DNA of 64,000 bases from an uncultured bacterium (lineage in GTDB: Bacteria; Bacteroidota; Bacteroidia; J057; JADKCL01). Where the stretch lies: the NCBI GenBank assembly GCA_963923035.1, contig CAWUKT010000009.1, positions 64,163 through 128,162 of the forward strand, given 5' to 3'. Positions 1-64,000 of this stretch are shown piece by piece. Both the position numbers and the translations under genes were made by a program. Every line of letters starts with the position of its first letter. Within the stretch, counting starts at the first letter, position 1. The notes under the pieces were generated by a model. That model was given only the letters and a program-made list of their open reading frames with translations, was not told the DNA's origin and ran no database searches.

Positions 1-677
1 AATGAACCCAGCAGGAAGCCACCGACTCCAGTGAAGGCGTGCCACAAGAAGTGAGTGCCCATGGGCAGAACCTCCGTGACGACAGGCCACGGATCGGCTT
101 CCCGACACAACAGGGCGGTCCCAAAGGCGAGGAAAGTGGCGATGATGGTAAAGGTCCCTTTTCCTTTCATTTGAACCAGCAAAATGATCAACGGAATCAA
201 AAAGCCGAGTCCTCCTACGGCATAACTGAGGTTGATGGAGAGGGGAGGTTCAAAACTGGACGCCACCCCAAATCTAGCCGCCCCCAAGGCAATGATGACC
301 AGCGTGGTGATATGCCATTTTCGGAGGACCTTGGCCCAGAGGTAAATGGTGACGGCGAGGGTCACTACGGCCGCTGGCGCAAAGTCCATGACCAGCAGGG
401 CATTGGAGGAGCGGGTGGCGTGGAAAAGGGTGCTGCCCAATCCATTGAGGAAGAGGAAAGGCATACAGAGAGTGAGGAACCAGTACTGACGGTACCGTCC
501 CCAGAGCCGCCACGCCCAATAGACGGCGGGCAAGGCAATCAACAACGACGACCACGCGTTGAAGGGTTCTACGATGACTTCTCCCGGAACATTCGCGGTT
601 TCGGCATAAATAGGTCCGAAATCGAGTATCCCAAGATGGTCACGGATCAAGCTGTCGGAGTTGATAGGATTTGCCAT
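1..677 (-). CDS. Alkaline-ceramidase-like (CREST superfamily) integral membrane hydrolase; 3' end runs off the window
   Basis: Absent from the ORF track because there is no stop inside the window. My reverse-strand translation from ATG 677-675 gives MANPINSDSLIRDHLG..VEPFNAWSSLLIALP..GSTLFHATRS..LLVMDFAP..GTHFLWHAFTG. This is a multi-TM protein with the ceramidase-type N/S, FH, D and HxxxH motif order. Confidence 0.6.
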   Translation of the reverse strand, partial: MANPINSDSLIRDHLGILDFGPIYAETANVPGEVIVEPFNAWSSLLIALPAVYWAWRLWGRYRQYWFLTLCMPFLFLNGLGSTLFHATRSSNALLVMDFAPAAVVTLAVTIYLWAKVLRKWHITTLVIIALGAARFGVASSFEPPLSINLSYAVGGLGFLIPLIILLVQMKGKGTFTIIATFLAFGTALLCREADPWPVVTEVLPMGTHFLWHAFTGVGGFLLGS

Positions 678-795
678 TTCTCAGTTTAAAGCTAAGGTAA
701 TTTTCCGCAAAGCAGCTTCCCCATTACCGAATGCTGCTCCCCATTTCAGTAGGTCTAACTGATAAACTGAGAGATTGTGAGATTTTGCTAAGGAT

Positions 796-1494
796 TTATT
801 CAATTTTATCTGTCAACCAGACGGCTCCAGCAATGGATTCTCCGCGGGCCGCGGCCCGGCAGGCCTGATCGGCCCGTCGCATGGGTTCGATGACCCGATA
901 GGGACCACCCATGGCGAGAACGGCTTGGACCGCCCGGTCCAGATTGATCAGGTGTCCCACGCTCACAAAGACCGGCTTCACGCCGGTCACCGTCCGCAAG
1001 GCCATGCCCACGACCTGGCCCTGGCACTTGATTTCCAGGCAACTGCCCTGTTCCGATCCCAGATCGTCCTGAAATGGGAGCAGGCTCTCCTTGGCCAGCC
1101 CGATGCAGGGCTTGTTCATCTCCAATCCCAGCCAGCTGGCCACTCCGAACAGTCGGGGATGGGCGCGCCCGTGGCCATCGACCACGAGGCAATCGATCTG
1201 GTCGAGGGCCATGCGCTGCAAGGCCGATCGCAGCACCGGACCTTCGCGAAAGGCGAAAAATCCCGGTTGGTACTCGGCTCGGACCGCTTCCTGGGTCAGG
1301 TAGGTTTTGATGTGGCGGTCGGGAAATTCGTGCAGGTCAATGGCGACGAAGGCCGTGGTGTCCAGGTATTGGACGTCGAGGGTGGCAATGATTTGGCCGG
1401 GATGGGGAATCCCGGGGTCGGAGGGATGCTCGGTGAGCACCTGGGCCGCCAGCGCTTGTTGCTGGCGTTTCATTTCATCTGGCGTCCATTCCAT
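796..1494 (-). CDS. nfi: Endonuclease V (deoxyinosine 3' endonuclease)
   Basis: The translation has EYQPGFFAFREGP and VVDGHGRAHPRLFGVASWLGL, matching the PGxLxFRE and DGxGxxHPRxxGxAsHxG motifs of Nfi. Start is ambiguous between ATG 1494 (MEWTPDEMKRQQQ) and ATG 1473 (MKRQQQ), which lies 1 nt after the upstream stop. Confidence 0.85.
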   Translation of the reverse strand: MEWTPDEMKRQQQALAAQVLTEHPSDPGIPHPGQIIATLDVQYLDTTAFVAIDLHEFPDRHIKTYLTQEAVRAEYQPGFFAFREGPVLRSALQRMALDQIDCLVVDGHGRAHPRLFGVASWLGLEMNKPCIGLAKESLLPFQDDLGSEQGSCLEIKCQGQVVGMALRTVTGVKPVFVSVGHLINLDRAVQAVLAMGGPYRVIEPMRRADQACRAAARGESIAGAVWLTDKIE

Positions 1495-4006
1495 GCCACG
1501 CCATTTCAAATTCAATTTCCGGGAATGCACTCCTGAATTGTCTTCTCCAGCTGAGCTGGAGGGGCTGCCATTCTGCTTCGCGAGATGGGTTGAGCTTTCC
1601 GTAGAGCCGGGTTTGAAGTGTACCGGTATCGGCTGTCCATTCGCCCATTGGCTGCAAAGGGCCGTCGATCAGGGGGCTTAGCTCCTCTATCCAGGCCTGT
1701 TCTTCGATCCATCCGCGGGCGGCAGCCTGTGCATCGGTATCGGTAACCCCGATGGTCAGGGAAAGGTAAGTTTCCGAGGATGGGGCGGGCGAGGAGAAAA
1801 AGTCCAGCCAGGAGGCCTCGCCGCGTTGGATGCGCCAAATGGTATCCAAACCCTGCCGAAATTCCTCCTGGAGGTGGAGCAGAATGGCGGAGGGCACCTT
1901 GGAAGTGGTATTCGTGGGGGGAAATCCAACGGACAGTACCTGCATTGGAGCGTCAAACTGGGCGGTATAGTAGCCCTCGCGGACGGTGAGCGGATTCCGC
2001 CAATCGTGCTGGATCAGCCGCTGGAACATGTTTTCCAACCATTTCTCCGGCATTTCTTCCGCCTCCGTTCCCGCCAACATCAACAGCCAGGCCATAATCG
2101 ATGGGTATCCCCACTGGGGCTGGTTGATGTTCCGGGCGCTGGTCCACAATTGGAGGGCGTGGAAGGCGTTCCCGAAGATCGCCAATCCGGCATCGAGGTG
2201 CCGACGCAAGGCTGCGACTTCCAGCGATATGGTCAGGACGGCCTGGTCTGCGTCGGAAAAGCGTTTGAATGCTTCGGTCGGCAATTGGCTCGGACGGACC
2301 AGGGGAATGTCCTCCGGGTAGCTGACATAGGCCAGGTTGATGTCGAGTCCTCCGGTTTGCAATCGGCTTCCCTCTAGGGTATCCACACCATCGTTTTCGC
2401 GCCAGAATTGTTGGAAGGCGGCCAGTTTTTGCCGGCCCACGACCAGCAAATCGAGCCCAACAGCGGGAACTTTTATGTCGAGACCGCTCAGTCCCACCGT
2501 CCAATGACGGCTGTGGGTATCCCACCGCTGCAATGTCATTTTGACCAGGGCATCCGCTTTTCGCCGATTCACAAGTTCCAACGCATTGAGTTGTAAGCCG
2601 CCCATGGCCAGGGCCGTCGTCAGATTTTGATCACGAAGCCGGAACCGGTGCTTCTTACCCGCACCTGTATCCCAGGGGATCACTTTCCGGACCACCATAG
2701 GGCCGTCGCCCCGTCGACTCAGGAGGCAGAGCGCGCCGACCTCATCTTTCCAATCGATCAGCACCTTTTCAAGGTCTTGCTTGGTATCCATCGCATTCCA
2801 TTGGCCGGGAATCTTGGCGATGGTGAGGTGCGGCTGAAAATCACCGTGGCGGTCCTGCTCGGTGCATTGCGGGAAGACTTCCTGGCAGATTTCCTGGAGT
2901 TGTCGGAACCGGTCGGTGGCATGGGCATCGGGTTTCCACCACAAGACGGTCTTCCGCCTCTGCTCAAAGTGGCCAATACCGCTGATTTCCAGTGAGAAGG
3001 AGGCTTCTTCTGAGAAGGCGAGTGAAAGGGCCGCGGCCGCAGCAGGAAACAAGGCATCGGGAATGAACCCGTAGAGCAGGTTGATATGGGGCATCCAACG
3101 GGAGAAGTCAGGATCGATATCCCGCCGAATGGACTGGATCGGCCCCCACAGGTGGGGCGGCGGAACGTAGGCCAGGGCCGAGCGGTGGGTGATCGGAGCT
3201 TCGGCCAGGTGCCGGTAGGAGGGATTCAGGAGAAAAGTCGCGACCAGAATTCCCTGTGAGGGAGATTCGGCTTGCCAGGGAACCAATTGGGCGTGGGGGC
3301 TGGCAAATGCGATGTGGGGCGTATCGGGATGCGGAGTGTCGGGCTGCAAGCGTTCCCAAAGGTCCGTTTCGAGGGGCTGGGAATGGATGGCGACCGAGGG
3401 CATATCGGAAGCGAGGCTGGGACCGAGGTGAAATTGAAAGGGTTGGGCGTTGAAGGAAAAGCGGAGGCCCAGGTGGTCTTCCCGTTGGATTTGGGAGGGG
3501 GCAAAGGGGGAATAAACGGTGCCAGCGCCCTCAGGGGCGTCCCAGCGGTACCAGCCCGCAAGGGCGGGCAACCAGGAGGGCGGGGAACCCGCTGCCACCA
3601 CAAAATCCATTTTGAGGACCAGGGAGGCCGCGTCAGCGGGCGCAGGGGCATTTTCCTCGACCACCATCCACCGCAGCCATTCGACTTTGTAATTGTCACC
3701 GCCTGCTTCCGGATCGGTTGGAGACTCATTTTCCCGCCAAATCTCCTCCGGTTTCGATTCTCCCGATCCAAACACCCGGTCTTTGCGCGTTGCCCGGTCC
3801 CAAATCCGTTCCCCATCCAACACAAAGTACCAGACCCGTGACCAAGGAATCCGGCCGCCAGGATAAAATTCCGTCAGCTCCATTTCCATGGTGCCGGAAT
3901 GGCGGTCTTCGTAGCCAATCCGAATCCGGTCGAGCGGGAATTCACCACTCCATTTCAGGCGGTGGTAAACATCTTCAGAACTGCGCAGGGGACGTTTGGG
4001 GGCCAT
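1475..4006 (-). CDS. Multidomain RNA-end processing protein: MJ1316/DUF504-like N-terminus, 2H phosphoesterase, poly(A)-polymerase-like nucleotidyltransferase
   Basis: 843-aa ORF. N-terminus is DVYHRLKWSGEFPLDRIRIGYEDRH..IPWSRVWYFVLDGERIWDRATRKD (MJ1316 pattern). Two HxT/N motifs (WMPHINLLYGF and QPHLTIAKI) mark a 2H fold. GLSGLDIKVPAVGLDLLVVG followed by GGLDINLAYV is a pol-beta/PAP-type NTase signature. Confidence 0.85.
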   Translation of the reverse strand: MAPKRPLRSSEDVYHRLKWSGEFPLDRIRIGYEDRHSGTMEMELTEFYPGGRIPWSRVWYFVLDGERIWDRATRKDRVFGSGESKPEEIWRENESPTDPEAGGDNYKVEWLRWMVVEENAPAPADAASLVLKMDFVVAAGSPPSWLPALAGWYRWDAPEGAGTVYSPFAPSQIQREDHLGLRFSFNAQPFQFHLGPSLASDMPSVAIHSQPLETDLWERLQPDTPHPDTPHIAFASPHAQLVPWQAESPSQGILVATFLLNPSYRHLAEAPITHRSALAYVPPPHLWGPIQSIRRDIDPDFSRWMPHINLLYGFIPDALFPAAAAALSLAFSEEASFSLEISGIGHFEQRRKTVLWWKPDAHATDRFRQLQEICQEVFPQCTEQDRHGDFQPHLTIAKIPGQWNAMDTKQDLEKVLIDWKDEVGALCLLSRRGDGPMVVRKVIPWDTGAGKKHRFRLRDQNLTTALAMGGLQLNALELVNRRKADALVKMTLQRWDTHSRHWTVGLSGLDIKVPAVGLDLLVVGRQKLAAFQQFWRENDGVDTLEGSRLQTGGLDINLAYVSYPEDIPLVRPSQLPTEAFKRFSDADQAVLTISLEVAALRRHLDAGLAIFGNAFHALQLWTSARNINQPQWGYPSIMAWLLMLAGTEAEEMPEKWLENMFQRLIQHDWRNPLTVREGYYTAQFDAPMQVLSVGFPPTNTTSKVPSAILLHLQEEFRQGLDTIWRIQRGEASWLDFFSSPAPSSETYLSLTIGVTDTDAQAAARGWIEEQAWIEELSPLIDGPLQPMGEWTADTGTLQTRLYGKLNPSREAEWQPLQLSWRRQFRSAFPEIEFEMAWHGMDAR

Positions 4007-4196
4007 GGAGCGAATTTCAACGAAAAATCAACGGGAAGCAATTTCCCCTGCGCCTTTGACAGAGGTTGTCCAGGTTCGATCCTACTTTGAGGGTGTATCC
4101 AGAACAACCCAGAACCTAGAACCATGATGAATCCAGTAAATTGTTTGAAGCGTCTTTTTCGTTGGTGGAACTACGTCTTGAATTGGGCGGGAAAAT

Positions 4197-4217
4197 CGCA
4201 TTCGTGGGCCGAATGCG
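4197..4217 (-). terminator. Candidate intrinsic terminator after the desaturase/orphan gene pair
   Basis: Perfect 8-bp stem cgcattcg/cgaatgcg with a 5-nt loop. On the minus strand it is followed by ATTTTCCC. It lies 48 nt downstream of the stop at 4265. Confidence 0.45.
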
Positions 4218-4264
4218 GGCCCACGGAGCCGTGTTGTGATGCCGTGGCCTTGCTCCAGTGCTGA

Positions 4265-4741
4265 TCAGCGGAAGTGTTGTTCCATTTCGGTGAAATGGGG
4301 ATGGGACACAATTTGGGGGTAGCGCCGCAAAATATCCTGCCAGAGGGACTGCCGGAAGTCGCCGAAGCCTTCTTTGAACTCGCGGAAATCCAGCCGAATC
4401 GTCGGCTGGCTGCGGTCCTTCAGGTTTTTGATCAAAAACAGATTGTCTTCCTTGACCAGGAGCAGGTCAAACCGCTGCTCCGGATCCGAAAAATTGATTT
4501 CGTCGAGGCGCATCCGCCCCATGATGCTCAATTGGCGCCGCAATTGCACTCCAAACCACAACAAATCAATGTCTTCCAGCACAATTCGCCGCTCGGGGTT
4601 CCATTTCTCCGAAATCTCCATGTTCCCGTACAGCACTTCCCGCGCACCCACCCGCTGCTGCTCTGTCGTAGGGAGCCGACCCCCCTCCAATTCAGGCGAT
4701 TGGTTGGTCCATTGGTAAGCGATCCCGTTCAAATCCTTCAT
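4265..4741 (-). CDS. Hypothetical protein (158 aa), translationally coupled to the upstream desaturase gene
   Basis: Long ORF. ATG at 4741-4739 overlaps the upstream TGA (4740-4738) as ATGA. No motif recognised. The longer ORF-track start at 4858 would overlap the desaturase by 120 nt. Confidence 0.6.
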   Translation of the reverse strand: MKDLNGIAYQWTNQSPELEGGRLPTTEQQRVGAREVLYGNMEISEKWNPERRIVLEDIDLLWFGVQLRRQLSIMGRMRLDEINFSDPEQRFDLLLVKEDNLFLIKNLKDRSQPTIRLDFREFKEGFGDFRQSLWQDILRRYPQIVSHPHFTEMEQHFR

Positions 4742-5649
4742 GACTGTGCTTTCGTAGAGGACGAAGATATTTGCTTCCGCATTTGATTGGCTGTCAGGGT
4801 GCTGCCATCGTGGGACCATCCGGGCGGCGCGAAAACATACCGCCATTTGTCTCCCCATTTGGGAGATTTTTGAAGGTCCCGGAGCAGCTGCGCGTACTCA
4901 TGGGTCGCGATCCGAAACGGATTGTTCGTCGCAATATTGGTCGTCAAGCCATATTCGACCGGTTCCTCATCTCGCTCCGGCTCAAATGTCCCGAACAACC
5001 GGTCCCAAATGATGAGGATTCCGGCGTGGTTGCGGTCGAGGTAGCGGACATTGGACCCGTGGTGGACGCGGTGGTGAGACGGCGTATTGAAAATGAATTC
5101 GACGATGCGGGGAAATTTGCGGACGGTTTCGGTGTGGAGGAAAAATTGGTAGACCAGGCTGATGGACATCATGGTCAGGACCATCAGCGGATGGAAACCG
5201 ATGAGGGGTAGCCACAGGTACCAGATATATTTGTGGAAGAGTTCACCCCAGCTTTGACGCAGCGCTACGGCGAGGTTGTACTGTTGGGAGGAATGGTGGT
5301 TGACATGGGCCGCCCAGAACAAGCGGATTTCGTGGCAGGAGCGGTGGTGGAGGTAAAAGGAAAAGTCATCCGCGAGGAAGAGGAGGAGCCATGCCCACCA
5401 CTGAGATCCGATGTCGAAGATGGCATATTGGTGGATGAAGGAAAAGACGAGGAAAACGACCACCTTCACGCCCAGGTTGATGATGGCGCTTCCGAAGCCC
5501 ATCGCCAGGGAAGCCCACGCATCTTTGTTGTCGTAGGCTTTCCGTTGCTGGCGTTGACGAACGTAAATCTCCAGCCCGATGAACACGAAGAACAACGGGA
5601 CCGCCACACCGAGGACGGGATCCATGAAGAGACGTTCTGGTAAATCCAT
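4738..5649 (-). CDS. Fatty acid hydroxylase / sterol desaturase family membrane protein
   Basis: Histidine boxes HHRSCHE, HVNHHS and HHRVHHGS sit in a multi-TM protein, typical of the di-iron FA_hydroxylase superfamily. Confidence 0.85.
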   Translation of the reverse strand: MDLPERLFMDPVLGVAVPLFFVFIGLEIYVRQRQQRKAYDNKDAWASLAMGFGSAIINLGVKVVVFLVFSFIHQYAIFDIGSQWWAWLLLFLADDFSFYLHHRSCHEIRLFWAAHVNHHSSQQYNLAVALRQSWGELFHKYIWYLWLPLIGFHPLMVLTMMSISLVYQFFLHTETVRKFPRIVEFIFNTPSHHRVHHGSNVRYLDRNHAGILIIWDRLFGTFEPERDEEPVEYGLTTNIATNNPFRIATHEYAQLLRDLQKSPKWGDKWRYVFAPPGWSHDGSTLTANQMRKQISSSSTKAQS

Positions 5650-5716
5650 GCAACTTTTTATCTCTGTAAAAATACGGATTCAGTTGCAGATGGACAATGG
5701 GGAAAAGAACGGGTGC

Positions 5717-7597
5717 CTAAAAGCGCACCCGTAAACCGGCCTGGTAGCCCAGAAATCCGCGGTGGCGGATCCGTTCGGCGTAGGATTCCAGGAAGTAATT
5801 CTGGCCAATATTGGAGGGCAATTCACCCGCAAAATCACCGTCGGTGACCATTTGGTGATGCAGGGCAGGGCCTCCGTAGACTTCAAGCCAGGGCAATGGC
5901 CGCACCAACGCGGAGGGGCGAATGGCCTGGACGAGGTGAAGGCGATGGCCCAATTCTTCTTCCACGACCTGTTGCAGGTTGTACTCGAGCTCGAGGTCCA
6001 GCCAGGAAGTGATGCCAATATGGGTACCGAATCCCCCGCCGTAGGTCCAGCCGGGATTATTGGTGTCGCGGATGCGGGCGCCGACTGCAAGGAGAAAATA
6101 GATTCGGTCCGTTCCAGTCCGCAAGCCAAATTCTACATCGTTGATGGTATTGTTGGTCAGTCCGACGGAGCGGTAGCCATTTTTGGACCAGTTTACCAGG
6201 CCGATGGCGGTGCCGTCGAGGGTATCGGCCACATTGATGAGGCCGATTTGGATGCCCTTGATGTACTTGGCGCGGTTGTACAAGCCGGAGATTTGAAAAC
6301 CGGTAATGGAATCGCTGGCGCTGTTGTACAGCCCGGAAATTTGACCACCTCCGACTTTTCCATTCGCCGTATTTCCTAATCCCGCAATCTGCATTCCTCC
6401 AATTTCTTTGCCTTTGTTCACCAGCCCTGCGATCTGGCCGGTCTTCACGTGCCCCTTCGAGACATTGACCAGGCCCGCAATTTGGCCGCCATCGACGGCT
6501 TCGGGGGCCATATTGGTGACGCCCGCGATTTGGAGGCCGGAGACATGCTGCTGGCAGAGGTTGGCGATTCCAGAAATCTGGATGCCCTGGATCGAGTCGC
6601 CGACGAGGTTGTAAATGCCGCCGATCTGGACCCCTTGGACCGATCCTTTGACATGGTTGTTGATCCCACCGACCTGTACGCCGGTCATGCTTCCGCCTAC
6701 GATATTGGCGATTCCGCCGACTTGGACGCCCATCACATCCTCGCGGATCAGGTTGGCAATGCCACCAATTTCAACGCCCTGGAGGCCTTGGGAATAGCCC
6801 GCCAGCAAATTGATGGAGAGGTGGTTGGTCATGCCGCCGCTCATGGAGCCATTCGTGCCGATGGACGGGACGAGGGAAATCTGGACGGGGAACCGCGCCA
6901 AAGCGTGGTTGATGTTGAAGGCCCGGCGGCGCTGGGGTTCGGGCACGAAGAAGTTGGCGAGGGGAAGTTCTTCGGTGAATTGGTCGCCGACGAGGCTGAC
7001 CATTTGGGGATCGAGGATCTCCCGCGGCAGCGGCATCAGGCCCACCGTGAGGTTGTTGGTGGCATTGGGGCGGACCACAATCACCGTGTCGCGGTAGCCG
7101 TACCGCGAAAAGGAAACCGGAACCTGGTTGAGCCGACCGGGAATCTGGATGCTGTATTTTCCTTCCTTGTCCGTCAGGGTCGATTCATGCTTCTCCGATT
7201 CGTAAACCGTCGCGTATTCGATTTTTTCTCCCGTCTTCCCATCGATCAGGTAACCACTCAGCGTGATGAATTCAGGCTCCTCGGGAGTTTTCTGGATGTT
7301 CAGACGCAATACCACATGGTTGCCCACGGACGTAAAGGTCATTTGCTCCCCAAACAATTCCTCCAAGCCAAACCGGACCGTTTCCCGGCGCAGTTGGAGA
7401 GAGACGACGGAATCGGGATTGATGATGTCGCTGTTGTAGGCAAAGGAAAACTTCCCGGCTTCGGCCATTTGGTCAAGGGCCTTGTTGAGGGCATCCTGCT
7501 GGACACGCACCGAGATTTTGCGGGCGAGGGGATTGGTTTGGGAAAATAGGGCCAGAGGGAGGCAGAAGAGGAGGAAAAAGGCAAATTTAGCAGCCAT
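5717..7597 (-). CDS. STN domain + carboxypeptidase-regulatory-like domain + 16-residue-repeat outer-membrane protein
   Basis: Signal peptide MAAKFAFFLLFCLPLALFSQ. STN-like segment ISVRVQQDALNKALDQMAEAGKFSFAY. CarboxypepD_reg-like segment ITLSGYLIDGKTGEKIEYATVY. About 13 tandem GxQ[IV]xG[IL]xN repeats. C-terminal ..GYQAGLRVRF ends in an aromatic residue as OMPs do. Start chosen at ATG 7597 (signal peptide); the ORF extends to 7702. Confidence 0.8.
   Translation of the reverse strand: MAAKFAFFLLFCLPLALFSQTNPLARKISVRVQQDALNKALDQMAEAGKFSFAYNSDIINPDSVVSLQLRRETVRFGLEELFGEQMTFTSVGNHVVLRLNIQKTPEEPEFITLSGYLIDGKTGEKIEYATVYESEKHESTLTDKEGKYSIQIPGRLNQVPVSFSRYGYRDTVIVVRPNATNNLTVGLMPLPREILDPQMVSLVGDQFTEELPLANFFVPEPQRRRAFNINHALARFPVQISLVPSIGTNGSMSGGMTNHLSINLLAGYSQGLQGVEIGGIANLIREDVMGVQVGGIANIVGGSMTGVQVGGINNHVKGSVQGVQIGGIYNLVGDSIQGIQISGIANLCQQHVSGLQIAGVTNMAPEAVDGGQIAGLVNVSKGHVKTGQIAGLVNKGKEIGGMQIAGLGNTANGKVGGGQISGLYNSASDSITGFQISGLYNRAKYIKGIQIGLINVADTLDGTAIGLVNWSKNGYRSVGLTNNTINDVEFGLRTGTDRIYFLLAVGARIRDTNNPGWTYGGGFGTHIGITSWLDLELEYNLQQVVEEELGHRLHLVQAIRPSALVRPLPWLEVYGGPALHHQMVTDGDFAGELPSNIGQNYFLESYAERIRHRGFLGYQAGLRVRF
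6176..6778 (-). repeat. Intragenic tandem array, ~48-bp period (about 13 copies of a 16-aa GxQxxGxxN unit)
   Basis: Units read from the translation: GVEIGGIANLIREDVM / GVQVGGIANIVGGSMT / GVQVGGINNHVKGSVQ / GVQIGGIYNLVGDSIQ / GIQISGIANLCQQHVS / GLQIAGVTNMAPEAVD, and so on. The periodicity also produces the stack of shadow ORFs listed for 6408-6800. Confidence 0.8.
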
Positions 7598-8567
7598 CCC
7601 CCGAGAAGGTAATTGTAGTTCCATCTTGTTGTGCTTCAAGTTGCATAGAGGTCGAAATGACCTCCACGATGGATTCGATGGATTCATCAACGAAGACCGC
7701 ATTCAAGCGGCAGTTTTCTACTGCTTTGGGCTCAAATTGGATGCTGACCTGGTAGAATTGTTGCAGGTCGCGCGCCACTTCTTCCAGAGGAGTCTGGTTG
7801 TACTTGAGGCGGCGGTTTCGCCAGAACAAAGCGTTGTCGTCCAACGTTTCGACGGCTCCCACTTTGCCCTTGTCGTAGCGCACCTGTTGACCAGCTTCTA
7901 CCTTGACGGCCGATTCAGCCGAGGCCCCTTTGAATTCCACTACGCCTTCGGTCACCTGTACCACCACCTCTTCTTCCGCGCGAACATTGAATTCGGTCCC
8001 CAAGACCCGGATTTCAGCGCCACCCGCCTCTACAATAAAGGGGCGTGCACTTTTCTCCTTCACGTCGAAGTAGCCTTCTCCCGTAAACTTCACCCTGCGC
8101 TCGGTACCCGGCAGGCCCTCGGCATAGGTGATGCTTGCGCCGGGCCGCAGGGTAACGGTACTCCCGTCGGGAAGCTCGGTTGAGGCGGGTTGGTCGGTGG
8201 CATTGGCAAATGTCACCTGAGACGTGGGCTCGAGGCCGTCCCGGTTGAAAAAGAGGACGAGGCCGGCAGCAACCACGAGCATTGCGACGGCGGCGTACCA
8301 TCCGTACCTTTTCCACAGACTGGGGGCCGGAGCCGGAGCTGAGCCCATCCGGTGCTGGACCTTTTTCCAGGCAGCATCCACATCGACCAGGGCCGGTTCC
8401 GCTTGGGAGGTATCCCAAACTTGAGCCAGGGCGTCATACTCGCTTTGGTTGGCCGGGTCAGCCGCCAACCAGGCGCTGACTTCGGCGGCCTCCGAAGGAG
8501 TACATTCTCCCGCCAGGTGCTTGCCCAGCAGCTCATAGTCGATGCGATATGGATCTCCGTTGTTCAT
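7587..8567 (-). CDS. FecR-family anti-sigma factor / transmembrane sensor
   Basis: N-terminus MNNGDPYRIDYELLGKHLAGECTPSEAAEVSAWLAADPANQSEYDAL, a single TM (YGWYAAVAMLVVAAGLVLFF) and a FecR-type periplasmic domain. Sits directly downstream of an ECF sigma gene. ATG 8567 is preferred over GTG 8576. Confidence 0.85.
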   Translation of the reverse strand: MNNGDPYRIDYELLGKHLAGECTPSEAAEVSAWLAADPANQSEYDALAQVWDTSQAEPALVDVDAAWKKVQHRMGSAPAPAPSLWKRYGWYAAVAMLVVAAGLVLFFNRDGLEPTSQVTFANATDQPASTELPDGSTVTLRPGASITYAEGLPGTERRVKFTGEGYFDVKEKSARPFIVEAGGAEIRVLGTEFNVRAEEEVVVQVTEGVVEFKGASAESAVKVEAGQQVRYDKGKVGAVETLDDNALFWRNRRLKYNQTPLEEVARDLQQFYQVSIQFEPKAVENCRLNAVFVDESIESIVEVISTSMQLEAQQDGTTITFSGDGC

Positions 8568-8625
8568 CGATTCCACCAGTAAGACAACTCAGTTGCCCAA
8601 TACCCGTATATAAAATTTATTTTTT

Positions 8626-9216
8626 TCATAATTCTCCCCCTCCCAAGGTTAACCACCAGATAATCAGGGGTAAAATATCTTTCAACGCACTCCGCAATTG
8701 CTTGAGGGCCTTCCCAATTTGGACTTCAACCGTTCGGGGAGAGATGCCCAGGCTCTCCGCAATCTCCTTGTATTTCTTGCCTTCGTACCGCGAAGCGACG
8801 AAGACCTCCCGGCAGCGGGGCGGGAGTGCCTCGACCGCCGCATCAATGCGTTGGGCCAGTTCCCCGTGCTCCAATTGTTCCTGGGGGCCCGAGCTTTGGC
8901 CGAGGCTGGTCAGGCGATCGGCAATGCCTTCCTGGTGTTGGCGACGGACCTTGTGGTGTTGGAGGTAGTTGAAACACCGGTTGCGGACGGCGGTGAACAG
9001 GTAGGAGCGGAGGGAGGTGGACAAGGAAAACTGCTGCCGCTTTTCCCACAATTGAAAGAAGAAGTCCTGAACCAATTCCTCGCTTTCATCCGGGTCCTGG
9101 ACAAAGCGACGGGCAAATCCCACCAAATTGGGGTACCAACTCCGAAACAGGCGCTCGAAAGCGGCTTCGTCACCCGATTGAATGGCCTGGACGATATGTG
9201 CGTCTTGCGGATCCAA
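8626..9216 (-). CDS. ECF (sigma-70 family) RNA polymerase sigma factor
   Basis: Region 2 (AFERLFRSWYPNLVGFARRFVQDPDESEELVQDFF) and region 4 (LPPRCREVFVASRYEGKKYKEIAESLGISPRTVEVQIGKALKQLR) are recognisable. Uses a TTG start. Confidence 0.9.
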   Translation of the reverse strand: MDPQDAHIVQAIQSGDEAAFERLFRSWYPNLVGFARRFVQDPDESEELVQDFFFQLWEKRQQFSLSTSLRSYLFTAVRNRCFNYLQHHKVRRQHQEGIADRLTSLGQSSGPQEQLEHGELAQRIDAAVEALPPRCREVFVASRYEGKKYKEIAESLGISPRTVEVQIGKALKQLRSALKDILPLIIWWLTLGGGEL

Positions 9217-9437
9217 GGTCGTTCCTTGCCGACAAAATAATACGGAGTCTATCGGACACGCAAAGAAAAGTGAATGTTTTCGGGGCAGACGACTAACTGC
9301 AACCAGTACCCAGCTAGGAATGCTTACGCGTTCAGTGAAGAGGAGGGAGGTAGGAGAGTCAGTTCGGCAACCAGCCGAAGGCGCCTCTGAATGGCAGGCG
9401 TGTTTTTTCCCAATTTACTTGGCATAAGGGGTTGGAG

Positions 9438-9446
9438 TTATCCACA
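9438..9446 (+). promoter_or_regulatory. Perfect DnaA box TTATCCACA, downstream side of dnaA
   Basis: Exact consensus 9-mer. It is embedded in GTTATCCACAATTT, the same 14-mer context as the box at 11406. Confidence 0.6.
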
Positions 9447-9568
9447 ATTTCGAGAATGGGCCCTGTCATGGGGCGGAAATGTCGGTTTTGTAGAAGAGTT
9501 GCCCTTCAGAGTTGCTACAGGCGGGGTTGGGGGCTGCTTTCGCACCCAAAAGGTGCAGGAAACAAATC

Positions 9569-9584
9569 CCGCCCATTTGGGCGG
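9569..9584 (-). terminator. Candidate dnaA terminator hairpin
   Basis: CCGCCC/GGGCGG 6-bp GC stem with a 4-nt loop, 52 nt downstream of the dnaA stop. On the minus strand it is followed by GATTTGTTTCC. Confidence 0.45.
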
Positions 9585-9635
9585 AATTTTGTTATTTCTT
9601 GATAATCGGTTCTTGGTCGTTTGATTTCACCTAGA

Positions 9636-11072
9636 TCAGGTGAGGCTCATGGAGATCTTCTTCTTGATGTCGTCGATGTTTTTCCGGAACTCTTTGTCGA
9701 TAGAGATCAGGTCGTTGACCGTTTGGACGGCGTGGATGACGGTACTGTGGTCGCGGCCTCCAAAGTGCATCCCGATGGTCTTCAGGGAAGACTTCGTGAG
9801 CTCCTTGGCGAAGAACATGGAAATCTGGCGGGCCTGGACAATCTCCCGTTTCCGGGTCTTGGCCTTCAGCAATTCCTGGTCGACACTGAGGTGTTCGCAG
9901 ACCAGCTTCTGGATGGCATCGATGGAAATCTCGCGGCTGACATTCTTGATGAAGTTCTTCAGCATCTGCTTGGCGAGGTCCAAGTCCACTTCGCGTTTGT
10001 TCAGGGAACTTTGCGCGAGCAAGCTGATCAGGGCACCTTCCAATTCCCGTACGTTGGTCGAGATGTTGTGGGCGATGTATTCTATGACATCGGCCGGCAA
10101 CTCGATTCCATCCTTGTACATTTTGTTCTTCAGGATGGACACCCGGGTCTGGTAGGAGGGCGTCTGAAGGTCGGCGCTGAGGCCCCACTTGAAGCGGGAC
10201 AACAAGCGTTCTTCCATGCCTTTGAGGTCCTTGGGAGCGCAATCGCTGGTCAGGACAATCTGCTTGCCAGATTGGTGTAAGTGGTTGAAAACGTGGAAGA
10301 AATGATCCTGCGTTTTCTCTTTGCCGGACAAGAATTGAATGTCGTCCACGATCAGGACGTCGATCAGCTGGTAGAAGCTGATGAAGTCGTTGACAGTGTT
10401 ATTCTTGATCGCCTCGATGAATTGGTTGATGAATTTCTCCGAGGAGACGTAGAGGACAATCTTGTTCGGGTACTGGGCTTTAACCTCGTTGCCGATGGCC
10501 TGAGCGAGGTGGGTCTTACCGAGGCCAACGCCTCCGTAGAGCAAGAGGGGGTTGAAGGCAGTCTGTCCGGGTTTGGTCGCTACGGCATAGCCAGCGGCCC
10601 GGGCCAGGCGGTTGCAATCGCCTTCGATGAAGTTTTCAAACGTGTAATTCGGATTGAGTTGGGAGTCAATGTTAATCTTTTTGATCCCGGGAATCACAAA
10701 GGGGTTGGGGACGGATTTACCGATGTTAATCGGCATATTCACCGCAGGATTGCGGGTATTCACCTCCTTCGAGGAAGTGGGGATATTGATTGAATACTTA
10801 CGCCCTTCGTCGAGGTTGTTCTCCACGATGATCGAGTATTCAAGTCGTCCGTCGGGACCCAAAAAGTGTTTGATGGTTTTGCGCAGCAAGGAAACATAGT
10901 GCTCTTCAAGCCATTCGTAGAAGAACTGACTAGGGACTTGGATCGTCAGCACTTTGTTTTCTAGTTTCAGCGGTCGAATAGGTTCAAACCATGTTTTGTA
11001 ACTTTGTGGGTTAATGTTATCCCGGATAACCTCCAGACACTTACTCCATACGTCTTTGTAATCTGATTTCAT
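9636..11072 (-). CDS. dnaA: Chromosomal replication initiator protein DnaA
   Basis: 478 aa. Walker A LLLYGGVGLGKTHL, AAA+ core VLIVDDIQFLSGKEKTQDHFFHVFN, and C-terminal DNA-binding domain KTRKREIVQARQISMFFAKELT..IGMHFGGRDHSTVIHA. Confidence 0.97.
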   Translation of the reverse strand: MKSDYKDVWSKCLEVIRDNINPQSYKTWFEPIRPLKLENKVLTIQVPSQFFYEWLEEHYVSLLRKTIKHFLGPDGRLEYSIIVENNLDEGRKYSINIPTSSKEVNTRNPAVNMPINIGKSVPNPFVIPGIKKINIDSQLNPNYTFENFIEGDCNRLARAAGYAVATKPGQTAFNPLLLYGGVGLGKTHLAQAIGNEVKAQYPNKIVLYVSSEKFINQFIEAIKNNTVNDFISFYQLIDVLIVDDIQFLSGKEKTQDHFFHVFNHLHQSGKQIVLTSDCAPKDLKGMEERLLSRFKWGLSADLQTPSYQTRVSILKNKMYKDGIELPADVIEYIAHNISTNVRELEGALISLLAQSSLNKREVDLDLAKQMLKNFIKNVSREISIDAIQKLVCEHLSVDQELLKAKTRKREIVQARQISMFFAKELTKSSLKTIGMHFGGRDHSTVIHAVQTVNDLISIDKEFRKNIDDIKKKISMSLT

Positions 11073-11505
11073 TGTAAGTTATCCTATACTGCTTGTTTAT
11101 GAACAATCAAAAGGTTGGTCTCAAGTATATCGCAATGATAATTCCGTATCAGCAATTCAAAAGTGTTGAAAAAAAACCAGAAATAAAACTTGACTTTAAT
11201 CTTTTTTTTACACCGATGCGAGGGTGTATTTGCTTGATTTTCAGTCAGTTGTATTGAATTGTCCCAAATAATAACCAGACTCTCAGTAACTTAGAATTCA
11301 CATTCAAAATCGACGCAAATTGTATGCTTAAGTAGACAATCTGGTATGCTTTAGGTGGACGTGCTTGATTGTGAAAGACTTGTAAAATTGGGCTTCGAAA
11401 TGAGGTTATCCACAATTTTTGCCAGTCTATTTGGAGTTGGGCTGGGGAAAATGCTAACAATCCCAGCTTTTTATTTGGCTGGAATCTTGATTTTTCCCGT
11501 ACTCC
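11073..11505. other. Candidate oriC region (AT-rich intergenic tract upstream of dnaA)
   Basis: 433-bp non-coding tract, visibly AT-rich compared with its flanks. Contains a perfect DnaA box at 11406-11414, a near-box TTATCCTAT at 11079-11087, and an A/T run (gaaaaaaaaccagaaataaaacttgactttaatctttttttt, ~11168-11210) as a possible unwinding element. Confidence 0.45.
11406..11414 (+). promoter_or_regulatory. Perfect DnaA box TTATCCACA, upstream side of dnaA
   Basis: Exact consensus 9-mer, in the same GTTATCCACAATTT context as the box at 9438. Confidence 0.6.
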
Positions 11506-12042
11506 TCAGAAACTGAACATCCTATGGATATCCCGCTTGAGCAAACGAATTGCATCGCCCGCGGGAGCCGATTCCATCTCCACCATCTTGTTCAGAACCT
11601 TTTTTCCAAGCTCCGTACCTGCGACCTCCGGCGACAATTCCCGGGCCGCCTGGTTGATCATGGTAACCGTCCGGTCCTTGGCCCGTACGAGGCTATCCCA
11701 GCCGCTCTCCGAGATGTACAGCTGCTGGGCAACGTTGTGGTCGTACTCGGCCCGAATCTCCGTCAGCAGTTCCGACTGGAACTGGCGGACCGTCTTCTGA
11801 CGGCCATCCACCCGGAGGACAAGATTGTCCAGGCTGATGCGCTCCAGGAACAGGATCGCCCTTTCGTAGGCCTGTAAACGCAGGGGCATCACCTCCTTAT
11901 AGGTCTGTTGCACTACCTGGTAGCGCTCTTGCGTCTCCGCTTTCTTCTGCTGCTCTTTCATCACCATCATCACAGCGGTCAGCACGAGCCCGGCGGGCAC
12001 GGTATATTTTAAAATCTCAAGGATGATTTCAGAAGTGGACAT
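11506..12042 (-). CDS. Hypothetical membrane-anchored protein
   Basis: 178-aa ORF with an N-terminal TM (YTVPAGLVLTAVMMVM) followed by a charged helical region. Lies 21 nt downstream of meaB on the same strand. No motif recognised. Confidence 0.7.
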   Translation of the reverse strand: MSTSEIILEILKYTVPAGLVLTAVMMVMKEQQKKAETQERYQVVQQTYKEVMPLRLQAYERAILFLERISLDNLVLRVDGRQKTVRQFQSELLTEIRAEYDHNVAQQLYISESGWDSLVRAKDRTVTMINQAARELSPEVAGTELGKKVLNKMVEMESAPAGDAIRLLKRDIHRMFSF

Positions 12043-12063
12043 GGGGTTCTTATTGGGAAAAAA

Positions 12064-13080
12064 TCAATCTTCGGCCGATTTCTCGTCGGCGCCCTGCAAA
12101 TATAAGCGAATTAGTCTTTGGGCGGCAATGGTCGGCGGGAGCCGACCCGCCTCGACTTCGGTAGCGAGTCCCGGCCGGGCGGCCCGGACCCCTTCGTCGC
12201 GCTGGAAACGGTCTTCCAGCTCAAATCGGATGGCGTCCTGCATCCATTGCAGGGCTTGTGCCTGGCGGTTGCGGGCCCACCAGCCGTCCGGCTGGTGATG
12301 CGCTTGAAATGCGGTAAGCATTTCGGCTACCTCGGCCATGCCCCGTTGCTCCAGGGCGCTACAGGTCAGGACAGGAACCTGCCAGCCACTTTCGGCGGCA
12401 GCCAACAGGTGCAAGGCCCGTTTGTATTCGCCCCGGGCCCTGCTGGCGGCGGCTTCATTTTCTCCATCGGCCTTGTTGATCACCAATCCGTGGGCCATTT
12501 CCACAATCCCCTTTTTGATCCCCTGCAATTCATCTCCCGCCCCCGCCAACATCAACAGCAAAAAGAAATCGACCATGGAATGCACGGCGATTTCACTTTG
12601 TCCCACGCCCACCGTTTCTACTATGATGAAATCGTAGCCAGCGGCTTCACACAGAAGGATAGTTTCCCGGGTGGTACGGGTCACCCCGCCCAGGGTCCGG
12701 CCAGCGGGTGAGGGGCGAATGAACGCCTCTTCCGCCCGGCTCAATTGCGCCATGCGGGTCTTGTCCCCCAAAATGCTTCCCCGGGTGCGTTGGCTGCTGG
12801 GGTCCACGGCCAGGACCGCGACCTTTTTTCCCTGCCCGATCAAGTACATACCAAAGGCGTCGATGAAGGTGCTTTTTCCCACCCCCGGGACGCCCGTGAT
12901 GCCCAGCCGGTAAGACTTGCCGGAATGTGCGGCGCAGGCTTCCAACACTTGAGCGGCAAGCTCACGGTCCGATGCCAGCCGACTTTCCACGAGGGTAATG
13001 GCCCGGCTAAGGACCATCCGGTTGCCCGCGAGGACTCCATCTACATACGCTTGAACCGAGAGGCGCTTGGGCATGGACAA
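12064..13080 (-). CDS. meaB: Methylmalonyl-CoA mutase-associated GTPase MeaB/ArgK
   Basis: P-loop GITGVPGVGKSTFIDAFG, plus VETVGVGQSE and LVINKADG motifs. Immediately follows mutB. Alternative ATG start at 13074. Confidence 0.9.
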   Translation of the reverse strand: MSMPKRLSVQAYVDGVLAGNRMVLSRAITLVESRLASDRELAAQVLEACAAHSGKSYRLGITGVPGVGKSTFIDAFGMYLIGQGKKVAVLAVDPSSQRTRGSILGDKTRMAQLSRAEEAFIRPSPAGRTLGGVTRTTRETILLCEAAGYDFIIVETVGVGQSEIAVHSMVDFFLLLMLAGAGDELQGIKKGIVEMAHGLVINKADGENEAAASRARGEYKRALHLLAAAESGWQVPVLTCSALEQRGMAEVAEMLTAFQAHHQPDGWWARNRQAQALQWMQDAIRFELEDRFQRDEGVRAARPGLATEVEAGRLPPTIAAQRLIRLYLQGADEKSAED

Positions 13081-15226
<2,146 letters not shown>

Positions 15227-15237
<11 letters not shown>

Positions 15238-17323
15238 GTTTCACCTCCTTGATTCCTAGGGTCAGATGGATTTGGGAAAGAAAACCAACCAGGTCCATGC
15301 CCGCGTAGATGACATGGTGGATGTTTCCTTCACTTTGCATGGTCTCCCAGCCTTCGGGACGACCCGCCAGGATGAGTTGGGCATTGGGGAAATGGGCCGC
15401 GCATTGGGCCAGGATGTCGGTTCCGTTTACATTTCCGTACTCCTCATCGGTACTGCACAGGACAATGGCCATGGGAGGCGCTGCCTGCAAATGGGCCAAG
15501 GTCGCAGCGATGTCATCCGGGGTTTCATTTTCCACCACCTCAAATCCCCCGCAGCCCATCACATTCCGCGCAAAATTGGCGCGGGCCTTCCGCATCTTCA
15601 GCGGCCCAAAGGTCCACAGAAAGGCGCGGGGACGGTCGTAGCCGTCCTGCTCGTATTCATACGCATCGCTCCGTAACGCCTCGAAAGGTTCCGCCAGCCG
15701 CTCCAGCTGTCCGGATTGCCCGAGTTGGCCATTCAGGCGGTGGTACCGCGCTTCAAGCACGGAACCCAACTCGCCGGGTCCGTCGGGATCGTCGATCATG
15801 GCCTGGGCCCGTTCGGCCAGGGGAACCTCGAAGTAACCGCGGACGGGCAGAGGATAGTCACGGGCATAGCCGGTGGTCATCAGGATCGGCGGTTCGTCCT
15901 TGGGATTCGGGAACCGGTTGACGCCCAGCAGAGGACGTTTCGCTTTTGCGACCTCACGGTCGATCTGTTGGCGCTGTTGGTACAGTTGCTGGATGAACCC
16001 GCCGGAGCGCCAGGTATTCAGGTAGCCACCGCCAGCTTCCATTTCCTGGAACTGTTTCCAGGCCGCTTCAGCAAAGTGATAGCTGAGGTGCTCGACGTAA
16101 TAGCTTCCCCCCGCGGGGTCAATGACCCGGTCCAGGAAGCTCTCTTCCTTGAGGATCAGTTGGACGTTGCGGGCAATGCGGATGGCGTGGGCATCGGCAT
16201 TTTCGGAGAGGGCATTGTAAGGCGCGAGGGAAACGGCATCGCAACCGCCCATGATGGCCGACATGGCCTGGGTGGTGGTCCGCAACATATTGACATGCGG
16301 GTCGAGGGACGACAGGGACCGGGCGGCACTTTGGCCGTGTATATAAGGTGCGGGGATTTCGGTATCGAGTCCGTAGGCTGCTACCAGTTGGTAGTAGAGA
16401 ACGCGGAAGGCGCGGATTTTGGCGATTTCGGTGAAGAAATCGGTGTCGATCGGGAATTGGAAGTGCAAATGGCGCAGAATGGTGGCCGGATCAAATCCGT
16501 AGTCCGAGCTGAAGCGGTCCACATATTCGGCCGCCATGCCCAGCGCACAGGCGATCTGTTGGACGGCGTTGGCGCCCAGGAAATGGTGGGGTTCCAGGGA
16601 AATGCGTAGGGCGCGGAGACCGGTGATCTGTTGCGCTTCGAGGTGGTGGATAACTGCCGCCGTGTCCTCGCAGAGGAGGTCGTAGAGGGCAATATTGGAA
16701 GGATCGCTGCCCAGGCGGTTGAGTGGATCGGCATCCAGGGTGCCGCTGAGTTCGCTGAGGGGGCGACCGGTGGAGGTGGTCCAGGCCTGGGCCAGGTAGG
16801 TGTAGACGGGCAGGACCGCGTGGCCCGCGCGGAGGTGCAGTTGCTGTCCACTCTGCCAATTGATCTCCCGCAGCAAGCGGGCCATGTCGGCGGCCTGATG
16901 AAGGTAAATTCCATCGCGCGGTTTCGACAGGGGCAATTTCTTTTCCTCCCAATCAAACAAAAACTCCCGGAATGGCAGGCCGATCACCAGTCCAATGCCG
17001 TTGAGGGCACCTCCCGTTTCATTGACCAGCCGGATCACATCGTCCACCGATTCGGCCCGGAAATCGTGCCGGATCTCCCACTGGCCGTCGGACGTGCCGT
17101 AGGAATGGTGGCCGCGAAGGAAGGGAGCGTGGCCGGGAAAATTGGACTCGAGCCATTCCCGGGGCGGCAGGTCTTCAGCGGTAAAGGCGGGGAACAAATC
17201 CAGCCCTTCCTCGGAGGTCCAGCGCAACCGATCCAGCGGCTTGCCTTTCAGGTCGGCTTCGATTCGCGCCAACCACTCTGCACGGCTGACCGGGGGGAAT
17301 TCATCGAAGAGAGGGTTCTGCAT
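15227..17323 (-). CDS. mutA: Methylmalonyl-CoA mutase small (beta) subunit
   Basis: 698 aa with mutase-like N-terminal and TIM-barrel regions ([10 protein letters not shown]..). No DxHxxG motif. Overlaps the mutB start by 11 nt. Confidence 0.85.
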
Positions 17324-17441
17324 ACCAGCAATTTTTAAATTTCAATGCAAATTTGCCAAAATTTCACGGGGTCGGGGGAAAAATCATATCAAGAAAAAGC
17401 GGACTGGACAATAGGACAATTATTGAGTCGTATGTTTAGGT

Positions 17442-18785
17442 GTGAAAAATCCAAGGATCCTGAACCTCAACGACCATTTTCTTCCCGGTGTTGCTTCCTT
17501 CATCTCATTGGCAGTCTTGTTGGTGCTGATGGTGGGATGCAAAACGACCTCGGAGGTCAATATCGTCCATTCTGCCGCCGCGCAGCCCTCAAGTACTGCC
17601 TCCTGTTACGATCAGGAAACGGCCTTTGATGCCTGGCGAAACTTCGATTTGGATGCGGCCCGTTCCAAGCCTTCGGTCAACGATGGGGCCAATTGGGAGA
17701 GGATGCTGGATTATTTGGTGGCGGGAAAAGGAAAACGACCGGGAGAAAAAGATACCCTGGGAACCCAGGAAGACGCACAAAAGCGGGATTGGAACGCATT
17801 GCAGCAGGCCGTGGCCTGGATGGAAAGCGATTACGCAACCTTGGATTGGTGGGAGAACCGACCCGATGTTCCCGATCCCTCGGAAGCACAGGGCGCGAAT
17901 TCCTTCCGCGGACTGAAAGCGCCCTTCCAATTGACATTTCCCGATACCGCATTTTCCCTGCCCCTCTACTTCAACAACGGCAACAACCCGCTCGTTGACG
18001 TTACCCTCAACGGCAAGTCCTTTCGGTTCTGGATCGACACCGGTGCCGGTGTAAACGTGATTTCTTCGAAGGTGGCCAGTCTGGCCGGAATCAACCCGCC
18101 AGAATCGAGCGGCATCCAAATGGGGACGGCCACCAAGCATTCGGTGAATGGCCAAATGGCCACGGCCGATGAGTTGGCCCTGGGACCACTCAAGGCCCAA
18201 AATGTCCCCTTCATGATCCTGGACAAGCGGGACCTGACGGTCCGGCTGTTGGGGATTCCTGTAGTGAGAATCGATGGAATCATCGGCTGGCCCTTCCTCA
18301 AGGAGCTGGACGTGGAGCTGGATACCCCCGGCCAAACCCTGACGGTGCGCAAGCCCCAGGTCGATCCAGTCGACCAGCCCAATCTATTTTGGTACTGGCA
18401 ACCCATATTCCGAATTCCCACATCCAAAGGCTGCTTCCTCCACCTCAAGGTGGATACGGGCTCCTCAGCAACGTTTTTCTATCCCTCGGCCTATCCCAAG
18501 ATGGGCCGGGAAGTGGAAAAAACCAGCCGACTTTTGCTGGGAGGCGCGGGAGGAAAGGAAATGATCAAGGTAGACCAACTGAGCGATTGCCAATTCTGGC
18601 TGGGCGGGGAGGAAGTCACTTTGAAGTACGCGGAAGGCCGCCAGGAAGCAGTCGAGCCGGGGGATTTCTTCGAGCTGGACGGGATTATTGGGCAGGATAT
18701 TCTGAGTCTGGGCAGCCTGCGGCTGGATTTTGTGAACCGGAGGTTTGTCTTCGAGTTCGCGGACGAAGCCAACGAAAATCAATGA
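17442..18785 (+). CDS. Lipoprotein with two retropepsin-like aspartic protease lobes
   Basis: GTG start. Lipobox VLLVLMVGC. Two catalytic-type motifs in one chain: FRFWIDTGAGVNVIS and FLHLKVDTGSSATFFY. Confidence 0.8.
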   Translation: MKNPRILNLNDHFLPGVASFISLAVLLVLMVGCKTTSEVNIVHSAAAQPSSTASCYDQETAFDAWRNFDLDAARSKPSVNDGANWERMLDYLVAGKGKRPGEKDTLGTQEDAQKRDWNALQQAVAWMESDYATLDWWENRPDVPDPSEAQGANSFRGLKAPFQLTFPDTAFSLPLYFNNGNNPLVDVTLNGKSFRFWIDTGAGVNVISSKVASLAGINPPESSGIQMGTATKHSVNGQMATADELALGPLKAQNVPFMILDKRDLTVRLLGIPVVRIDGIIGWPFLKELDVELDTPGQTLTVRKPQVDPVDQPNLFWYWQPIFRIPTSKGCFLHLKVDTGSSATFFYPSAYPKMGREVEKTSRLLLGGAGGKEMIKVDQLSDCQFWLGGEEVTLKYAEGRQEAVEPGDFFELDGIIGQDILSLGSLRLDFVNRRFVFEFADEANENQ

Positions 18786-18821
18786 TCCACTATTGATCTT
18801 TATATAAGGTCAGGATAACCC

Positions 18822-19718
18822 CTACCGAATCTCCACTCCCCAAGTCTCCGAATACACTTCATTCGGCCGCAGCACCTGCAATCCAATCCCATTGTTATAG
18901 GTATTGGAGACGCCGGAGGTGGGCTCGATGGCGATGAGGTTGGGGTAGGGCGGGGTGAAAAACTGCATAAAGGGGTTCTCACAGGAGGTTTCCACGACGA
19001 GATGATAGTCCGGGGTATGCAGGTGGGCCTGGGAGGTATTCAGGGCGTAGCAATCGTCCAGCTTGGCGGCGTCGAGGTCAAGGGAGATGGCCTCAAATCC
19101 TTCGATCAGTTGTTTGCCGATCCCGTCGGGGTCGATGTCCATGGTGCCCCGGGCCTGGAATTCCAGGCGGCTCTGGCTGAGGTCAGGACTGATGAAATAG
19201 GGGTGCCAGCCCACACAAAATGGAAAATTTGACGGGCCATTGTTGGTGGCGGTGACGGTCACGCCGAGCCGTTCCTGACTGAGGCGGTAGGTCACCTGAA
19301 AGTCGAAGGGAAACGGAAAACCGGCTTGTTGCCCTTCATATTGGTAGGCGAGGGTGACCTCGGCGTATGTATCGGTGGTGGCAGAGCTGACCACCCGAAA
19401 GGTCTCGTTCAGGACCAATCCGTGGAGAGCGGACTTGCCTTCCTCGGGGTCGATCGGCAGCCGGTATTCCTGGCCTTCAAAGGTATAACGGCCGTCTTGC
19501 AGGCGGTTGACGAAGGGAAAGAGCAGCGCAGAGGCTTTGGAAATGGAGTAGGGAAATTCAGGGTGGTCCTGGATCAGGTCCTGGCCCAGGAGCCTGAGTT
19601 CGGAGATGCGGGCTCCCATGGTGGTGGCGATCCGGGCGGTGGATTCTCCGGCCGGTCCTTGAAGGGATATGGTCGTAGGTTCGGCTTCGGAGGGGCTTAG
19701 ATCGATGGTGAACGTCAT
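18822..19718 (-). CDS. Aldose 1-epimerase family protein
   Basis: 298 aa. ALHGLV, FCVGWHPYF and NLIAIEPTSG match the mutarotase-fold motifs. Confidence 0.8.
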   Translation of the reverse strand: MTFTIDLSPSEAEPTTISLQGPAGESTARIATTMGARISELRLLGQDLIQDHPEFPYSISKASALLFPFVNRLQDGRYTFEGQEYRLPIDPEEGKSALHGLVLNETFRVVSSATTDTYAEVTLAYQYEGQQAGFPFPFDFQVTYRLSQERLGVTVTATNNGPSNFPFCVGWHPYFISPDLSQSRLEFQARGTMDIDPDGIGKQLIEGFEAISLDLDAAKLDDCYALNTSQAHLHTPDYHLVVETSCENPFMQFFTPPYPNLIAIEPTSGVSNTYNNGIGLQVLRPNEVYSETWGVEIR

Positions 19719-20009
19719 TCTGCAAGATCGTAAAAGTTTAGGCGATTGGGCGGGTTAAAATCAGATGTTGCTCTTTGGGGAAAATAGGGGATGGGAACAA
19801 GGTGGAATGTCCCTTTTTGATCATCTGAATCGTGTTAGGTAAAATTCGGGGATACTTGCGGTAGGTGTCGGAGGCGTCTGTGGAGCTCCCGCGTGAGCGG
19901 AGCGACTGCCGGAGGGACCGCCCGGCCCGGAGAGGGCCGGGACCGCCCATTCACTGCTTCCATTCGTGGGAATTCCTCCATCTCATGTACCTTTGGAAAA
20001 AAGGAAATT

Positions 20010-20336
20010 ATGGCAGAACCTTTGACGATAACAGATGCAGCGGCAAACGCGATTCGAGAGGTGATGGCGACGCAGTCGGTTCCGGCGGATTATGCGCTGC
20101 GGGTCGGGATGCGGGGCGGTGGTTGTGGTGGCATGGGTTATATCCTGGGTTTTGATCAGAAAAAAGAGGCGGACCTGGAATATGAGGTGGCGGGGATGCG
20201 GGTGGTCATCGATCGGGCGCACAGCATGTATGTGTTGGGCATGGAGATCGACTGGCACGAGGACGCCGAGCAACGCGGTTTTGTCTTCAACAATCCGAGG
20301 GAGCGGGAAGCGGCCGAGGCGAAGTTGGATAAATGA
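20010..20336 (+). CDS. HesB/IscA-family iron-sulfur cluster insertion-like protein (single-Cys variant)
   Basis: MAEPLTITDAAANAIREVM..LRVGMRGGGCGGMGYILGFD..VVIDRAHSMYVLGMEIDW..GFVFNNP. The C-terminal CGC motif is absent. ATG 20010 chosen inside the longer ORF that starts at 19893. Confidence 0.8.
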   Translation: MAEPLTITDAAANAIREVMATQSVPADYALRVGMRGGGCGGMGYILGFDQKKEADLEYEVAGMRVVIDRAHSMYVLGMEIDWHEDAEQRGFVFNNPREREAAEAKLDK

Positions 20337-20521
20337 ATCCTACCCCAGAAATGAGTTTTGTTGGGGTGTGGGAAAGAGGATTGGATTAAGTAAAGGGAAG
20401 TATTAAATTCGGCATTGATTCAACACCCCTGCAGCTTTGGTAGAGGCTGCCTGGAACCTATCTGCTGAGTTTTGGTTTCCAGCCGGGGGCTATCCAACGG
20501 AAAAATAAACGCGCCCATAAT

Positions 20522-21229
20522 TTGAACCTTGTTCTGACATTCTTTCTCGGAGTTGTTACGAGCTACGTGGTGTCAATCCCGATTGGACCGGTGAACATGG
20601 CTGTTTTTCAGGCAGTTCTGAACCGGAACCGGTGGGCGGGGTACAGTATTGGTTTGGGGGCGATCCTGGCGGAGGCGATTTACTGCGGGATTCCGCTGTT
20701 TGGGATTGGGGGCTTGGACAAGGACCATGTGGTATTTGACGTGATGTACATCGTGTTCATTCCGATTTTGTTTTTCCTGGGCGTGTTGACAATTCGCAAT
20801 CGGAAGAAGGGAATTGAGGAAAAGCCGACGGACATCGATTCGATGAATACGGAGAAGGTGAAGGTGGCGGTGCCGCGGCGGCGGGGATATCTCGGGATGA
20901 TTGGGTACGGTTTCCTGTTGTGTGGGTCGAATCCGATGACCTTTATCTTCTGGGTGCAAGCGACGATCTTCCTGCAAAAAGGGCAGTGGGTGAGCGATGA
21001 CTTGCCGTCGATCATCTCCTTTTATATCGGTGTGCCCATCGGAACCTTTATCCTGTACGCCTCCTTCGCCCAGCTGGCCCATTTCACCCGCCGACGCATC
21101 AACGATCTGCTGCGGATCCGCCTGAATCTCTTCGTGGGCTGGGTGTTTCTCTTCCTCTCGGTCTACCTCCTCCTGGTCTACCTCGAATCCAAAGCGATTT
21201 ACGATTTTCCCATCATTTCTGAGGCTTAG
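20522..21229 (+). CDS. LysE/RhtB-family amino-acid exporter
   Basis: Six-TM protein with an N-terminus typical of LysE-type translocators (VVSIPIGPVNMAVFQAVLNRNRWAGYSIGLGAILAEAIY). TTG start. Confidence 0.8.
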   Translation: MNLVLTFFLGVVTSYVVSIPIGPVNMAVFQAVLNRNRWAGYSIGLGAILAEAIYCGIPLFGIGGLDKDHVVFDVMYIVFIPILFFLGVLTIRNRKKGIEEKPTDIDSMNTEKVKVAVPRRRGYLGMIGYGFLLCGSNPMTFIFWVQATIFLQKGQWVSDDLPSIISFYIGVPIGTFILYASFAQLAHFTRRRINDLLRIRLNLFVGWVFLFLSVYLLLVYLESKAIYDFPIISEA

Positions 21230-21345
21230 GACTTTATAAGTTCCTGGTTAGAGTTCCGATACTGGTCCGGACCGGCTTGGTAATGGTGTGGAAAAGGCGT
21301 AAACTATTCCTTCAAACATTAATTACCTTTCTAAATCACTGTCGT

Positions 21346-21705
21346 ATGAAGCTGCGAAATCCTTTTGGAGGAGGCATCCTGTTGATGGCCGTCCTCTGCC
21401 TTGCATTCCTGTCGTCCCTCCAGGCGGCACAGCCCGATGTTCCCACGGAAGAAGGGATCAGTATGGTGATCTCGGTGGACCCCGTAGAAGGCCTGGTGCT
21501 GGTGGAAGTGTCCATCGGCGATGGACTGGACCTGGACTGGGAATATCCGAGTTACCAGGTGAATGGCCCGGTTTCGGGCGGAGGGGGAGGCGTTTGGGAC
21601 CTGCCGGGAGTCGTGGAAATCGATGTCACCGGATGGCCCAAGGGAACGTATGAATTGCTGCTCGACACGCCCCTGGGCGTGTTGACGGGGACTTTTGAGT
21701 TGTAG
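21346..21705 (+). CDS. Small secreted hypothetical protein
   Basis: MKLRNPFGGGILLMAVLCLAFLSSLQAAQP is a signal peptide. The rest is a beta-rich 119-aa product. ATG 21346 chosen inside the ORF that starts at 21277. Confidence 0.55.
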   Translation: MKLRNPFGGGILLMAVLCLAFLSSLQAAQPDVPTEEGISMVISVDPVEGLVLVEVSIGDGLDLDWEYPSYQVNGPVSGGGGGVWDLPGVVEIDVTGWPKGTYELLLDTPLGVLTGTFEL

Positions 21706-21731
21706 AAAAAGAGTAAGCGCTGAAAAAAATG

Positions 21732-21762
21732 GCCCGACTTGCGGAAAAGCTGCAAGTCGGGC
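21732..21762. terminator. Bidirectional intrinsic terminator between convergent genes
   Basis: Perfect 11-bp stem gcccgacttgc/gcaagtcgggc with a 9-nt loop. An A-run lies on the left (a T-run for the minus-strand transcript). Confidence 0.6.
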
Positions 21763-21779
21763 ACTTCATTAGAGGTGGA

Positions 21780-23297
21780 TTATTGGACGGCGAGGCGGAC
21801 GTTTTCGGAGCCGGCATGGTTGCCGAGCTTCACGAGGTACAGGCCGCGCTCAAGTTGGGACACGTCAAATTCGGTGACGAGGTCGGTGGTGGCGCCTTCC
21901 AGGACCAGGCGGCCCTGGAGATCGTAGACTTGTACCTGAACCGGATCATCGATGTCGTTCAGGTAGACCTTGAAGATGTTCTGGGCGGGGTTGGGGGAGA
22001 TTTTGAAATTGCTGATGTGCTCGGTGACATAATTGCCATTGGACTGCTTGTTGGCGCCGCTGGTCAATCGGATGTCGTCGATGCGGGAAGTGATGGTATT
22101 GTTCTTTGACCGGTAGAGGCGGAACCAATTCAACGCGGAGAGATTGGGTGAGCCGCCGGTGGTTCCAGCGGAGGAGTAGGGGAGTTCCAGTTTGTTCCAA
22201 CCGGTTTGGAGGCTACCGCGAGAGATGCCCCAGTGGTATTCCTGGCTATCGGCCTGGCCAGCACTGCCCAGCTCGACCTGGTCGCTGGAATTCATGCGGG
22301 AAATGCTGGAAACATAGTACCAGAGTTCCAATTGGTTGGTTCCCGAGCCATCGATGGTGGAGCTGAAGGACTTGCGGAAGTCGTCGGTCCCCTGGCCGAT
22401 TGACTTGATGCTGTGGCTGCCCTGCTGACGGGTTCCGCTGAGGACCAAGCTGTTGGCGCTGCTGTTGGTCCAGCCGCTGGTACTTTCGCAAAGGTCGACG
22501 ATGACGTCACTGCCGCCGCCTCCGCCCCCGCCGCTGCCGGAGGGATTGATGGTGAAGTCGATGACGACATCGTTGTTGCCGCCGCCTGTACAGTTGATGC
22601 CCCGGATCCAGCGGTCATCGGTGCGGCTGCCATCGGTGCTTTCATAAGCCACCAGAATGCCGTCGTCGCCGTTTCGTTCGGCTTTTTCGATGATCATGGC
22701 GGTACGGGAATAGTCCGAGCGGGAGTAAACGCGTCCGATGTGGGGATCGTCAAACACGCAGGACAGGAAGCGGACGCCATTGTTCGCCGTCGCGATTGAA
22801 TTGAGGGAGCGGGCGGGGCCTCGGGTCTTGTTGCCACTGCACCCGCTGCCGCCTCCGCCCTGGGTATCCTTGGCGGAGAGGCTTTCCCGAATCGGATTGC
22901 TGTTGCTGACGCCCCGGAGGGTGATGACATAGACAAAGGCATTCTTGGAGCTGTTGAAATTGAGGACCTTGGTTTGGCCAGATTGGTAGACCCGGTAGCG
23001 GGCTTCCTGGTTGATGTCGGCGGGTCCACGTTTCTCGATGAGGCTCCAACCCGAGGGCGGGGCGAGGTTGGTCGCGTCACTTTGGCCCAGGAAAAGGAAG
23101 GAGACGTCTCCCGGTTGGATATTGCTGGGTAAATCCACTCTCAGGGAACCACTGCTGGACCGGTCGTCGTAGCCGTCGCCCACAATGGAAATCGATGAGC
23201 CTGAAATGGAAGTGGTCTGGGCGTGGATCGAAGGGGTTCCACAGAGAAAAAGCATCCCCCACAGGGTCAGGAATGTCAACTTGAGTTTCTGTTTCAT
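21780..23297 (-). CDS. Secreted protein with T9SS C-terminal sorting domain and poly-Gly linkers
   Basis: Signal peptide MKQKLKLTFLTLWGMLFLCGTPSIHAQ. Linkers GGGGSG and SGSGGGGGGGS. C-terminus KISPNPAQNIFKVYL..VQVYDLQGRLV..LERGLYLVKL is a typical Por/T9SS CTD. Confidence 0.85.
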   Translation of the reverse strand: MKQKLKLTFLTLWGMLFLCGTPSIHAQTTSISGSSISIVGDGYDDRSSSGSLRVDLPSNIQPGDVSFLFLGQSDATNLAPPSGWSLIEKRGPADINQEARYRVYQSGQTKVLNFNSSKNAFVYVITLRGVSNSNPIRESLSAKDTQGGGGSGCSGNKTRGPARSLNSIATANNGVRFLSCVFDDPHIGRVYSRSDYSRTAMIIEKAERNGDDGILVAYESTDGSRTDDRWIRGINCTGGGNNDVVIDFTINPSGSGGGGGGGSDVIVDLCESTSGWTNSSANSLVLSGTRQQGSHSIKSIGQGTDDFRKSFSSTIDGSGTNQLELWYYVSSISRMNSSDQVELGSAGQADSQEYHWGISRGSLQTGWNKLELPYSSAGTTGGSPNLSALNWFRLYRSKNNTITSRIDDIRLTSGANKQSNGNYVTEHISNFKISPNPAQNIFKVYLNDIDDPVQVQVYDLQGRLVLEGATTDLVTEFDVSQLERGLYLVKLGNHAGSENVRLAVQ

Positions 23298-23696
23298 GGT
23301 GAATAAGATTTAAGAGGCTTGATATTTGAATGCATCGTCCTTGTTTTCGGGAAACCAAAAATCTGGCGGTTCGGCGGCCAGTCACGTAGCTGGGAACTGG
23401 CCGGACAATACATCCGTTCCCGACTACCTATTTCCTGCTGTTGAAGCATAGCATAGGTGTCAGACAATGAGGCACGGTCCAAGGGCCCCCTTACGGGGCT
23501 AACAATCTTCGAATACCAAGAAAATGTGGGTCTCCCGAGCTTCGGGAACTGTTTTTACTATCGCCCAATAATGCCACAATAATTCCAAAGGGGCAAGATT
23601 TTGTTCCGAAGACAGGCTTTTTGTTCCGAAGTTCGGTGGGGATCGGTGGCTTGAAATGAAAGGGTGCCTGGGAGTAATGGGTTTGTTGCCGCTGGG

Positions 23697-24392
23697 CTAT
23701 TCAAATGACAGCTTGAGGTCGTGGAGCTCTCCGTCCCGGGCTTCGAGGGTCCGGGCGGGATAGCGGCGAATGAGGTCGTGCTCATGGGTCGCCATGATGA
23801 TGGAGGTGCCGGCAAGGTGGATGCGGAACAGGACCTCCATGATGCGGTCGGTGGCCTCGGGGTCCAGGTTGCCGGTGGGCTCGTCGGCGAGGAGGAGAAT
23901 GGGTTCGTTGATGAGGGCACGGGCAATGGTGACGCGTTGTTGCTCGCCTCCGGAGAGCTGGTGCGGCATGGAATTGCCTTTGTCGGCCAGGCCGACTTGT
24001 TCCAGGAGCTCGATCGCCCGGGTCTTCATGGCTTTGCGGTCGCGCCAGCCGGTGGCCCGCATGGCGAGGCGGATATTGTCGAAGACATTCCGGTCGGGCA
24101 GCAGCTGAAAGTCCTGGAACACGATTCCGAGCTTGCGCCGGAGCTGGGGAACCTGCCGCTTTTTGATCTGGCCGATGTTGTAGTCGCCGACGACGACTTC
24201 GCCCGCGATGGGAGCGAGGTCAGCATAAATGAGCTTCAGGATCGAACTTTTTCCCGCCCCGGTCTTCCCAATCAGGTAGACGAATTCGCCCTGGAGCATA
24301 TTGAAGTGGACCTTGTGGAGGACCACTTTGTCTCCATAACCGGTGGAGACGTTGCGAAATTCGAGTACGTTTTGGGTATAGTCCTGGTTCAT
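23697..24392 (-). CDS. ftsE: Cell-division ABC ATPase FtsE
   Basis: Walker [10 protein letters not shown], signature LSGGEQQR, Walker [13 protein letters not shown]. The ~230-aa size is typical of FtsE. No ftsX is adjacent. Confidence 0.85.
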
Positions 24393-24577
24393 AGTGGGGT
24401 TCGGATGATTTGGTGGGCCGGAGCCTCCAGAAGGATAGTACGGATGTCGGCCGGTGCGAGTTTACTGCCCGTGTCACGGGCCAGTTGGTCCACCTGCTCA
24501 GGCAGGTAAATGCCAATGAGGTCAAAGGCTTCGTTCCGGACCTGCCAACGGGTTGGCCGACCAGCGTTTGAGACCAT
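24389..24577 (-). CDS. Small hypothetical protein (62 aa), stop overlaps the ftsE start
   Basis: The ORF's TGA (24391-24389) overlaps the ftsE ATG as ATGA. ATG 24577 or TTG 24604 are possible starts. No motif recognised, so it may not be a real gene. Confidence 0.35.
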   Translation of the reverse strand: MVSNAGRPTRWQVRNEAFDLIGIYLPEQVDQLARDTGSKLAPADIRTILLEAPAHQIIRTPL

Positions 24578-24731
24578 TTTCAGGATGTAAAAGCGCTTGT
24601 TCAACTGCCTGTAAATTCAATCCTTAAACACGGTGGTTTGGTACTGTTGGCCGTAAATATAGGGCATTTTCGAAATCCATTCTCCCTCCCAAAATAAAAT
24701 GAGATTATTTTCCGAATAAGAAAATTAGTTA

Positions 24732-24739
24732 TAACTTTG
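24732..24739 (+). promoter_or_regulatory. Candidate Bacteroidota -7 promoter element TAACTTTG (TAnnTTTG)
   Basis: Matches the sigma-A -7 consensus TAnnTTTG, 61 nt upstream of the ATG at 24800 in an AT-rich spacer. The -33 element is only partial (TTTT at ~24708). Confidence 0.3.
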
Positions 24740-24799
24740 CTTGCTGTTTAAATACCGTATTACATTAAGAAAACCGCACATTTCGTAAAGAACTTTATC

Positions 24800-26527
24800 A
24801 TGAGGAAGGTTTTTCAATTCGTTTTATTTGCAGGCTTGGTATCCATTGCCTTCTCTGCCTGTAAAGTATTCCAGGGCGCGAGTGTCAACTGTAGCCCGGA
24901 TCCGATTGAGGTGCATGCCGACTCCATCCGCTACCAGCTGAAAGCCAGCGTGCCTCCCAAGTCTGGTTTGAAGAAAGGTGGAACTTACATCGGTGAAGCC
25001 AAGATCGGTGGTGTCTCCCAAGGCAAGATCGTATTCTCAGCCGACAAGTACCCGGAAGTCAAGAAGACGGGTATCGACACGACCCTCAAGTTTGCCCGTC
25101 CCTTCGAAGACAAGATGGATGGCAATTCCCTGCTGATCCAGCAGAACTACGAGCGCAAAGGCAAAGAATTCGAATTGCCGGACGTCGAAAACCTGTGTAA
25201 CTGCTGTATCACCACCTCCCGCATGGTGTATGAAGGTTCTTACCTGATCTTCTCCAAGCACAACTACCAGAAGGAAGTCGAAGTCAACCGCTCCGCGGAA
25301 TTCAACTTCCCCAAAAACGTTTCTGATATCCAGCCCGGTGAATACAACCAATCCGACGTTCTCGCCATCGGCGACTTCCTGAAGAACAAGTATGTCGCCA
25401 AAAAGGTGATCATCGAAGGTTTCGCTTCTCCGGAAGGTCCTTATAAGCGCAACGTTGAACTCTCCGTTGAACGTTCCAAGCAAGTTCAGGACTGGTTGAT
25501 TGCCCAACTCAAAGAAGGTGGTTACGAAAACTACCTCGATACGACCTTCTTCGAAATCAGCGTCACCAACGAAGACTGGGACGGTTTCAAAGCCAGCATT
25601 CAGTCTCAGCCCTACTCTCAGGACGTCAAGAACCAAATCGTCCAGCTCGTTTCCGCTGGTCTCGATCCCAACGATCTTGAAAAGCAGGTCATGGCCCTCG
25701 TCGGTGGTAAAGACCGCGTTGAGAACATCCTCGCTCCCCTCCGTCGTGCGACCATCAAAATGGAAGGTTACGAAGCCCGCCGCACCGACGAAGAAATCGA
25801 CGAAATCGCCCGCCAGTTTGTTCGCGGTGGTTTTGAAGGCAGCCTGAAAGATACCTACGAAAAAGAAGAGTGGCTGTACGCCATCTCCCGCATCGACAAG
25901 ACCCGTGGCAAGAAGGCTCTCCTTGAGGCTTTCCGCGACGCTTACCCGTCTGACCCGCGTGCCTTCAACGACCTTGGTGTCATTGCCCTCATCGAAGGCG
26001 ACCTCGACGCAGGTATGAACTACCTCGACAAGGCGTACAAGCTCAACAAATCTGAGCACTCCATCCTGAACAACATCGGTGTTGCTTACCTCAAGAATGG
26101 CAAATACAAGAACGCTCAAACCGTTCTCGAAAGCTCCATCGCCGCCAACAGCACTCCCGAAGCCAACTTCAACCTGGGTGTTGTCATGGAAAAGATGGCC
26201 CGCTACAACATGGCCATCGAGAAGTTCAACAACGCTTCCGAACTGGAAGGTGCACTCTACAACGCTGGTCTTTGCAAGCTCCTCATGGGTAACCTCTCCG
26301 GAGCCAAGAACACCCTGACCGAAGCGACCAAGCAGTCTGGCGACAACATGGCTGAGCCTTACTATGCCCTCGCCGTCGTCGGTGCCCGCACCAAAGACGC
26401 CAGCGTCATGGGTAAAAACCTCCGCAAGGCTTGCCAGATCAACAGTGCCATGAAGGCCAAGGCCCGCAAAGACCTTGAGTTCCGCAACTACTACACCTCT
26501 ACTGAATTCAAAGTGGCAACCGAATAG
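24800..26527 (+). CDS. Lipoprotein with OmpA-like segment and C-terminal TPR repeats
   Basis: Lipobox SIAFSAC. VIIEGFASPEGPYKRNVELSVERSKQV resembles an OmpA C-terminal-like motif. TPR-like repeats run from NDLGVIALIEGDLDAGMNYLDKAYKL to YNAGLCKLLMGNLSGAKNTL. Confidence 0.85.
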   Translation: MRKVFQFVLFAGLVSIAFSACKVFQGASVNCSPDPIEVHADSIRYQLKASVPPKSGLKKGGTYIGEAKIGGVSQGKIVFSADKYPEVKKTGIDTTLKFARPFEDKMDGNSLLIQQNYERKGKEFELPDVENLCNCCITTSRMVYEGSYLIFSKHNYQKEVEVNRSAEFNFPKNVSDIQPGEYNQSDVLAIGDFLKNKYVAKKVIIEGFASPEGPYKRNVELSVERSKQVQDWLIAQLKEGGYENYLDTTFFEISVTNEDWDGFKASIQSQPYSQDVKNQIVQLVSAGLDPNDLEKQVMALVGGKDRVENILAPLRRATIKMEGYEARRTDEEIDEIARQFVRGGFEGSLKDTYEKEEWLYAISRIDKTRGKKALLEAFRDAYPSDPRAFNDLGVIALIEGDLDAGMNYLDKAYKLNKSEHSILNNIGVAYLKNGKYKNAQTVLESSIAANSTPEANFNLGVVMEKMARYNMAIEKFNNASELEGALYNAGLCKLLMGNLSGAKNTLTEATKQSGDNMAEPYYALAVVGARTKDASVMGKNLRKACQINSAMKAKARKDLEFRNYYTSTEFKVATE

Positions 26528-26553
26528 GATTCGGTTCCTCACCAAGAGATACT

Positions 26554-26585
26554 GGGCTGTCCTTCGGGATGGCCCTTTTTTATTT
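26554..26585 (+). terminator. Intrinsic terminator
   Basis: gggctgtcc-TTCG-ggatggccc forms a 9-bp stem (2 G-U pairs) with a UUCG loop, followed by TTTTTTATTT. Lies 27 nt after the stop at 26527. Confidence 0.75.
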
Positions 26586-26646
26586 GGTCCCCTGTGGTCC
26601 GTCCCCACGGGGATTTTTTGTACTTTTGCCGGACAATAAATTGTGA

Positions 26647-27954
26647 ATGAAGACGAAAGCCTACGAAAAGCACAAGGTCAATATCATCACCCTCGGATGT
26701 TCGAAGAATGTGGTGGATTCTGAGGTGATGCTCACCCAACTCAATGGGAACGGCATTGCGGCCACCCACGAGTCCGAGGATGACAACGCCAATGTGATCA
26801 TTGTGAATACCTGTGGATTCATTGATCGGGCCAAGGAAGAGTCCATCAACACCATTCTGGACTATGCCGAGCTGCGTGAATCGGGGCAGATCGACCGTTT
26901 GTATGTGACGGGCTGTTTGTCGGAGCGGTACCGCGATGAGTTGCGGACCGAAATTCCGGTGGTGGACGATTGGTTCGGGACGATGGAATTGCCGAGTCTG
27001 CTCAGGAAGTTCAATGCCGATTACAAGAAGGAATTGGTAGGAGAACGTCTCATCACGACCGATGCCCACTACGCTTACCTGAAGATTGCGGAAGGTTGCG
27101 ACCGGCCGTGTTCCTTCTGCGCGATCCCGCTCATGCGGGGCAAGCACCGTTCCCGGTCCATCGAAGAGCTGACCCAGGAAGCGGCTTGGCTGGTCAAGCG
27201 CGGGGTCAAGGAAATCATGCTGATCGCGCAGGACCTGACCTATTACGGCCTCGACCTCTACCGCCAGCGCCGCCTCAACGATCTCCTCAAAAGCCTCTCC
27301 GACGTCGAGGGCCTGGAGTGGATCCGGCTGCATTATGCCTATCCCAGCGGCTTCCCCGTGGACATTCTGCCCACGATGGCCGAGCGCGACAATATTTGCA
27401 ATTACCTCGACATGCCCTTGCAGCACATCTCCGATCCGATGCTGAAGGCCATGCGTCGGGGGACCACCTCCAAGCGGACCTACGATTTGCTGGAGCAAAT
27501 CCGTGCAGAGGTGCCCGGCATTGCGATGCGGACCACCCTGATTTCGGGGTATCCCGGTGAGACGCAGCAAGACCACGAGGAGCTGTTGGCCTTTGTGGAA
27601 AAAGCGCGCTTTGAGCGACTGGGTGTGTTTACCTATTCGCACGAAGAGAATACCCACGCCTTCAATGCGGAGGATGATGTGCCGGAGGAGGAGAAAGAGC
27701 GGCGCAAGGGGGAAGTAATGGAATTGCAGCAGGGCATTTCCTTTGAATTGAACCAGGAGAAAGTCGGAAAAACGCTGAAAGTCCTGATCGACCGGGCGGA
27801 AGGCGAGTTTTTTGTCGGACGGACCGAATACGATTCCCCCGAAGTGGACAATGAGGTGCTGGTAAATGGGGAAGGCTTGAAAGTGGGCGAATTTTATCCC
27901 GTCGAAATCCAGGATGCCACCGAATTTGATCTGTTTGGAACGGTTGCTGAATGA
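26647..27954 (+). CDS. rimO: Ribosomal protein S12 methylthiotransferase RimO
   Basis: N-terminal UPF0004 cysteines (ITLGCSKN..VNTCGFI), radical-SAM CxxxCxxC motif (CDRPCSFCAIP), C-terminal TRAM domain, 435 aa. Confidence 0.9.
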   Translation: MKTKAYEKHKVNIITLGCSKNVVDSEVMLTQLNGNGIAATHESEDDNANVIIVNTCGFIDRAKEESINTILDYAELRESGQIDRLYVTGCLSERYRDELRTEIPVVDDWFGTMELPSLLRKFNADYKKELVGERLITTDAHYAYLKIAEGCDRPCSFCAIPLMRGKHRSRSIEELTQEAAWLVKRGVKEIMLIAQDLTYYGLDLYRQRRLNDLLKSLSDVEGLEWIRLHYAYPSGFPVDILPTMAERDNICNYLDMPLQHISDPMLKAMRRGTTSKRTYDLLEQIRAEVPGIAMRTTLISGYPGETQQDHEELLAFVEKARFERLGVFTYSHEENTHAFNAEDDVPEEEKERRKGEVMELQQGISFELNQEKVGKTLKVLIDRAEGEFFVGRTEYDSPEVDNEVLVNGEGLKVGEFYPVEIQDATEFDLFGTVAE

Positions 27955-29192
27955 GTCGGTGGGGGAGGAATAGCGCCCTGGGCTGGCTGGGTTTGTGCCT
28001 GGTGTTTCCCATGGTCCTTTTTTCCCAAACCAATTCCCCTGCATTTTCCGTTTCCTGCCTCAACCTCGAACGTCCCGCTGCCAATACGGTCCTTTTCCTC
28101 GAATTGGGCCCCACGTTTGGTTTGGTCGGGGCAAGTGGCTTTTTGGAAACCGATCTGGAAGTTCACCTCTCCTTCAAGACTCCGGGAACGGGCGAAATCG
28201 TATTCGAGAAGCGGTTTCGCGAGACCCAACAGTTCGATTTTTTCTCCGGAGCCGATCCTTTCTTTCGCGAATATACCTTTGACCTGCCCACGGGCGCTTA
28301 CGAGTTAGAAGTGGATCTTCGCAACCACAAGACGCGCCACAACCACCTCACGGTGCTGGAATACGAGTGCCGCGATTTTCAGACTACCGGTCTGAGCGAT
28401 ATCCTGCTCCTGCGGGAGACCGAAGGCGCGTTGGATCCCAAGCCTTTGGTAGGAGAATCCGTGACGGGGGTGACCGACCGCATCCGATTCCAGGTGGAGG
28501 TGTACAGCCCTCAGGATGAAGTCCTGACGGCCCGGATGATTCTGTACCGGGGCGTGGCTCCGAGCCCCCACAGCGACGATGGCGACCGTTTTCAGGTCAA
28601 CCGTTATACCTCTATCGTTCAGTTGAATGAAGTCATGGCCGTGGAAAATGGCCGGGCGGTATTCACGGATGGGATCGATTTATTTGACCTTGATGCGGGG
28701 CGCTACCTTTTCGAGATTTTCCTGTACCGTGACGATTCCCTCATTGTGGAACAGAATGCGTCCTTCGAATTGCCTTGGAAGCGATTGCGGGAGGTGTTTT
28801 TTGATCTGGACCAATCGATTGAGTGGATGGGATATGTGGCGGGAGAGGAAAAAGTGGCGGAATTGAAAGCGATTGAAGGAACGGACGAAAAATTGCAGGC
28901 GTTCCGGAGCTTTTGGGAGCAACGGGCGGAACCGGGTCGGGAAACGGGCACGGATGTCTTGGAACGCTATTACGGTCGGATTTTCTATGCCAATGAATTC
29001 CTGGCGGAAGATTCCCTGGCGGGTTGGCAGACCGAGCGGGGGCGCATTTATGCCCTCTATGGCGCGCCGGACCGGCGGGAGATGGTTCAGGGCTATGACG
29101 TTTGGCAATTCCAGGCCTTGCGCTTAAATTTCATCTTTGCGGAAGAAAATCAAGGATGGCGGCAGGTTTATCCGGTTTCGGCAGGCAATTAA
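27951..29192 (+). CDS. GWxTD domain-containing protein
   Basis: Signal peptide, plus the diagnostic LAGWQTERGRIYALYGAPD (GWxTD) segment near the C-terminus. ATGA overlap with the rimO stop. Confidence 0.85.
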   Translation: MSRWGRNSALGWLGLCLVFPMVLFSQTNSPAFSVSCLNLERPAANTVLFLELGPTFGLVGASGFLETDLEVHLSFKTPGTGEIVFEKRFRETQQFDFFSGADPFFREYTFDLPTGAYELEVDLRNHKTRHNHLTVLEYECRDFQTTGLSDILLLRETEGALDPKPLVGESVTGVTDRIRFQVEVYSPQDEVLTARMILYRGVAPSPHSDDGDRFQVNRYTSIVQLNEVMAVENGRAVFTDGIDLFDLDAGRYLFEIFLYRDDSLIVEQNASFELPWKRLREVFFDLDQSIEWMGYVAGEEKVAELKAIEGTDEKLQAFRSFWEQRAEPGRETGTDVLERYYGRIFYANEFLAEDSLAGWQTERGRIYALYGAPDRREMVQGYDVWQFQALRLNFIFAEENQGWRQVYPVSAGN

Positions 29193-29254
29193 TGGCCCCG
29201 AAATGCAACAAATCGCGGGCTCATCCGGTATGAATAGGGGTACCCTATGCGCTT

Positions 29255-30358
29255 ATGCTGAAAAAATACTTTGAGCGTCACTTTCATTTCAACCAAATCT
29301 TTGACGAAGCCCAGGAGCCGTCAAAGAATGGTATGTCTACCCCTCCCAAGCGATCCAACAAGGGCTTGGGGACGTTTATTTCCATTCTCCGTATTCTGCC
29401 CTACCTCTGCCTCGCGGCCTTTGTGACGAGCTTTTTCTGGGACGTTGGTCCCGAAGCGACGTTTTTCATTGGCCCGCTGGAGGTGACTTTCCAGGCGATC
29501 ATCCGGACCGTCGCCGTCGGCGGATTGATTGGATACGGCACGAACTGGTTGGCAATCCAAATGCTCTTTCGACCGGTCGAACGCCGGCCGATTTGGGGGC
29601 AGGGACTCATTCCCGGCCAACGTGACAAGATCATCTTCCAATTGTCCCGGGGCATCCACAAGTTCATCCTGAGCGAGGAGTTGATCCAAAAGCGAATCCA
29701 CGAATCGGGCATTATCCAGCGGGCGAATGAAATCCTGCTGGATGGCACTGAGAACCTCCTCCATGATGAGGAATTCCGCCAGGAAATCAAATCGTTGGTA
29801 CGTACCCATCTCGAGGCGAACATGGACCGCCCGGAAGTCCGGGAACGCATCATTGCCGAGATCGATGCCCGCTTGGAAGAGCGGATCAACCGCGGCTTGG
29901 GCGGATTTGTATTCAAGACCTATAAGAAATTGCGGCCGCAGGAGTACGAATCCCTGATGCACAACCTCTTGGACAGTGTACCCGATGCCGTCATCGACAT
30001 CATCCAGGAACTGGAAAAGGAGACGCCCAAGCTGACCCGCTTCCTGAAAGAGAAGCAGGAAGACATGGAACGTTTTTACCTGCGTCTTGTGGTGGATATT
30101 CTGGAGCGGATTGACATTCAGCGTCTCCTGAAAGGACAAATGGAGCACCTGGATGAGCGTGGCCTCGAAGCCATGATCCGCGGCGCCACCAACAAGCAGC
30201 TGCTCTACATTCAATATTTGGGAACCCTGCTCGGGATTTTGGGCGGTTTTCTCATTTCCAATCCGACTCCCGTTCTCATTCTCTATACCTCCTTGCTTGG
30301 TCTGTTGTACGTCGCTGACCAGGTCATTTACCGAACGCAGCACCGAGAAGTCCAATGA
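29255..30358 (+). CDS. DUF445-family membrane protein
   Basis: GYGTNWLAIQMLFRPVERRPIWGQGLIPGQRDKI is characteristic of DUF445. TM segments at both ends. Confidence 0.8.
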   Translation: MLKKYFERHFHFNQIFDEAQEPSKNGMSTPPKRSNKGLGTFISILRILPYLCLAAFVTSFFWDVGPEATFFIGPLEVTFQAIIRTVAVGGLIGYGTNWLAIQMLFRPVERRPIWGQGLIPGQRDKIIFQLSRGIHKFILSEELIQKRIHESGIIQRANEILLDGTENLLHDEEFRQEIKSLVRTHLEANMDRPEVRERIIAEIDARLEERINRGLGGFVFKTYKKLRPQEYESLMHNLLDSVPDAVIDIIQELEKETPKLTRFLKEKQEDMERFYLRLVVDILERIDIQRLLKGQMEHLDERGLEAMIRGATNKQLLYIQYLGTLLGILGGFLISNPTPVLILYTSLLGLLYVADQVIYRTQHREVQ

Positions 30359-31878
30359 GTCACCGCAATTTTCGCCAGGATCTCCTCGCCGGGGCCGCTG
30401 ATTTGGCGCCTTTTTTTCGCTACTCCATCCTCGAACCGGATTTTGAAACCCTGATTCAGGACCGAAGTCAGGTCGACATTGATCGGGATGCTTTGGTGGA
30501 AGACCTCCTGGCCCAGAATGCGCCGTTTCGGGAAGCCTCCCGGGCTACGGAGAACATTGAGTTGCTGCGTTCTCCCAAGACCTTCACGGTGACGACCGGT
30601 CACCAGCTCTCTCTGATGGGCGGGCCGATGTACATGATCTACAAGATTTCCACGATCATCAAACTCGCTCAGAATCTCTCTGAGCGCTTTCCAGACTACA
30701 ATTTTGTGCCGGTGTTTTGGATGGCGAGCGAGGACCACGATTGGGAGGAGATCAATCATTTTCACCCCAATTACCACGCAACGGTCACCTATTCCGGCCA
30801 ATTTGAAGGACCGGTTGGGCGGCATTTGCTGGAAGTTGGCATTCAGGATACCCTCGCGGACATTCCCATTGATCTGCGAAGTTGTTACGCGCCGCTGCGG
30901 AACCTCAGCGACGCCTTTCGGCAGTTGATTTTAAAGCTGTTCGGTGAACATGGATTGGTGGTTCTGGATGCGGATCGTCCCGCGTTGAAGCGTTTGTTGC
31001 TGCCCTGGATTGAGCGGGAGTTGAAGGGAGAAGGCATGGGGGCTGCGGTTCAAAAAACGACGGAGCAGTTGGAGGAATTGGGCTATAAGGCGCAGATTTT
31101 CCCCCGGGAGCTGAATCTGTTCTACATGGGCGAGGGAAAACGGGAGCTGTTGTTCCGGGAAGGAGATCGCATCCGGGTCCAAGACGGTCATGAGTCGTGG
31201 GGAGTGGGGGAGATGCTGGAAAAAGCCCGGCTGCGGCCGGAGGATTTCAGTCCGAATGTGGCCATGCGGCCGCTCTACCAGGAGATAATCCTGCCGAATT
31301 TGGTATACACGGGCGGTTGGGCCGAAGTAACGTACTGGCACCAGCTTTACGCAGGCTTTCGGGAAATGGGCGTCCATTTCCCGATGGTGCTGCCACGCAT
31401 GAGCGCGACCCTTTACCAGCCGGAGGCCGTGGCCCCTTTGTTGGCCGAAGGCCTGGGCCCCGCCGCCATCGACCGACCCCTCCACGAACTTTTCCGGGCC
31501 TACCACGACAACCACGACGATACTTCGGTTTTTGAAACCTTGTTTTCCCAGCTCGATGCTTCCTACCGGGCCTTGGCCGGGTTTATGGAAGAAACGGAGC
31601 CGACTTTGGTGCGGACGGTCCTTGGCCAGCAGCAGCGGAATGAGAAGTTTCGGGAAAATCTGCTGAAGAAATGGCGCAAAAACATCCGAAATGCCCATCC
31701 GGAACCATTTCGGAAGCTAGAGGAGGCCCAGAACGTCGTGCAACCGGAAGGTTTCAAGCAGGAGCGCTACCTGAACTTCACCCATTTCTTAAACGGCGAT
31801 TACAAGACCCTCGTCGATCTCATCCTGGACCATTGTGAACCCGAAACATTTGAGCCCCAATGGATTCCATTGCCCTGA
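30355..31878 (+). CDS. bshC: Bacillithiol biosynthesis cysteine-adding enzyme BshC
   Basis: 507 aa. TTGHQLSLMGGPMYMIYK and PVFWMASEDHDWEEINHF match conserved BshC segments. ATGA overlap with the upstream gene. Confidence 0.85.
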   Translation: MSHRNFRQDLLAGAADLAPFFRYSILEPDFETLIQDRSQVDIDRDALVEDLLAQNAPFREASRATENIELLRSPKTFTVTTGHQLSLMGGPMYMIYKISTIIKLAQNLSERFPDYNFVPVFWMASEDHDWEEINHFHPNYHATVTYSGQFEGPVGRHLLEVGIQDTLADIPIDLRSCYAPLRNLSDAFRQLILKLFGEHGLVVLDADRPALKRLLLPWIERELKGEGMGAAVQKTTEQLEELGYKAQIFPRELNLFYMGEGKRELLFREGDRIRVQDGHESWGVGEMLEKARLRPEDFSPNVAMRPLYQEIILPNLVYTGGWAEVTYWHQLYAGFREMGVHFPMVLPRMSATLYQPEAVAPLLAEGLGPAAIDRPLHELFRAYHDNHDDTSVFETLFSQLDASYRALAGFMEETEPTLVRTVLGQQQRNEKFRENLLKKWRKNIRNAHPEPFRKLEEAQNVVQPEGFKQERYLNFTHFLNGDYKTLVDLILDHCEPETFEPQWIPLP

Positions 31879-32471
31879 AAAAAAACATTCGGAAGGAGAA
31901 AAAAGCGTGGCGCAAAACGCTTTCGCCGGAGGAAAAAGCGGCCCGCGGCCAAAAGATATTTGAAAAGTGGCGGGGACGATTTTCCTTGAAGCCCATTTGC
32001 TACCTCCATCTCTACCAACCTATTACCGCCCTGCACGAGGTGGATACCCTCCCGATCCAGCGCTACGTCGATCATCGCCATACCCATGTTCGGATGGTGG
32101 TGCCGGTCGTCAATCCGCTGAAAAATCAGTTGGACCACGTGGAATTGACGCATGAGATCGAGTTGGTGGAAAATGATTGGGGGATTCCGGAGCCGAGGAT
32201 GCCCTTCAACAAGGTGTTTCCGATGGTGCTGGACATGGTATTGGTGCCCATGCTGGCATTTGACATGGCCGGGAATCGCTTGGGCTACGGGAAAGGCTTC
32301 TACGATCGCTTTCTCAGCTTGGTGCGTCCGAAATGCCTGATCGTTGGGTTGTGTTACGAAGAAGGGAAGGTGGAAACGGGCTTGCCGATCGAAAAAACGG
32401 ACATCCCTATGGACTTTGTGGTGACCGAACAGCGGGTATATCAATTTTGCGACAACTCAAAGGCGCCTTGA
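31860..32471 (+). CDS. 5-formyltetrahydrofolate cyclo-ligase
   Basis: N-terminal KKNIRKEKKAWRKTLSPEE and C-terminal MVLVPMLAFDMAGNRLGYGKGFYDRFL motifs. 19-nt overlap with bshC. Confidence 0.85.
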   Translation: MDSIALKKNIRKEKKAWRKTLSPEEKAARGQKIFEKWRGRFSLKPICYLHLYQPITALHEVDTLPIQRYVDHRHTHVRMVVPVVNPLKNQLDHVELTHEIELVENDWGIPEPRMPFNKVFPMVLDMVLVPMLAFDMAGNRLGYGKGFYDRFLSLVRPKCLIVGLCYEEGKVETGLPIEKTDIPMDFVVTEQRVYQFCDNSKAP

Positions 32472-32502
32472 CCCGTATACAATAAGGTATTATCAAAAAC
32501 CC

Positions 32503-33153
32503 ATGTACGAAGAATCTATTAACGAATACAGTTTTGACCAATTTTCTGAGTCGTATTCCATGCCTGGAATGATGGACGATTTGGAGATCGCGCAGGAACA
32601 AGCACCGGCTGAGCTGAAAAAGGAAAGCAATCAATTTGCGATTGCCGGCCTGATTACGCTGTTGTCGGGCGCTGGATTGTACCTCGCGATGAACCTGGAT
32701 AAGCTCGGTCTGGGCAGCTTGACTGCCTTGAAAGAGAATCTAATGCCATTCGTGGTCCTGGCTGGAATCGGTGGATTGGGATATGGGTTGCTGAAGGTTT
32801 GGCGGCGGGTATTCCGCAAAGGCCGGCTCAACTTCCCCAAACTTCAGATTCGGCGGAAGTTTTTCCCGAATGAGCGTCGTCAGACCCGCCAACGAAACGA
32901 TGCGCCGCGCTGGAACCAGCGCCTTCAAAACGTGGTGGGCCAAGCCCCCAACAGCAATGCTGAGCGGCTTTCTCTGTCCGAGAAAAAAGTGTTTTTGGGG
33001 GTTGCCGCTGGTCTGGCTGAAAACAGCCGCCTTCCCGTGAGCCTGATCCGGTTGCTGTTCATCGGCGCCTTCGGATTGACCGGGGGATTCGCATTGGTTC
33101 TGTATGTCCTTCTCGGAATTTTCTTGCCTTCCGGCAAAAAACTCAACTCCTGA
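32503..33153 (+). CDS. PspC domain-containing membrane protein
   Basis: C-terminal KKVFLGVAAGLAENSRLPVSLIRLLFIGAFGLTGGFALVLYVLLGIFLP is a PspC domain. Confidence 0.8.
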   Translation: MYEESINEYSFDQFSESYSMPGMMDDLEIAQEQAPAELKKESNQFAIAGLITLLSGAGLYLAMNLDKLGLGSLTALKENLMPFVVLAGIGGLGYGLLKVWRRVFRKGRLNFPKLQIRRKFFPNERRQTRQRNDAPRWNQRLQNVVGQAPNSNAERLSLSEKKVFLGVAAGLAENSRLPVSLIRLLFIGAFGLTGGFALVLYVLLGIFLPSGKKLNS

Positions 33154-33176
33154 TACCACAACGTTCCTAAATATAT

Positions 33177-33206
33177 GCCCCGCTTCTCCCTCGGAAGAAG
33201 CGGGGC
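33177..33206. terminator. Bidirectional intrinsic terminator between convergent genes
   Basis: gccccgcttct/agaagcggggc forms an 11-bp stem with an 8-nt loop. Followed by AATTTCTTTG on the plus strand and preceded by an A/T-rich tract. Confidence 0.65.
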
Positions 33207-33225
33207 AATTTCTTTGTAAGCAATT

Positions 33226-33690
33226 TTATTTACAGAGCGCGGGATAAATCACCTCATATAGCCGGGCATCGGCATCTTCCAATTCATTTTCCAACGCTTC
33301 CAGGTTCAGGGTGACTTCGTCGGGACTGCGCAACATCTCGATTACCCGGTCGTAAAACTCGATATTGCTCTCGAGCGCCTCTTCGACATCGGCACTGATA
33401 TGCTCTTCGAATCCGAAGAGGAGATTGTCTTCCACCAACATGAATTCGACCCATTCTTCGTCGTGTTGAATTTCTTCCACGAAGTGGCTCCGGTACTCTT
33501 TTTGGAAGGCGTCCAGGGAAATTTCATTCAGCGGATGGACCTCCCAATTGTCGATCAGGATGGTAATTTGGGTATGGAGGTAACCCAATCCCTGAATGGC
33601 CTGGTACTTCTTTTTCTGGGCCTGGAGGGTGAAAGCCAGGGAGAAAAACAGAATAAACAGCAGCGGGGTAAGTCGGACGGTAGGTTTCAT
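33226..33690 (-). CDS. Secreted hypothetical protein (154 aa, acidic)
   Basis: Signal peptide MKPTVRLTPLLFILFFSLAFTLQAQ. No motif recognised. Confidence 0.7.
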   Translation of the reverse strand: MKPTVRLTPLLFILFFSLAFTLQAQKKKYQAIQGLGYLHTQITILIDNWEVHPLNEISLDAFQKEYRSHFVEEIQHDEEWVEFMLVEDNLLFGFEEHISADVEEALESNIEFYDRVIEMLRSPDEVTLNLEALENELEDADARLYEVIYPALCK

Positions 33691-33828
33691 GTTGTATCGT
33701 TTCTTGGTTCTAAGTTCCTTAAATATAGGAGGTTTCCTGAGATTCCAACAAAGAAAAGGGGAGGGAGGGGGATAAAAAATGAAACCGCCCTTTGGGAGGC
33801 GGTTTGTTTGTTGGGTAGTGAGGGGCCG

Positions 33829-34239
33829 TCAGGACGTCACCTGAAGTGCGTCCAGTTTGGCCTGAAGATCAGCGGTTTGCAGAATCAAAAACTCTTGCAT
33901 TCGTATGAGCTTGATCATGAACTGCTTAACCCGATATCCGGGCCGCAACATTTCGGCCGACGGAAATCCAGGAAGATGCTGATTTTCAAGGAGAAAGCTG
34001 GCCATATCCTGCAAGTCTTCCAATTGATCCGGATGAATAATTTCCTTTTCAATATCTGCAATGAAAATATCCGAATTGTCGCCTTCGAGTTGAATCGCGA
34101 CGGATCCGTTTTCCCGCAGAACGGCCAAATTTCCATCGTAACCATTTCCGCCAATATTCATTTCAGCCGGTTCGCCGGTGATTTGAACGGTTACATTTTC
34201 TTGAGCGTTTACGATTTGAATTACGTTTTCTTGCATCAT
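33829..34239 (-). CDS. Hypothetical protein (136 aa)
   Basis: ORF in an AT-richer segment. Has a Gly/Asn-rich N-terminal half (NIGGNGYDGNLAVLRENGSVAIQLEGDNSDIF) and a helical C-terminus (LILQTADLQAKLDALQ). No signal peptide. Confidence 0.6.
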   Translation of the reverse strand: MMQENVIQIVNAQENVTVQITGEPAEMNIGGNGYDGNLAVLRENGSVAIQLEGDNSDIFIADIEKEIIHPDQLEDLQDMASFLLENQHLPGFPSAEMLRPGYRVKQFMIKLIRMQEFLILQTADLQAKLDALQVTS

Positions 34240-34488
34240 TTTAATTCAGATTACTTTTAAATGGTTAAAAAATAGCAATTGTATCTAGGTCTCAGAAAGC
34301 CGACGGCTCGCTGTGTTTGTTTAGGTTAGGTTTGCATTTTGGATGGAGAAAACAATGAATTGGGTGGGATTGAAATTGGTTTCATTGTTTTTCCCTCATC
34401 CTTCTATTATAAATATACGAAGGGGTTTTGACACCATCTGTCAAGGATGGAGGCCTTTTTAATACTTAATGAAAATAGTTTTCGATAC

Positions 34489-34515
34489 AAAAAAACCGCC
34501 CATTCACATGGGCGG
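34489..34515 (-). terminator. Intrinsic terminator of the 438-aa orphan gene
   Basis: On the minus strand: CCGCCCAT-GTGA-ATGGGCGG followed by TTTTTTTG. Lies 26 nt after the stop at 34541. Confidence 0.75.
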
Positions 34516-34540
34516 CCAACGCTTGAATAAAGGTATTCGT

Positions 34541-35857
34541 TCAATCGGTCCAGGCGGCCTTGTTCTCGGCCCGCTGCCGACGAAGTGAGGCCACTGTTTC
34601 TTCCTGGGGGATGCCCAGTTGCCCCAACCGGGCAACGAAGTTCCTGCGGTGGGCGTCGCCCATCCCGGCAATCAGGTAACCGCCGTTGTTCGCCTCGACG
34701 ACCCGGTTCCACATAACTTCTTCCCGGGCCGGGTTCATGTCTTGAAGGTCCGCGCCGAGATTCCCCGCGAGGGTCTCTCCGGCAGCTTCGAGCCGGGCAT
34801 TCCCGGATTCGTTCCCCAATTGCTGGATATAATCGGCTCCGTAGTAGTGGAACCGGACCGAGAACTCTTCCAAAATGGGCAGGTTGGCGAATTGGTTGGG
34901 CTCGCACAGCTCATAAATGCCCACCAGGTCGCTGGCATCCTTGGCCTGCATGAATGCATCGAGGATGGCCTGGTGGGCCAGATAATACTCGACCACCTTG
35001 CGGGCCGATTTCATGTAGGGACTCTCCACGAAGGTTTCCTCCTGAAATGGAAACTGGGAAAGGTCCTGGGCGATGTGGATGGCCATGGAGTAATACAAGG
35101 CGATCCGATCGCCGATGGAGTAGGAGTCGGCATCCGACCGTCCACTGTACCGCCGGCGGTCCGCCTCGGACATATTGGGGGGATCGGCCGCCATGAAACG
35201 GTTCCGGAACAAGGCGGTCCCGGTCATGGCCTTGATCACGATATTTTCCAGGTGGGGATCAAACGCGGCCCGGTTGACAAAGGGGCCGGTGTCCAGGTTG
35301 GCCTCGATCTGTTGGGTGCGGGTCCGCGTCCCATTGCCCATCTGGGCGTTGGGGATGGCGGTGGTGTCTGTGAATTCGTGGTGGGGCTCGTACACAAAGC
35401 GGGACGTCCCAAAGGCGGCGATGACGTCCGGCACATTGCCGTCGGGGTTGTGGTGGCGCTCCCCGAGGACGGTCAGCCGATCGTTGGGGAGGCGGTACCA
35501 GTAGGTCTCGCCGGATTGGGTGCGCACATCACCGATGTTGTCGGTATTCCCGTTGGCGTAGTTCTCCAACTCCGCCACGTCATTGAAGATCCGCTTGACC
35601 TCGTCACCGATCAAATCCCGGACCGGGAACCGGTTTCCGATATTTTCCTTGGACCCGCCCACCTGGTACTCGTCCTCGGCGACCCGCGTGGAGCCACCAT
35701 TGACGCGAACCTGGCGTTGAACGGGCTTGGAGTTGGGAGGGGGGAGTGAATTGCCGCCTCCCTGGGCGTCAAATGCGCTTCGTTGGAGTGGATGAGACGA
35801 CGATGCTTCTTGCTTCTGGTTCTCAGAGCTCAGCTGAAGAGGGTTTGATTCAGACAT
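34541..35857 (-). CDS. Orphan protein: disordered P-x-Q-R leader plus possible Tiki/ChaN/EreA-like domain
   Basis: MSESNPLQLSSENQKQEASSSHPLQRSAFDAQGGGNSLPPPNSKPVQRQVRV.. is followed by LTVLGERHHNPDG (GExH), and IAGMGDAHRRNFVARLGQLGIP (GxxH) lies about 270 aa later. ATG 35857 preferred over TTG 35881. Confidence 0.75.
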   Translation of the reverse strand: MSESNPLQLSSENQKQEASSSHPLQRSAFDAQGGGNSLPPPNSKPVQRQVRVNGGSTRVAEDEYQVGGSKENIGNRFPVRDLIGDEVKRIFNDVAELENYANGNTDNIGDVRTQSGETYWYRLPNDRLTVLGERHHNPDGNVPDVIAAFGTSRFVYEPHHEFTDTTAIPNAQMGNGTRTRTQQIEANLDTGPFVNRAAFDPHLENIVIKAMTGTALFRNRFMAADPPNMSEADRRRYSGRSDADSYSIGDRIALYYSMAIHIAQDLSQFPFQEETFVESPYMKSARKVVEYYLAHQAILDAFMQAKDASDLVGIYELCEPNQFANLPILEEFSVRFHYYGADYIQQLGNESGNARLEAAGETLAGNLGADLQDMNPAREEVMWNRVVEANNGGYLIAGMGDAHRRNFVARLGQLGIPQEETVASLRRQRAENKAAWTD

Positions 35858-35986
35858 GATTTTGTTTGTAGTTCTTAACAATCAATATACTAATTAATTG
35901 GAACAAAGGAGATTAGGAATGAATTCTTTGAAAAGGAGAATTGTTTTGCCCTTTGAATTTCCACCGAAAATGTCTACCTCATACCT

Positions 35987-36508
35987 ATGAACCGATGTCT
36001 CGGAATCTTGCTGGCAATTTGTTTGCTGGGAACCTTGAATGCACAAACACCGACCATGAAGCCCATTCCTGACGGCTGGAGCCATTTTGCATGGAATACC
36101 CCGAAGTCCCAAATTGAAGTCGAATTGCAAGAAAAAGGTTGGGTTGTTGAACCTGACTACGGAGACCCTTTTTACAGCACCATTACCCGGACCCAAAATG
36201 AGGGTTGGGACATCCGTTTGGAGTATGACGATGCCGCGGAATTGTGCCTGGTGACCATGACCCAAAGTTTCGACATTGTGAGTGGAGAGGAGGCCTATCA
36301 AGCGGCTAAATCTGCCCAGGTTGATTTGCAGGAAGAGCTGGGGGAAGCCCATCAAATTGTGCCGGGCTCTCATCCGGATGTATCACGTTGGATATGGGAA
36401 AGTGAGACAACCAGGGTACTGGCGACCTTTGACCTGGAGAGCAAGATCATCGACGAAATGGGGGCAGGGGCTTTCGAAATAGAAGTGGTCTATACCCGAA
36501 TAGATTGA
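35987..36508 (+). CDS. Secreted hypothetical protein (173 aa)
   Basis: Signal peptide MNRCLGILLAICLLGTLNAQ. Divergent from the 438-aa orphan gene. No motif recognised. Confidence 0.7.
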   Translation: MNRCLGILLAICLLGTLNAQTPTMKPIPDGWSHFAWNTPKSQIEVELQEKGWVVEPDYGDPFYSTITRTQNEGWDIRLEYDDAAELCLVTMTQSFDIVSGEEAYQAAKSAQVDLQEELGEAHQIVPGSHPDVSRWIWESETTRVLATFDLESKIIDEMGAGAFEIEVVYTRID

Positions 36509-36831
36509 GGTGCAATTGTTTTTGCCCTATTTCCTTTCAGGGGGCCAGACCCGATTGGAGCATTCCGACCTCGCTCCAGACACTCAAAACGACGGACGCG
36601 ATGTTTATCTCCTTGCTTATCAACGTTTAACATGACTCGTGTGGATTTTTTTCGTTTTGAGTTGTCATTTTTTGCAACTATATTATTTCAAAGGTCGTAA
36701 TAAGTGATGAACTACAAGCGGTTTACCCTAGCTACCGCGTACTGCTCTGAGACCATTTGAATAGACCTATGTAGGACGTTTTATGGCGAAGTTTCGTCAT
36801 GGGTATTAAGATAACTGGAGGATCGAATATT

Positions 36832-37410
36832 ATGGCACACGTATTAGTCGTAGGAGGAACTGGAATGCTCAGAAATGTGTCCCTTTTCCTCGCCGAACAT
36901 GACAACATTGTTAGTGTAGTAGCCCGGAATGAAGATCGTCTCCGAACACTGATCGAAGACGCGAATGAACTGCCGGGTAAAATTAATCCCATTCAAGTCG
37001 ATTATCGTCACACAGAGGACCTCTTGAAGGGCCTCCGCCAAGCAACAGTTGAGCACGGCCCCATCATTATGGTGGTCAATTGGATGAGTGCGGATGCCAT
37101 GGAGGCTTCGGACATTGTCGCTGGAATGGTGAACAAGTATTCTCCCATCTGTCGGTTTTTTCAGGTCATTGACAACCACGCCGGGATGGAAGAGGAATAC
37201 GAACGCTTTTTCAGCCAGCCTTTCCCTGAGATGCCCCGGGTCCTGTACCGGACCATTACGTTGGGACTCAAGGTGGAGGAGGGAGGCATGCAACGCCTTC
37301 TCAATCCGAAGGAAGTATGTGATGGAATCATCGATGCGGTCCGCAACGACCGCCGGAATCACACTGTGGGAACTCCCGAGACTTCGGGCGTTCGAACACA
37401 ATCGGCTTGA
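36832..37410 (+). CDS. Short Rossmann-fold NAD(P)-binding protein (SDR-like)
   Basis: MAHVLVVGGTGMLRNVSLFLAE.. has a GxxGxxG-type dinucleotide loop. Only 192 aa, and no clear YxxxK motif seen. Confidence 0.7.
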   Translation: MAHVLVVGGTGMLRNVSLFLAEHDNIVSVVARNEDRLRTLIEDANELPGKINPIQVDYRHTEDLLKGLRQATVEHGPIIMVVNWMSADAMEASDIVAGMVNKYSPICRFFQVIDNHAGMEEEYERFFSQPFPEMPRVLYRTITLGLKVEEGGMQRLLNPKEVCDGIIDAVRNDRRNHTVGTPETSGVRTQSA

Positions 37411-37437
37411 TTGCCCTCTAATCAGGAAAAAAATATC

Positions 37438-37465
37438 AAGGCTTCCCCGCGGAAGCCTTTTTTTG
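37438..37465 (+). terminator. Intrinsic terminator
   Basis: aaggcttcc-CCGC-ggaagcctt forms a perfect 9-bp stem, followed by TTTTTTG. Confidence 0.75.
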
Positions 37466-37502
37466 TAACCATTTGCTTCCTGTCCGTTCTCCAGTAAAAG
37501 CC

Positions 37503-38234
37503 ATGTTGTACACTGGACTTTGCTGTCTCTTCTTTTTGCTTGTCCATCCCCAGACCCCAATTGACGATCCCCGCCAAAATCCTTATCTGGGCGCGGCTAC
37601 TCCCGGTGACTATACCGAGATGAAGGCCAATATCCTCCACGAGCAAGCCCGTCTCCAATGCGAGTTCGCCGCCGCCGGAACGGATGGCAAGGCAGAAATT
37701 CGTAACCAGGCCAGAACCTATGTTTTCAAGGAGTTGGAGGACAACCTGATTCCTTCCTGGTACGGCACAGAATGGGATTTCAATGGCATCAGCGAAACTC
37801 CCCGGGAAGGGCAGATTGCCTGTGGCTATTTTGTGTCGACGCTCCTGAGGGATGCGGGATTCAAACTGGAGCGGTACCGACTGGCCCAGCAGGCGGCGCT
37901 GTACATCGTGCGCTCCCTGGCACCCGCGGAGGACCGTTTGGATTGGTCGGGCCTCAGTACGGTGGAGCTGGCGGAGAAGATGAAGGCCCAACGGTCCGGC
38001 TTCTATGTGGTGGGATTGGACAACCACGTCGGATTCCTGCTCTTGGATGCGCAAAAGGAATTGTGGTTCCTGCATTCGAGCTATGGCGATCCTGCGGTGG
38101 TGGTGCGGGAAAAAGCGGTTGAATCACCGGTATTGAGCTGGTCAAACCGGTTTGTGATGGGCTTTTTGGAGACAGATTGGTTGGTGGAAAAATGGCTGCG
38201 GGGAGAAAAAATCACTACCCAGAAACCCGGTTAG
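37503..38234 (+). CDS. Secreted hypothetical protein with possible papain-like Cys/His pair
   Basis: Signal peptide MLYTGLCCLFFLLVHPQ. GQIACGYFVSTLLRDAG and a later DNHVGFLLL resemble an NlpC/P60-like Cys...His arrangement. This is motif-level evidence only. Confidence 0.65.
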   Translation: MLYTGLCCLFFLLVHPQTPIDDPRQNPYLGAATPGDYTEMKANILHEQARLQCEFAAAGTDGKAEIRNQARTYVFKELEDNLIPSWYGTEWDFNGISETPREGQIACGYFVSTLLRDAGFKLERYRLAQQAALYIVRSLAPAEDRLDWSGLSTVELAEKMKAQRSGFYVVGLDNHVGFLLLDAQKELWFLHSSYGDPAVVVREKAVESPVLSWSNRFVMGFLETDWLVEKWLRGEKITTQKPG

Positions 38235-38773
38235 GCCTCCTGGCTCATCGCCAGGAGCTTACGGACCGTTTTCCAATTGCGATTTGTGGCGCGGGTCGCC
38301 CATTTCTTCTCGAACAGGCCGTGCTGGAGCTTCGTACGGGCCATGCCGTTCGGCAAGTACAGGTACACCGCCCGACCAATCAACTGAAATTGGTCGGGGA
38401 GGTACTTTTCCGGCGGGACCGCCGGAAGCAATTCGGCCGCGGGTGCCTCGCCCAGAACCGTCACCGACAAGCGGGCAATATTGGCCTCTTGCTCCGGAAG
38501 AAAGGGATTGCTCCGCTCAATTTCCGCCCATTCTTCCCCCGACAACACCATGACTTCCACTTCAAATCCCCATTTTTCCAGGATCAGTTCTTTTATCCTC
38601 ACCTCCAAAGCAGGAGTCGAATCTCCGGACTGAAAGACAATATTCCCACTCTGGATATAGGTTTGAACCTGCTGGAAGCCAGCGGCTCCAAGATGTTCCC
38701 GCAGGTCGGCCATTTTGATTTTGCGGTGTCCTCCGACATTGATGCCGCGGAGGAGAGCGATCATGGTTTGCAT
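38231..38773 (-). CDS. DUF1697 domain-containing protein
   Basis: The N-terminus MIALLRGINVGGHRKIKMADLREHL is the DUF1697 signature. Its stop overlaps the convergent upstream gene by 4 nt. Confidence 0.85.
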   Translation of the reverse strand: MQTMIALLRGINVGGHRKIKMADLREHLGAAGFQQVQTYIQSGNIVFQSGDSTPALEVRIKELILEKWGFEVEVMVLSGEEWAEIERSNPFLPEQEANIARLSVTVLGEAPAAELLPAVPPEKYLPDQFQLIGRAVYLYLPNGMARTKLQHGLFEKKWATRATNRNWKTVRKLLAMSQEA

Positions 38774-38837
38774 GGCGTAAAATAGAGAATATTGAATAAA
38801 GGGGATGAAAATGACGGGCCTTTTCTAAATTCAAGGT

Positions 38838-40436
38838 ATGAACATCCTCTTTCCCGGCCGTCACCACCTGTTGACCGATTTCCAATTCAAGTACCTGTAT
38901 CGGATCGTCCAAAATGGGCTCCTGGAAGAACCGGATGTCAATGGCAAGCCCCTGGGCATCAGTCAGCCGGTCACCCGGATTGTATTTGCCACTACCTCCG
39001 CCAACCACGCCAATACCCGCCGCAATCCGGTGCCCTTTTACCTGCGGGCCATGGCCCTGCTTGATTTCCAACAGGAGCTGGAAGTCCCCGGATTCGTCTT
39101 TCCCATCGACGACGTTGGCTACCTCAAAGATTTTGCTTCCTATACCCTGAAGAAAATCCGCCACGAGAGCGAAGGCATGGTCGACCTGACCCCCCAGAAT
39201 ACCGTGGTGGCCTGTTCCTCGCCGGTCCTCAAGATGTACGAGGACCTCGGATTCCGCATTCTACCCGTCGAGCTTGCGGATCGAAAGACCGAAGAATTGA
39301 GCACCCACAGTCCGTGGGACCTGGTGGAGATGATCGCCCAAACCGAGGGCGATTGGCTCCGCAACCGGGAAGTTTTCGACCATGTGCACCAGGCCAGCTA
39401 CCTCATTTGGTCCCGTTACCGCCTGGGTCCGAAGGTGCAGCGCTTGTTTTCAGACAATATGCTCGGGGCCGATGGCGACCTCACCGAATCCCGCGATTAC
39501 AACAGCTATGTCCGCCAAATGGACGAAATCGCCGAGCTCAAATTCAAGGAAACCCGCCCATTTATCCGGCCGGGCCGGATTGGCGACATCGGCTGCGCCG
39601 TCGGGACCTGGCTGGCCTACGTCAGCCACGACGAACGCTTTCGCGAATCCGATCTGATCGGCATTGAGATTGCCTTTCGCCTATACCGCATTTGCCTCCA
39701 ACGCAAAGAAAACGGCGCTTTCGGCAACCCCAACATCTTCTTCGCCCAGAAAAATGCAGTGGCCGGACTCTGTTTCGAGCCCATGTCCATGCACACGATC
39801 CATACGTCCTCACTGACCCACGAAATCGAATCCTACGGCGGCCACGCCGACTTATTGGCCTTCATCCAGAACCGTTACGCCGAACTTGCGCCGGGCGGAG
39901 TGTGGATCAACCGGGACGTGCTGGGCCCCGACCGGCCCGATGAAGAAATTTGGTTGCGGCTCGAAGAGGGAGACGGGCGGAACTACGACTGGGAAACGCC
40001 AGTGCAGGAAGGAGAGGCTCTGGAAAGCTATCTAAATGGTCTCAGCACCCACGCCCGATTTTTGCGGTTTGCGCGTGATTTTCGGCGGGAAGAAGGCTAC
40101 GATTTCCAGTTTGAATGGAAGGAGTACGAGAGCCAGCAATACGCGGTATTGTCGCTGCGGGATGCGATGGAGTTCATTTCGAAAAAGGACTATACCGGCA
40201 ATTGGCAGAGCGAAATGCACGAGATGTTCTGCTTTTGGAACTACGAGGATTGGATGGTCGCGCTCAAGGAGGCGGGCTTCCACATTGCGGCGGGCTCGTC
40301 CAAGTACACCAATCAATGGCTGGTGGACAACCGTTACCGGGGCAAAGCGGACCTATTTTTGATGGAAGAGGGGAAATTGAAGCCGCGCGAATATCCGGTG
40401 ACCCACATGCTGATGGTCGCGGAGAAGCGCTTGTAA
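38838..40436 (+). CDS. Fusion protein: HIGH-type nucleotidyltransferase-like N-domain plus class I SAM-dependent methyltransferase domain
   Basis: The N-terminus MNILFPGRHHLLTDFQFKYL resembles the GRFxxxHxGH loop of NMN/cytidylyl-transferases. The middle RPGRIGDIGCAVGTWL is MTase motif I, and ELAPGGVWINRD is a later MTase motif. Confidence 0.75.
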   Translation: MNILFPGRHHLLTDFQFKYLYRIVQNGLLEEPDVNGKPLGISQPVTRIVFATTSANHANTRRNPVPFYLRAMALLDFQQELEVPGFVFPIDDVGYLKDFASYTLKKIRHESEGMVDLTPQNTVVACSSPVLKMYEDLGFRILPVELADRKTEELSTHSPWDLVEMIAQTEGDWLRNREVFDHVHQASYLIWSRYRLGPKVQRLFSDNMLGADGDLTESRDYNSYVRQMDEIAELKFKETRPFIRPGRIGDIGCAVGTWLAYVSHDERFRESDLIGIEIAFRLYRICLQRKENGAFGNPNIFFAQKNAVAGLCFEPMSMHTIHTSSLTHEIESYGGHADLLAFIQNRYAELAPGGVWINRDVLGPDRPDEEIWLRLEEGDGRNYDWETPVQEGEALESYLNGLSTHARFLRFARDFRREEGYDFQFEWKEYESQQYAVLSLRDAMEFISKKDYTGNWQSEMHEMFCFWNYEDWMVALKEAGFHIAAGSSKYTNQWLVDNRYRGKADLFLMEEGKLKPREYPVTHMLMVAEKRL

Positions 40437-40442
40437 GCAGCG

Positions 40443-43025
40443 CTAGAAGCGCATGATCACCCGCACGTTCAGAAGGCGGGCCGAAAGGAAATTGGGAACA
40501 GCAAATTGGGAATTGAAGATGTCCTTGATCCAGGTATAGGAAATCGTGTTCGCCCGTTGGAAGAGGTTGAAGATTTCCGCGGAAACCCACATGCTTTGCA
40601 ATCCAAATTTCTTGTCGTCCAACTCTTCCGGTGTCTTGAAGAGAATGAGCTTCGAGAAGCCCAAATCGACGCGTTGGTAGGAGGGAAGGGGCAAAACCGT
40701 TCGTGATTCCACCTGGCCGGGGAACCCATAACGGAGGCCGCTGCCGTAGACGAAGTTGATATGGGCCTTGTAGGTCGGATTGAATGGCAATTCATCCTGA
40801 AAATACATGGAAAAATTCAGGCGCTGGTCGGTGGGGCGGGAAACAAAGCCCGAGTCCGGCAATTGTTCCAAACGCTCCTCGGTCCGCAACAGGCCGACAT
40901 TCAGCCAAGAATCCAATCCCCGTATAAATTCTCCCGTCACCCGAAAATCAGCCCCGTACGCGTAGCCATCGGCTGTGAACTCGGGATAATAACGCAAGCG
41001 CACATTGTCGATTTCGTAGGGGACGAGGTTCTCCAGGTACTTGTAATAGCCTTCCACCATCAATTTGAAGGGGCGGTCCCAAATTTTAAAGAGGTAATCC
41101 CCCCCGGCGATGAGGTGGTAGGACGTTTGGGCGGGCCGTTGCGTGAACAATGTCCCATCAAAGGAGCGCATCTCGCGGTAAAACAGGGGCTGATGGTACA
41201 TCCCAGCCGCAAAACGGATCTGGTAGCGGCGTTCATCGCTCCGCGTGTACATGGATTGGTCCATGTCATTCCGGGTGGAAGAGGCCGGATCGATCACAAA
41301 CTGGACCCGGGGAGCCACGAGGAACTGCTCGTTCAGGCTGTTGTAGATGGCGCGGGCGCCAAAGATCAAGCGCTTGGACTTGTCAGGAGACAATTTCCAG
41401 TGGTCCTGGACATAGACTTTGACCAAGGAACTGTTCAGAGTGGCTGTGGTGCGGAAGCTCTCGTCCAAGGAAAAATATCCGGCGGAATCCGTACCGCTCC
41501 ATTCTTTCAATTGGTCGTCGATCAACTGCTGTTGGGCGCGGACACCCCAGCTGATCTTGTGCCGGAAATCCCGGCCCGGGAACCAGTCGCCCCGTTGCTC
41601 GGCGGCAAACACATTTGCCAGCAAGTAGTTCCGGCCGTGGCGGTAAAAAGTACCGATTCCCCGGTCAAAAGTCGTTTCCGTATAGCCTTCCGAACCGAAA
41701 TTGGTATTGACGTCGCTGAGGAAATAGCCGCCTTCGACATCAAACAATTCCACTTCCGAGGTCTGGAAAGCGGTGAAGATATACTTCATCTTCAGGCGCG
41801 CGTTGGGGCGGTGCTCCACGGTGAAAGCGCCCAACCCGGTGCTGTACGCGGACAAGTCCTGGCCGACAAATGCCACCTGCAAGCGGAAGGCATTCTGGAT
41901 GCTTCCGAAGGAAGTTTCACGGCTTTGGGGGGTGAAGAGATAGTTGTTGGAAGCGTAATTGAAGAAAAACGAGAACTTCAACCGGTCCCGGTTGTAATAG
42001 ATCGTGTCCATAGAACCGTCCCGGCGTTCCCGCACCTTCATGGTTTTGATCTTCTGGCGGGGACGGTAGGTCAGCATGCCCTGGAAGTCCAGAAACCGGG
42101 GCCGGTATTCCCCCTGGGTATCCAGGGAATTCAGGACATAACTCGGAGTAAAGCGACGAAACCCGGCCAGGTAGCCAAATTTGCGGGGGCGATACTCTTG
42201 GGTCGAGCCGAATTCTTCTTTGTTTTCCTTGTCCTTCTGCACAAAACTTCCCTGGATGTCGATGTTCTGGTTCAAAATCCCCAGTTCCACCGATCCGTGC
42301 AATTCATCGGGATCGGCGTAGGTCACATCGAGGACCGAAGACATCTTGTCGCCGTATTTGGCCTGGAAGCCGCCGGAGCTGAAGCCGACCTCGGAAGCGA
42401 GGTTGGGATTGACAAAGCCGAGGCCTTCCTGTTGCCCGGTCCGGATCAGGAAGGGGCGGTAAATCTCGATGTCGTTGACGTAGATGAGGTTTTCATCGAA
42501 GTTTCCCCCGCGTACGCGGTACTGGGAGGACAATTCGCTGTTTTGGACAACCCCGGCCCCCATGGTGGCGAGCTTGCTGCTCAGGTCGCTTTTGACCGAG
42601 GTGATTTCTGTGACGCGTTTGGGATCAATGGGAATGAGCTGGCGGAACGCGCGCTCGGGATCGGTGATGTCAGTGGGATCTTTTTGGTCGGTGATGCGGA
42701 CCTGGTCCAGCGTATAGGACGCCTCCATCTTGGCGGGAACGCGCTTGACTTCATTGGGGACGAGGGAAAATTCCTTGCGGACGTCTTCGAAGGAAGGAGC
42801 AGAAAAGTCCAGGTAGTGCTTCCCCACCGGCAACTGCATTTCGTAGCGCCCCAACGAATCGGTAAACGTGACCTTTCCGTAAGCCTTCTCCTGCACCTTT
42901 ACGGAATCAATGGGCCGGTTGTATTCGTCGAATACCCGTCCCTTGACCGTTGCCTTCTGGGCCATCAAGAGTCCCGGAAGCGCCAGCAAAAGCACACACA
43001 AAAAGGCCTTTTCCCACATATTCAT
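40443..43025 (-). CDS. TonB-dependent receptor with N-terminal carboxypeptidase-regulatory-like domain
   Basis: Signal peptide, then ATVKGRVFDEYNRPIDSVKVQ (CarboxypepD_reg), a plug region, an 860-aa barrel, and a C-terminal ..LLNVRVIMRF. Confidence 0.9.
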   Translation of the reverse strand: MNMWEKAFLCVLLLALPGLLMAQKATVKGRVFDEYNRPIDSVKVQEKAYGKVTFTDSLGRYEMQLPVGKHYLDFSAPSFEDVRKEFSLVPNEVKRVPAKMEASYTLDQVRITDQKDPTDITDPERAFRQLIPIDPKRVTEITSVKSDLSSKLATMGAGVVQNSELSSQYRVRGGNFDENLIYVNDIEIYRPFLIRTGQQEGLGFVNPNLASEVGFSSGGFQAKYGDKMSSVLDVTYADPDELHGSVELGILNQNIDIQGSFVQKDKENKEEFGSTQEYRPRKFGYLAGFRRFTPSYVLNSLDTQGEYRPRFLDFQGMLTYRPRQKIKTMKVRERRDGSMDTIYYNRDRLKFSFFFNYASNNYLFTPQSRETSFGSIQNAFRLQVAFVGQDLSAYSTGLGAFTVEHRPNARLKMKYIFTAFQTSEVELFDVEGGYFLSDVNTNFGSEGYTETTFDRGIGTFYRHGRNYLLANVFAAEQRGDWFPGRDFRHKISWGVRAQQQLIDDQLKEWSGTDSAGYFSLDESFRTTATLNSSLVKVYVQDHWKLSPDKSKRLIFGARAIYNSLNEQFLVAPRVQFVIDPASSTRNDMDQSMYTRSDERRYQIRFAAGMYHQPLFYREMRSFDGTLFTQRPAQTSYHLIAGGDYLFKIWDRPFKLMVEGYYKYLENLVPYEIDNVRLRYYPEFTADGYAYGADFRVTGEFIRGLDSWLNVGLLRTEERLEQLPDSGFVSRPTDQRLNFSMYFQDELPFNPTYKAHINFVYGSGLRYGFPGQVESRTVLPLPSYQRVDLGFSKLILFKTPEELDDKKFGLQSMWVSAEIFNLFQRANTISYTWIKDIFNSQFAVPNFLSARLLNVRVIMRF

Positions 43026-43122
43026 TGACCAAAGATAGCAATTCCAATGAGGGAGAAATAGGAAAAATCAAATGCCCTGATGGGGACGACAGCCAAATGG
43101 CTTCCGCATCCGACAAATGCGC

Positions 43123-45225
43123 TTATTGTACGACCAATTGGCGTCGGAGGACGCCCTGTTGATCCTGCAATTGCAGGACATAGAGGCCACGGGGCAGTTC
43201 CATCCGGAACTCCCCGGTCGCTCCATCCACCGCCCCGTGGTGAATTTCCCGGCCATCCACCCCAAACACCCGCACTGCAACCACCCCGCTCAACCCCGAA
43301 AACTGCACCCTGACATCGCCCTGCGCCGGATGCGGTACCACTTCCACCCAACGCTCCGCCCCACAATCCATCCGCAAGACGGCGGACACATGCTGTTGGC
43401 CATCAACGTCAATCTGGCGGAGCCGAAAATTCGAGTGAACATGCGCCTCAGCAGGCAAAGAAAGGCGATATTCCCGCAAAAGCGCGCTGTTACCAGTGGC
43501 CTTGACCCGTCCCCATTCCGTCCATTCCGCCCCATTCTCCGTTCCTTCCACCACAAACCAATCCGCATTTTCCTCCTGCCACGTCCCCCATTTGACCTCC
43601 CTCACCGGGCTGCATTCCCCTTCCCAGTACGCCAGTGCCACCGGAAGAATGCAGTTGATGGTAAATGTCCCGCTGGTATCCTCGCAGACGCCCTTGGAGA
43701 CAATCACATTGAACGCGCCGGTCGCCCCATTCAACGCAAAAAACGTATCCGTGGCCGCCGGGTCGACGACGCCATTGACCATCCACTGGTAGGAATCGAA
43801 GGTATTGTCCACAAACAAGGTATCGGGACAATTTCCGCCGGTGATGGGCGCGACGATCTCGGGAATGGAGTCAAATCCGCTGAAATAGCCGCCGTAGGAG
43901 GAAGGGCCGCGATAGCCGTACATGCCCACCACAGCAATCGAGGAGGACTGTACCCGGATATTGCCTGTCAGGCCGTGGACGCGGTAGGCTTGGAAGGAAG
44001 ACCCTGGGACATTGACCGGGGCAACCGGAACCGGGCCGCCATTGAAGGTGACCGTGGAGCCGCCGTAGGTAATCAGGTTGATGTTGCCGGTATAGGAGAT
44101 GGTGTCGACGAGGTTGAGGTTGGGGATGAAGTCGACGAACCGCTCGGTGAGGCATGAGACGGGCGGGAGAAAATTGAGGCCCCAATTGGCCCATGAGTTG
44201 CGGCCAAACATGACCTGCCAGACGTAGGCGGGTTGGGACGTCTGGATGAACATGACGCTGTCCGCGTTGTAGAAGCTGCCGGGAATTTCTGCAAATTCCC
44301 CCGCGTCGAGGGTGGCGAAGGGAATCGCCGAGCCATTCAGAAAGATTTCGGTATTGTTCTGGTTCCCAATCACAATCGCCTTTTCCTTGTCATTCGATCC
44401 CGCTCCCTGGAGCAATACATACTGCGTTCCCAACAGGTTTTCCGCCACCGGCTGGTCAAAGCCGACGTCCCAGTTGCCGCTGGCCCACGAGGCGAGCCAG
44501 TTGCCCATGACCGTGACCACGGGACGATTGGAAGTAATGAGGCGGCCCAGGATGCTGTCCATCGGCGGGGTTCCGTTGGCCAGGGCGTTGGCGGCGAAGG
44601 TATAGGTTTCGCCGCGGTTGAGGTTGAAAGCGAGGACATTGGCATTGGCGTCGGGCGCGTTGGGACCGAAGAGAGTGATCCCGGTTCCCGTCAGGTCGAC
44701 GACGACATTGGTATTGTTCTCGGTTCCCATGACCGTCATGGTGGCATAGGAAATATTATCCGGTAGGCTGCGCACGTGGGCGACCCGAAAGCTGGTCCCG
44801 AAAGCCTTGGTTCCTTTCGCGGTAATGGAAAGGCTCTGGTTATTGCCCACGACCTGGTACCTGAGATTGGCATAAATGGGCTCGTCGGCCTGAATGATGA
44901 AGCCTTTGTCAGAAAGTACCGAATCCAGCAGGCCGGTGGGCACGAAGAAGTCCGGGTTATTCCCATTGAGTCGGTAAATAGCGGCCGCAGCATTCGGAAC
45001 CGTCCCCGCCTGGAGCAAGTTGCCGGCCCCATCCCGGATGGAATAGTTGACGGGATTGATGGAGGGCGTAGAAATGTACAGGGCGCCTTGGTTGGGCGAA
45101 CTGTGGCAGTGCCCGACGGGAGGAATGAAGTGGACGGTGTCGAGCTGGGCGTGGCTGGACAATGGCAAGAAAAGGGCGTACACCAGAAGTGCACTCAGCA
45201 ATTGGAGCGTTCTGTTGATCATCAC
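43123..45225 (-). CDS. Secreted beta-rich protein with T9SS C-terminal sorting domain
   Basis: Signal peptide MMINRTLQLLSALLVYALFLPLSSHAQ. C-terminus VEVVPHPAQGDVRVQF..VRVFGVDGREI..LPRGLYVLQLQ is a T9SS CTD. Confidence 0.85.
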   Translation of the reverse strand: MMINRTLQLLSALLVYALFLPLSSHAQLDTVHFIPPVGHCHSSPNQGALYISTPSINPVNYSIRDGAGNLLQAGTVPNAAAAIYRLNGNNPDFFVPTGLLDSVLSDKGFIIQADEPIYANLRYQVVGNNQSLSITAKGTKAFGTSFRVAHVRSLPDNISYATMTVMGTENNTNVVVDLTGTGITLFGPNAPDANANVLAFNLNRGETYTFAANALANGTPPMDSILGRLITSNRPVVTVMGNWLASWASGNWDVGFDQPVAENLLGTQYVLLQGAGSNDKEKAIVIGNQNNTEIFLNGSAIPFATLDAGEFAEIPGSFYNADSVMFIQTSQPAYVWQVMFGRNSWANWGLNFLPPVSCLTERFVDFIPNLNLVDTISYTGNINLITYGGSTVTFNGGPVPVAPVNVPGSSFQAYRVHGLTGNIRVQSSSIAVVGMYGYRGPSSYGGYFSGFDSIPEIVAPITGGNCPDTLFVDNTFDSYQWMVNGVVDPAATDTFFALNGATGAFNVIVSKGVCEDTSGTFTINCILPVALAYWEGECSPVREVKWGTWQEENADWFVVEGTENGAEWTEWGRVKATGNSALLREYRLSLPAEAHVHSNFRLRQIDVDGQQHVSAVLRMDCGAERWVEVVPHPAQGDVRVQFSGLSGVVAVRVFGVDGREIHHGAVDGATGEFRMELPRGLYVLQLQDQQGVLRRQLVVQ

Positions 45226-45527
45226 GAAAAAATAAAGCGCTGTACCTCCGGTAAATGGAAGAGAAAGCGGGTGAATCGAATCAAATAACTGTTTTGTAAG
45301 AGCGTTTAGCGTTCAGTTTGAAGGTAGGGATAAATGAAAGGCGAAAAACCCGGAGCGGGGCATTTATTGAAATGTTAACATCAAAATACCAGAAAATACG
45401 CATTGAGGTGAGGGGAGCCATAAGGGAAATGCAGGAGTAGGCAGGGAAAGGGCGGTGGGAGCAGGAATTAGTTGGCGGAGGAAAAATGTAAATTGCCCCA
45501 AACCCACGACCTCAATTCTCAATCCCA

Positions 45528-46052
45528 ATGCCATCGGTTGATTCCAATTCGTCTATTCCCATTCGGCTCCAACGTGTAGTTCAGGAGATGCGGCCTCTTC
45601 TGAGCCATTATTTGGGTATTTACCTGGCGGATTTGAATGGGGGGCAACCCCATTCGGGGCCCGAAGGAGAAGATTTTGACTATCCCTACTTGGATTTGTA
45701 CTGGACCGAGCCGGAGCGGCACCCATTTTTCATTGAGGTTGGGGGAGAAGTCGCGGGTTTCGTCCTGGTGAATACCCATACCCGACTGACTGCGCGCAGC
45801 CCGGTGCACGCCATCGCCGAATTCTTTATCCGCAAGCGTTTCCGCAGGCAAGGAATCGGTCGGCAAGCGGTCCAACTCGTCCTCACCCAATTTCCCGGTG
45901 CCTGGGAGGTGGTATGGCAAAAACAAAACTTGGCCGCCCGGAACTTTTGGCCGTTGGTGCTTTCGCCTTTCATCGCGGACGCTACCTTAAAGGTGCAGGA
46001 AACACCAGATCGCGATGGGGAAGGGCTTGTTTTTGACGTTGGAGGAGAATAA
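45528..46052 (+). CDS. GNAT-family N-acetyltransferase
   Basis: Acetyl-CoA binding motif EFFIRKRFRRQGIGRQAV (Q/RxxGxG). Confidence 0.8.
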   Translation: MPSVDSNSSIPIRLQRVVQEMRPLLSHYLGIYLADLNGGQPHSGPEGEDFDYPYLDLYWTEPERHPFFIEVGGEVAGFVLVNTHTRLTARSPVHAIAEFFIRKRFRRQGIGRQAVQLVLTQFPGAWEVVWQKQNLAARNFWPLVLSPFIADATLKVQETPDRDGEGLVFDVGGE

Positions 46053-46129
46053 AGGGATAAGTTCTGAGTTGGAAAATAAAATGTGAAAATTGGTTCAATT
46101 AAACGTTTGATTATTAGGGTATAATAATA

Positions 46130-46169
46130 AAAAATGAGCAATTAAATGCTAAATTAATTGCTCATTTTT
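46130..46169. terminator. Bidirectional terminator-like perfect 16-bp inverted repeat
   Basis: aaaaatgagcaattaa (46130-46145) pairs with ttaattgctcattttt (46154-46169), with an 8-nt loop. Sits between convergent genes. The A/T runs form part of the arms. Confidence 0.65.
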
Positions 46170-46194
46170 ATTGAATGCTTCTTTTTTCCCTTCT

Positions 46195-48282
46195 TTACCG
46201 ACCACCCGACTGGCCGAACTCATTCTCTTTCAGGCTCCGGTCGAGCCAATCAAAGAAAACGCGGTGCCAGAGGACGCCATTCTGCGGGCTTTGCACCCAG
46301 TGGCCCTCGCCCGGGAAGTAAAGGAAACGGGCGGGAACACCGCGCAGCTTGGCGGCGTTGAAGGCTTCCATGCCTTGGTTGATCGGGACCCGGAAGTCCT
46401 TTTCCCCGTGGATGACCAGGATCGGGGTGTCCCAGTTCTGAACGAACTTATGCGGGCTGAAGGCCTCGTAGCTTTTCGGTTTCGGACTGTCCCAATAGGC
46501 GCCCTTGATGTCGAAATTGGCGAAGAACATCTCCTCCGTCGCTGCGTACCAGCTTTCCAGGTTGTAAAGGCCGCAGTGGGAAATGAAGGACTTGAAGCGG
46601 CCTTCGTGGATCCCCGCCAGTTGGTACACCGAATACCCGCCGTAGCTGGCTCCAACTGCGCCCAATTTGTCTTCGTCCGCATACTTTTCTTTGGCCACAT
46701 CGTCGATGGCGGCCAGGTAATCCTGCATCGATTGTCCACCCCAATCGCCCGAAATGGCCTCGTTCCATTCCTCGCCAAAGCTCGGAAGACCCCGCCGGTT
46801 CGGCGCCACGATGATATAGTCGCTCGCGGCCATCAACTGGAAGTTCCAGCGAAAGCTGAAAAACTGGCTGACGGCGCTCTGGGGACCGCCCTGGCAGTAC
46901 AGCAGCGTCGGATACTTCTTGTTCGGATCGAAATTCGGAGGGTAGATGACCCAGGTCAGCATGTCCTTGTTGTCCGTGGTACGCACGGTGCGGGGGACAA
47001 CCTTGCCCCATTCCACATCCGCCAGCAATTGCTGGTTGATATTGCTGATTTCGCGGGCCTCACCGGTTTCCGGATTGATGAGGAACAGCTCCTTGGGGTA
47101 GCTCATGGTGGTCCGGGAACCGATCAGCCAACCTTTGGCCGCTTCGTGGACCGAATAAAAATTGTGCTGACCCGTGGTGATCTGCTTGACCGGGCTCGGA
47201 TCGTCTTTGCTGACTTCGGTTTTAAAAATCTGATAGGTGGCCTGGACCGGCGCCGTGAAGTAGATCGTTTTGCTGTCGGAAGACCAGGCCAGGTGCCCGG
47301 CGGGGTGGGGGAAGCCCTTGGTCAATTCCATTTTATTGCCGGTGGCCATTTCCATGACGAAAATCCGGTTGCGATCGCTTTCGTAACCGTCCCGTTCCAT
47401 GCTCAACCACGCCATCCACTGGCCATCCGGCGAGAAAGTGGCCTCCATGTCGTACCCCATCATGCCTTGGGTCAGGTTTTCGGTTTTGCCGTCGACATGG
47501 TGATAGAGATCGGTATTGGTGCTTTTGGCCCATTCAACCTTGTCTGCAGTCTTTTTGCAGGCGTAGACGACATTGCCGTCGGGGGTAACCGTATATTGTT
47601 CGCTGCCGCCAAACGGCGGAACGGGGGAGTCAAAGCGCTCGCCTTCCAATACATCCATGCCGCCCTTGCTCATCTTTCCAGCGGCCGGATAGGGCATGGT
47701 AAAGACGTGGGAATAGGCATAATCGTGCCATTGGTTCCAGTGGCGGTACATCAGGTCGTCGATGATGCGGGCATCGGCCTGGGGTAGGTCTTCGTAGAGT
47801 TCATTGACCGTCTGGTCCAGTTTGACCGACTTGCTGTACACGATTTGGTCCTTCGGGCCCAATTCGAAGTCGCTAATCCCACCGTCGATGTCGGTGATGC
47901 GGTTCCGGTCCGACCCATCTGCATTCATTTCCCAGATCTGCATGGCACCATCTTCCACGGCCATGAAGGCAATTTTGCCGTTCGAAGTCCAACGGGCATT
48001 GTATTCGCTGACGTCCGGCGTTTCGGTGATCTGCTTCACCTTGGATTTGGGGAAGCCTTTTTTGGAAGAAAAGTCGAGGTCGATCAGGTACAAGTCCCGG
48101 GAACCCTTGTTTTCTGACAATTCGTAATACGTGACCCCAAACATGATTTTCTGGCCGTCCGGGGAGACTTGCTCGTCGCTGACCCGTCCGATTTTCCACA
48201 GCAATTCAGGGGTGAGGCGCTGTTGGGCCGAGAGTGAGGAGACCAACAGACCGAGGAACAACAGTCCCAATAGCTTTTTCAT
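46195..48282 (-). CDS. S9-family serine peptidase (prolyl oligopeptidase / dipeptidyl peptidase-like)
   Basis: Signal peptide MKKLLGLLFLGLLVSSLSAQ, beta-propeller N-half, nucleophile elbow GASYGGYS, and a C-terminal alpha/beta hydrolase region with ..HGEKDFRVP.. and ..GEGHW... Confidence 0.9.
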   Translation of the reverse strand: MKKLLGLLFLGLLVSSLSAQQRLTPELLWKIGRVSDEQVSPDGQKIMFGVTYYELSENKGSRDLYLIDLDFSSKKGFPKSKVKQITETPDVSEYNARWTSNGKIAFMAVEDGAMQIWEMNADGSDRNRITDIDGGISDFELGPKDQIVYSKSVKLDQTVNELYEDLPQADARIIDDLMYRHWNQWHDYAYSHVFTMPYPAAGKMSKGGMDVLEGERFDSPVPPFGGSEQYTVTPDGNVVYACKKTADKVEWAKSTNTDLYHHVDGKTENLTQGMMGYDMEATFSPDGQWMAWLSMERDGYESDRNRIFVMEMATGNKMELTKGFPHPAGHLAWSSDSKTIYFTAPVQATYQIFKTEVSKDDPSPVKQITTGQHNFYSVHEAAKGWLIGSRTTMSYPKELFLINPETGEAREISNINQQLLADVEWGKVVPRTVRTTDNKDMLTWVIYPPNFDPNKKYPTLLYCQGGPQSAVSQFFSFRWNFQLMAASDYIIVAPNRRGLPSFGEEWNEAISGDWGGQSMQDYLAAIDDVAKEKYADEDKLGAVGASYGGYSVYQLAGIHEGRFKSFISHCGLYNLESWYAATEEMFFANFDIKGAYWDSPKPKSYEAFSPHKFVQNWDTPILVIHGEKDFRVPINQGMEAFNAAKLRGVPARFLYFPGEGHWVQSPQNGVLWHRVFFDWLDRSLKENEFGQSGGR

Positions 48283-48473
48283 ACTTCCAGTCAATTTTTT
48301 TTATGGTCTGCAAAATAGTAAAAACAGCCCGTAAAGACGAGAGGGGGCGTCAGAAAGGCCAATTGAAGACAGGAGCTGGAGAAATGATCCAAAAGGGTTG
48401 AGTGAATTGTGAACTTTTTTGCTATTTGGAGTTTACTGTATAAAGGTTCGTCAGCAAAATAATAGTCAAGTCA

Positions 48474-49385
48474 ATGAAAAAGCGTCTGTCCACTCCGGCT
48501 CCGGTCCAGCGGAGTACCATGTCTTCTGGTAACAAGGCTTATTCCGGGAAGCAGCCACCTCCCGTTCAACTCCAGGCCTCAAGGGGCCAACTCCCCCAAC
48601 AAGAAGATTTGCAGATCGCCATGGCCAATCGTGGCCACGATTGGACTCCGGACCAACGGGCGGGCCTCAATCTGGGTGACCAGTTGGGTCCTGATCTCAA
48701 CCGTCGTGTTCCCGCCGGACGCCAGGCCGAACTGCGGCAGTACGCCCGCGACCTGATGGACCGCTATTCTGACAAGCCCAACCCCACGCACCCCAACCGT
48801 CCCGGACCCACTTACTTGGACTTTGTGGATTTCTCCGCCATGCTCGACGAGATCGTCGACCACGATTCCAATACCGTGGAAAAGGTGGTCATTTGGAACC
48901 ACATTGGCATTTACGCCCGTGATTATGGCATCCGTAACCGGGGCCTGCACGAGGACTTCCACGAGCCCATTGCCAAGTGGGACAGCCATAAGCACATCAT
49001 TTTGCCCTTTACCGACGATTACCACGGCCACTACGGCGGAGCTGAAGGCGATGAGAATGTGGATTTGAGTAGTGTCGATCCGCCTCACTGGATCGACTTG
49101 GACAACTCCGATGATCGTACTTGGTGGAATAACTTGCCTAACCGGGACAGCATGTCCCATGGTCCGGGGAAGATTTCCGAAGCCTATGCTGAGGTATTGT
49201 TCCGGGAAAACCGGGATTCCGAGATTTTCCGGGGCCGCCGAATCATCAATGGCTATTTGGGTGCCCACCGGGCCGATGCTGAAGCCAGCTTTGCCACCAT
49301 CGAAAATATCCGGGCCTTCCGCTGGGGGGGATTCTCAGGTTTTGCGAACTCCTTTGATCGCCAGGTCCGTACCTACGATTATTGA
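48474..49385 (+). CDS. Orphan protein with P-V-Q-R/P-V-Q-L leader and a His-rich core containing HEDFH
   Basis: MKKRLSTPAPVQRSTMSSGNKAYSGKQPPPVQLQASRGQLPQQ.. is a disordered leader like that of 34541-35857. The core has GLHEDFHEPIAKWDSHKHIILPFTDDYHGHYGG (an HExxH-pattern). Confidence 0.7.
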   Translation: MKKRLSTPAPVQRSTMSSGNKAYSGKQPPPVQLQASRGQLPQQEDLQIAMANRGHDWTPDQRAGLNLGDQLGPDLNRRVPAGRQAELRQYARDLMDRYSDKPNPTHPNRPGPTYLDFVDFSAMLDEIVDHDSNTVEKVVIWNHIGIYARDYGIRNRGLHEDFHEPIAKWDSHKHIILPFTDDYHGHYGGAEGDENVDLSSVDPPHWIDLDNSDDRTWWNNLPNRDSMSHGPGKISEAYAEVLFRENRDSEIFRGRRIINGYLGAHRADAEASFATIENIRAFRWGGFSGFANSFDRQVRTYDY

Positions 49386-50315
<930 letters not shown>

Positions 50316-50359
50316 GCGGCCAATTTAGGGAAAAGGGGGGAGGGGAAATGGTAATGGAG

Positions 50360-51031
50360 TTACATTTCGCCGGATGGGGCGTTTCGGGGGGAGCTTGGGG
50401 GAAAAACGATGTTGGAATAGATTTCGTGGGCGGGAAGCTGGCCCCCAACGCTTTTCAGTTCAATGGTCGCATTCAATCCGTCGTAGTGCTCCAGAACCCA
50501 AAGACCTTCCGCATTGCGGCGAAAAACGTCGATTTGGGCCAGGTTTTGTTCTACAATCATGTATTCTTCGAGCGAATCCAATTGTTCGTAGAGCCGGAAT
50601 TTTCCACTTCGGTCCCAATTGGCGGTGCTTTCCGAAAGGACTTCGACAATTAAAATGGGATTGATGACGGCGATTGGTCTGTCTTCGTAGTAGGCTTCTT
50701 CTCCACAAACCACAAAGACATCCGGATAGACAAAGGAATTTGCTGCGGCAATGTGGATTTTCAGGTCGCTGCTGAAGGTCTTGCAACGGCTGCCTTTGAG
50801 TTGGACTCCGATTTCCCGAATAAGGTTGGTGCTGATCAGGTTGTGGTTTCGGGTTCCCCCGGACATGGCATAAATCTCGCCATTGTAGAATTCGCTTTTG
50901 TATGAATTCTGCTCTTCCAGGTTCAGGTATTCCTGTCTGGTATATGGATGCGATGATTTTTGTGCCGTGTTCACATCTACAATATAACCAATCCGGACAG
51001 AATATCGTCTCTCATACTTTCCCGCCCCCAA
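50360..51031 (-). CDS. Uma2-family (DUF820) putative endonuclease
   Basis: YTRQEYLNLEEQNSYKSEFYNGEIYAMSGGTRNHNLISTNL..YPDVFVVCG..LIVEVLSEST matches the PD-(D/E)xK Uma2 pattern. Start is uncertain (TTG 51031 or GTG 50974). Confidence 0.8.
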   Translation of the reverse strand: MGAGKYERRYSVRIGYIVDVNTAQKSSHPYTRQEYLNLEEQNSYKSEFYNGEIYAMSGGTRNHNLISTNLIREIGVQLKGSRCKTFSSDLKIHIAAANSFVYPDVFVVCGEEAYYEDRPIAVINPILIVEVLSESTANWDRSGKFRLYEQLDSLEEYMIVEQNLAQIDVFRRNAEGLWVLEHYDGLNATIELKSVGGQLPAHEIYSNIVFPPSSPRNAPSGEM

Positions 51032-51114
51032 ACCAACACATCAATCCCTGGCATTTTCTCCGAAACAATCACCCAAACCTTCTCCATTTCCCCTTTCTGC
51101 CTGATCTTTACACC

Positions 51115-51924
51115 ATGGAGAATCAATTGCAGATGCGAACGAAGAAGCTGCCTTTCCGGTGGATCTACACGGTGGTCCTGATCGCAGCCGCGATCCTGGG
51201 AGGCGATGCCGCTGCCCTGGCCCAGGGCAGCGACGCGACTACTTCGGACCAAAAGATCCTGTTCGTCCTGACGAGCCACGGCGTCAAAGGCAATACCGGC
51301 AAACCGACCGGCTTTTACCTCTCGGAGGCCAGCCACCCATGGGAAGTCCTCCACGCCGCCGGCTACACGATTGATTTCGTGAGTCCCCAGGGCGGAAAAC
51401 CGCCCGTCGACGGCTTTGACCTCGACGATGCCGGCAACCTGGCCTTCTGGGAAAATCCGGAGGTCCAGACCAAACTGTCCCAAACGATGCGGCCGGAAGA
51501 CGTGAATCCGGCCGATTACGCCGCCATCCACTATGTCGGTGGCCACGGAACCATGTGGGATTTTCCCGACAATACGGCCCTGGCCAAGATTGCCGCAGAG
51601 ATTTACGAGGCGAATGGCCTCGTCAGCGCCGTCTGCCACGGACCTGCGGGTTTGGTCAATATCCGGTTGAGCGATGGAAGCTACCTCGTGGCCGGGAAGC
51701 AAGTCGCTGGCTTCACCAATGAAGAAGAGCATGCGGTGGGCTTGGAGAATGTCGTTCCGTTCCTGCTGGAAGATAAATTGCGGGAGCGGGGCGGAATCTA
51801 CGGCAAGGCCGCTCCCTGGCAGCCCTACGTCGTCAGCGACCAGCGCCTGATCACCGGCCAAAATCCGGCGTCGGCCCGCGGAGTCGGTGAAGCCTTACTC
51901 AAGGCATTGAAAGCGGTGGAGTAG
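51115..51924 (+). CDS. Type 1 glutamine amidotransferase-like (DJ-1/PfpI/Hsp31 class) protein, secreted or anchored
   Basis: ILFVLTSH..GFYLSEASHPW..VSAVCHGPAGLV (nucleophile-elbow Cys-His). Hydrophobic N-terminal segment. ATG 51115 chosen inside the ORF that starts at 50902. Confidence 0.85.
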   Translation: MENQLQMRTKKLPFRWIYTVVLIAAAILGGDAAALAQGSDATTSDQKILFVLTSHGVKGNTGKPTGFYLSEASHPWEVLHAAGYTIDFVSPQGGKPPVDGFDLDDAGNLAFWENPEVQTKLSQTMRPEDVNPADYAAIHYVGGHGTMWDFPDNTALAKIAAEIYEANGLVSAVCHGPAGLVNIRLSDGSYLVAGKQVAGFTNEEEHAVGLENVVPFLLEDKLRERGGIYGKAAPWQPYVVSDQRLITGQNPASARGVGEALLKALKAVE

Positions 51925-51958
51925 GTCGCCTCAATTGTTGCTGGTCCCAGCAAAAAGG

Positions 51959-51997
51959 AAGCCCCCTGAACCGGATCACCAGGTTCAGGGGGCTTTT
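51959..51997. terminator. Bidirectional intrinsic terminator
   Basis: aagccccctgaacc/ggttcagggggctt forms a 14-bp stem with a 9-nt loop, followed by TTTTCG. Sits between convergent genes. Confidence 0.75.
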
Positions 51998-52043
51998 CGA
52001 TGGTCAAAAATGAGCGATCTCTTGAATTCGCCCTTTTATTGCC

Positions 52044-53372
52044 CTAGTCCCATTCCTTCTCCGAAATTTCCCGGGTCCAGCGTTTTTTTCCTTTCACGTC
52101 GATGATCGTAATCGTCAATTTCCGGTTTTGATTGCCTCCAGTCACCTCCAATACCCCAAAATTACGGTCGCCGACATTTGTCTTTTTGACCAGAAACTCA
52201 TTGTCCTCGTCCACATCGTAACTCGTCGAGCTCAGCGGTGAGCAGGTGAGGTCATAGACCGGAACCCCGCCCCCTGGATTCCAGTAACTCAATTCTGTGT
52301 GGTGGCGGTCGCCGGTAAGGAAAATCACCCCCTTGATGCGCTCTTCCTGAATCGCATCCATCAGTTGCTTCCGCTCGTCCGGATGCACCCTGCTCATGTT
52401 TTCGTAGCGCGAGTAGGTGCTGAGAACCATGCCTCCCGTACAGACGAACTTGAAGGGGGCTTTGCTGCCCTTGAGCGCATCGATCAACCAATTCAGCTGT
52501 TCCTCGCCGAAATGGGTGCGGTCGCCGGTGGTCCGGTCGTTGGGAGCGCGGAAATAGCGGTTGTCGAGCAGGAAGAAATCGCAATCGCCCCAGGTAAATT
52601 TGGACGTGATGCCGCCTTCCATGTGGGGCAAGCCGTAGCGTTGGTTGGCCCAGAACAGCTTGAAGGCTTCGAGGGTCAGGTCCTTGTTGACGAAGGAGCG
52701 GTCGGCGTCGTTCGGCCCAAAATCGTGGTCGTCCCAGATCGCATAATGGTGCATCCCGGCCAGCAGGGGCTGGTAATAGGCCTGGGAACGGGAGTAGGTA
52801 TGGCGGTAGAAAATGCCCCGCTGCGTGCCCCAATCCGACTCGCGGAAGTAGAGGTTGTCGCCCAGCCATACCATGAAATCAGCGTCGGCGTCATTGACAT
52901 GCTCCCAAATCTCGTATTGGCCGCCGTAGGGCTTCCCCGGACGATCAAAGGTCGGATCGTTCACGTACGCACAGGAACCAGCGATGAACTTGAAGTCAGG
53001 AGGATCGGTACGGTGCTTCCAAAGCGCCTGAGATTGGAAATGGAAGGGATAATCGAGCGAAACTTTTTGGCCGTTGATGTAAAGGTCAGCATTGTAAAAT
53101 AGGCCAGGCTCGACCTGATCCGCCAACAAATGGGCTGTGAAGGCTTCTTCAGCTTTGGTTTGATAGCTCGCGGTCCGAAATTCCTCTCCGCCTTTTTGGG
53201 GCCGGTACGCGATCTGGACCGTGGCAGCCTCAGTTGTTTGCACCCACAGCATCACTTCCCGCATTTCCGAGTAGCCTGCCATGGGACCGGATTGGAGGAG
53301 GGCTTTGGCGTCCTGGGCCACGGCATTTCCACCCAGGGCCAGCGTCAACATCAACAGGAGTAAGTTTCTCAT
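52044..53372 (-). CDS. Alkaline phosphatase D (PhoD)-family metallophosphatase
   Basis: Signal peptide; N-terminal PhoD-like FN3 region (SGPMAGYSEMREVMLWVQT); metallophosphatase motifs WLGDNLY, IWDDHDFGPND, FLTGDRHHTE. Confidence 0.9.
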   Translation of the reverse strand: MRNLLLLMLTLALGGNAVAQDAKALLQSGPMAGYSEMREVMLWVQTTEAATVQIAYRPQKGGEEFRTASYQTKAEEAFTAHLLADQVEPGLFYNADLYINGQKVSLDYPFHFQSQALWKHRTDPPDFKFIAGSCAYVNDPTFDRPGKPYGGQYEIWEHVNDADADFMVWLGDNLYFRESDWGTQRGIFYRHTYSRSQAYYQPLLAGMHHYAIWDDHDFGPNDADRSFVNKDLTLEAFKLFWANQRYGLPHMEGGITSKFTWGDCDFFLLDNRYFRAPNDRTTGDRTHFGEEQLNWLIDALKGSKAPFKFVCTGGMVLSTYSRYENMSRVHPDERKQLMDAIQEERIKGVIFLTGDRHHTELSYWNPGGGVPVYDLTCSPLSSTSYDVDEDNEFLVKKTNVGDRNFGVLEVTGGNQNRKLTITIIDVKGKKRWTREISEKEWD

Positions 53373-53494
53373 GCTGCAAAATTACAAGGCTAGGTGAATA
53401 GAACATGAACAATAGGTGGTGATTTTTGCCTTCTACGGAGTGGGGGGGGATGGAAAAAGGGCGAGAGAATGGAAGGGAGGGGAAAAAGAGGCGG

Positions 53495-53528
53495 AAAAAA
53501 GCAGCCCGACCCAAATGGGGCCGGGCTC
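53495..53528 (-). terminator. Intrinsic terminator of the S1/MAM protease gene
   Basis: Minus strand: GAGCCCGGCCCCATTTGGGTCGGGCTGC (about a 10-bp stem with one G-U) followed by TTTTTTCC. Lies 30 nt after the stop at 53558. Confidence 0.65.
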
Positions 53529-53557
53529 AAAACGTTCGTCAATTACAACTGAGGATA

Positions 53558-56500
53558 TTAATTCATCTTGATCACTTTGTGCTCTTCCACGTAGGAATCA
53601 GCGCGGAGTTGGAGCAGGTAGACACCGGCGGGAACATCCGGCTGGATGCTGAGGTCCCGCGTCCGGATGCCGCTTTGGCGGTAGACTTCCTTGCCCATCA
53701 GGTCATACATCACGACTTCCGCACTTTGCTGCGGCAATTCCAGTTCCGGAAGGACGATGTCCAAACGGCTTTGGAATGGATTGGGAGAGACCTGGAAGGA
53801 ATTCCGTCGGGCCGGAATCTCGTCCGAGATGGCCATGCTCTCGCCTGCGCCTTCACAACTGGTTTCGTAAACCTTGACATTACGGAAATAGGAATTGCTG
53901 GTGGTAGGCGCGGCATCCTTGTCGCAGAGGAAGAACAGCCGGTCGTAGGAGCCCGTGTAAATGGACCCGATCGGAATGGTGTAGCTGGTCCAAGCGGAGG
54001 GGACATAATTGTCGTAGGTGGTATTGCCCCAGCTCTGGGTGCCGTGGACCTTCATGCTCTGGGAAGGAGAAACGCCCGCATCGTTGTCAAAGCCAATGGC
54101 GTGGATTTCACCCTCTGCCGTCGACCGGAAATCAAATTCAATGACCGTATTCGCGGTGACATTGTAATTGAAGCTGATCGATTTCCAGGAATTGTTCTGG
54201 ACCAGCAGGGTCGCGCCACCATCCTGAACGGCCGCTGAACCCTGGTCATTGCTGCCCCCGTAGGTATCGATGCTGACCGCGCTAAAGTCAACCGTCGGGC
54301 AGCTGGAGCCACTCGTTGTCGTAACCTGCACATCGTCAAGGGCGATGTCACTGCGGTAGCCCGCTCCGGTAGTTCCCTGGAACCGCAATTGGACGGTATT
54401 GCCGACCCAGGAGGAAAGGTTCACAGTGGCCTGCTGCCAGCTATTGCCCTGGTCTCCGCTCAACGAGAACTGGTTCCCCGACCAGGTTGAGCCGTTGTTG
54501 GTACTGACCTGTACCGTCAGACTGCCCATATCTGCGCCATACATGTGGTACCAGAAACTGAGTTCCGCATTGGATTGGCCGCTGAGGTCAAAGCAAGGGC
54601 TGGTGATGCTGAAGGTATTGTTGAAGCAGCTGGACGCCTCGGTATAGAGGAATTTGCCGCCGCCGGAGTGGTCTGCACTCGGACCAGTGCTACCGGAAGG
54701 CGTATTGGCGTCGTCCACCGCCCAATCGGCAGCGTCACCGCTGACATTGCTCCAGCCGGCTCCTAGGCTGCATGCACCGTCAGGTACGCAGGCAAACAGG
54801 GTGTTTTGACACAGCGAGAGGCCATCGAAAGTTTGGGTATAGGGGAAGCTGCTGATCGTCGTGGTACAGCCTCCGCCGGAGGAGCCGCCCGCAGCAATGC
54901 GGAGATCGTCGACGCAGATATCGCCGGTATAACTGGTTCCGCTTGTGCCCCGGAACCGCAAACGGAGCTCGGTGGCGCTGGTATAGGCATTCAGGCTCAC
55001 GGAAGCACTTTGCCAGGCGCTGCCCTGGTCGCCGGTAATAGACCAGATTTCGGACCAGGCGGTGCCATCGGTGCTGGCTTCCAACCGCAAGGTACCGACC
55101 GTAGCGCCAAGGGCGTGGTACTGGAAGGTCAGGGTGGGGTTGGAAACGGAAGAAAGGTTGAAGCAGGGAGAATTGAGAATGGCGGTTCGGGTGGGATAAT
55201 TGGGACTGGAAACCTCCATGTAAGCGTAGTAGGATCCGGCTGCGGCTCCCGTGGGGCCGGTGCCACTGGATCCGGTTCCCCCGGTTTGGCGGGTCCAATC
55301 GAAGTCATCGCCGCTGCCCTGGGTCCATCCCAGGGAGGACTCGAAGCCTTCGGTATAGGGGAAGACGCTGATGGTACTCGTGCAGCCGCCACCGCCGCCG
55401 CTGCCACTCTGGTAGGCGCCATTCAGGGTATTGGGAGCACTGCCGAGCGGGTCGAGGTGGTCACGCAAACGGCGTTGGGGAGAGCCATAGCCATTCCAGG
55501 ACAGGTCCAAACGACCGTAGATGCCGGGGTCGGCTGAGGGGTTGGAGCAGTTGATGGAGCTGCCGCCGTGCAACTGGCCGATGATGTGGGAGCTGGCGTT
55601 GAAGAGGGGAGAGCCGGAAGACCCACCTTCGGTGACACTGTGGCCGTTGGGAGTGCCGTCCCAATTGACCCGCCAATGGGAATTGGTAGGAGTGCCCGAC
55701 CAGGTATAGGTCGTCGGAGTTTGGCTGTGGGTGGCAATTTTCTTGATATCACCCGCTGGGTGGTGGATGCCAACGCCGCCAGATCCGGGACTACTGGTTC
55801 GGTTCCAACCGTTGAAGTAAACGTCGTGACCGGCGGCCCGAGGGTCTTCCGTCAGGCGGAACAGGGCCATGTCGGTTTGCGTCGCATTGGCGATCAGGGT
55901 TGCGCCAGCCGTCGTTTGGAGAGCGCCGGGGTTGGAATTGGAGCAACCGGGGCTCTCGTATTCCCAGGCAAAGGACCAGTTGGTGGCATTTGGATTGCTG
56001 ACAGCATCCAGGCCACCGGTGAGGCAGTGGGCGGCGGTCAAAAATAGCAGGTCACCGTCCTGGGCAGTATTGTTGATGAGGGAGCCGGAGCACCAACGGG
56101 TTCCACCCACCAGGATCATGGCAACGCCTTTTTTCTCGTCCTGCCACGCATTTCCTTCGGAGCAGTTCACATTGACCTGGCAAGCGCCGGAGCTTCCATA
56201 GACCCGGGAACCGTCAATATTTGGCGGGGGAATCATCCGGTAGCCATGGACAGCGTACTGGATGGAGATGATGGCATCTTCCTGGGTTTCAATGGGCTGC
56301 TCGTATTCCACGACGATCCCATCAGCGTAGATCAGGCTGGTCGCAAAGGCTTCCAACTCCTGGCGGGTGCCTTTGTTGTTGCGGTTGGTGAAGGCGCCGA
56401 GGACCTGGCTGCGGTCTTCGCTGTAAATGTACAGCCGGCCGCCTTCGGGCAACCAAAACTTGTCGTAGAGGAGGTTGATGGAAATGGCACCGGGACACAG

Positions 56501-56836
56501 GATGCGGGTCCGCCAAATCTCCATGCCATCTCCAATGTCTTCGTTGTCACCGTCACGGAGCAGGTCGAGGTTGATTTCCTGGGGAAAACCGAACCGCGGC
56601 GGCAGGCCATTGGCCTCGTCGCTTTCGTCTTGCGCCTCGATGAGGCGCAGGTCCAATGAAGGAGTCTGTACAGTTTGGAGGTTGCGCAAAGGCATTACCG
56701 GGGAGGAAAAGGAAGTGGGTTGCCCCCCTTCACTCAGCTGAGCCTGAAGGGTGGGAGCACCCATCAAGGCGATGAAAAAAAGCAAAACATAGCTTCGTGT
56801 TCGGCCATACCAAGGGCCTGTCAACATGGAATCCAT
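53558..56836 (-). CDS. Secreted trypsin-like (S1) serine endopeptidase with two MAM domains and T9SS C-terminal sorting domain
   Basis: FLTAAHC (His) and GGSSGSPLF (Ser). Two MAM-like units (FDWTRQTGGTGSSGTGP..SPCFNL..LTFQYHALG and ADWAVDDANTPSGSTGPSADH..SPCFDL..LSFWYHMYG). C-terminus FQVSPNPFQSRLDIVL..VVMYDLMGKEV..VPAGVYLLQL. Confidence 0.9.
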   Translation of the reverse strand: MDSMLTGPWYGRTRSYVLLFFIALMGAPTLQAQLSEGGQPTSFSSPVMPLRNLQTVQTPSLDLRLIEAQDESDEANGLPPRFGFPQEINLDLLRDGDNEDIGDGMEIWRTRILCPGAISINLLYDKFWLPEGGRLYIYSEDRSQVLGAFTNRNNKGTRQELEAFATSLIYADGIVVEYEQPIETQEDAIISIQYAVHGYRMIPPPNIDGSRVYGSSGACQVNVNCSEGNAWQDEKKGVAMILVGGTRWCSGSLINNTAQDGDLLFLTAAHCLTGGLDAVSNPNATNWSFAWEYESPGCSNSNPGALQTTAGATLIANATQTDMALFRLTEDPRAAGHDVYFNGWNRTSSPGSGGVGIHHPAGDIKKIATHSQTPTTYTWSGTPTNSHWRVNWDGTPNGHSVTEGGSSGSPLFNASSHIIGQLHGGSSINCSNPSADPGIYGRLDLSWNGYGSPQRRLRDHLDPLGSAPNTLNGAYQSGSGGGGGCTSTISVFPYTEGFESSLGWTQGSGDDFDWTRQTGGTGSSGTGPTGAAAGSYYAYMEVSSPNYPTRTAILNSPCFNLSSVSNPTLTFQYHALGATVGTLRLEASTDGTAWSEIWSITGDQGSAWQSASVSLNAYTSATELRLRFRGTSGTSYTGDICVDDLRIAAGGSSGGGCTTTISSFPYTQTFDGLSLCQNTLFACVPDGACSLGAGWSNVSGDAADWAVDDANTPSGSTGPSADHSGGGKFLYTEASSCFNNTFSITSPCFDLSGQSNAELSFWYHMYGADMGSLTVQVSTNNGSTWSGNQFSLSGDQGNSWQQATVNLSSWVGNTVQLRFQGTTGAGYRSDIALDDVQVTTTSGSSCPTVDFSAVSIDTYGGSNDQGSAAVQDGGATLLVQNNSWKSISFNYNVTANTVIEFDFRSTAEGEIHAIGFDNDAGVSPSQSMKVHGTQSWGNTTYDNYVPSAWTSYTIPIGSIYTGSYDRLFFLCDKDAAPTTSNSYFRNVKVYETSCEGAGESMAISDEIPARRNSFQVSPNPFQSRLDIVLPELELPQQSAEVVMYDLMGKEVYRQSGIRTRDLSIQPDVPAGVYLLQLRADSYVEEHKVIKMN

Positions 56837-57121
56837 AATTGAGGGTTAAGATGATTTACGTGAATAGATATACAGTCCCCTAAAGGGGGAGAAATTACTT
56901 TATTGCAGGGATGTAAATACTGTTTTTACTTGACTCCAATATATCGTTTTTCGTCAAAATCGCAAGGTTCAGGTGGGAGTCAAGCTGACCGTTTGGGGAT
57001 GATAAAGGCCGGTTTTGTGGAGAACTGAGGGGTAAAAGAGCAAACAAAGGGAAAGGGATTCGGGGTCTGGGCAAATCTGAATCGGTTTTCTCTTTTTGCC
57101 ATTTCCCCAACTTTCTCCCAC

Positions 57122-57156
57122 AAAAAAATGTGCAAACGGAAAGCCATTTGCACATT
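57122..57156 (-). terminator. Intrinsic terminator of fahA; shares its arm sequence with 60077-60138
   Basis: AATGTGCAAA/TTTGCACATT forms a perfect 10-bp stem with a 10-nt loop. On the minus strand it is followed by TTTTTTTG. Confidence 0.7.
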
Positions 57157-57177
57157 CTTCGGGAGGGTTATTTCAGA

Positions 57178-58455
57178 TTAGGGCTGGGCCGGCAGGACTT
57201 TTCCCCGTACCTCCCCAAACCCAATTCGCAGGCCATCCTTCTCGCAGAAGCCCTTCATGATCACAGTGTCGCCATCCTGGATGAATTTCCGCTGGGATCC
57301 ATCGGGCATATCCAAGGGCTTGGACCCACGCCAGCTCAGTTCGAGCATGGAGCCGTAGGAATCGGGCGTATGGCCACTGATCGTGCCACTCGCGCACATG
57401 TCGCCGGCGTTGAAATTACAGCCGTTGACCGTATGGTGGGCCAATTGCTGGCGCATGGACCAGTACATGTACCTGAAATTGGAGGCGCAGACCTGGTGCG
57501 GCTCACCGCCTTCCGGCTGGATATAGACTTCCAATTGGATGTCGAAGTTGGCGGGATCGGACGATTGCAGGTAGGGGAGGACCTGGGGCTCCTGGGTCGG
57601 ACCGGCGAGGCGGAAGGGCTCCAGGGCATCCAGGGTCACCACCCAGGGAGAAATGCTGGACGCGAAGCTCTTGCCCAAAAACGGGCCGAGGGGCACATAT
57701 TCCCACTTTTGGATGTCGCGGGCAGACCAATCGTTGAAGAGGACCATGCCGGCGATGTGGTTTTCGGCGTCGTCCACCGCAATGCGGTTGCCGAGCTCAG
57801 TACCCTGGCCGCAGATGAAGGCCATCTCCAATTCGAAGTCGAGGAGACGGGAAGGGCCGTAAACAGGTGGCTCGTCGGCATTGGGCTTGGTTTGGCCGGA
57901 GGGACGTTGGATATCGGTGCCGGACACCACGATGGAGGAGGCGCGGCCGTGGTAACCGACGGGCAAATGCCGCCAATTGGGCAGGAGCGCGTTTGCGGGG
58001 TCGCGGAACATCTTGCCGACATTGGTGGCGTGCTCGATGCTCGAATAGAAGTCCGTGTAATCACGGACAAAAACGGGCATGTGCATGGTGGCCTCGCTTT
58101 GCGGCAGCAGGACGCGCTTGCGCAGGTCAGCATCGTCGCGGAGTTGGGGGTTGTCTGCCGCCAACAATTCGGAAATGGCCTCTCGCAATTGCGTGACCGC
58201 GGCGCGTCCCAGGGCGAAGAGCGCATTGAGGGTGCCCTTGCCGAGGACGGCGGAGTCGATGCCGGTGCCCTTGAGCAGGTCGGAGCCGCGGCTCAGAATG
58301 GTGATGTCGAGGACATGGTCGCCGATCGCAATGCCCACGTGCGGCAGCTCGCTGCCGTGGGAGAAGATGCCAAAGGGAAGGTTTTGGATCGGGAAATCGC
58401 TGTTGGCCGGAACCTCGACCCAGGATTTCAGTGCGGGATCATTCGCTTTGCTCAT
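57178..58455 (-). CDS. fahA: Fumarylacetoacetase
   Basis: 425 aa. The N-terminus SWVEVPANSDFPIQNLPFGIF and the central and C-terminal FAH fold (..RDYTDFYSS..; ..GDHVLD..) are typical of fumarylacetoacetase. Confidence 0.9.
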   Translation of the reverse strand: MSKANDPALKSWVEVPANSDFPIQNLPFGIFSHGSELPHVGIAIGDHVLDITILSRGSDLLKGTGIDSAVLGKGTLNALFALGRAAVTQLREAISELLAADNPQLRDDADLRKRVLLPQSEATMHMPVFVRDYTDFYSSIEHATNVGKMFRDPANALLPNWRHLPVGYHGRASSIVVSGTDIQRPSGQTKPNADEPPVYGPSRLLDFELEMAFICGQGTELGNRIAVDDAENHIAGMVLFNDWSARDIQKWEYVPLGPFLGKSFASSISPWVVTLDALEPFRLAGPTQEPQVLPYLQSSDPANFDIQLEVYIQPEGGEPHQVCASNFRYMYWSMRQQLAHHTVNGCNFNAGDMCASGTISGHTPDSYGSMLELSWRGSKPLDMPDGSQRKFIQDGDTVIMKGFCEKDGLRIGFGEVRGKVLPAQP

Positions 58456-58487
58456 GTATTTCGGTGGTGTTGGGAGACGTATGTTGT

Positions 58488-59417
58488 TTATTTCCCGGAC
58501 AATTCATCCAGGCGCAATTTTTCTTTTTTACTCAGCCCTTTATAACCTTTTTTCTGGACCTTGTCCAATAATGCGTCCAATTCTTCCCGGTCATTGGCGT
58601 ATTTTCTATCGTTGCGGTCCCGAACCACGCGGGGGCCGGGGGCTCTCATAAGGTCACGAAGTTGGAACCGGCGTCCATAGGGTTTGGGGGCGAAGAGATC
58701 GGGGCGTTCCAGGATGAGGTAGATCAAAATGGCGGTCGGCGCCAGCAGCACCAAAACGATCCACCAATTGGTCGTAATGGCTTCGGGCCTCAACAGAATG
58801 GCCAGGAGCATCCCCGCGATTCCACCTCCCAAGTGGGCTTCATGGCCGATATTTCCGGCTTGGGATCGGATGCCAAAGATGGAAACGCCGACAAACAGGA
58901 TCGCAAACAGCCACGCGGGACAGGGGATGAAGAAAAAGAGGTAAAACAAAGAGCCGGGAGCGAGATAGACGAAGGCAAAAATGATCCCCGCAATGGCACC
59001 GGAAGCTCCAATCATGGCATAATTGGGATTGTTGCGGTGAACCAAATAAGCGAGCGCATTTCCCCCCATCATCGCCCCAAAATAAATCAACAAATAGCCC
59101 AATTCACCGAAGAAAGTCGGCATGGCCATCCCGATGAAATACAGGGACAACATGTTGAAGAGGAGGTGGTTGAAGCTGCCGTGGAGAAATGCCCCGGTCA
59201 CCAGCCGGTAGTATTCTTTGCGTTGAACGATCGCCCCCATGTGGAACTTGTAGCGCTCCAGGATACTGACGTCCCGAAAAGCCATGATCGAAGGGATGAC
59301 GTTGGCCGCCAACAAAACAAATGTGATCAAATCGATTCCTCTACCCATACTGGTAAAACTAACCAAATCCGATTTCTTCCCTGAAAAGCCTTCGGAAGTT
59401 TTTTGTGCAAAAATCAT
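58488..59417 (-). CDS. Rhomboid-family intramembrane serine protease
   Basis: GAFLHGSFNHLLFNM, catalytic GASGAIAGIIFA and HLGGGIAGMLL, plus a charged C-terminal tail. Confidence 0.9.
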   Translation of the reverse strand: MIFAQKTSEGFSGKKSDLVSFTSMGRGIDLITFVLLAANVIPSIMAFRDVSILERYKFHMGAIVQRKEYYRLVTGAFLHGSFNHLLFNMLSLYFIGMAMPTFFGELGYLLIYFGAMMGGNALAYLVHRNNPNYAMIGASGAIAGIIFAFVYLAPGSLFYLFFFIPCPAWLFAILFVGVSIFGIRSQAGNIGHEAHLGGGIAGMLLAILLRPEAITTNWWIVLVLLAPTAILIYLILERPDLFAPKPYGRRFQLRDLMRAPGPRVVRDRNDRKYANDREELDALLDKVQKKGYKGLSKKEKLRLDELSGK

Positions 59418-59487
59418 TCTTCCTCTTCTTCCCGCATTCCACTACATTTGCACTCTTTCATTAGACCGAAATAAAACACACGATCTT

Positions 59488-60057
59488 ATGCCCGAGTGGT
59501 TCCAAACCAAGGTGAAATTTCTCAAGCAGATGGACAATGGCCTGATCAAGCGGGTCTCGGAAACCTATCTGGTGGACGCAATGAGCTTTACTGAGGCGGA
59601 GGCCCGGATTTTGATGGAGGTGCAGGACGATCAGCGGGAGGTGACCATGATGAGCATGTCCAAGAGCAATATCAAGGAGGTGGTCTTCTACGGAGATACG
59701 GAGCTGTGGCACAAGGCAAAAGTGACTTATCTGGTGGCGGATGAGGAGACGGAGAAGGAAAAAAAGGTCACGACCTATCTGTTGGTGAATTCGGAGAATG
59801 TAATGGAGGCCTACGAACGGACCCAGGAGCACCTGAAAGAGATGCTGGTGCCGTTTCGGGTACCCAAGATCGAGGAAACTGCTTTCGTAGAAGTGTTTCC
59901 GTTTCAGGCCGGATTCCGGCCTGGCCTCCGCAAGGCAACGGCGGAGGACTATCCCGACGAGCCCGTCGAGGATGCAGGTTTAGGGGGCGATGACGCCCCG
60001 TCGTACCTGCCGCCCATCCAACCCAAGGAAGATTTCACCGTCGGAGAAGAGGAATAG
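59488..60057 (+). CDS. DUF4494 domain-containing protein with acidic C-terminal extension
   Basis: MPEWFQTKVKFLKQMDNGLIKRVSETYLVDAMSFTEAEARI.. is the DUF4494 pattern. ATG 59488 chosen inside the ORF that starts at 59284. Confidence 0.8.
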   Translation: MPEWFQTKVKFLKQMDNGLIKRVSETYLVDAMSFTEAEARILMEVQDDQREVTMMSMSKSNIKEVVFYGDTELWHKAKVTYLVADEETEKEKKVTTYLLVNSENVMEAYERTQEHLKEMLVPFRVPKIEETAFVEVFPFQAGFRPGLRKATAEDYPDEPVEDAGLGGDDAPSYLPPIQPKEDFTVGEEE

Positions 60058-60076
60058 GGCCACCTGCCCATGAGTG

Positions 60077-60138
60077 AATGTGCAAATTTCAGGAGCCTGC
60101 CCGCCATAGGAGAAGCAGTCCCTTTTGATTTGCACATT
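60077..60138 (+). repeat. Long imperfect palindrome with AATGTGCAAAT / ATTTGCACATT terminal arms (possible terminator)
   Basis: 11-bp perfect arms at 60077-60087 and 60128-60138 are separated by 40 nt with partial internal pairing, followed by TTTCAAATT. The arm sequence is the same as in the fahA terminator. Confidence 0.5.
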
Positions 60139-60172
60139 TTCAAATTCCCCCATTTGCTAATTTAGAATTCGC

Positions 60173-61417
60173 ATGAATTCTCCTTCCATATTCCAAAAAG
60201 TCAGCTATGCCGGCCTGTTGATGGCCATGGCGGGGATTGCGACGTCGCCGGCCGTCCTGAGCATTGGGACGGTAGTGATGATCTTGCCCGCGGTGGTGTC
60301 GATGTCGCCAAAGGCGCAGTGGGGGAGGATTCGGAAGGACCCCGGCGCCGGAATTTTGGCGTTGTTGGCAGTGGTCATGGCCCTGTCGTGGTTCTGGACG
60401 GAAGACCAGGAGCGCTGGATGAACATGGTCCGCGTCAAATTGCCGCTGTTTTTCGGGCTGTACAGCCTAATGGTGCTGGGCCCGTTTCCGAAGCGGTGGA
60501 TCAAAATCGCTATGATGGTCCTGACCCTGGCCGCCTTTGTAACCGGCTTCGCCACGGTCATCGATTATTTGCTGCACCGGGAACAAATCGAGATGCAAAT
60601 CCAGGTGTCCAAGCCGATGCACCTGGTCTTTGACATCAACCACATCTATTTCAGCATCACGATGGCCTTCACCGTCTTCGCCGGCATTTGGGTGGGGCGT
60701 TCGAAGAACTGTGCCCTTCATCCGGTCGAGCGACCGGTGATGCTGGGCCTGGCCCTGGCGAACATGGCCATCATGCATGTCCTGACCGCCCGGACAGGAC
60801 TGCTGGCATTCTACATCGCCGCGCTCCTCCTGGGGCTGTGGTACCTCCTCAACCAACGGAAATACCTGCTGGCCGTTCTGATGGTCGTGGGGATTACGGC
60901 CTTGCCAGTCGCCGGTTATTTCTCTGTGAGCTCATTCCGTCACCGCGTGGACAATACGTTCATGGACCTCAACAAGTACTTTAATGACGACGATCCCAAT
61001 TACCTTTCGATTGGGATGCGGTTTGAGAGCTGGAAAGCGGCTTTGCACCTGTTCGAAGAGCACCCCGCCGTCGGGGTAGGAATGGGCGATCTCCAGTACG
61101 AAATGGACCGCCAGTACCTCAAGGAAGACACCAACCTGACCGATGAGAATTTCCTGCTTCCCCACAATCAGGTCATCCAGACAATGGCGGGCTTGGGGAT
61201 TCTGGGCCTGTTACCGTTGGTAATCGGATGGTTCTACCCGTTGGTGGTCCGGCCCAAGGAAAAGCACTGGCTGTTTTACGCGTTTTGGGTGATTTTGGGC
61301 TTCGGGATGATGGGAGAATCCGTACTGGAGCGCCAGATAGGGGTGATGCTGGTGGTGACGCTGTACATGATGACGCGCTGGATTCCTGTACAGAAAAAGG
61401 AACAAATGAACGACTGA
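60173..61417 (+). CDS. O-antigen ligase (Wzy_C)-family membrane protein
   Basis: About 10 TM segments. A loop IGMRFESWKAALHLFEEHPAVGVGMGDL followed by LPHNQVIQTMAGLGILG is typical of the O-antigen ligase/polymerase family. Confidence 0.8.
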   Translation: MNSPSIFQKVSYAGLLMAMAGIATSPAVLSIGTVVMILPAVVSMSPKAQWGRIRKDPGAGILALLAVVMALSWFWTEDQERWMNMVRVKLPLFFGLYSLMVLGPFPKRWIKIAMMVLTLAAFVTGFATVIDYLLHREQIEMQIQVSKPMHLVFDINHIYFSITMAFTVFAGIWVGRSKNCALHPVERPVMLGLALANMAIMHVLTARTGLLAFYIAALLLGLWYLLNQRKYLLAVLMVVGITALPVAGYFSVSSFRHRVDNTFMDLNKYFNDDDPNYLSIGMRFESWKAALHLFEEHPAVGVGMGDLQYEMDRQYLKEDTNLTDENFLLPHNQVIQTMAGLGILGLLPLVIGWFYPLVVRPKEKHWLFYAFWVILGFGMMGESVLERQIGVMLVVTLYMMTRWIPVQKKEQMND

Positions 61418-61485
61418 TTGGGGAGAACAGGCCTTGAAAACCCGGTAGCGAATGCAATAATTTGCATTGTAATTCGCTAGAGTTT

Positions 61486-62466
61486 ATGATGAAAATGCGG
61501 TTTTGGAAAATTAGTTTGATGGTGGCCTTGGGAATCTCCGGGCCGACCACATACGCCCTTGCGAATCAGGGAGGTAGCCAATGGGAAATTCGTCAGAACG
61601 ATCCCCGGAAGCATACCGTCCAGAAGGGAGAAACGCTGTACGCCATTTCCCGGATGTACAATGTGACGGTAGATGAGATTACCAATTGGAATGCACTTGA
61701 TGGGACCGGTTTGTCCATTGGGCAAGTGTTGATTGTTTCTCCTCCCGAACAGGCTCCAACGCCGCCTCCACCCCCCAAAGTTGAAAAAGTAGAAACTGAA
61801 ACTAAGGAAGTAGTTTCCACGCCCCCGGTTTCTGACGGTGCCAAAGAGCACACGGTTGGGGCAGGGGAGACGCTTTACAGCATCGCCCGGCAGTACGACA
61901 TGAGCGTAGGTGAAATCAAGCGCCTCAATCAGCTCACGGACGCCAGCATTTCGATTGGCCAGAAACTGAAATTGTCAGAAGGGTACCGCAAGCCCATCTC
62001 AGTCAAAGAAGAAGCGACTCCGGCCAATCCTAACCAGGGCGTCAGCCTGATGACCATGATCAAGGATACCGTCGAAGAGGATCCCGAAGAGAACGTGGAA
62101 GTGGAAATGGACGTCCTGAAAGTGGACAGCAAAGTCGAAATCGCGCCGGACGCATTGGTGGAAAACTATACCGATGACAACGGAAAGCGCTTCAAGCGGG
62201 TCACCGAGCGGGGAACAGCCGGCCAAATCGCCGATTTCTCCACCGACCAAACCAAATTCTACGCCTTCCACAAATACCTGCCGGTCGGCTCTTACATCCG
62301 GGTAGATTACCCCGACCGGAGCCAATCCATCTTGTGCGAAGTGCGCAGCAGCATCTCCAAAGACGACGACAACGTCGTCCTCCTCACTGCCAAATGCCTT
62401 GAGTATTTGCGCATGAATGAGCCGGGAGAAAAGGTGATCCTGCGGTACGTCGTACCCATCAAATAA
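61486..62466 (+). CDS. LysM peptidoglycan-binding protein (2 LysM) with C-terminal barrel-like domain
   Basis: Signal peptide. LysM units HTVQKGETLYAISRMYNVTVDEITNWNAL and HTVGAGETLYSIARQYDMSVGEIKRLNQL. The C-terminus YLPVGSYIRVDYPDRSQSILCEVRS is RlpA/DPBB-like. Confidence 0.85.
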   Translation: MMKMRFWKISLMVALGISGPTTYALANQGGSQWEIRQNDPRKHTVQKGETLYAISRMYNVTVDEITNWNALDGTGLSIGQVLIVSPPEQAPTPPPPPKVEKVETETKEVVSTPPVSDGAKEHTVGAGETLYSIARQYDMSVGEIKRLNQLTDASISIGQKLKLSEGYRKPISVKEEATPANPNQGVSLMTMIKDTVEEDPEENVEVEMDVLKVDSKVEIAPDALVENYTDDNGKRFKRVTERGTAGQIADFSTDQTKFYAFHKYLPVGSYIRVDYPDRSQSILCEVRSSISKDDDNVVLLTAKCLEYLRMNEPGEKVILRYVVPIK

Positions 62467-62501
62467 GTAGCAGATTAGATTCAAAATAGTTAACGTTCTT
62501 C

Positions 62502-62533
62502 ATTGCCCCGCTGTGCTGCGGGGCAATTTTTTT
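62502..62533 (+). terminator. Intrinsic terminator
   Basis: attgccccgc/gcggggcaat forms a perfect 10-bp stem with a 6-nt loop, followed by TTTTTTT. Confidence 0.8.
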
Positions 62534-62685
62534 GAGCCCTGCCGAGTCATGATCGCCAAATAATCTTTGGAGAAAGCCCGAAAACGGCGTGGGGAACCAA
62601 TTCATTGTGGGTTTTGATTTGGGGAGTGGATTCGCAGGGATTTATTGCTAAATTGGCATCCTCAATCTTTACTGCAGCTATCTCT

Positions 62686-64000
62686 ATGTGGCTCAATAAT
62701 ATTCTTGAAACCATGGGCGGGACCCCGCTCATCAAACTCAACAACGTCGCTTCGCACATCCGGGGAACAGTCCTCGTCAAAGTTGAGTATTTCAATCCTG
62801 GCAATTCGATCAAGGACCGCATCGCCCTCAACATGGTCGAGGATGCCGAGCGGAAAGGCTTGCTCAAGCCCGGCGGGACCATCATCGAAGGCACCTCCGG
62901 CAATACCGGCATGGGCCTGGCCCTCGTCGCGGCCGTCAAGGGCTACCGGTGTATCTTCACCATGCCCGATAAGCAGAGCAAGGAAAAGATTGACATCCTG
63001 CGGGCCATGGGCGCCGAAGTGGTGGTCACGCCGACCGCCGTGGAGCCCGATGATCCCCGTTCCTACTATTCCGTGGCCAAGCGCCTCGCCTCCGAAATCC
63101 CCAATTCCTACTACCCGAACCAGTACGACAACCTCTCCAACCGCGAGACCCACGTCAAAACCACCGGTCCGGAGATTTGGGAGCAGACCGAAGGAAAAAT
63201 CACCCATTTTGCGGCTGGAATGGGCACCTGTGGCACCATCACCGGTTGCTCCAGCTACCTCAAATCGCAGAATCCCGACCTGATCACGGTCGGCATCGAT
63301 ACCTACGGTTCCACCCTGAAAGCCTACCAGGAAACGGGTGAAATCGACGACGACGAAATTTACAGCTACCTCACCGAAGGCATTGGCGAGGACATCATTC
63401 CGGATAACCTGGACATCGGCGTGGTCGACCACGTCGTGAAGGTGACCGACAAGGATGGCGCCCTCATGTCCCGCAAATTGGCGCGTCTGGAAGGCCTCTT
63501 CATCGGCTGGAGCTGCGGCTCGGCGGTGCAAGGCGCGCTGGATTACGCCCGTGAGCACCTGGGCCCCGATGACATCATGGTCATCATCCTGCCCGACCAC
63601 GGCACCCGCTACCTCGGCAAGGTCTACAACGACAACTGGATGAAGGACCACCACTTCCTTGAAAAGGGCAATATGCTCACCGCCAAGGAAATTGTGGAGC
63701 AGAAAGGCGCTCCCCAGCCACTCATTGTCCTGCATCCTGATCAGACCCTGGCCGACGCCATCTCGTTGATGAAGGACCACAGCTTTACCCAGATTCCCGT
63801 TGTGGCCGATGGCGAAGTGGTGGGCACCATCACCGAATCCCGCGTCCTCGACACCATCCTCGACGATCCGAGCCTCAAGGACTCGCCCATTTCACACTCC
63901 ATGAGCGATCCCTTCCCCTTCGTCCTCCCGTCCACCCGCATCGACGTCATCTCCAAGATGATCAACCGCGATGTCCCGGCCGTCATGGTCAAAGGCGAAG
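62686..64000 (+). CDS. Cystathionine beta-synthase-type PLP enzyme (cysteine synthase fold plus C-terminal CBS pair); 3' end runs off the window
   Basis: Absent from the ORF track (no stop in window). My translation from ATG 62686 gives MWLNNILETMGGTPLIKLNNV..VKVEYFNPGNSIKDRIAL..GTSGNTGMGLALVAAVKGY.., and later ..LIVLHPDQTLADAISLMKDHSFTQIPVVADGEVVGTITE (CBS domain). Confidence 0.85.
   Translation, partial: MWLNNILETMGGTPLIKLNNVASHIRGTVLVKVEYFNPGNSIKDRIALNMVEDAERKGLLKPGGTIIEGTSGNTGMGLALVAAVKGYRCIFTMPDKQSKEKIDILRAMGAEVVVTPTAVEPDDPRSYYSVAKRLASEIPNSYYPNQYDNLSNRETHVKTTGPEIWEQTEGKITHFAAGMGTCGTITGCSSYLKSQNPDLITVGIDTYGSTLKAYQETGEIDDDEIYSYLTEGIGEDIIPDNLDIGVVDHVVKVTDKDGALMSRKLARLEGLFIGWSCGSAVQGALDYAREHLGPDDIMVIILPDHGTRYLGKVYNDNWMKDHHFLEKGNMLTAKEIVEQKGAPQPLIVLHPDQTLADAISLMKDHSFTQIPVVADGEVVGTITESRVLDTILDDPSLKDSPISHSMSDPFPFVLPSTRIDVISKMINRDVPAVMVKGE

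Follow-up and report, generated by a model that had tools for sequence, protein, structure and literature searches.

The open reading frame at 1475..4006 on the minus strand of the window (the whole 64,000-nucleotide stretch of DNA that was analysed) starts with ATG and encodes an 843-aa protein. This protein is a reduced representative of a bacterial family, rare and uncharacterised, whose members combine four RNA-end-processing modules. Its own order is MJ1316 – EEP remnant – 2H – PAP-like module (palm, central, and RRM-like domains). From the domains, residues, fold, and synteny we infer, with slightly better than even confidence, that this reduced member would act as a phosphodiesterase binding RNA 2',3'-cyclic-phosphate ends, would carry its other enzyme modules as pseudo-enzyme scaffolds, and would be co-expressed with an endonuclease V (EndoV).

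Intact and decayed modules

The original prediction had distinguished three modules, MJ1316, 2H, and PAP-type, by quoted motifs, and every one of these is present in the 843-aa translation: DVYHRLKW at residues 12-19, IGYEDRH at 30-36, IPWSRVWYF at 53-61, WDRATRKD at 69-76, PDTPHPDTPH at 222-231, PHINLLYGF at 306-314, PHLTIAK at 392-398, and, in the palm, VGLSGLDIKVPAVGLDLLVVG at 504-524 and GGLDINLAYV at 552-561. The modules themselves were recovered by structure matches and by the profile search it had proposed, in which MJ1316, 2_5_RNA_ligase2, and PAP_central all score above their Pfam gathering cut-offs. Pfam matched neither an NTase-palm model (PF20750, PF01909) nor an EEP model to the protein. 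The N-terminus of the reading frame lines up with those of the homologs, and the mean pLDDT of the AF2 model is 78. The family alignment comprises 71 sequences including 69 other full-length bacterial members, and columns were regarded as conserved at 90% or more. The query retains 9/10 conserved columns in MJ1316, 32/38 in 2H, 9/39 in EEP, and 3/9 in the palm. In the other full-length members the 2H histidine motifs and the GS...DxD...D/E set are each complete in 69/69 and the EEP set in 67/69; the query has retained 2H as its sole catalytic set.

The MJ1316 domain (aa 8-71, 3794..3985, minus strand) scores 46.0 bits against a Pfam cut-off of 26.3 and is 67.5% identical to that of the syntenic ortholog P0002. 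The residues of the MJ1316/DUF504 family (PF04457) that were tested are R35, E41, P54-W55-x-R57, W69-D70-R71, and D76. In the passage of PMC6514570 that cites Burroughs & Aravind 2016, MJ1316 is predicted to be a reader of RNA 2',3'-cyclic-phosphate ends. The domain of the query appears intact and is predicted to be such a putative reader, which would recognise these ends.

The 2H phosphoesterase domain (aa 282-434, 2705..3163, minus strand; 2_5_RNA_ligase2 113.2 bits, cut-off 27) is 58.9% identical to that of P0002. Its motifs are H307-I-N-L-L-Y312 (His codon at 3086-3088, minus strand) and H393-L-T-I-A-K398 (His codon at 2828-2830, minus strand), and both histidines are found in 71/71 aligned sequences. 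The first motif is HxN, unlike the canonical HxT/S; asparagine is the norm within the family, and the HxN/HxT motifs named originally turn out to be conserved family-wide. Y312, at +5 of the first histidine, is conserved to at least 90% in the family, and K398 is the basic residue at +5 of the second. The extended motifs HxNxxY/HxTxxK agree with HxTxxF/HxTxxR of Escherichia coli ThpR (LigT; PMC4201822), in which F48 and R130 take these positions. ThpR shares the 2H fold but is a stand-alone, single-domain protein, whereas the query belongs to the PF13563 branch and reaches only 34 bits with TIGR02258, below the cut-off of 65.7. By analogy to ThpR, the 2H domain would most likely hydrolyse the RNA 2',3'-cyclic phosphate to a phosphomonoester. 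The general acid would be H307 and the general base H393, with Y312 stacking on the nucleobase and K398 contacting the phosphate.

Between MJ1316 and 2H, a segment had been left unassigned and estimated at about 150 residues. It comprises about 195 residues (aa 81-275, 3182..3766, minus strand), lies in the EEP slot of the homologs, and appears to be what is left of a fourth module, namely the EEP nuclease/phosphatase, which almost all relatives have in intact form. The catalytic N, E, D-N, and D-H residues of EEP (PF03372) are absent or deleted, and the domain is about 120-130 residues shorter than in family members. Foldseek with the model of the slot (pLDDT 70) yields EEP folds nearly throughout, with TDP2 at the top, at an E-value of about 2e-3 and TM of 0.35-0.41, where the alignment used for modelling included intact EEPs; hhalign gives a weak match (P=0.0037, probability 8.9%). 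Position, hhalign, and the marginal Foldseek matches are consistent with an eroded, catalytically dead EEP. The slot is 27% identical to that of P0002. The PDTPHPDTPH string in this segment (3314-3343, minus strand) was considered as a DNA tandem repeat and rejected, as only 11/15 nt of the PDTPH duplication are identical and it is absent from the output of Tandem Repeats Finder.

The remaining module consists of a PAP-like nucleotidyltransferase (NTase) palm (aa 496-600, 2207..2521), a PAP central domain (aa 611-738, 1793..2176; PAP_central 28.8 bits, cut-off 27.1, and alignment to 1f5a/4lt6), and a C-terminal domain equivalent to the RRM-like RNA-binding domain of PAPs (aa 741-843, 1478..1786; Foldseek, beta-alpha-beta secondary structure), all on the minus strand. 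All three folds are predicted with confidence in the AF2 model; the pLDDT of the palm, with strands at 518-524 and 554-562, is 65-94 per 10-residue block and mostly 78-94. The AlphaFold/Foldseek check suggested originally recovers the canonical yeast, bovine, and human PAPs over 440-490 columns (E 6e-18 to 1e-15, target-normalised TM 0.6-0.68), and the family profile matches PAPgamma (5e-47) and TDP2 (6e-22). PAP_central and Foldseek therefore uphold the PAP-type fold, but the strings quoted as its catalytic signature are a degenerate GS...DxD...D. In the catalytic columns, which were anchored on PAP structures and correspond to bovine PAP D113/D115/D167, GS is changed to G505-L506, DxD to G517-L-D519, and the third aspartate to N557, and Q619 occupies the position of bovine PAP K228, which is R/K in 68/71 sequences. 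D555, on the same strand and two residues before N557, is a conceivable substitute ligand. Because the GS, DxD, third Asp, and R/K positions are all substituted, tailing activity in this copy is unlikely as judged from the sequence. The metal- and NTP-binding residues are lost though the three-domain fold is kept, and thus the PAP module is probably an RNA-binding scaffold and not a tailing polymerase.

These losses bear on the heal-and-tail enzyme originally proposed, fully active, where the PAP module would tail the RNA with nucleotides once 2H had opened the cyclic phosphate. It could draw on the entire PAP fold with its well-modelled palm, on the survival of D519 with D555 nearby, and on the sister protein P0002, which has GS/DLD/E. 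It also has a precedent in RlaP (PF10127; PMC12776372), a repair NTase of the Pol-beta superfamily from an RNA-repair gene context that extends damaged RNA 3' ends by 1-2 nt. However, RlaP is an unfused protein of a different NTase family, so that the analogy is plausible for intact family members but inapplicable to the palm-degenerate query. Here, G517 and N557 stand in place of two of the three carboxylates, L506 and Q619 replace further residues that are near-invariant in the family, and the palm Pfam models match homologs (P0003, P0011, P0013, and fungal proteins) but neither the query nor P0002. Since the EEP is dead, no other part of the query is expected to take off the phosphomonoester that 2H would leave, and a 3'-OH primer would accordingly not arise. 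Given the loss of the serine of GS, of two palm carboxylates, and of the K228-equivalent, the query is hardly a heal-and-tail enzyme, and we regard this explanation as improbable. In the phosphodiesterase reading, the decayed EEP and the palm-degenerate PAP would serve as scaffolds, the latter binding RNA.

Relatives and selection

The query is homologous over its full length to the bacterial family members (E 1e-75 to 1e-101), whose domain order is constant: MJ1316–EEP–2H–canonical-type PAP. Relatives, either full-length or 2H-only, are present in about 130 of 185,579 species representatives, among them Cyanobacteria, Myxococcota, Dactylosporangium, Planctomycetota, and Bacteroidota. A one-off horizontal import into Bacteroidota, as envisaged in the original prediction, is at odds with a bacterial family that spans at least five phyla in a constant order, unlike the fungal 2H-EEP-PAP-MJ1316 proteins. 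In 11 cyanobacterial loci an RNA ligase and an HD/AAA_33 kinase are encoded directly upstream on the same strand. The clusters of neighbours in Dactylosporangium are in our judgement mostly spurious high-GC reading frames. In public records relatives carry the label 'poly(A) polymerase', for example P0003 [Myxococcota bacterium]. In the literature consulted, where Burroughs & Aravind 2016 (NAR 44:8525) figures only as cited in PMC6514570, we found nothing on the MJ1316–EEP–2H–PAP architecture and no biochemistry of any member.

Among 5.8 billion clusters no protein is more than 41% identical to the query, and none of 208 relatives from a metagenome scan is closer than P0002, which is 41% identical overall. 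The EEP catalytic residues are missing in P0002 too. It keeps the full NTase set GS/DLD/E, and tailing has therefore not been lost throughout the subclade. The palms of the nearest Bacteroidota relatives, P0158, P0159, and P0161, are also degenerate; palm decay is, at the sequence level, a subclade trait.

Decay of this extent raises the question of whether the gene is a relic that loses module after module, has no selected role, and persists through its operon position upstream of EndoV. Of the four catalytic modules two are dead, genomes with a DnaA 87-91% identical lack the gene, the distance to all other proteins is large as described, and the EEP slot and the C-terminus evolve fast (26-27% identity to P0002). 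Yet the 843-codon frame is intact and identical on 5 contigs, the model is confident for the folds of the palm, the central domain, and the C-terminus, and the conserved columns of MJ1316 and 2H are largely retained. Moreover, the conservation of MJ1316 and 2H equals that of the genes neighbouring the query and P0002 (55-80% identity) while the whole protein is at 41%. The conservation of these two domains, the intact frame, and the identity across the 5 contigs point to purifying selection and not to a pseudogene, so that we give the relic explanation little credence.

The endonuclease V gene and the locus

The ATG of an EndoV gene (796..1494, minus strand, 232 aa) lies at 1494, so that it overlaps the 3' end of the 843-aa frame by 20 nt, a coupling that the original prediction had overlooked; the junction was read from the sequence. 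In the diverged homolog loci L001 and L002 the overlap is 4 nt and 8 nt, respectively. The protein matches Endonuclease_5 (PF04493) with 159 bits, scores under the NCBIfam equivalog cut-offs, and contains LDVQY, YQPGFFAFREGP, VVDGHGRAHPR, and VSVGHL, which we take to be the EndoV catalytic motifs. By these motifs the gene is intact. The overlap suggests that the two genes are co-transcribed and translationally coupled, presumably from a promoter in the 258-nt intergenic region upstream (4007..4264, minus strand). This region contains no sigma-70-type consensus, in a scan that does not cover Bacteroidota promoters; the single sigma-70-type match in the scanned stretch is at 4442-4470, inside the upstream reading frame, and promoter and terminator matches were no commoner than in shuffled sequence. 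The upstream reading frame (4265..4858, 158/197 aa) has no Pfam match, and its relatives are absent from the homologous loci. On the other side, a ceramidase-like gene (PF05875; 3..677, minus strand), truncated by the window edge, is a syntenic neighbour and probably not part of the system.

The gene pair is chromosomal, about 5.6 kb from dnaA, in a lineage-specific block. The DnaA is 91% identical to that of a 'Bacteroidia bacterium', and a T9SS protein is also encoded, which identifies the source as a MAG from the Bacteroidia. A mobile-element origin is unsupported, given this chromosomal position near dnaA and the lack of an integrase or repeat signature. Rfam gave zero matches across the whole window. 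PADLOC gave none for the 843-aa protein, EndoV, the upstream frame, or P0011; the pair is therefore not a catalogued defence system.

EndoV cleavage leaves 3'-OH and 5'-phosphate ends, not 2',3'-cyclic phosphates, which makes a chemical tie between EndoV and the 843-aa protein less evident. EndoV adjacency is found only in three related lineages among about 170 loci and is absent at P0158, P0159, and P0161, and inherited synteny may account for it as well as function. In the parts of the EndoV literature consulted, the bacterial enzyme is classically a deoxyinosine DNA-repair nuclease, and orthologs are described as cleaving inosine-containing RNA as well. The 843-aa protein could on the former basis be a DNA-repair accessory that processes the ends at EndoV nicks beside deoxyinosine, and both the nearest match of the family EEP, the DNA-end-cleaning enzyme TDP2, and the proximity of the pair to dnaA would fit. 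However, the relatives of the MJ1316, 2H, and PAP modules, whether characterised or predicted, are all directed at RNA, the cyanobacterial family loci adjoin an RNA ligase and a kinase, and the EEP that could trim a DNA nick is dead in the query. Together with the RNA cleavage by EndoV orthologs this makes a role in DNA repair quite doubtful. The coupling to an intact EndoV gene suggests instead that the pair would act on damaged RNA, be it deaminated, cleaved, or both. It is conceivable, if rather unlikely, that the pseudo-PAP/pseudo-EEP scaffold with MJ1316 and an active 2H forms a dedicated EndoV partner in an unrecognised bacterial pathway that would detect and process deaminated (inosine-containing) or cleaved RNA.

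Known systems and implications

The closest known proteins are the bacterial MJ1316–EEP–2H–PAP members (P0003, P0011, and the Calothrix/Nannocystis/Dactylosporangium loci L006-L085), which share the domain order, the MJ1316 and 2H signatures, and the PAP central and C-terminal domains. The query differs in having lost the EEP catalytic residues along with the palm residues listed above, and in being paired with EndoV, whereas cyanobacterial members are preceded by the RNA ligase and kinase. Hypothetical proteins of about 1200 aa from the fungi Sordaria, Xylaria, and Lasiosphaeria combine the same four Pfam families in one polypeptide, but in a permuted order that starts with 2H and ends with MJ1316, and similarity covers only 9-24% of the query. 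A characterisation of these fungal proteins was not found in the literature. The best structural and profile matches are yeast Pap1 (1fa0), bovine PAP (1q78/1f5a), and human PAPgamma (4lt6), which share the palm–central–RRM-like arrangement; unlike these, the query, at 15-17% identity, conserves neither the catalytic triad nor the GS motif, and its PAP module is fused to RNA-end-healing modules.

For annotation, the NTase-like strings of this protein are a caution, because they represent a decayed signature and reading at the motif level can mislead. The family forms a gradient from four intact catalytic centres to one, a natural experiment that could tell which modules each step of RNA-end processing requires and how RNA-binding pseudo-enzymes arise from polymerases and nucleases. 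The coupling to EndoV provides a lead on what EndoV does to RNA in vivo. Among the intact members, P0011, P0003, and the cyanobacterial operons that include RNA ligase and kinase are, from their sequences, candidate eukaryote-type PAPs in bacteria. If this is true, the complete architecture of a eukaryote-type canonical PAP would exist in bacteria, fused to RNA-end-healing enzymes, which would bear on the origin of the eukaryotic PAPs.

A bacterial family with four modules

The protein studied here (the query) is the product of an 843-codon minus-strand ORF in the window (1475..4006), and its N-terminus MAPKRPLRSSEDVYHRLKW lines up with the N-termini of its homologs in alignment A1. Five contigs of public assemblies encode an identical protein. 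The modules named in the original prediction are real: MJ1316 (residues 8-71, 46 bits), the 2H phosphoesterase (2_5_RNA_ligase2, residues 282-434, 113 bits), and PAP_central (residues 611-738, 28.8 bits, cut-off 27.1) all score above the Pfam gathering cut-offs, and every motif string quoted there is found at the expected residues. The Pfam models of the NTase palm, the catalytic domain of poly(A) polymerases (PAPs), and of the EEP nuclease/phosphatase module did not match the query protein.

Relatives were sought by a word-indexed search, an exhaustive HMMER search, and a genome scan covering 185,579 species representatives. The first yielded only 36 relatives from 5.8 billion clusters, the second 1787 representatives at E<=1e-3 (120 at E<=1e-30), and the scan 130 related loci, full-length or 2H-only, in Cyanobacteria, Myxococcota, Dactylosporangium, Planctomycetota, Vulcanimicrobiota, and Bacteroidota (Aureispira). 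The full-length bacterial members have about 930-1000 residues and the common order MJ1316 – EEP (PF03372) – 2H – NTase palm – PAP_central. In fungi the same four families occur in proteins of about 1200 residues, but in the permuted order 2H – EEP – PAP – MJ1316. Because the architecture occurs in several bacterial phyla with a common domain order, it is a trait of a bacterial family, and the query is not the singular import into Bacteroidota that had been considered. In the databases searched (clusters, HMMER) no protein is more than 41% identical to the query, and the literature searched, which did not include the paper naming the MJ1316 domain, contained no experimental work on any family member. 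The query is a reduced, endonuclease V (EndoV)-coupled form of a family that is already known but uncharacterised.

Stand-alone 2H proteins of about 180-230 residues, which share the RWMPHINL motif with the fused family, are widespread in bacteria. They are also encoded at two loci of Promethearchaeota (Asgard) MAGs (L084, L085), and further loci are among L062-L083 and L098-L169. The 2H module of the fused family falls within this larger branch of uncharacterised 2H domains. In a different architecture, a P0015-like myxococcal protein of 1446 residues (locus L029) has the same 2H type at its N-terminus, lacks MJ1316 and EEP, and has an apparently intact NTase motif set.

The EEP slot and the PAP module

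Residues ~81-275 of the query, between MJ1316 and 2H, fill the EEP slot of the homologs (alignment A1), where an intact domain is longer by about 120-130 residues. In alignments with homologs the catalytic motifs LNVL (Asn), LQEV (Glu), GDFN, and SDH are missing from the query, which retains only 9 of the 39 EEP columns with at least 90% conservation across the family. This segment, previously left unassigned, is most likely a decayed EEP domain, a dead fourth module. When the profile of the segment was compared with that of EEP, the two matched collinearly but weakly (P=0.0037, probability 8.9%). Modelled with AF2, residues 61-300 (pLDDT 70) match almost only EEP folds in the PDB, in the order TDP2, sphingomyelinase C, inositol 5-phosphatases, and APE1, the matches being marginal (E ~2e-3, TM 0.35-0.41). 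Because the alignment used for modelling included intact EEPs, we take the EEP fold of the segment as likely, short of proven. The intact EEP of the family is closest to TDP2 (family profile, E 6e-22). The PDTPHPDTPH string stands where the homologs have 'RPDDPGxTFDP', and it is not a tandem repeat at the DNA level.

The predicted NTase is present as a fold but its catalytic residues are degenerate. The best Foldseek matches of the full-length AF2 model (mean pLDDT 78, pTM 0.67) are the canonical eukaryotic PAPs, namely yeast Pap1, bovine PAP, human PAPgamma, and S. pombe Pla1 (E 6e-18 to 1e-15, TM 0.6-0.68 normalised to the target), while Cid1 and the TUT enzymes match at only ~1e-8. Since the PAP matches extend over 440-490 columns, the C-terminal ~100 residues of the query are the counterpart of the RRM-like domain of PAPs. 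The family profile matches PAPgamma at 5e-47 and pairs 'GS..DlD' and 'vDllya' with 'GSYRLGVHTKGADID' and 'EIDLVFA' of the PAPs, which hold the D113/D115/D167 triad (bovine PAP numbering). In the 71-sequence alignment, G-S, D-x-D, and D/E occupy the catalytic columns in 69 of the 69 other full-length members, and the query has G505-L506, G517-L-D519, and N557. By PAP structure alignment its Q619 maps to the position of bovine K228, a column with R/K in 68 of the 71 sequences. Only three of nine conserved palm columns are retained, and the query lacks the catalytic set that defines an active Pol-beta NTase, although its palm fold is modelled well, residues 518-524 and 554-562 forming strands. 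As judged from these residues (L506, G517, N557, Q619), nucleotide tailing by the query copy is unlikely.

The exhaustive search also revealed the closer relatives P0158, P0159, and P0161 and the fragment P0169, which group with the query and its homolog P0002 in one clade of the NJ tree. Their contigs all have T9SS-tail neighbours and therefore point to Bacteroidota. P0158, P0159, and P0161 have intact EEP domains and degenerate palms (GS, R-x-D, N; GL, P-x-D, N; and GL, D-x-E, H, respectively). P0002 has lost the EEP and kept the full palm set, the query has lost both, and the 2H is intact in all five. On the sequence evidence, catalytic decay is a trend of the lineage and no error. P0002 is the syntenic ortholog of the query, both being followed by EndoV, ceramidase-like, and acetyltransferase genes. 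The two proteins are 67.5% identical in MJ1316 and 58.9% in 2H but only 27% in the EEP slot and 26% in the C-terminus, with neighbouring genes at 55-80%. Such a pattern would be expected if selection were purifying on MJ1316 and 2H and relaxed in the rest of the protein, and it speaks against reading the query as a pseudogene.

Genomic surroundings

The EndoV gene (796..1494, minus strand, Pfam 159 bits) starts 20 nt ahead of the stop codon of the query ORF and encodes the conserved EndoV motif strings. Overlaps with EndoV are also found at the P0002 locus (L001, 4 nt) and at L002 (8 nt), which encodes P0011, a homolog 28% identical to the query with all catalytic centres intact. EndoV adjacency was found at none of the other ~165 loci, nor beside P0158, P0159, and P0161. 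EndoV orthologs cleave beside inosine in RNA as well as in DNA. The coupling with EndoV may indicate that deaminated RNA is being processed. EndoV leaves 3'-OH and 5'-P ends, so the chemical hand-off between EndoV and the query is unexplained.

The window is chromosomal and encodes a T9SS protein. Its dnaA (9636..11072, minus strand) lies about 5.6 kb from the query gene and encodes a protein with 91% identity to the DnaA of a 'Bacteroidia bacterium' MAG. In genomes whose DnaA is 87-91% identical, the methylmalonyl-CoA mutase–MeaB–dnaA synteny is preserved on one side (upstream), but the other side has entirely different genes and lacks the query block. Positions 1-9600 of the window are thus a lineage-specific block adjoining dnaA, and, as proteins above 41% identity are also missing from the databases, the query–EndoV pair is accessory and patchy. 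For the ORF directly upstream of the query (4265-4858, minus strand; 158-197 aa, according to which start codon is used), neither Pfam nor PADLOC gave a match, and the homologous loci have no counterpart of it.

The locus is flanked by a ceramidase-like gene (PF05875, 3-677) and a fatty-acid hydroxylase gene (4738-5649), both on the minus strand. The former, syntenic in L001 and in the homologous loci L171 and L172, may have to do with the sphingolipid metabolism of Bacteroidota and not with the RNA enzyme. A 661-aa STN/CarboxypepD_reg protein, a FecR anti-sigma factor, and an ECF sigma factor are encoded together (5717-7702, 7587-8576, and 8626-9216, all minus strand). Repeats of the form G-[IV]-x-x-G-G-I-x-N abound in the 661-aa protein, which no TonB-dependent-receptor barrel model matched.

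Other family members have other neighbours. At 11 cyanobacterial loci a same-strand RNA ligase (PF09414, 121 bits) and an HD/AAA_33 kinase protein (92 bits) precede the family gene (loci with this arrangement: L009, L010, L012, L013, L022, L028, L030, L032, L042, L046, L061, L064). Such neighbours are a classic setting for heal-and-seal repair, and together with the intact four-module gene they form a putative complete RNA heal-and-seal operon. At three EEP-intact Bacteroidota loci the family gene follows a conserved block (L002 953-5703; L170 1-3998; L172 1-4011) encoding an ~880-aa protein, an Ank-repeat protein, and, at two of the three, an ~212-aa protein without Pfam match. From locus to locus the ~880-aa proteins share 55-66% identity, and their one match, to a BrxC/D P-loop, is sub-threshold. 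The window lacks this block, a possible conflict-system-like operon.

Proposed mechanism

In ThpR, the RNA 2',3'-cyclic phosphodiesterase of E. coli, His43 of HxTxxF and His125 of HxTxxR are general acid and general base, Phe48 stacks on the base, and Arg130 contacts the phosphate (PMC4201822). H307xNxxY312 and H393xTxxK398 of the query fit this layout. By analogy, the 2H domain would convert an RNA 2',3'-cyclic phosphate into a phosphomonoester by hydrolysis, with MJ1316 delivering the cyclic-phosphate end and the catalytically silent PAP module, perhaps together with the EEP remnant, holding the RNA. In the intact relatives the EEP might next remove the leftover phosphate or trim the end, and the PAP might then extend it; RlaP, an RNA-ligase-associated NTase, is a precedent for a repair NTase (PMC12776372). 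These later steps would have been lost in the query. We infer every activity in this scheme, and most worth following are the intact relatives and the EndoV link.

Follow-up and report, generated by a model that had tools for sequence, protein, structure and literature searches.

Protein A, the 438-residue product of a gene in the 64-kb stretch of DNA analysed here (hereafter 'the window'), which comes from an uncultured Bacteroidota bacterium, is most likely a toxin cargo, because the same body domain is mostly found fused to DUF4157 beside phage-tail-like injection machines. We consider it fairly likely that this protein belongs to the cargo or effector proteins of the DUF4157/extracellular-contractile-injection-system (eCIS) class as a stand-alone ('orphan') member, which would have lost its DUF4157 module and kept only a short disordered leader. 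A second product of the window, protein B, is probably another cargo with the same lineage-specific leader (of the PPxFQLxA type), although this is much less certain. The features of both proteins, and of one gene adjacent to that of protein A, are collected in table 1.

Table 1. Features of proteins A and B and of the divergent neighbour of protein A, in window coordinates.
Feature	Position	Strand	Basis
Protein A gene, 438 aa: disordered leader and unannotated candidate cargo/enzyme domain	34541..35857	minus	ORF
Leader of A, residues 1-44, Pro/Gln/Ser-rich, predicted disordered	35726..35857	minus	pLDDT, motif statistics, composition
Leader motif PLQL, residues 6-9 of A	35831-35842	minus	
Leader motif PLQR, residues 23-26 of A	35780-35791	minus	
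Junction PVQRQVRVNGG, residues 45-55 of A, conserved [PVI]QR-x-VR boundary opening the body	35693..35725	minus	
Body domain, residues 46-438 of A, confident alpha/beta core split by a helical insertion of ~190 residues	34544..35722	minus	AF2 pLDDT 91.3, pTM 0.86
Motif 1, LTVLGERHHN, residues 128-137 of A, invariant G132, E133 and H135, after a beta-strand	35447..35476	minus	invariant columns
RFVYEPHHE, residues 153-161 of A, invariant E157, candidate second catalytic Glu	35375..35401	minus	invariant columns
PAREEVMW, residues 376-383 of A, R378, candidate conserved basic residue	34709..34732	minus	invariant/near-invariant
Motif 2, IAGMGDAHRRN, residues 396-406 of A, G398, G400 and H403, after a beta-strand	34640..34672	minus	invariant/near-invariant
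173-aa protein gene, N-terminal signal-peptide-like segment, head-to-head with A	35987..36508	plus	homologous gene in divergent orientation at each of the four lineage loci
Protein B gene, 303 aa when read from the first ATG, leader-like N-terminus	48474..49385	plus	ORF
PAPVQRS, residues 8-14 of B	48495-48515	plus	
PPPVQLQAS, residues 28-36 of B	48555-48581	plus	
HEDFH, residues 159-163 of B	48948-48962	plus	

Judged by its homologs, the body of protein A is a distinct, unannotated domain family, which elsewhere follows DUF4157 as the C-terminal module of proteins whose genes form effector arrays next to eCIS operons. The family is rare (212 representative clusters among 1.84 billion), and yet these clusters, together with 82 close homologs of protein A, contradict the 'orphan' label given to it in the sequence-only reading. 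Protein A has no match in Pfam, NCBIfam or PADLOC; profile searches of the PDB with profiles A1 and A3 returned noise only, and Foldseek found nothing significant for its model in either PDB or BFVD. DUF4157 (PF13699, 'eCIS core') precedes the body in 49 of the 82 homologs, which are annotated at source as 'DUF4157 domain-containing' or 'eCIS core domain-containing', and PF13699 is the only recurrent domain among 86 distant relatives (present in 33). DUF4157-fused proteins are 43-56% identical to protein A over approximately 90% of its length, including one encoded after the eCIS operon of locus L003. At this locus, genes for a sheath, a gp19 tube, a T4 baseplate, Pvc16_N and an AAA+ protein are followed by a DUF4157 gene, then by the DUF4157-body gene with the gene for a 60-aa partner, and finally by a further DUF4157 gene. 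Proximity to an eCIS operon is full at L003 and partial at L018 and L016, locus L018 displaying six DUF4157 genes in a row; over 11 homolog genome loci, 25 of the 138 flanking ORFs encode DUF4157. In the payload-homology test for the eCIS-toxin class, the body of protein A was thus found to be homologous to payloads of DUF4157/eCIS-locus proteins.

The [PVI]QR junction and the P-x-Q-[RL] leader motifs prove, from their distribution, to be short motifs marking the N-terminal regions and the module boundaries of DUF4157 proteins. Nearly every homolog has a QR junction immediately ahead of the body, irrespective of the module upstream, and its Q and R are near-invariant in the 86 distant relatives. 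In DUF4157 proteins, [VILFM]Q[RK] occurs 1.04 times per 100 aa in the N-terminal regions and 0.92 times in the 40 residues after DUF4157, with 0.14 both in the C-terminal domains and in the background, i.e. an approximately sevenfold enrichment in N-terminal regions and post-domain linkers. The C-terminal domains of most predicted eCIS cargo proteins are unannotated (983 of 1,130 DUF4157 proteins; PMC11297309). The link to DUF4157-type and contractile-injection effectors, proposed in the sequence-only reading, therefore holds for protein A on the strength of the fusions, the DUF4157 arrays, the operon at L003, the QR enrichment and a leader found in locus L023 (see below).

The sequence-only reading had also described a leader of about 50 residues, rich in Pro, Gln and Ser and devoid of a Sec signal, and this description was borne out by motifs, composition and pLDDT. 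Translation starts at an ATG at position 35857, with an A-rich stretch on its 5' side (an alternative TTG at 35881 would add eight residues), and the resulting protein is identical to P0229 on a 128-kb NCBI contig. The leader is disordered in the AF2 model (pLDDT below 50 at residues 1-34, versus 91 overall), and the disorder-promoting fraction of the 50 N-terminal residues, 0.72, is the highest among the 44 window proteins (median 0.48). Its GRAVY value is -1.15 and its aromaticity 0.02, the N-terminal 50 residues of proteins A and B being those of lowest aromaticity among the same 44 proteins; neither protein carries a Sec or lipoprotein signal. A disordered, hydrophilic N-terminus of approximately 50 residues, low in aromatics and without a Sec signal, is a feature of eCIS toxins that protein A displays; disorder, hydrophilicity and few aromatic residues are the features used in scoring eCIS signals (PMC11297309). 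Export as a type IX (T9SS) substrate was considered and dropped, the Por_Secre_tail domain being missing from both proteins.

In its general plan, protein A resembles the eCIS toxins with an N-terminal DUF4157 (PVC-metallopeptidase; Cgo1 and Cgo2 of AlgoCIS, EAT14), which combine a disordered N-terminus, a junction and a variable C-terminal enzyme (PMC8213781, PMC11297309, PMC8894135, bioRxiv 10.64898/2026.05.27.728243). The resemblance extends to its homologs, in most of which the same body is fused to DUF4157 and encoded in arrays after eCIS operons, and to the unannotated C-terminal domain, as in most predicted members of the class. Unlike these toxins, however, protein A is devoid of DUF4157, and neither a DUF4157 neighbour nor an eCIS locus lies close to it; the DPxExEAD helix of canonical DUF4157 N-terminal regions is missing from its leader, which uses PxQ[RL] and PPxFQLxA motifs; and its body family has a 60-aa partner of its own, absent in the window lineage. 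A short (approx. 50 residues), disordered, non-Sec N-terminus placed before unrelated payloads and common to the payloads of one system is also the pattern of the packaging signals of PVC cargo (Pdp1, Pnf) and MAC cargo; for PVC cargo, such signals were reportedly described by Jiang et al. in 2022. From one system to another, such signals show no sequence similarity, nor would any be expected, and the signal of protein A is a predicted one.

Within the window, P[VLIF]Q[RLK] occurs nine times in the 18,195 aa of the 44 proteins; five of these occurrences fall within the first 50 residues of proteins A and B, and the first 60 residues of every other window protein are free from it. The narrower pattern P-[VL]-Q-[RL] is found three times in the leader of A (the third copy, PVQR at residues 45-48, lying at the leader/body junction) and twice in that of B. 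When the first 60 residues of each protein were shuffled, the count of A was reached in none of 200,000 shuffles and that of B in a fraction of 1.65e-4. The shared short leader motifs of the two proteins, as noticed in the sequence-only reading, are thus real and beyond chance. BLASTP found no alignable similarity between A and B, and their apparent resemblance is one of motifs and composition only. The leader of A can be aligned with those of its three sister proteins (P0002-P0004). It also aligns with that of another cargo, an unrelated SH3 and JAB-like protein encoded at locus L023 in a related genome, where the homology of the leaders is clear (leader HMM E = 2e-8). This style of leader is kept across the four lineage members, and at the motif level it is common to two more proteins. 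Across a six-frame translation totalling 691,893 aa, P.[FV]QL.[AS] matched only four distinct proteins, always at the N-terminus and always within the window lineage, B among them. A scan of metagenomes with the exact pattern PPP[FVL]QLQA was discarded: among at least 120 matches, the 21 with an N-terminal ORF were all chance-like (ABC transporters, spurious high-GC ORFs).

Protein B is a true orphan, as it had been labelled, its only database match being itself. It gave no Pfam, NCBIfam, PADLOC or PDB match (phmmer noise only), and its single-sequence AF2 model (pLDDT 37.9) is unusable. The disorder-promoting fraction of its 50 N-terminal residues is 0.70, ranking second of 44. The protein contains 13 His in total, and the HExxH motif alone suggests a possible metalloprotease. 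The idea of B as a diverged DUF4157 was dropped, B not being among the top window matches of a custom DUF4157 HMM.

The likeness of its leader to that of A may instead be due to chance low complexity, or lie upstream of the true start, in which case B would be an unrelated lineage-specific protein; we regard this as a serious possibility, although not as the favoured one. The null BLASTP result and the lack of homologs agree with it, as do the gene callers: each of three placed the start elsewhere (giving 303, 288 and 254 aa, with the latter two starts at 48519 and 48621), so that part or, for the 254-aa start, all of the leader would be excluded. The coding score of codons 1-49 is likewise near zero; however, the leader frame still scores best of the six, if weakly, as does the verified leader of A, and the first ATG has an A-rich upstream context, which is typical of Bacteroidota starts. 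Similarly, the leader HMM gives B only 3.6-5.7 bits (E 0.05-0.2 among 43 proteins), yet B is its top match in the window. Chance is also difficult to reconcile with two motif copies where 0.02 are expected from B's own composition (P about 1.6e-4), and with the near identity of PPPVQLQAS to the PPPFQLQAD of P0002, in a pattern confined to N-terminal leaders of this lineage. The proposal that A and B are cargo with a common leader is thus supported for A by its homologs, whereas for B it comes down to shared short motifs with weak HMM support.

The two motifs described in the body of protein A, LTVLGERHHN and IAGMGDAHRRN, are present as reported, 270 residues apart. Together with the intervening segments, they hold five candidate catalytic residues (E133, H135, E157, R378 and H403), invariant or near-invariant in alignments of 61, 29 and 86 sequences. 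Their order, E-x-H ... E ... R ... H, is that of the TIKI signature, which consists of two His, two Glu and one Arg (PMC6254334). Such a set placed after beta-strands is what is found in the TIKI superfamily (Tiki, TraB/PrgY/GumN PF01963, ChaN, erythromycin esterases, and the delivered toxins RRSP of MARTX, PMT C1-C2 and HopBA1), and a TIKI fold would be compatible with the order of secondary structure in the AF2 model (beta-GExH, alpha, beta-E ... beta-GxGxxH, alpha, beta). The spacing from R to H is 25 residues in protein A versus 24-29 in known members, and E-x-H is spaced as E3900/H3902 of RRSP; that from H to E is 22 residues versus 26-28 (PMC6254334). As in TIKI proteins, the alpha/beta core is interrupted by a helical region, but the insertion of protein A is much larger, and its further family-invariant residues (K209, R240, R251, H261, D265, K306, D307 and H337) have no known TIKI counterpart.

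Profile-profile comparison (hhalign) of the family with TraB/GumN gave scores of 28.4 (P = 0.0063) and 27.3 (P = 0.011), versus 14-15 for reversed controls and a maximum of 20.5 in 60 shuffles, with an HH probability of 4-6%. The alignments pair, collinearly, H135 with H41 (GSIH motif), E157 with E67 of YbaP, R378 with R228 and H403 with H252 (VGALH), the arginine pair falling in the best-scoring segment. For these comparisons, the TraB/GumN profile was built from diverse sequences collected from plasmids, the homologs listed for YbaP being relatives of at least 59% identity. No signal was obtained for A2 versus YbaP alone or versus a low-diversity YbaP alignment, and A2 alone versus A6 placed motif 1 on motif 2 of TraB, not significantly. 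Unlike TIKI members, protein A found no counterpart in profile searches of Pfam, NCBIfam and the PDB, and even at E <= 10 Pfam showed no TIKI-family match in it or its 86 relatives. Against the PDB, Foldseek with the pLDDT-91 model yielded a best E of 0.5 and TM below 0.25, with no TIKI member in the top 50 and no match to 2G5G, 3B55, 5T09, 2EBF or RRSP. The Tiki/ChaN/EreA idea is thus partly supported, by the ordered residue set and by alignment scores with TraB/GumN above all shuffles, whereas the low HH probability and the Pfam and Foldseek searches lend it nothing. In BFVD, a Marseillevirus 'TraB family protein' ranked fifth for this model (E = 0.49).

The surroundings of protein A contain no eCIS/T6SS-type machine of the kind that the contractile-injection link would call for: the window and the 10 kb to its left (approx. 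74 kb) were found to encode neither eCIS structural proteins nor an AAA+ loader, a DUF4157 protein or the 60-aa partner. The custom DUF4157 HMM matched none of 43 window proteins (best E 0.54), Pfam and this HMM found no DUF4157 in A, in B or within two genes of them, and no eCIS operon lies within 10 kb of the three sister loci. Housekeeping genes, dnaA among them, surround the gene for protein A; on this ground, and for lack of a PADLOC hit, an origin from a prophage or defence island was dropped. The 173-aa gene, separated from that of A by a shared upstream region of 129 bp, is kept in all four lineage loci even though the other flanking genes differ. An HMM of its product matches these four loci only, and the protein itself has no match in Pfam, PADLOC or PDB.

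Outside the window lineage, the 60-residue partner is translationally coupled to the body protein and encoded directly 3' of its gene in 21 of 21 loci, its start overlapping the body-gene stop codon by 1 nt in most of them, and it accompanies the body domain whichever N-terminal module is present. The window does not encode it, nor do L023, L025 and L026. Like proteins A and B, the partner proteins gave no hit in Pfam, NCBIfam or PADLOC. A small conserved gene adjoining or overlapping the body gene at its 3' end recalls polymorphic toxin-immunity pairs (PMC4436062); unlike in these pairs, the partner is only approximately 60 residues long, consists of a single TPR-like hairpin, could equally be a chaperone, and is missing in the window. 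The absence of an immunity-like partner in the window lineage is odd for a toxin. Polymorphic toxin-immunity gene pairs are said to have been treated by Zhang, Aravind et al. in 2012.

Two other accounts of protein A have to be weighed. It could be a domesticated intracellular TraB/GumN-like hydrolase, descended from a cargo domain but no longer exported, the disordered N-terminus being a leftover linker. TraB/GumN proteins are often housekeeping or regulatory, and all candidate catalytic residues are intact. The housekeeping neighbours near dnaA, in approximately 74 kb without machine, DUF4157 or immunity-like partner, would suit such a protein, as would the divergent 173-aa gene, the retention of which in four genomes suggests a stable lineage-specific function. 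However, the leader keeps its style in four lineage members and is common to an SH3/JAB-like protein and, at the motif level, to two more, a pattern that fits a signal better than a relic; moreover, all other branches of the family are wired to DUF4157/eCIS, and we hold domestication to be unlikely. Still less probable, in our view, is that the leader with its QR motifs does not serve loading but processing, as a propeptide or as sites cut in cis or in trans by an HExxH peptidase of the DUF4157 type, or that it directs export via the Bacteroidota T6SS-iii, vesicles or lysis. The positions of [VILFM]Q[RK] do coincide exactly with module boundaries (in the N-terminal region, ahead of the body and behind the HExxH domain), DUF4157 has a metallopeptidase HExxH (PMC8213781), and it also occurs in some T6SS effectors (PMC11297309). 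Nevertheless, Cgo1 reportedly does not need the metalloprotease motif for its toxicity (PMC11297309), cleavage in trans is at odds with a window that holds no DUF4157 protein, and loading in AlgoCIS requires the disordered N-terminal region, DUF4157 being dispensable (bioRxiv 10.64898/2026.05.27.728243).

If protein A is a stand-alone cargo, as we favour, its leader would act as the loading sequence. An AAA+ ATPase would recognize the leader and thread protein A into the lumen of the tube of an injection particle, the genes of which would lie elsewhere in the genome; for the N-terminal regions of Cgo1 and Cgo2 in AlgoCIS, this was demonstrated by experiment. In the target cell, the body would cleave a peptide or ester bond as a TIKI/TraB/EreA-like hydrolase, via a water molecule activated by His and Glu; an injected toxin of TIKI fold has a precedent in RRSP, which cleaves Ras/Rap1 (PMC6254334). 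The 60-residue TPR-like protein would be the cognate immunity factor or chaperone in most lineages, and the window lineage may have replaced or lost it, with the divergently transcribed, putatively exported 173-residue protein conserved there. More tentatively, the P-x-Q-[RL]/PPxFQLxA leader might be a transferable, lineage-specific address tag carried by dispersed orphan cargo (A, B, the SH3/JAB-like protein of L023 and a 533-aa protein of L025) for one injection machine located elsewhere. The QR junctions would then be its functional core, for recognition or cleavage, and protein A a new branch of TIKI-fold toxins with a TPR-hairpin immunity protein, swapped here for the 173-residue exported partner; this wider scheme we hold as doubtful.

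The present analysis delimits one unannotated eCIS cargo domain family with candidate catalytic residues, and proposes for it a mechanism, that of a TIKI-like hydrolase comparable to the Ras-cleaving RRSP, against which the 60-residue partner could provide immunity. The same payload appears in DUF4157-fused and in leader-only forms, and genes of the latter form may sit far from the injection locus, where predictors based on genomic context would miss them. In case the QR/FQL motifs are the recognition element, they could provide a sequence handle for such dispersed cargo, and could be of help in engineering loading tags.

Protein A, a 438-aa product in which a disordered, P/Q-rich leader of about 45 residues precedes the body, had been taken for an orphan in the sequence-only reading, a view that database searches overturned: 82 homologs were retrieved at 41-99% identity, and, when 1.84 billion representatives were searched exhaustively by profile, 212 clusters emerged at E <= 1e-3, indicating a family that is rare. 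Its hosts include Nitrospirota, Gamma- and Alphaproteobacteria, Acidobacteriota, Cyanobacteria, Actinomycetota, relatives of Leptospirae, Chitinophagales, Saprospiraceae and Kapaibacteria, a scattered distribution typical of mobile toxin modules. PF13699 (DUF4157, the 'eCIS core domain' of extracellular contractile injection systems) lies upstream of the A-matching region (approx. 90% of A) in 49 of the 82 homologs, and is the only recurrent domain among 86 distant relatives (33/86). The link of the leader motifs to DUF4157-type and contractile-injection effectors, proposed in the sequence-only reading, is borne out for A by these fusions and by an enrichment of QR motifs.

In the genomic contexts, DUF4157 accounts for 25 of the 138 flanking ORFs at 11 genome loci. 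On a Nitrospiraceae contig, the A homolog is the third in a row of six DUF4157 genes with differing C-termini. On a gammaproteobacterial contig, sheath, gp19 tube and T4 baseplate genes are followed, in this order, by a Pfam-less gene, Pvc16_N, AAA+, DUF4157, DUF4157-body and DUF4157, the body gene occupying the same 3' position in the operon that is canonical for eCIS effectors (PMC8213781). A DUF6519/beta-helix protein with equivalents in L004, L009, L012 and L005 also recurs with an unannotated protein of approximately 310 aa, immediately 5' of DUF4157 arrays in several phyla; both may be uncharacterised distal components of the injection locus, e.g. fibre or adaptor.

Coordinates of the features discussed (bare positions refer to the window, L-numbers to homolog loci)
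Feature	Position	Strand	Description
Gene A	ORF 34541-35881, ATG at 35857	minus	438 aa
A leader motifs	PLQL residues 6-9; PLQR 23-26; PVQR 45-48	minus	from sequence
A body motifs	LTVLGERHHN residues 128-137; IAGMGDAHRRN 396-406	minus	from sequence
Gene B	48474-49385	plus	ORF, 303 aa
B motifs	PAPVQRS residues 8-14; PPPVQLQAS 28-36; HEDFH 159-163	plus	from sequence
Divergent gene	35987-36508	divergent from A	~175-residue protein, signal-peptide-like N-terminus, KIIDE[FM]G motif
Small ORF	33829-34239	minus	136 aa, 300 bp past the end of A; local GC low (38-48%)
Fatty-acid hydroxylase gene	49386-50315	minus	convergent with B
RNA ligase fusion gene	1475-4006	minus	843 aa
Aspartyl protease-type gene	17442-18785	plus	447 aa
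T9SS substrate gene	53558-56836	minus	1,092 aa
Partner gene examples	L021:11317-11499; L018:11758-11937		directly 3' of A homolog
DUF6519/beta-helix gene	L018:2001-5405		~1,130 aa
Second leader-bearing gene	L023:19908-20897	minus	8.5 kb from P0003
Lipoprotein-like gene	L023:19541-19966	minus	141 aa, lipobox-like FLGAC
Unannotated gene	L025:18668-20269	plus	533 aa, ~8 kb from P0004

In nearly all homologs, the body begins directly after [P/x]-[VIL]-Q-R-x-V-R, whether a DUF4157 domain or a short leader stands upstream, and the Q and R are nearly invariant among the 86 distant relatives; the third motif of A (PVQR) is therefore a conserved domain junction. Non-homologous proteins of the DUF4157 arrays likewise display [VIL]QR[KQETA] in their N-terminal region and just past the HExxH domain. 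Over 38 DUF4157 proteins, the density of [VILFM]Q[RK] per 100 aa was 1.04 in the N-terminal region and 0.92 in the 40 residues after DUF4157, versus 0.14 in C-terminal domains and 0.139 in all other ORF segments. Short homologs from Actinomycetota-like contigs possess a leader of 50-65 residues ending in LALQRTxGNxAVxRxLxR, without DUF4157, so that the leader-only architecture is recurrent.

Within the window, all strings quoted in the sequence-only reading were found with the spacing stated, and the disordered P-[VL]-Q-[RL] leader ascribed to A and to protein B (303 aa) is real. P[VLIF]Q[RLK] occurs nine times in the 18,195 residues of the 44 window proteins, against approximately two expected; A and B carry five of the nine, all within 50 residues of the N-terminus, and among the 44 proteins scanned no other has a copy in its first 60 residues. 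The three copies of A were reached in 0 of 200,000 shuffles of its own first 60 residues, and the two copies of B in a fraction of 1.65e-4 of such shuffles. In their content of disorder-promoting residues, these N-termini come first and second among the 44 proteins, with the lowest aromaticity, and the AF2 model of A falls below pLDDT 50 at residues 1-34, the remainder being very confident (pLDDT 91.3, pTM 0.86). The start codon of A is preceded by an A-rich stretch. A and B could not be aligned by BLASTP, and their resemblance, as read from sequence, is one of motif and composition rather than of an alignable domain.

The window lineage comprises A and the homologs P0002, P0003 and P0004, which are 61-65% identical and have T9SS-type neighbours on their contigs. 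Their leaders read MS[ED]..., [HS]PLQRS-GFD, PPP(FQLxA), then APIQR-x-VR, and an HMM built from these four leaders matched, at E = 2e-8, a second protein on the contig of P0003 (MDNKAPIQAK...SGFD...PQPFQLTAANEAPLQL...PLQLQR). The body of this protein is unrelated to that of A (SH3_3 at E 5e-5, below Pfam's cutoff, and a weak JAB-like HxH...SxxD); with the lipoprotein-like gene 3' of it, it looks like an independent toxin-immunity pair with an A-type leader. On the contig of P0004, a 533-aa protein carries KPPKFQLDA some 30 residues into its sequence; adjoining its gene are one for a Peptidase_C39 ABC exporter and four very small ones (41-49 aa), which look like a bacteriocin cluster. In a six-frame translation of 691,893 residues, P.[FV]QL.[AS] matched four distinct proteins only, B included, every match being N-terminal and in the window lineage. 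Together, the HMM and pattern results establish, at the sequence level, a lineage-specific leader common to A and the second L023 protein. For B the proposed common leader fares less well, as B, at only 3.6-5.7 bits, is the best HMM match of the remaining 43 window proteins; it probably bears the same leader.

The start of B is uncertain: gene callers give 303, 288 or 254 aa, the first ATG has an A-rich upstream context, and the leader frame outscores the other five by a margin about as weak as that of A's verified leader. In database searches B matches only itself; families, PADLOC and the PDB yielded no match, and its single-sequence AF2 model is unusable. Its HEDFH fits the HExxH pattern of a putative metallopeptidase, and it is the leader motifs that make it a candidate cargo. 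No intergenic base separates B from the hydroxylase gene, whose product has a C-terminal KKKKGDEAE-SSSSSSSSSS tail coded by a GA-rich simple repeat (DEDEDEDEDED in another frame).

Outside the window lineage, a gene for a protein of approximately 60 residues stands directly 3' of the body gene in all 21 loci (L001-L016 and L018-L022, approx. 17 distinct), whichever N-terminal module precedes the body, and usually there is a 1-nt overlap between its start and the body-gene stop codon. The consensus (...AAELYxxAxxLExxxDYxxAxxxYxxSLxLxEDxxVRxAYLKLLATxGP) is a TPR-like hairpin with no family annotation. This location is classic for a cognate immunity gene, and the partner is a candidate immunity protein, a domain-specific chaperone being the alternative. 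It is absent from the window, L023, L025 and L026, which have in common the divergent gene, the remaining neighbours being different. The small ORF downstream of A, which outscores an overlapping 286-aa plus-strand ORF in coding score, has no family match and is not conserved beside the sister genes.

The Tiki/ChaN/EreA assignment of A stood in part. A has no Pfam or NCBIfam match, TraB, ChaN and EreA gave no match in its 86 relatives even at E <= 10, a PDB search with two profiles found nothing, and Foldseek of the confident model against the PDB (which includes ChaN, Bcr135, HopBA1, PMT and RRSP) reached at best E 0.5, with TM <0.25. However, the TIKI superfamily is defined by a parallel beta-sheet core, a 2His/2Glu set and a conserved basic residue, as in RRSP (E3900-x-H3902, E3930, H4030, R4001; PMC6254334), and the invariant E133-x-H135, E157, R378 and H403 of the A family, a candidate catalytic set, match this in order, with similar spacing. 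In a diverse TraB/GumN alignment (E. coli YbaP and plasmid homologs), the invariants are G38, H41, E67, E159, R228, G249 and H252. With hhalign, the 86 relatives scored 28.4 against it (P = 0.0063, probability 5.9%), matching R..M...I...G.G..H...L...L..GI to RN..W...VGALHL...L...L..G, and relaxed MAC gave a collinear extension through VLGExH versus LxGSIH and FxYE versus IVEA. A combined 115-sequence profile scored 27.3 (P = 0.011), pairing H135/H41, E157/E67, R378/R228 and H403/H252. Controls remained lower, at 14.6 and 14.0 with the alignment reversed and at most 18.4 in 30 column shuffles and 20.5 in 30 block shuffles. In a BFVD structure search, a 'TraB family protein' of Marseillevirus ranked fifth, without significance. 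A remote TIKI-like relationship is thus the somewhat favoured reading; since membership is not established, the domain is not filed as a member.

The window derives from an uncultured Bacteroidia/Bacteroidota MAG (128-kb NCBI contig) and has a core chromosome setting, with dnaA, methylmalonyl-CoA mutase, bshC, T9SS substrates and TonB-dependent receptors. No contractile apparatus was found within the approximately 74 kb examined, nor was DUF4157 or the partner, and the sister loci likewise have none of the three. That A has been domesticated, with an intracellular role, seems to us unlikely. Given the observed architecture, junction, partner genes, conserved catalytic candidates and family-level linkage to DUF4157 and eCIS, we favour delivery, in which the disordered leader would direct loading into an injection particle whose genes lie elsewhere. 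Loading in AlgoCIS requires a disordered N-terminal region and an AAA+ ATPase, DUF4157 being dispensable (bioRxiv 10.64898/2026.05.27.728243), and disorder, hydrophilicity and low aromaticity are predictors of eCIS signals (PMC11297309). The activity of the body in the target would then be hydrolysis of a peptide or ester bond, with RRSP, PMT and HopBA1 as examples of TIKI-fold proteins deliverable as effectors (PMC6254334), and the partner, where present, would neutralise or chaperone it. DUF4157-bearing eCIS cargo whose C-terminal domains are unknown already forms a known class; what is new is the delimitation of this payload family with a candidate TIKI-like active site, its partner at all loci outside the window lineage, the existence of leader-only orphan copies far from any machine, and the PxQ[RL] / PPxFQLxA leader motifs.

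Three other window genes deserve mention. The 843-aa fusion, followed by an Endonuclease V gene in the extended contig, joins MJ1316 RNA cyclic-end recognition, 2'-5' RNA ligase (2H phosphoesterase) and poly(A) polymerase central domains, an unusual architecture resembling RNA repair enzymes. The 447-aa protein has a signal-like N-terminal segment and a retroviral-type aspartyl protease domain (Asp_protease_2 / gag-asp_proteas). The 1,092-aa T9SS substrate combines a trypsin-like peptidase domain, a Por_Secre_tail and two MAM domains, which are known chiefly from animal proteins.
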